IMG/VR virus record: IMGVR_UViG_2663763280_000006
DNA length: 5,198 nucleotides
Strand: one strand, 5' to 3'
Origin: a virus
Taxonomy: Duplodnaviria; Heunggongvirae; Uroviricota; Caudoviricetes
The translations under genes were made by a program, and so were the position numbers. Shown piece by piece: positions 1 through 5,198 of the stretch (positions are counted from its first letter, which is position 1; the number at the start of each line of letters is the position of its first letter). Below the pieces are notes generated by a model. The model ran no database searches. It had not been told where the DNA came from and saw only the letters and a program-made list of their open reading frames with translations.

Positions 1-36
1 GGTATTCACTGATATTTTCTGCATTCTGCATCAGTT

Positions 37-429
37 TTGCGGCGGCAGAGTCACNGNNANNGNNGCGCGNTNGATCAGCGAGCGCTTGGCGTTAATCGAG
101 TGAAGATATTCGAACGCTGGAAGGCTATCGACACTAGGGATAAGCGTGAAAAGTTCACGGCGCTAGTGCCTGCAATTATGGAGGCTATCCGGATTAATGA
201 TTTCAGGTTGTATCGTGAAATTAGTGACGGAAAAAGCATCACGTACATGATCGCCGGGTTAAACAAAGAATATGGCGATGTGGTGGAGTCCGGACTGCTT
301 TTTGCTGATCCTGCCGTAGTGGATCGTGAAACTGACGAACTTATAGAAAAAGCAATTGCTTTCAAACTTGCGTATCGACAGCAATACCAACAAAAAGCTG
401 GATGGAATTATGAGCCTTCTTTTTGCTGA
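37..429 (+). CDS. Hypothetical phage early-region protein; 5' end uncertain (ORF opens with TTG at 37, possible GTG at 100, first ATG at 178; N run at 55-72 sits inside the frame)
   Basis: 130-codon open frame after an in-frame TGA at 10-12. Translation is protein-like (mixed composition). The 3' end overlaps the start of the replication gene, as is common in phage operons. No clear Shine-Dalgarno for any candidate start, and the ambiguous bases prevent a firm start call. No family recognised. Confidence 0.4.
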   Translation: MRRQSHXXXXAXDQRALGVNRVKIFERWKAIDTRDKREKFTALVPAIMEAIRINDFRLYREISDGKSITYMIAGLNKEYGDVVESGLLFADPAVVDRETDELIEKAIAFKLAYRQQYQQKAGWNYEPSFC

Positions 430-1375
430 ACGCCCACTGGTTATAAACACACAGCTTGCGATGAAGATTGGCTTAAATGAAGCCATTGTGTTGCAGCAGT
501 TGCATTACTGGTTGAGAGATACCAATTCCGGCATGGAATGTGATGGTGTTCGCTGGATTTACAACACAACGGAACAATGGCTGGAACAGTTCCCATTCTG
601 GTCAGAGTCAACTTTAAAGCGCGCGTTTGCAAGTCTGAAAACGCTGGGGCTTTTGCGTTGTGAAAAGCTCAATAAATCAAAGCGCGATATGACCAATTTC
701 TACACGATCAACTATGGGAGCGAGCTTTTAGATGGTGGCAAATTGAACGAATCCATCGGTTCAAAATGCGCCGCTCCATCAGGTCAAAATGACACGATGG
801 AAGAGGTCAAAATGAAACGCTCCATTGGTTCAAAACGACCCAATGTCATCGGGTCAAAATGGCCTGATGATCTTACAGAGAATACAACAGAGATTACTAC
901 AGAGAATAAAAACACTTTTCGTCCGGAAGCTTCGCAACCGGACCCGCAGACCGCTGAACAGGATTTTTTAACCCAGAACCCCGACGCGGTTGTGTTTAGT
1001 GCGAAAAAACGCCAGTGGGGTAGCAGGGAGGATTTGGCGTGTGCGCAGTGGATTTGGGGGCGGATCGTGAACCTTTACGAACAGGCTGCCAGCGACGATG
1101 GAGAGATCATGCGACCAAAAGAGCCTAACTGGACAGCCTGGGCCAATGACGTGCGCACAATGCGGATGCTGGATGGCAGAAGCCACAGACAAATTTGCGA
1201 AATGTTTGGTCGGGTACAGCGAGATCCATTCTGGGTAAAAAACATCATGAGCCCGTCAAAACTCCGCGAAAAATGGGACGAACTGGTCATCCGCTTGGGA
1301 CGTTCACCTGTACAGCGTTGTGTGAATCATATTTCTGAACCGGATACAGAAATTCCGCCTGGTTTCAGGGGATAA
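410..1375 (+). CDS. Phage replication initiation protein: N-terminal origin-binding (O-like / replisome-organiser) region fused to a DnaT-like C-terminal domain
   Basis: Long ORF (track 356-1375 opens with TTG; first ATG at 410 gives MSLLFAERPL...). The C-terminus ...SEPDTEIPPGFRG closely matches my recollection of the E. coli DnaT C-terminus (...SEPDSQIPPGFRG). The interdomain linker is encoded by the iteron repeats, as in lambda O where ori lies inside the gene. Stop TAA at 1373-1375. Start codon is uncertain (356 vs 410). Confidence 0.8.
   Translation: MSLLFAERPLVINTQLAMKIGLNEAIVLQQLHYWLRDTNSGMECDGVRWIYNTTEQWLEQFPFWSESTLKRAFASLKTLGLLRCEKLNKSKRDMTNFYTINYGSELLDGGKLNESIGSKCAAPSGQNDTMEEVKMKRSIGSKRPNVIGSKWPDDLTENTTEITTENKNTFRPEASQPDPQTAEQDFLTQNPDAVVFSAKKRQWGSREDLACAQWIWGRIVNLYEQAASDDGEIMRPKEPNWTAWANDVRTMRMLDGRSHRQICEMFGRVQRDPFWVKNIMSPSKLREKWDELVIRLGRSPVQRCVNHISEPDTEIPPGFRG
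752..861. repeat. Iteron array (candidate phage origin of replication) inside the replication initiator gene
   Basis: Five direct repeats with core TCCATCRGKTCAAAATG ending at 768, 791, 814, 837 and 861 (period 23, 23, 23, 24 bp, about two helical turns). In-frame they encode a repeated (S)IGSK peptide. The arrangement mirrors ori-lambda within gene O. Confidence 0.65.
874..912. repeat. A-rich 12-bp-period direct repeats (TACAGAGAWTA x3) immediately downstream of the iterons; candidate origin unwinding region
   Basis: Repeats at about 874-884, 886-896 and 898-908, followed by AATAAAAACAC. AT-rich relative to surrounding coding sequence. Position next to the iterons parallels the AT-rich segment of ori-lambda. 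Confidence 0.4.
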
Positions 1376-1415
1376 GTGTTGATTTCAGGTCATGAGGTAA
1401 TTTTAAGGAGGACTT

Positions 1416-1838
1416 GTGGCAAAAGTTTTTACACAGGAAGAGCGGGAAAAAATTAAAGAGCAGGTGGTCGAACTTGTGCGCCAGAGCGGTCGCGAGACAT
1501 TACGACAGTTGGAAGCTAAAACAGGTGCGACAAGATATCTGATGAGCATTCTTGCCAGAGAGCTGGTTGCCAGTGGTTATGTATACAACTCCGGCTACGG
1601 GTTATTCCCGTCTGAACAGGCACGAAAGGACTGGCAAAATGCCCGCAAAAAACTCTCTAGGGCGAAGGTGAAGAAACCCGCTGTGGTTGATCCGGACCTT
1701 ATCTGGTCACTACCTGATGGAGAAATACGTCGCTACGACAGTCGTCTAAACATAATCTGTCGCGAGTGCCAGAAGAGCGAAGTTATGCAGCGCATATTGT
1801 CGTTTTATCAGGGAAATGTTCGGTATCTATTTAAGTGA
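1416..1838 (+). CDS. Hypothetical phage protein (140 aa), possible helix-turn-helix segment
   Basis: GTG start at 1416 preceded by a strong SD (AAGGAGG, 1405-1411). Phage-like GC and E. coli-like codon usage. Stop TGA at 1836-1838. No family recognised; the segment TLRQLEAKTGATRYLMSILAREL is HTH-like but weak. Confidence 0.6.
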   Translation: MAKVFTQEEREKIKEQVVELVRQSGRETLRQLEAKTGATRYLMSILARELVASGYVYNSGYGLFPSEQARKDWQNARKKLSRAKVKKPAVVDPDLIWSLPDGEIRRYDSRLNIICRECQKSEVMQRILSFYQGNVRYLFK

Positions 1839-2155
1839 CGAGATTAAAGTGCATTAGTTAAGATGTAAATTGACATTTTCATGGCATAGGGTAGAGGTAG
1901 CGTGGTTGTCTGCTTTGTGCCATGAACTGATGTCGCTTGTGTGCGTGGCAATTAGTGTATAACGGATATCATCAGACTCCAGCAGTAGCATTGCTTGAGC
2001 ATACTAACATATGAAATCTTTAGTTAACGTAAGATAAATTAGATTTAGTATTTTTTTGAGTATGAGCTCATAAATAATCAAAAAAACTTGATACGCCATA
2101 TGACTTTGATTTATTTTGGAAAAACATAAAGGTAATGTAATGTAAAGAGGAAAAT
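1839..2155 (+). promoter_or_regulatory. AT-rich 317-bp intergenic region upstream of the NTPase gene; presumed promoter/operator region
   Basis: Sharp drop in GC right after the stop of the 140-aa gene. Contains a consensus -35-like TTGACA (1870-1875) without a convincing -10, a 9-bp inverted repeat TTCATGGCA/TGCCATGAA (1878-1886 and 1917-1925), and a perfect 12-bp palindrome TATGAGCTCATA (2061-2072). Exact promoter not resolvable by eye. Confidence 0.3.
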
Positions 2156-3643
2156 GTGGACATTAGAGACTGGCTACCAGAATTTCAAGTTTCAGCAGAA
2201 ACAGATCGGGACTTACAGACCTATTTTTTTAAGCTACCGGCGATAAAGGATATTATTGAAAGTAGGGCTTGGTTGGTTCTTGGAAGAAAAGGTACTGGTA
2301 AAACAGCCATTTATGAACACCTTAGAAGAGGAAAACCAGCCAATCTCAACGGGTTTTACTCAGTATGTCTAAATTTTAGTGACTATCCATGGCCAGCCCA
2401 TCAACTTTACAAGGATGCAATGGCTGGAGAACTTTCCGCTTATCAAAAAAGTTGGATGTATCTTTTTTATATTAAGGCATTATCTAAACTTATTGAAATA
2501 AAAAATGATGCTGGAGAGACTTTAAACAAAGATCTAACGTGGGCACATAATTATATCAAAACTATCTTTGGTAGTCCCGACCCAACTCTTAGGGAGGTTT
2601 TGTTTTCAAAAATAACCAGATTAAAAACCATAAAAGGGCCCAGTGCTGGTCTTAATGAAGTATCATTGGACGCAGGTGAAATTTCGTTAGAGGAAGTTGC
2701 TGAGAATGCTCAGCTAAAGCAAAAGCTAAGAGCTAATGCTTTCACGTTGCTTACGTATTTTGAAAAAATTTTTAAAGATAACATTGGTAATGAAAAAATA
2801 ATTATCGCCCTTGACCAATTAGACGAAAACTGGCTAGAGGGGCAAATTGAAGAATATAGTAAGGTTTTAATAAATCTGCTAAATGTCTGTAGAAACATAG
2901 CATCTGATGAACGCCTCAATGATAAATTAAAAGTCATTCCCTTCCTACGAACGGATATTTATCATTCTTTGAAATTCAATGATAAAAACAAATTATTGCA
3001 AGATAGTGCTATCATAATCTCATGGAATGAAAATAATCTAAACGATATGTATTATGAGAGGATAAAGAAATACAAACCTAATGATCTCATATTAGATGAC
3101 GAAAAGGACAGATCTGGGAAAGTATTTGAGGTTTCATTCGTTAGGCAGGGGACTCCTCCATTTAAATATATATGTCGCCGTTCTTTCTTTAGGCCTAGGG
3201 ATATTATTGTCTACTTCAACAAAATTAGGGCATGTCATAAAAATAATGTCTCAGGTCTTTACACTTCCAATGAGCTTTATGAAGCTGACCGTGAAGCATC
3301 TATAAGTGTGTACAATGAGGTGATTGATGAATGGTCCAACCAATTCCCTGAAATTGAGAACTTACTAACTGTTCTTCAAACTATCCAAGTAGAAACATTC
3401 GATTTTAATGATTTTTCCGAGAAGTGCCGTAATGAATTTGCAGGTATTTCTGATGGGGTGATACGTCAATATATCAACTTCCTGTTTGATAACTCACTTA
3501 TCGGACAAAAAAAACAAGGTAGATGGGAATACGTAAGTAGTTTGCCTAACTTAAAAATTAATCTACAAAATGAGTTTAGGACACATCATGCTTTAAAATA
3601 CAGGTTGCATTTAATAGAAAGCAGACCGAGCCAAAATATTTAG
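2156..3643 (+). CDS. P-loop NTPase of unassigned family (495 aa); candidate accessory/defence gene
   Basis: GTG start at 2156 with SD AAGAGG (2145-2150). Walker A GRKGTGKT at aa 43-50 (nt 2282-2305). Walker B-like KIIIALDQLDE at aa 214-224 (nt 2795-2827); alternative acidic motif DLILDDE near aa 310-316. RPRD motif at aa 346-349. Gene is markedly AT-rich (roughly one-third GC by eye) against ~50% GC flanks. Stop TAG at 3641-3643. Confidence 0.8.
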   Translation: MDIRDWLPEFQVSAETDRDLQTYFFKLPAIKDIIESRAWLVLGRKGTGKTAIYEHLRRGKPANLNGFYSVCLNFSDYPWPAHQLYKDAMAGELSAYQKSWMYLFYIKALSKLIEIKNDAGETLNKDLTWAHNYIKTIFGSPDPTLREVLFSKITRLKTIKGPSAGLNEVSLDAGEISLEEVAENAQLKQKLRANAFTLLTYFEKIFKDNIGNEKIIIALDQLDENWLEGQIEEYSKVLINLLNVCRNIASDERLNDKLKVIPFLRTDIYHSLKFNDKNKLLQDSAIIISWNENNLNDMYYERIKKYKPNDLILDDEKDRSGKVFEVSFVRQGTPPFKYICRRSFFRPRDIIVYFNKIRACHKNNVSGLYTSNELYEADREASISVYNEVIDEWSNQFPEIENLLTVLQTIQVETFDFNDFSEKCRNEFAGISDGVIRQYINFLFDNSLIGQKKQGRWEYVSSLPNLKINLQNEFRTHHALKYRLHLIESRPSQNI

Positions 3644-3858
3644 CTTACATCCATCTCCATTAAGAAATCTTGCTATTGTTCTTATGGATCGTCTTTCTGA
3701 CTGATTTCATATTGGCGAGGTAACGGTAGTTAAGTAGAATGGCTGCGGGTGCTTGAGGCTATCTGCCTCGGGCATGAACACCAAGGGCAGATAGAGAAAA
3801 GCCCCAGTTAACATTACGCGTCCTGCAAGACGCTTAACATTAATCTGAGGCCAATTTC

Positions 3859-4071
3859 ATGCTAGACACATGTAGGTTAGCCTCTTACGTGCCGAAAGGC
3901 AAGGAGAAGCAGGCTATGAAGCAGCAAAAGGCGATGTTAATCGCCCTGATCGTCATCTGTTTAACCGTCATAGTGACGGCACTGGTAACGAGGAAAGACC
4001 TCTGCGAGGTACGAATCCGAACCGGCCAGACGGAGGTCGCTGTCTTCACAGCTTACGAACCTGAGGAGTAA
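3859..4071 (+). CDS. mok: mok-like upstream reading frame of the hok locus (70 codons; in-frame ATG 57 nt upstream of hok)
   Basis: ATG at 3859 preceded by GAGG (3847-3850); 70-codon frame ending at the hok stop. In hok/sok systems, translation of the overlapping mok frame is needed for hok translation. The frame relationship to hok is recalled from memory and not verified. Confidence 0.4.
   Translation: MLDTCRLASYVPKGKEKQAMKQQKAMLIALIVICLTVIVTALVTRKDLCEVRIRTGQTEVAVFTAYEPEE
3916..4071 (+). CDS. hok: Hok/Gef family type I toxin (51 aa), HokD/RelF-like
   Basis: Translation MKQQKAMLIALIVICLTVIVTALVTRKDLCEVRIRTGQTEVAVFTAYEPEE is a canonical Hok-family sequence: single N-terminal transmembrane helix followed by the conserved RKDLCEV..G..EVAVF..YE motif. 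SD AAGGAG (3901-3906), ATG 3916, stop TAA 4069-4071. Confidence 0.9.
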   Translation: MKQQKAMLIALIVICLTVIVTALVTRKDLCEVRIRTGQTEVAVFTAYEPEE

Positions 4072-4139
4072 GAGACCCGGCGAGGGAGAAATCCCTCGCC
4101 ACCTCTGATGTGGCAGGCATCCTCAACGCACCCGCACTT

Positions 4140-4171
4140 AACCCGCTTCGGCGGGTTTTTGTTTTTATTTT
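4140..4171 (+). terminator. Rho-independent terminator downstream of hok
   Basis: Stem ACCCGC (4141-4146), loop TTCG, stem GCGGGT (4151-4156), followed by TTTTTGTTTTTATTTT. Preceded by a second stable hairpin GGCGAGGGA-GAAA-TCCCTCGCC (4079-4100), consistent with the structured 3' end of hok mRNAs. Confidence 0.7.
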
Positions 4172-4287
4172 CAACGCGTTTGAAGATCTGGACGGTGCCG
4201 GAATAGAATCAAAAATACTTAAGTAGCGCGCAGGGATAAGAGGGATGGTCCCTTAAAGGGGAGAGCTAATTATCCGGAAGGATTCTG

Positions 4288-4539
4288 ATGATGAACATCG
4301 AAGAACTGCGTAAAATTTTTTGTGAAGATGGCCTCTATGCTGTGTGCGTTGAAAATGGAAATCTTGTTAGTCATTACCGCATTATGTGTTTGCGAAAGAA
4401 TGGGGCTGCGTTAATTAATTTTGTGGATGGTCGAGTGACAGACGGATTTATCTTGCGCGAAGGTGAGTTTGTCACTTCATTACAGGCACTGAAAGAGATC
4501 GGAATAAAAGCAGGCTTTTCAGCTTTTGCAGAAGAATAA
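4288..4539 (+). CDS. rem: Rem-like small protein (83 aa) of unknown function
   Basis: ATG at 4288 with SD GGAAGGA (4276-4282). 83-aa product directly downstream of a hokD-like gene, matching the hokD-rem adjacency and length I recall for E. coli K-12 Qin prophage. The symbol rests on context and length, not a verified alignment. Confidence 0.6.
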   Translation: MMNIEELRKIFCEDGLYAVCVENGNLVSHYRIMCLRKNGAALINFVDGRVTDGFILREGEFVTSLQALKEIGIKAGFSAFAEE

Positions 4540-4605
4540 ACTCATCTACAATCTTGCGCGGGGCTGAACTCCCGCTGAGTAACACCGTGCCACCGGAGAA
4601 AACCG

Positions 4606-4884
4606 ATGGCACGCAACGTAAAATATTACAATTCTGATAATTCGCCCGTTCTTGCCTGCACGCACGAGCGGTATTCTCACGCATTCAAGTCTGAATGGTT
4701 CCAGCACCCTCCATGCACTGAAGAGCAGGCTGAATGGATAATTCAGTGTTACCGCAGGCGCGGATACGAGGTTAAGAAAGCTCTTAGTCTCGACTACCGT
4801 CACTGGATAATCTCAGTCAGATTGCCTTACTCCGAACGCCCACTGCGTCCGTCCCGTACATTCCAGCAACGCATCTGGAGGTAA
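4606..4884 (+). CDS. Hypothetical protein (92 aa)
   Basis: ATG at 4606 with SD GGAG (4595-4598) and 7-nt spacer. Reasonable E. coli-like codon usage. Stop TAA at 4882-4884. No family recognised. Confidence 0.5.
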   Translation: MARNVKYYNSDNSPVLACTHERYSHAFKSEWFQHPPCTEEQAEWIIQCYRRRGYEVKKALSLDYRHWIISVRLPYSERPLRPSRTFQQRIWR

Positions 4885-4885
4885 C

Positions 4886-5026
4886 GTGCGGGTATTACTT
4901 CGACCTGTTCTGGTACCGGAACTCGGGCTGGTGGTCGTTAAGCCGGGCCGTGAATCCATGCCGGTATTCCACAATACCCGGGTACTGGTGGAGCCGGAAC
5001 CGAAAAGCATGCGTAATCTGCCCTGA
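4886..5026 (+). CDS. Possible small ORF (46 codons, GTG start) translationally coupled to the preceding gene; uncertain
   Basis: GTG at 4886 just after the TAA of the upstream ORF, SD GGAGG at 4877-4881. Frequent E. coli codons (CTG, CCG, GAA) but a V/P/L-rich low-complexity product. Conflicts with the antisense ORF listed next. Confidence 0.2.
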   Translation: MRVLLRPVLVPELGLVVVKPGRESMPVFHNTRVLVEPEPKSMRNLP

Positions 5027-5198
5027 ACACAGCGTTGATTTTCCTGACCCGGTTTCACCACATACAAATCCCAGACCGCTTTTGCAGACCATTGCTTCAA
5101 GCAGGTCTGGTTCAATGTTCATGGAGAGGATGTCCGGTATTTCTGTCGGGATGACACGCATGGTTATTGATATTGCTTTCTCCTCCGCACCAGATGTG
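4895..5198 (-). CDS. Possible minus-strand ORF (open to the window edge) containing a perfect P-loop GETGSGKST; could be a gene fragment or a chance antisense frame
   Basis: Minus-strand frame is open from 5198 down to TAA at 4895-4897. Encodes ...GLGFVCGETGSGKSTL... (P-loop at nt 5033-5059). The ATG at 5161 has no well-spaced SD. Contains several rare CGG codons and shares triplet phase with the + strand ORF, which is typical of antisense artefacts. Confidence 0.2.
   Translation of the reverse strand, partial: TSGAEEKAISITMRVIPTEIPDILSMNIEPDLLEAMVCKSGLGFVCGETGSGKSTLCSGQITHAFRFRLHQYPGIVEYRHGFTARLNDHQPEFRYQNRSK

Follow-up and report, generated by a model that had tools for sequence, protein, structure and literature searches.

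A cargo cassette in a variable prophage slot

The 5,198-nucleotide stretch of tailed-phage DNA analyzed here (the window; IMG/VR record IMGVR_UViG_2663763280_000006) carries, between the replication genes of a lambdoid prophage and a hok toxin locus, an AT-rich gene for a P-loop ATPase. Is this gene a regular component of the prophage or exchangeable cargo, what family and fold does its product have, and does it serve the bacterium, the phage, or neither? A preliminary description, made from the sequence alone, proposed a horizontally acquired, single-gene anti-phage or abortive-infection module.

The gene occupies 2156..3643 on the plus strand, opens with a GTG codon downstream of a Shine-Dalgarno sequence (AAGAGG, 2145-2150), and encodes a soluble protein of 495 amino acids and 57.9 kDa, whose highest 19-residue hydropathy window (0.83) lies well under transmembrane values. 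To its left are an O-like replication gene with iterons (356-1375) and the DUF977 gene (1416..1838, plus strand; LygF or ‘Ren-like’; Pfam PF06163, E = 1.9e-28), with which the conserved part of the replication module ends and which sibling phages keep. To its right is a hok/sok/mok type I toxin-antitoxin locus of the hokD type (3747..4071, plus strand; Rfam RF01794 sok, 116.6 bits; RefSeq hokD), with the mok/hok ORF at 3859-4071. The location first proposed, between replication genes and hok/sok, is thus borne out, as is the distance of 317 bp between the DUF977 stop codon (1838) and the start codon.

The borders of the inserted DNA were mapped by blastn against the sibling phages mEp460_ev081, HannyBb, Tritos, Evi, PhiR42_1, and 606R7. 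Homology to the left ends between 1821 and 1933, and on the right it restarts at 3668/3669 or 3727/3728, delimiting a unique 1.7-kb cassette at 1934..3667 (plus strand). The GC content of the cassette is 0.345 and that of the gene 0.351, compared to 0.469 in the left flank and 0.492 in the right, in keeping with the original remark that the gene and its upstream region are AT-richer than their surroundings. The upstream region (1934..2155, plus strand) is specific to the cassette: it has no nucleotide conservation in 12 compared homologue loci from other contexts, and only the ORF shows nucleotide homology to such loci. A promoter for the gene probably lies in this region, the best match being TTGATA-18-TATTTT at 2088-2117. 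Since a promoter and terminator scan around the gene found sites no commoner than in shuffled sequence, we infer this promoter only.

The slot varies widely among related prophages, as had been predicted. The full cassette was found in 41 of the 776 E. coli genomes that have the flanking junction, the other 735 junctions being without the gene. Of all complete E. coli genomes, 0.8% have it, and IS3 or a truncation has damaged some of the copies. Other occupants of the same slot include PD-T7-1 in mEp460_ev081 (4e-157), PDC-S15/FRG in Tritos (1e-98), relBE in the Qin prophage of K-12, and methyltransferases, QueH, or GNAT in further related elements. The foreign composition, the patchy presence, and the defense genes carried by siblings uphold the proposal of horizontally acquired cargo, and strongly support the view that this single-gene accessory cassette sits in a variable slot, a hotspot for defense genes, of a Qin-like lambdoid E. 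coli prophage. More generally, the DUF977-hok junction of Qin-like lambdoid prophages is a slot for swap-in cargo, such as PD-T7-1, PDC-S15, and relBE, that could be mined for more.

Family membership and predicted fold

The preliminary description could not place the protein in a named family, and this did not hold. Judged by profile comparison, the protein is a full-length member of the Sll1717 family: it matches NCBIfam NF047389 (“P-loop ATPase, Sll1717 family”) with 250.4 bits against a cutoff of 75 (E = 3.8e-74), and the alignment runs from end to end, placing aa 13-484 on positions 5-454 of the 454-position model. It also belongs to PHROG 13260 (E = 7.6e-34), and its only PHROG matches are families of unknown function. 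The RefSeq product name of the identical E. coli protein, WP_000354584.1, already refers to the Sll1717 family, which is annotated, with its function undescribed. Our literature search found no paper on the Sll1717 family, NF047389, WP_000354584, or PDC-M28. Distant homologues on Bacillus plasmids bear the product name ‘FunZ’, probably a label for ‘function unknown’ that stems from capsule loci of Glaesserella; the literature matches to this name look unrelated by their titles or abstracts.

Curated sequence models do not extend the assignment beyond this family. The Sll1717 family has no Pfam model. The Pfam search gave no match above threshold, and the protein scores only 14.9 bits against AAA_16 (cutoff 32.6) and 11.2 against TIGR02928 (cutoff 181.3). 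Across 46 family members, AAA_16 is matched by 21 and ORC-CDC6-like by 18, all under the gathering scores, and the nSTAND models of Pfam are likewise sub-threshold; hence, membership of ORC-CDC6-like, AAA_16, nSTAND, or TIGR02928 is not found at the sequence level. Searches of PDB sequences, run with the protein itself and with a profile built from 46 sequences, returned matches at the level of the P-loop only and no solved structure of the family.

In an AlphaFold2 model (pLDDT 75.9), an AAA+ α/β core with the Walker A and B motifs on adjacent strands is followed by a helical lid and a winged-helix domain, and Foldseek ranks archaeal Orc1/Cdc6 first (5e-6). The modeled fold is that of an AAA+ protein of the ORC/Cdc6-STAND branch, and it is fully explained by the AAA+ core, an insert, the lid, and the winged helix. 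The preliminary description had likened the protein to KAP/STAND NTPases rather than to AAA+ folds. The STAND likeness stands, the contrast with AAA+ does not, and neither does KAP: there is no KAP match in Pfam or NCBIfam and no hydrophobic segment. A fold search of BFVD returned weak matches to giant-virus AAA+ proteins and no functional phage match. That the protein is not a phage replication, packaging, or recombination ATPase was stated correctly at the outset, as it matches no such PHROG or Pfam family and is absent from sibling phages.

An N-terminal AExD..L..YF helix precedes Walker A (GRKGTGKT, aa 43-50; 2282..2305), which follows the strand at 40-43. The Walker B strand (214-219) leads directly into D220 of the acidic box, KIIIALD220-Q-L-D223-E (aa 214-224; 2795..2827). 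The long spacing between the two motifs is due to a helical insertion of ~130 residues (aa 79-212; 2390..2791) that follows strand 2 and precedes the Walker B strand. It was outlined from secondary structure and pLDDT, which is low in a loop at aa 164-175. No other part of the protein is less conserved: mean column conservation is 0.34 here, compared to 0.42–0.48 in the core. In our interpretation, the insertion corresponds to the initiator-specific insert of ORC/Cdc6-type AAA+ proteins, grown larger, and is a candidate for a module that binds a ligand or DNA. Past Walker B, strand 4 (258-264) runs into FLR265-T-D267 (aa 258-267; 2927..2956), in which AAA+/STAND topology makes R265 a candidate sensor-1 arginine. 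The RPRD motif (aa 346-349; 3191..3202) lies at the N-terminus of the lid helix (347-360), a position that makes it a candidate sensor-2 element. The C-terminal ~140 residues, in which no catalytic motif had been noticed, are predicted to form a winged-helix domain (aa ~411-490; 3386..3625) with a near-invariant H477, a residue that might contact the nucleotide site in the manner of the ‘MHD’ histidine of STAND proteins. All these elements are encoded on the plus strand.

Conservation, distribution, and gene neighborhoods

The motifs recognized in the initial reading of the 495-residue ORF were correctly positioned and are conserved. Walker A, I215-I-I-A-L-D220-Q-L-D223-E224, and R346-P-R-D349 are invariant in 38 close homologues (62–89% identity), which share 163 invariant columns over the full length. 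When 46 sequences with identities as low as 21% are aligned, G43, K45, G46, G48, and K49 of Walker A remain invariant, as do D220, D223, R346, P347, R348, and the putative sensor R265, while D267 is at least 90% conserved; K279 and R302, also invariant, are candidate arginine-finger residues. Among close homologues, protein identity (81–89%) exceeds nucleotide identity (73–79%), indicating purifying selection, and homologues form 1373 clusters at 50% identity (E ≤ 1e-3) from many bacterial phyla, so that the ORF is far more than a chance reading frame.

The gene moves alone among lambdoid, P2-like, and other elements, in hosts of different phyla, with homologues being 62–72% identical across phyla. 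A Serratia homologue, 81% identical, is flanked by gpA and by ogr/portal in a P2-like prophage, within the gpA-gpQ region defined as a P2 defense hotspot (PMC9122126). A close homologue is also present on a second P2-like viral contig, and in a Klebsiella Reipivirus prophage the homologue sits inside a swapped 1.9-kb segment. Other homologues adjoin AbiTii, TacAT, GmrSD/RT, pifCA, or a KAP NTPase, and many are chromosomal, located outside recognizable phages and beside defense genes. The AT-rich composition travels with the family: of 21 hosts examined, 20 have a homologous gene that is AT-richer than its own flanks, and in 19 the difference exceeds 0.04.

No conserved partner gene was found in 79 genome loci, where the commonest neighbor family occurs in only six. 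Neighborhoods are nonetheless rich in defense genes: with a crude ORF caller, and counting model families rather than proteins, the 145 nearest neighbors match 68 PADLOC model families and 129 genes at least 6 kb away match 19, a density about three-fold higher near the gene. Distant family members are fused to the conflict-system domains GT4-conflict, EAD7, and CSD.

Possible functions

On this genomic context, we lean, with modest confidence, towards a role in defense: the protein is probably a stand-alone nucleotide-switch anti-phage factor that brings about superinfection exclusion or abortive infection. No system model of PADLOC-DB v2.0.0 is significantly matched by the protein over its full length; only PDC-M28C is matched, weakly and in part (E = 4.1e-5, aa 212-304), and across the wider family the strongest match reaches 6.8e-15. 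That 30 of the 46 family members weakly match the PDC-M28C candidate counts towards defense, as do the conflict-system fusions of distant members. Rousset 2022 makes no mention of the protein in its supplements, and in a survey of hok loci, hok was not enriched beside defense systems. A search for an effector domain, a repeat sensor, and a partner gene found none of them, so how the protein might kill or restrict is not apparent. Two further observations were counted against defense. A receptor for phage proteins, which evolve fast, would not normally be so similar between phyla, and the slot also holds non-defense or counter-defense cargo such as methyltransferases and QueH.

How might such a factor work? 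Like the anti-phage role, the trigger, oligomerization, and DNA binding are inferred. In the lysogen, the AT-rich promoter region of the gene would drive expression, and the protein would rest in a nucleotide-bound, inactive state. The helical insert and the winged helix, its variable modules, would sense an infection cue, whereupon the protein would oligomerize, like ORC/Cdc6, MuB/TnsC, and STAND proteins, with DNA or a protein of replication or packaging as its platform. The DNA transactions of the incoming phage, and possibly those of the cell, would be blocked. As there is no enzymatic effector domain, the effect would come about via binding and sequestration or via recruitment of an unlinked host factor. 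A broader proposal, rather doubtful, is that the Sll1717 family as a whole is a minimal, effector-less immune ATPase, consisting of a bare ORC/Cdc6-STAND switch and a winged helix in one gene, that stops phage by assembling on the DNA of the invader or on some conserved component of replication or packaging. The high identity across phyla would then reflect a universally conserved target and not a fast-evolving phage protein.

Among the alternatives to a stand-alone defense factor, the least improbable, though still unlikely, is a sensor or scaffold ATPase that cannot act by itself and needs an unlinked factor of the host or of a prophage, such as a nuclease, the replisome, or the neighboring hok/sok, as RdrA needs RdrB and BrxC the BREX system. 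The missing effector domain fits this idea, as do the multi-gene systems in which its structural relatives RdrA and BrxC operate; the nearest PADLOC model, PDC-M28C, is the third gene of a multi-gene candidate, mad8 is touched by four of the 46 family members (the MADS preprint has no domain information on mad8), and the very high conservation across phyla would suit contact with a conserved cellular machine. Against it stand the 79 loci lacking a conserved neighbor, the restriction of between-host nucleotide homology to the ORF, and the solitary travel of the gene among unrelated elements and phyla. Appreciably less probable is a moron that benefits the phage, either as an anti-defense factor or as a modulator of host replication or the cell cycle, comparable to the DicB/Kil genes of the same prophage. 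The orphan methyltransferases and QueH are cargo of a counter-defense type, and an ORC/Cdc6-like fold suggests action on DNA replication. Yet many homologues reside on chromosomes near defense genes, outside recognizable phages, and the gene is nearly absent from sequenced phage genomes, with one distant tblastn match in 50,697 phage records and matches on 11 of 2.9 million IMG/VR contigs.

It is very unlikely that the gene is a passenger, neutral or selfish, that currently does nothing for either phage or host. Its rarity in E. coli and the IS3-disrupted or truncated copies would agree with such a fate, but the strong purifying selection seen in the invariant columns and in the excess of protein over nucleotide identity, together with a family of more than a thousand clusters, would not. 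Least credible, and already largely refuted, is a replication accessory, namely a loader of the ORC/Cdc6 or DnaC kind that would act after the O-like initiator, in place of the absent λ P-type helicase loader. The gene does lie directly downstream of the O-like and DUF977 genes, no P/DnaC-type gene is visible in the replication module, and among AAA+ proteins the fold groups with the initiators and loaders. However, mEp460_ev081 and HannyBb, with O and DUF977 96–97% identical, are viable without it, and the great majority of E. coli junctions lack it; its composition is foreign, it matches no replication family in PHROG or Pfam, and its homologues occur in non-phage contexts. Its patchy presence among sibling phages led us to reject a role as helicase loader or in replication.

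If the defense reading is correct and the gene is protective, a widespread family would join the defense catalogue and provide a very small, tractable model of how an ORC/Cdc6-STAND switch restricts a virus without a fused effector. If it is inactive against phage, it stays an ordinary annotated family of unknown function.

Comparison with known systems

Among the closest known proteins are archaeal Arch_ATPase-type AAA+ proteins (SSO1545, PDB 2fna; PAB2304, PDB 2qen) and Orc1/Cdc6, with which there is no sequence-level relationship beyond the P-loop. The protein differs from them by the ~130-residue helical insert after strand 2, and its gene, unlike those of Orc1/Cdc6 initiators, is mobile cargo and not a replication initiator. 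STAND/NLR-like receptors such as Avs3, EfAvs5, and bNACHT are defined by a large C-terminal repeat sensor and an N-terminal effector and span 800–2000 residues, whereas the present protein has neither module in its 495 residues, and no Pfam domain was found beyond the NTPase, in contrast to the tripartite Avs/bNACHT architecture of effector, NTPase module, and a large repeat or other sensor. RdrA (RADAR) and BrxC (BREX) are ORC/Cdc6-like structural relatives encoded in conserved multi-gene operons, in contrast to a gene with no conserved neighbor, and the protein did not match their PADLOC models. The nearest parallels in genomic behavior are PD-T7-1 of mEp460_ev081 and the old/tin and DUF4238 genes of the P2 gpA-gpQ hotspot. 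These belong to unrelated protein families and have demonstrated anti-phage activity; like them, the Sll1717-family gene is a swap-in cassette, found in the same slot or in the P2 hotspot.

Family Membership and Predicted Fold of the ATPase

The ATPase is encoded by a 495-aa ORF (window 2156–3643, + strand) with a GTG start codon preceded, 5 nt upstream, by an AAGAGG Shine–Dalgarno sequence. The preliminary description had located a Walker A motif (aa G43–T50), a Walker B-like IIIALDQLDE (aa 215–224), and an RPRD motif (aa 346–349); these coordinates are exact, and all three motifs are invariant in 38 homologues of 62–89% identity. In a broader alignment of 46 sequences, with identity down to 21%, the invariant residues are G43, K45, G46, G48, K49, D220, D223, R265, D276, K279, R302, R346, P347, and R348. 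The same description had left the NTPase unassigned, which is incorrect: the protein is a full-length match to NCBIfam NF047389 (“P-loop ATPase, Sll1717 family”; E = 3.8e-74, 250 bits, cutoff 75), and the identical RefSeq protein WP_000354584.1 already bears this name. Because its family already has a name and an annotation, the identity of the ATPase is not new. The protein also matches PHROG 13260, a group of unknown function (E = 7.6e-34); the Pfam search gave no model at threshold, none of the solved structures is related in sequence, and our literature search found no paper naming the family.

The Sll1717 family comprises 1373 clusters (50% identity, E ≤ 1e-3), and a typical member is a stand-alone protein of 470–520 aa. 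Cross-phylum conservation of the ATPase is unusually high, at 62–72% identity over Gammaproteobacteria, Campylobacterota, Bacteroidota, Bdellovibrionota, and Patescibacteria. Truncated versions of 331 and 365 aa (P0107 and P0082) are common in protein databases.

An AlphaFold2 model built from 38 homologues (pLDDT 75.9, pTM 0.69) predicts an AAA+ α/β core whose strand 2 and Walker B strand are separated by a ~130-aa helical insertion, together with a helical lid starting at the RPRD motif and a C-terminal winged helix; the predicted insertion accounts for the long spacing between Walker A and B. We found no effector domain in the ATPase. Rare fusions in distant members (P0164, P0170, P0249, and P0253) join the ATPase to a GT4-conflict glycosyltransferase, EAD7 (EADs are described in PMC7159879), or N-terminal cold-shock domains. 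These domains are known from conflict systems and hint at effector recruitment and nucleic-acid sensing in some branches of the family. Searched against PADLOC v2, the ATPase matches no known defence model and gives a weak partial match to the candidate system PDC-M28C alone, which is weakly matched by 30 of the 46 family members (mad8 by four).

The Cassette Is Cargo in a Variable Slot

In alignments to sibling phages, the cassette spans ~1934–3667: homology on the left ends within 1821–1933 (at 1922 against Tritos and Evi, at 1933 against mEp460_ev081) and resumes on the right at 3668 or 3727. The AT-richness proposed earlier for the gene and its upstream region is borne out, with a GC content of 0.351 for the gene and 0.345 for the cassette versus 0.469 and 0.492 for the flanks. 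The left edge of the slot coincides with an 18-nt imperfect inverted repeat (1878–1926; 78% complementary, 13-nt loop), which may mark a recombination boundary or terminate the replication operon.

The setting is also as previously described, with replication genes on one side and a hok locus on the other. The O-like initiator gene (356–1375) contains five tandem 23-bp repeats (754–869; core GGTCAAAATG-like, spacing 23–24 bp) that resemble lambdoid origin iterons, and is followed by the DUF977 gene (LygF, ‘Ren-like’; 1416–1838). This replication module (356–1838; L001 7572–9000) has no recognisable λ P or DnaC-type helicase loader, an arrangement common to viable sibling phages. Beyond the ATPase gene lies a complete sok/mok/hok locus (3747–4071), made up of sok (3747–3921; Rfam RF01794, 116.6 bits) and a mok ORF (3859–4071) within which hok is nested, with a start at ~3916 as read from the translation; a GC-rich hairpin (~4074–4100) lies 3′ of the mok/hok stop codon, and rem and a DUF968 gene follow. 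A YdaT/cII-like gene at the window's left end contains a stretch of ambiguous bases (N; 55–72), which explains the X residues that appear when ORF 37–429 is translated. The prophage is Qin-like, since in RefSeq genomes with an identical segment dicB, ydfA, and ydfD lie to one side and ydfJ marks the end.

Of the 5426 complete E. coli genomes searched, 776 share the junction sequences, and 41 of these carry the ATPase gene. An IS3-family element splits it in two STEC genomes (STEC313 and STEC367; matches H44 and H45). In sibling phages, the slot holds PD-T7-1, a known anti-phage cargo (mEp460_ev081, 4e-157; L002 2688–4037, − strand), an FRG-domain PDC-S15 candidate (Tritos, 1e-98; L010 1064–2398, − strand), a methyltransferase (PhiR42_1), QueH with a methyltransferase fragment (HannyBb), or an HTH-cupin regulator with a GNAT (Evi), and in K-12 Qin it holds relBE. 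Beyond hokD, where the window has rem, Tritos carries RmrT/RmrA-like genes (L010 3522–5278, + strand; RmrA a strong match at 5.5e-102, RmrT a weak one at 7.5e-10), so there seem to be two cargo slots around hok.

Homologues in Other Genomic Settings

In loci from other hosts, nucleotide similarity is limited to the ORF. Of 21 hosts tested, 20 have a homologue with a higher AT content than its flanks; the difference exceeds 0.04 in 19 and reaches 0.29. Sequenced phages nearly lack the gene: 50,697 phage records gave one distant match, and the gene occurs on 11 IMG/VR contigs. In a P2-like prophage of Serratia, an 81%-identical homologue occupies the interval between gpA and ogr/portal, which Rousset et al. 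(PMC9122126) define as the P2 defence hotspot. On a second P2-like viral contig, a close homologue adjoins flanks common to P2-family phages; in relatives matching across this locus, the position appears to be taken by genes for cytolethal distending toxin or DUF4238. A Klebsiella Reipivirus prophage has the gene in a 1.9-kb segment, in place of which phage Kp4845-1 has a different 1.6-kb segment.

Vibrio cholerae homologues adjoin a filamentous prophage (Rep_trans, Zot). About 135 bp ahead of the ATPase gene, two of these loci have a 97-aa ORF of no assigned family (L004 5573–5866, L006 270–563) and a third (L005) has a 94-aa ORF at that position; the window has no equivalent. Elsewhere, the homologue adjoins AbiTii (an Arcobacteraceae genome) or TacAT (Enterobacter), shares an island with GmrSD, a reverse transcriptase, a DNA methylase, and a PIF1-type helicase (Tenacibaculum), or lies where an integrase/gpA-type island ends (Nitrosomonas). 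Distant plasmid homologues adjoin pifC–pifA and, in another case, a KAP NTPase. On Klebsiella variicola plasmid pKGB1a (L022 372–6536), a 29%-identical member lies ~1.3 kb from pifC and a ‘P-loop NTPase fold protein’, an order that we take to be that of the F-plasmid pifCA T7-exclusion locus.

We surveyed the neighbours at 79 loci on one-genome-per-species contigs by clustering the ORFs within 10 kb all against all. The ATPase gene has no recurrent neighbour in this set, the commonest neighbour family occurring at 6 of the 79 loci. The 145 nearest neighbours matched 68 PADLOC model families (E ≤ 1e-8), including Kiwa, MADS, PDC-M37, type II and III methyltransferases, PbeA, and DolB, versus 19 for 129 genes of these loci that lie 6 kb or more from the ATPase gene, a ~3-fold contrast that is crude because a simple ORF caller was used and model families, not proteins, were counted.

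Possible Function

The most likely reading, to which we give somewhat better than even weight, is that this prophage-borne NTPase works by itself as a nucleotide switch that brings about exclusion or abortive infection. Its variable insert and winged helix would sense infection; on the model of ORC/Cdc6, MuB/TnsC, and STAND proteins, the protein may then oligomerise, with DNA or a replication or packaging protein as its platform. Our results establish the family, the predicted fold, the status as cargo, the location in a hotspot, and the lack of a partner gene, and from there on the defence role and each step of the mechanism are inferred. Counting against this reading are the missing effector domain, the lack of a match to any known defence model, the unusually high cross-phylum conservation, and the non-defence cargo that also occupies the slot in related elements. 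Dependence on a partner encoded at an unlinked site is rather unlikely. A non-defence moron that benefits the phage is a less probable identity for the gene; that it is neutral passenger DNA we consider improbable. A replication accessory is the least credible alternative, largely excluded because viable siblings with the same O–DUF977 module lack the gene.

A defence role for an Sll1717-family ATPase, of which PADLOC v2 and the literature searched gave no trace, would be new if true. The ATPase is a good and cheap candidate for experiment rather than a surprise: prophage NTPases of the AAA+/STAND type are a familiar theme in defence hotspots, and the present one, effector-less, partner-less, and highly conserved, is a minimal variant of it.

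Follow-up and report, generated by a model that had tools for sequence, protein, structure and literature searches.

A hok/mok/sok locus of hokD/hokW type in a Qin-like lambdoid prophage, probably a complete type I toxin-antitoxin module

A small hok-like gene lies beside a P-loop ATPase gene in a stretch of caudoviral DNA of 5,198 nucleotides (record IMGVR_UViG_2663763280_000006), which is analysed here as a whole and called the window. Is this gene part of a complete toxin-antitoxin module, and how is it related to hokD of the Qin prophage of E. coli K-12, which follows relBE? Sequence comparison and predicted folding make it very probable that positions 3712-4171 contain all the parts of a hok/mok/sok type I module, one of hokD/hokW type situated in the early-right part of a Qin-like lambdoid prophage, and that K-12 hokD is seen here in its uninterrupted, ancestor-type form. 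It is an ordinary copy of a system already known from E. coli lambdoid prophages.

The 51-aa product matches the Pfam family PF01848 (HOK_GEF) over residues 6-47 with 82.9 bits (cutoff 22; E = 1.2e-23) and is 100% identical to HokD of K-12, the toxicity of which had been shown before it served as a control in the Hok survey preprint. The gene is annotated as hokD in identical genomes, and the DNA of the window is 100% identical to annotated hokD-rem regions in many E. coli genomes. The complete Rfam sok model (RF01794, positions 1-157) aligns with 3747-3921 at 116.6 bits (gathering score 59; E = 5.8e-27); since this match covers 175 nt and lies on the plus strand, it is read as the hok leader plus the Sok region and not as the strand of Sok. 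That the 51-aa reading frame and its hairpins are coincidental, being a chance frame or a misassigned family, has nothing in its favour except the small size of the frame, and it is practically ruled out by the Pfam and Rfam E values (1e-23 and 6e-27), the complete identity to annotated hokD and the fold of the mRNA (z = -8.6). A preliminary description of the locus, made from the letters alone, had recognised a Hok-family toxin of 51 aa, an in-frame upstream extension of 19 codons, Shine-Dalgarno (SD) sites for both frames, a GAAA-tetraloop hairpin and an intrinsic terminator; all the features it described at the hok locus are found where it placed them, and mok and hok are laid out like the annotated mokC/hokC of K-12 (Table 1).

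Table 1. Coordinates of the hok/mok/sok module and of its context in the window
Feature	Position	Strand	Basis and details
Variable cargo slot, 5' of the module	~1923-3667	.	Homology with other phages/strains stops near 1922 and resumes at 3668
Sll1717-family P-loop ATPase gene, in the cargo slot	2156-3643		NCBIfam ATPase_Sll1717, 250 bits
hok/mok mRNA promoter	3712-3740	+	-35 TTGGCG 3712-3717, 17-nt spacer, -10 TAGAAT 3735-3740; consensus scan 9/12
Full-length hok mRNA	3747-4166	+	5' end inferred at G3747; 3' end inferred at the intrinsic terminator
tac (translational activator element) GGGUGCUUGAGG	3747-3758	+	Pairs with 4121-4133 in the full-length MFE fold
ucb (upstream complementary box) AAGCCCCAG	3799-3807	+	Predicted fold
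Sok antisense RNA (predicted, ~75 nt)	3867-3793	-	15-nt single-stranded 5' tail, long hairpin 3852-3800, UUUUCUCU tail
mok frame (70 codons), same frame as hok	3859-4071	+	SD GAGG 3847-3850, 8 nt before the ATG at 3859
Sok promoter	3902-3874	-	-35 TTGCCT 3902-3897, 17-nt spacer, -10 TAACCT 3879-3874; read from the sequence
dcb (downstream complementary box) GCCUC	3880-3884	+	Predicted; pairs with mok SD GAGGC (3847-3851) in RNA truncated at 4112 or 4119
Single-copy (empty) insertion target GGAGAAGCAGGCTAT	3903-3917	.	15-mer that flanks the 3274-bp block of E. coli cq9; one copy in the window
hok toxin gene, 51 aa	3916-4071	+	SD GGAG 3903-3906, 9 nt before the ATG at 3916, 19 codons downstream of the mok ATG
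3' UTR hairpin GGCGAGGGA-GAAA-TCCCTCGCC	4079-4100	+	9-bp stem, GAAA loop; sequence and MFE fold
fbi (fold-back inhibitory element) CUCAACGCACCC	4121-4133	+	Pairs with tac in the MFE fold
Intrinsic terminator	4140-4171	+	Stem-loop 4140-4157, then T-rich tail; scan: 7 pairs, 5 of them G-C
rem (context)	4288-4539	+	Annotated rem in identical genomes; near-identical to K-12 rem

Four mechanical reading frames, at 3707-3814 (-), 3885-4049 (-), 4046-4174 (-) and 4110-4226 (+), overlie these RNA elements and were dropped for want of support; equivalents of them are annotated as hypothetical proteins in some phage records. Sub-threshold Rfam matches to isrK (25.7 bits, gathering score 50), ceN48 and rsmX were likewise discarded as hairpin or terminator look-alikes.

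Among the characterised systems that were compared, hokW-sokW of the Sakai prophage Sp5 (VT2-Sakai; Takada et al. 2021, PMC8621323) has 93.8% nucleotide identity with window positions 3728-4143. Both are carried by lambdoid phages and share the leader architecture and the mok frame, and 47 of the 51 Hok residues are identical, the four that differ being C-terminal. The two loci differ by six substitutions where the 5' tail of Sok and the start of mok lie, and just after fbi the Sp5 sequence diverges, without the terminator of the window; its phage neighbourhood is also different, with DUF551 and YgiW where the window has DUF977, cargo genes and rem. The hok/sok (parB) locus of R1 and of R1-type IncF plasmids presents its elements in the same order as the window (promoter, tac, ucb, mok SD, Sok antisense, hok, 3' hairpin, fbi), with the Sok promoter again placed downstream of the mok start and ahead of the hok SD, although outside the short boxes the sequence similarity is only distant: HokW of Sp5, 92% identical to the Hok of the window, shares 44% identity with R1 Hok. 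The R1 system differs furthermore in being borne on a plasmid, where its role in post-segregational killing has been demonstrated, and compared with the window the R1-type loci have a longer first hairpin and a shorter Sok hairpin. In the hokC/mokC/sokC (gef) locus of K-12, mok is in frame with hok and ends at a common stop codon, as here, but an IS186 lies 23 nt from the hokC stop codon, the aligned 3' region is unlike the fbi of the window, and the sokC hairpin lacks an 18-nt insert found in the window.

The architecture of the mRNA is conserved among homologues. Seven of them, from phages or prophages, retain the -10 region of the hok/mok promoter, its aligned counterparts being TATAAT in hokC and TAGGAT in hokB, and both the Rfam model and all homologous leaders start at 3747, 7 nt 3' of it. 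The full-length mRNA folds with a minimum free energy (MFE) of -175.6 kcal/mol (z = -8.64 against shuffles), and in this structure tac and fbi form a duplex of 12 bp with one bulge, whose -21.5 kcal/mol rank first of 342 windows. Because MAFFT misaligned the R1 fbi, the conservation of this pairing was scored sequence by sequence by duplex folding: in all 8 homologues none of more than 300 windows pairs better with the first 13 nt than the 3' end does, the pairing being preserved through compensating changes in hokB and in the R1-type locus. In the full-length fold ucb is paired with the mok SD (3845-3851), and once the 3' end is removed it pairs with tac (3747-3754); the GCC/GGC core pairs of the ucb helix are kept in 7-8 of the 8 homologues. 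By thermodynamic prediction the molecule could act as a switch, the full-length RNA combining tac:fbi with ucb:SD and the RNAs truncated at 4112 or 4119 combining tac:ucb with SD:dcb; this refolding depends on the 3' end chosen, since another MFE structure is predicted for an RNA that stops at 4105. The 3' UTR hairpin is paired in 94% of cells, with 5 of its 9 pairs changed on both sides across the 8 homologues, and the terminator is found in 6 of 7 close homologues, Sp5 being the exception. Over all the named helices 89.5% of cells are paired, versus 37-46% with slid partners, and 14 pairs change on both sides, in a covariation test that comprises 8 sequences only and takes its structure from the window's own fold.

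The mok frame is maintained too. In each of the 8 homologues the frame opened by the mok ATG extends as far as the start of hok, be it as frame 0, as frame +1 or with an end one codon short of hok, and it stays open to hok even across indels. The pattern indicates that it is the translation of mok that is conserved, and not its peptide; mok translation would reach the hok start, and a translational coupling of the two frames is predicted.

The antitoxin had been expected on the minus strand at about 3800-3880, where its promoter could not be found by eye. The automatic promoter scan of the window missed it as well, because its -10 hexamer agrees with the consensus in just 3 of 6 places; comparison with the homologous sokC and sokW revealed its position. 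Its -35, spacer and -10 are identical to those of sokW in Sp5, in which the mutagenic primer YO-421 alters exactly the TAACCT hexamer, to GAGCCG, and abolishes the antitoxin activity (PMC8621323). The annotated sokC RNA of K-12 has its start at mok position +9 and a GGGGCUUUUCUCU tail at its end, which allowed us to place Sok in the window: its 5' end was set by homology with the sokC start and its 3' end by that of sokC together with the U tract. The predicted RNA folds at -30.5 kcal/mol (z = -6.1) into a 5' tail and a terminator hairpin. The equivalent stretch in Sp5 is spanned by the sokW Northern probe YO-592, and sokW RNA and hokW mRNA were both detected on Northern blots (PMC8621323). 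In the host strain of the window, both the hok mRNA and the Sok RNA are presumably made.

The model we propose is based on the mechanism of R1 hok/sok, as outlined in the summary given by PMC9841398. The moderately strong hok/mok promoter would produce a stable mRNA of about 420 nt that is closed at first: its 5' tac would be paired with fbi, which lies close to the 3' end, and the mok ribosome-binding site would be masked by ucb. The slow trimming of the 3' end would remove fbi, whereupon tac would take ucb and the mok SD would shift into a hairpin with dcb. Ribosomes translating mok would then run into the hok start and lead to the synthesis of Hok, a toxin of the inner membrane. As long as the prophage is present and quiescent, the short-lived Sok RNA would pair with the mok start region, thereby blocking translation and provoking the decay of the mRNA; when Sok synthesis stops, Hok would be made.

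How does this module relate to the hokD gene of K-12? The window is syntenic with K-12 Qin in the order dicB...hokD-rem-ydfU-Q, with DNA that from 3902 on matches K-12 hokD without a difference and remains near-identical to beyond rem, and rem follows hok as the preliminary description had noted. Its further proposal, that the ATPase gene has taken the place of relBE, does not hold: the homology with K-12 begins no earlier than 3902, which is 14 nt upstream of the hok start codon, and relBE sits elsewhere. Both positions can be seen together in E. coli cq9 and in phage PhiR42_1, which carry a methyltransferase in the cargo slot, upstream of an intact hok leader, and relBE in a separate block; relBE has therefore been inserted into the hok locus itself, and we reject the view that one and the same slot takes either relBE or the ATPase. 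In cq9 the relBE block measures 3274 bp, is bounded by IS1202-like ends with 5'-TGT...ACA-3' inverted repeats, and is bordered on both sides by a 15-bp duplication of window positions 3903-3917; its terminal inverted repeats are imperfect and were tested by anchoring at the duplication. The integration of relBE into hokD has already been published (PMC6379469). Compared with the window, K-12 hokD (relF of the relBEF operon) retains the same Hok protein, the 3' UTR hairpin, fbi, the terminator and the downstream rem-ydfU-Q genes, but lacks everything 5' of 3902, namely the hok promoter, tac, ucb, the mok start and Sok with its promoter. In K-12 this leader is replaced by relE and the right end of the IS1202-like element, so that hokD is read from the relBE promoter. 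The relBE insertion has cut hokD off from its own promoter, mok and sok, and the window is the empty-site form of the insertion locus. In the annotated context of an identical genome, relBE and the relE-hokD junction are absent from the locus of the window strain, where the full leader is found instead. Among 5426 complete E. coli genomes the junction occurs in 1167, against 4287 (~79%) with the intact leader.

The ATPase gene belongs to a different region, upstream of the module, that had been suspected to be a variable cargo slot. This suspicion is borne out by at least nine different gene sets that occupy the position in related phages and strains. The GC content of the slot is 31-38%, compared with 44-54% in its flanks, and the ATPase-hok junction is rare (43 of the 5426 genomes). 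The occupants in related phages include PD-T7-1 (521 bits), PDC-S15 (328 bits) and Hp1-3, which are known or candidate defence genes; the PADLOC match of the ATPase is weak (20.6 bits). We tentatively suggest that the interval between DUF977 and the hok promoter could be a defence-gene hotspot of Qin-like lambdoid prophages, with hok/sok as its fixed right border.

What the module does for the prophage is a separate matter, for which the retention of the prophage, help with lysis on induction and the exclusion of other phages would be the candidate roles. By analogy with hokW-sokW of Sp5, its main role could be to accelerate host lysis and phage release after induction, Sok disappearing and Hok acting at the inner membrane before the holin and the endolysin. 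We regard this as a reasonable possibility, short of an even chance. The near-identity to hokW-sokW, including the Sok promoter, speaks for it, as does the response of the Sp5 module to mitomycin C, which consists in the loss of sokW RNA, a RecA-dependent production of HokW and a phage release twice that of the deletion mutant (PMC8621323); the position of the module in the early-right operon region, with the replication genes on one side and Q on the other, also fits. On the other hand, the host prophage, which resembles the cryptic Qin, may not be inducible, an IS1 and pseudogenes lie downstream in it, and the function has been tested in one phage only, Sp5, where the genomic position differs from that in the window.

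The module might also be a silent relic, all of its elements being present but physiologically inert; Hok would never reach toxic levels from its native locus, and the module would owe its persistence to hitch-hiking in the prophage alone. Intact chromosomal copies, hokA of E. coli C, hokB of K-12 and hokC of ECOR24, are reported to show neither post-segregational killing nor a response to rifampicin in the passages of PMC7232551 and of the Hok survey preprint that deal with them. The weak -10 of Sok points in the same direction, and since complete E. coli genomes contain a median of 2 and up to 9 hok leaders, cross-protection by other Sok RNAs is conceivable. Against inertness stand the strong conservation of the module with its compensatory stem changes and the mok frame kept open across indels. 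The 94%-identical phage copy is moreover active: killing upon loss of Sok has been shown for it, and its deletion halves the release of Sp5 phage (PMC8621323). Inactive copies usually bear IS insertions or rearrangements (PMC7232551), of which the hok locus of the window is free. We consider the relic reading rather doubtful.

It seems unlikely, finally, that the module serves in abortive infection, in which a lytic phage would shut off host transcription, Sok would decay and Hok would kill the cell, the ATPase and the module together making up a two-gene defence island. The precedent is R1 hok/sok, already invoked in the preliminary description, which according to the account in PMC8621323 reduces the plating efficiency of T4 by 42% and its plaque size by about 85%; this effect is modest and was obtained from a high-copy plasmid. 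The defence genes held by the adjacent slot in related phages would agree with such a function, but the low PADLOC score of the ATPase does not favour it, and the Hok survey preprint found no enrichment of hok near defence systems.

In conclusion, these observations leave the knowledge of how hok/sok works unchanged, and their value lies mainly in annotation, since RefSeq marks the 51-aa hokD coding sequence only and leaves mok, Sok and the regulatory leader unannotated. The common form is the complete one, from which the textbook hokD of K-12 derives by truncation; the window also supplies the unoccupied target of the relBE insertion into Qin, which clarifies the co-transcription of relBE and hokD in K-12. 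Could the slot that flanks the module be a reservoir of defence functions? If so, the rare Sll1717 ATPase would be an anti-phage gene that has yet to be characterised, and the addiction module beside it might help to retain the cargo of the slot. This interval is a useful place to seek new prophage-borne defence genes.

The hok/mok/sok module carried by the window, a type I toxin-antitoxin locus whose features are collected in the table, is genuine, complete, very common and of a known kind. At 100% identity, the window (5198 bp) matches a Qin-like lambdoid prophage present in several E. coli genomes, such as that of strain 504838, in which the annotated gene order is dicB, ydfA, a dicA-like repressor, Cro/CI, YdaT, replication protein O, DUF977, a P-loop ATPase of the Sll1717 family, hokD, rem, a hypothetical gene, DUF968 (ydfU), RusA and antiterminator Q. 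Alignment with K-12 Qin reveals synteny on the hokD-rem-ydfU-ydfT side, rem following hok as the preliminary description had claimed. In phage Tritos, a hypothetical gene and an ImmA/IrrE metallopeptidase replace rem after hok (Tritos locus 3722-5478), and the downstream flank of hok is thus variable too in some phages. In the sampled RefSeq genomes, the annotation consists of the 51-aa hokD CDS only, the leader, mok and Sok (3747-3915) being bare of any feature.

Coordinates of the features of the module and its surroundings in the window
Feature	Position	Strand	Description
Ambiguous bases (N)	55-72		Unreadable stretch within the YdaT-like ORF
Stretch after the DUF977 stop	1839-1922		About 85 nt; potential conserved signal bordering the cargo slot on its left
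TTGACA	1870-1875		Inside the conserved 1839-1922
Candidate hok promoter	3712-3740		TTGGCG-17-TAGAAT, 7 nt upstream of 3747
tac (5' fold-back element)	first 12 nt from 3747		GGGUGCUUGAGG
ucb	3801-3807		Box complementary to the mok SD
mok SD	3845-3851		GAGG 8 nt ahead of the mok ATG
mok ORF	3859-4071		70 aa
Predicted Sok RNA	3867 to ~3793	minus	Free 15-nt 5' tail, long hairpin, UUUUCUCU tail
Sok -10	3879-3874	minus	TAACCT
dcb	3880-3884		Box complementary to the mok SD
Sok -35	3902-3897	minus	TTGCCT, 17-nt spacer; promoter lies between hok SD and mok start
15-mer	3903-3917		GGAGAAGCAGGCTAT, single copy
hok ORF	3916-4071		51 aa; internal ATG in the mok frame, 19 codons in; SD GGAG 9 nt ahead
Hok Tyr47 codon	4054-4057		TAC then G, within CUUACGAA; motif intact
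Hairpin	4079-4100		GAAA loop
fbi (3' fold-back element)	4121-4133		CUCAACGCACCC, complement of tac
Terminator	4140-4157		Followed by a T run
Promoter-like sequence	4180-4209		TTGAAG-18-TAGAAT, 9/12 matches; between hok terminator and rem

The 51-aa Hok-family toxin, its 19-codon in-frame mok-like extension with Shine-Dalgarno sequences, the GAAA hairpin and the intrinsic terminator, all proposed in the preliminary description, are borne out by the reading frames and the sequence, and the 70-aa and 51-aa products both match Pfam HOK_GEF (E = 1e-23). From 3902 through the 3' UTR, a single base, located in the 3' hairpin, separates the DNA from that of K-12 hokD; the encoded protein is therefore HokD. 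The in-frame mok is no oddity, since the annotated mokC and hokC of K-12 likewise have a common stop codon. The frame from the mok ATG to the hok start is open in 8/8 homologues; relative to hok it is frame 0 in the window, Sp5 (Sakai prophage 5), Tritos, PPompW and the R1-type locus, frame +1 in the P1-like locus and hokB, and in PhiR12_3 it ends one codon short of hok. In PPompW, frame 0 is held despite one -1 and one +1 indel. As judged from these sequences, the conservation of mok lies in translation across the region and not in the peptide, which fits a role of mok as a coupling leader. Concerning the Tyr47 codon of the toxin, the Hok survey preprint mentions, for the hokB, hokC, hokD and hokE mRNAs, an A-to-I editing (carried out by TadA in the case of hokB) by which a codon comes to specify Cys.

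The Rfam sok model RF01794 aligns in full with 3747-3921 (116.6 bits vs a gathering score of 59); this plus-strand match exceeds any Sok RNA in length, and we take it to represent the hok leader plus the Sok region. A sub-threshold match of 4080-4161 (3' hairpin and terminator) to the Salmonella sRNA isrK (25.7 bits vs a gathering score of 50) is most likely a two-hairpin look-alike. In alignment, the -10 of the candidate hok promoter coincides with the -10 elements of hokC and hokB. In the MFE fold of 3747-4166 (-175.6 kcal/mol, z = -8.6), the tac:fbi pairing closes the molecule. In a small set of eight sequences (the window, Sp5, Tritos, PPompW, a P1-like plasmid-phage, PhiR12_3, K-12 hokB and an R1-type IncFII plasmid), the 3' end ranks each time, out of >300 windows, as the best partner for the 5' 13 nt, and changes on both sides preserve tac:fbi in hokB and the R1-type locus. 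The named local helices, on a structure taken from the window's own fold, are 89.5% paired in this n=8 set vs 37-46% with slid partners, with both-side changes in 14 pairs. In the predicted fold of the full-length mRNA, ucb would cover the mok SD; once fbi is trimmed away (RNA ending at 4112 or 4119), tac would pair with ucb and the mok SD with dcb, which matches the published hok mRNA refolding switch (PMC9841398). Since an end at 4105 gives a different prediction, this refolding step is suggestive only. The Sp5 hokW locus departs from the window right after fbi (Sp5 2880-2935 vs window 4134-4171), without the CCCGCTTCGGCGGG terminator of the other close homologues.

The Sok antisense promoter, which the preliminary description could not locate, is now placed on the minus strand by its hexamers, by the sokC-based start and by its identity to the tested sokW promoter. 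The annotated K-12 sokC start corresponds to mok position +9, hence the predicted Sok 5' end, and the predicted RNA folds at -30.5 kcal/mol (z = -6.1). A promoter scan by consensus did not pick up the Sok promoter because it is weak by that measure, its -10 matching at only 3/6 positions. The closest studied relative, hokW-sokW of Sp5 (93.8% identity over 3728-4143), has the same -35, spacer and -10; primer YO-421 swaps exactly the sokW -10 hexamer, protection is lost in the resulting mutant and partially returns with sokW in trans, and Northern blots showed both sokW RNA and hokW mRNA, probe YO-592 covering the equivalent of 3840-3867 (PMC8621323). Among seven close homologues, 3853-3873 (Sok 5' tail and mok start) is the stretch most variable by substitution (12/21 columns; hok CDS, 10/156; tac and first hairpin, 2/49). 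Since genomes harbour a median of 2 and a maximum of 9 such hok leaders, this stretch may govern the specificity of Sok for its target where loci share a genome.

K-12 homology to the window begins at 3902, 14 nt ahead of the hok ATG, and what precedes it in K-12 is relE and a spacer. This relE-hokD junction occurs in 1167 of 5426 complete genomes, the remaining matches all starting at that same point, and the hok leader is intact in 4287 of the 5426. Both junctions are visible in E. coli cq9 and in PhiR42_1, an inducible phage: after the leader, intact up to the 3917-equivalent, come a truncated ISNCY-family transposase (HTH and rve_3), ydfW, flxA, ydfV, relB, relE and then hokD. The block, which carries relBE in K-12-type strains, spans 3274 bp, with the 15-mer as an exact direct repeat on both flanks (cq9 locus 4177-7480), and ends in imperfect inverted repeats 5'-TGT...ACA-3' (21/28 positions, reached by 0/100,000 shuffles), the right one being the final ~28 nt of the K-12 relE-hokD spacer. 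Such features agree with the IS1202 family, which has imperfect 24-26-bp TIRs with TGT/ACA ends, two HTH domains and a DDE domain, one subgroup making target duplications >15 bp (PMC10132070). With its single 15-mer, the window is the empty site. The left junction is retained in 691 genomes; K-12 appears to have lost it, since the hok leader, DUF977 and the replication genes are all absent from the K-12 Qin annotation upstream of ydfW. That relBE integrated into an ancestral form of the hokD ORF, about 70 codons long, is already reported in PMC6379469 (citing Ramisetty and Santhosh 2016).

The comparison with Qin in the preliminary description stands for the synteny and fails for the slot that relBE and the NTPase were thought to share: relBE as an alternative occupant is ruled out, its block being inserted within the hok locus at the equivalent of 3903-3917 and cq9 carrying an occupied slot and the insertion side by side, which makes them two different sites. 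That the position upstream of hok is a variable cargo slot is itself well supported. Homology with related phages and strains stops near 1922, about 85 nt past the DUF977 stop, and is back at 3668, 25 nt past the ATPase stop, and the GC content is 31-38% inside vs 44-54% outside. The interval holds PD-T7-1 (521 bits) in mEp460_ev081, an FRG-domain PDC-S15 candidate (328 bits) in Tritos, three genes matching PADLOC Hp1-Hp3 in strain VTB97448v, an HTH regulator and a GNAT acetyltransferase in Evi, a methyltransferase in HannyBb, PhiR42_1 and cq9, an alpha/beta hydrolase in strain 06-3462, two hypothetical genes in strain Z0117EC0054 and, placed from the hok side alone, a Paa/AdfO adhesin directly upstream of hok in PPompW. 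This interval has the look of a hotspot for defence or cargo genes. The stretch 1839-1922 is kept in 4/5 aligned elements with differing cargo, HannyBb being the exception. The ATPase matches NCBIfam Sll1717 (250 bits) and PADLOC only weakly, and its junction with hok occurs in 43 genomes; a defence role is a guess by location.

By homology, the module would work as those of R1 and hokW-sokW do. Help with lysis upon induction, demonstrated for Sp5 hokW-sokW (PMC8621323), and prophage retention are candidate roles. Exclusion of lytic phages is another, reported for R1 hok/sok in PMC8621323, which describes a modest effect on a high-copy plasmid. The module may also be silent in this prophage, since intact chromosomal hok loci are reported inactive in killing assays in the Hok survey preprint and PMC7232551. 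The module is the uninterrupted form of hokD.
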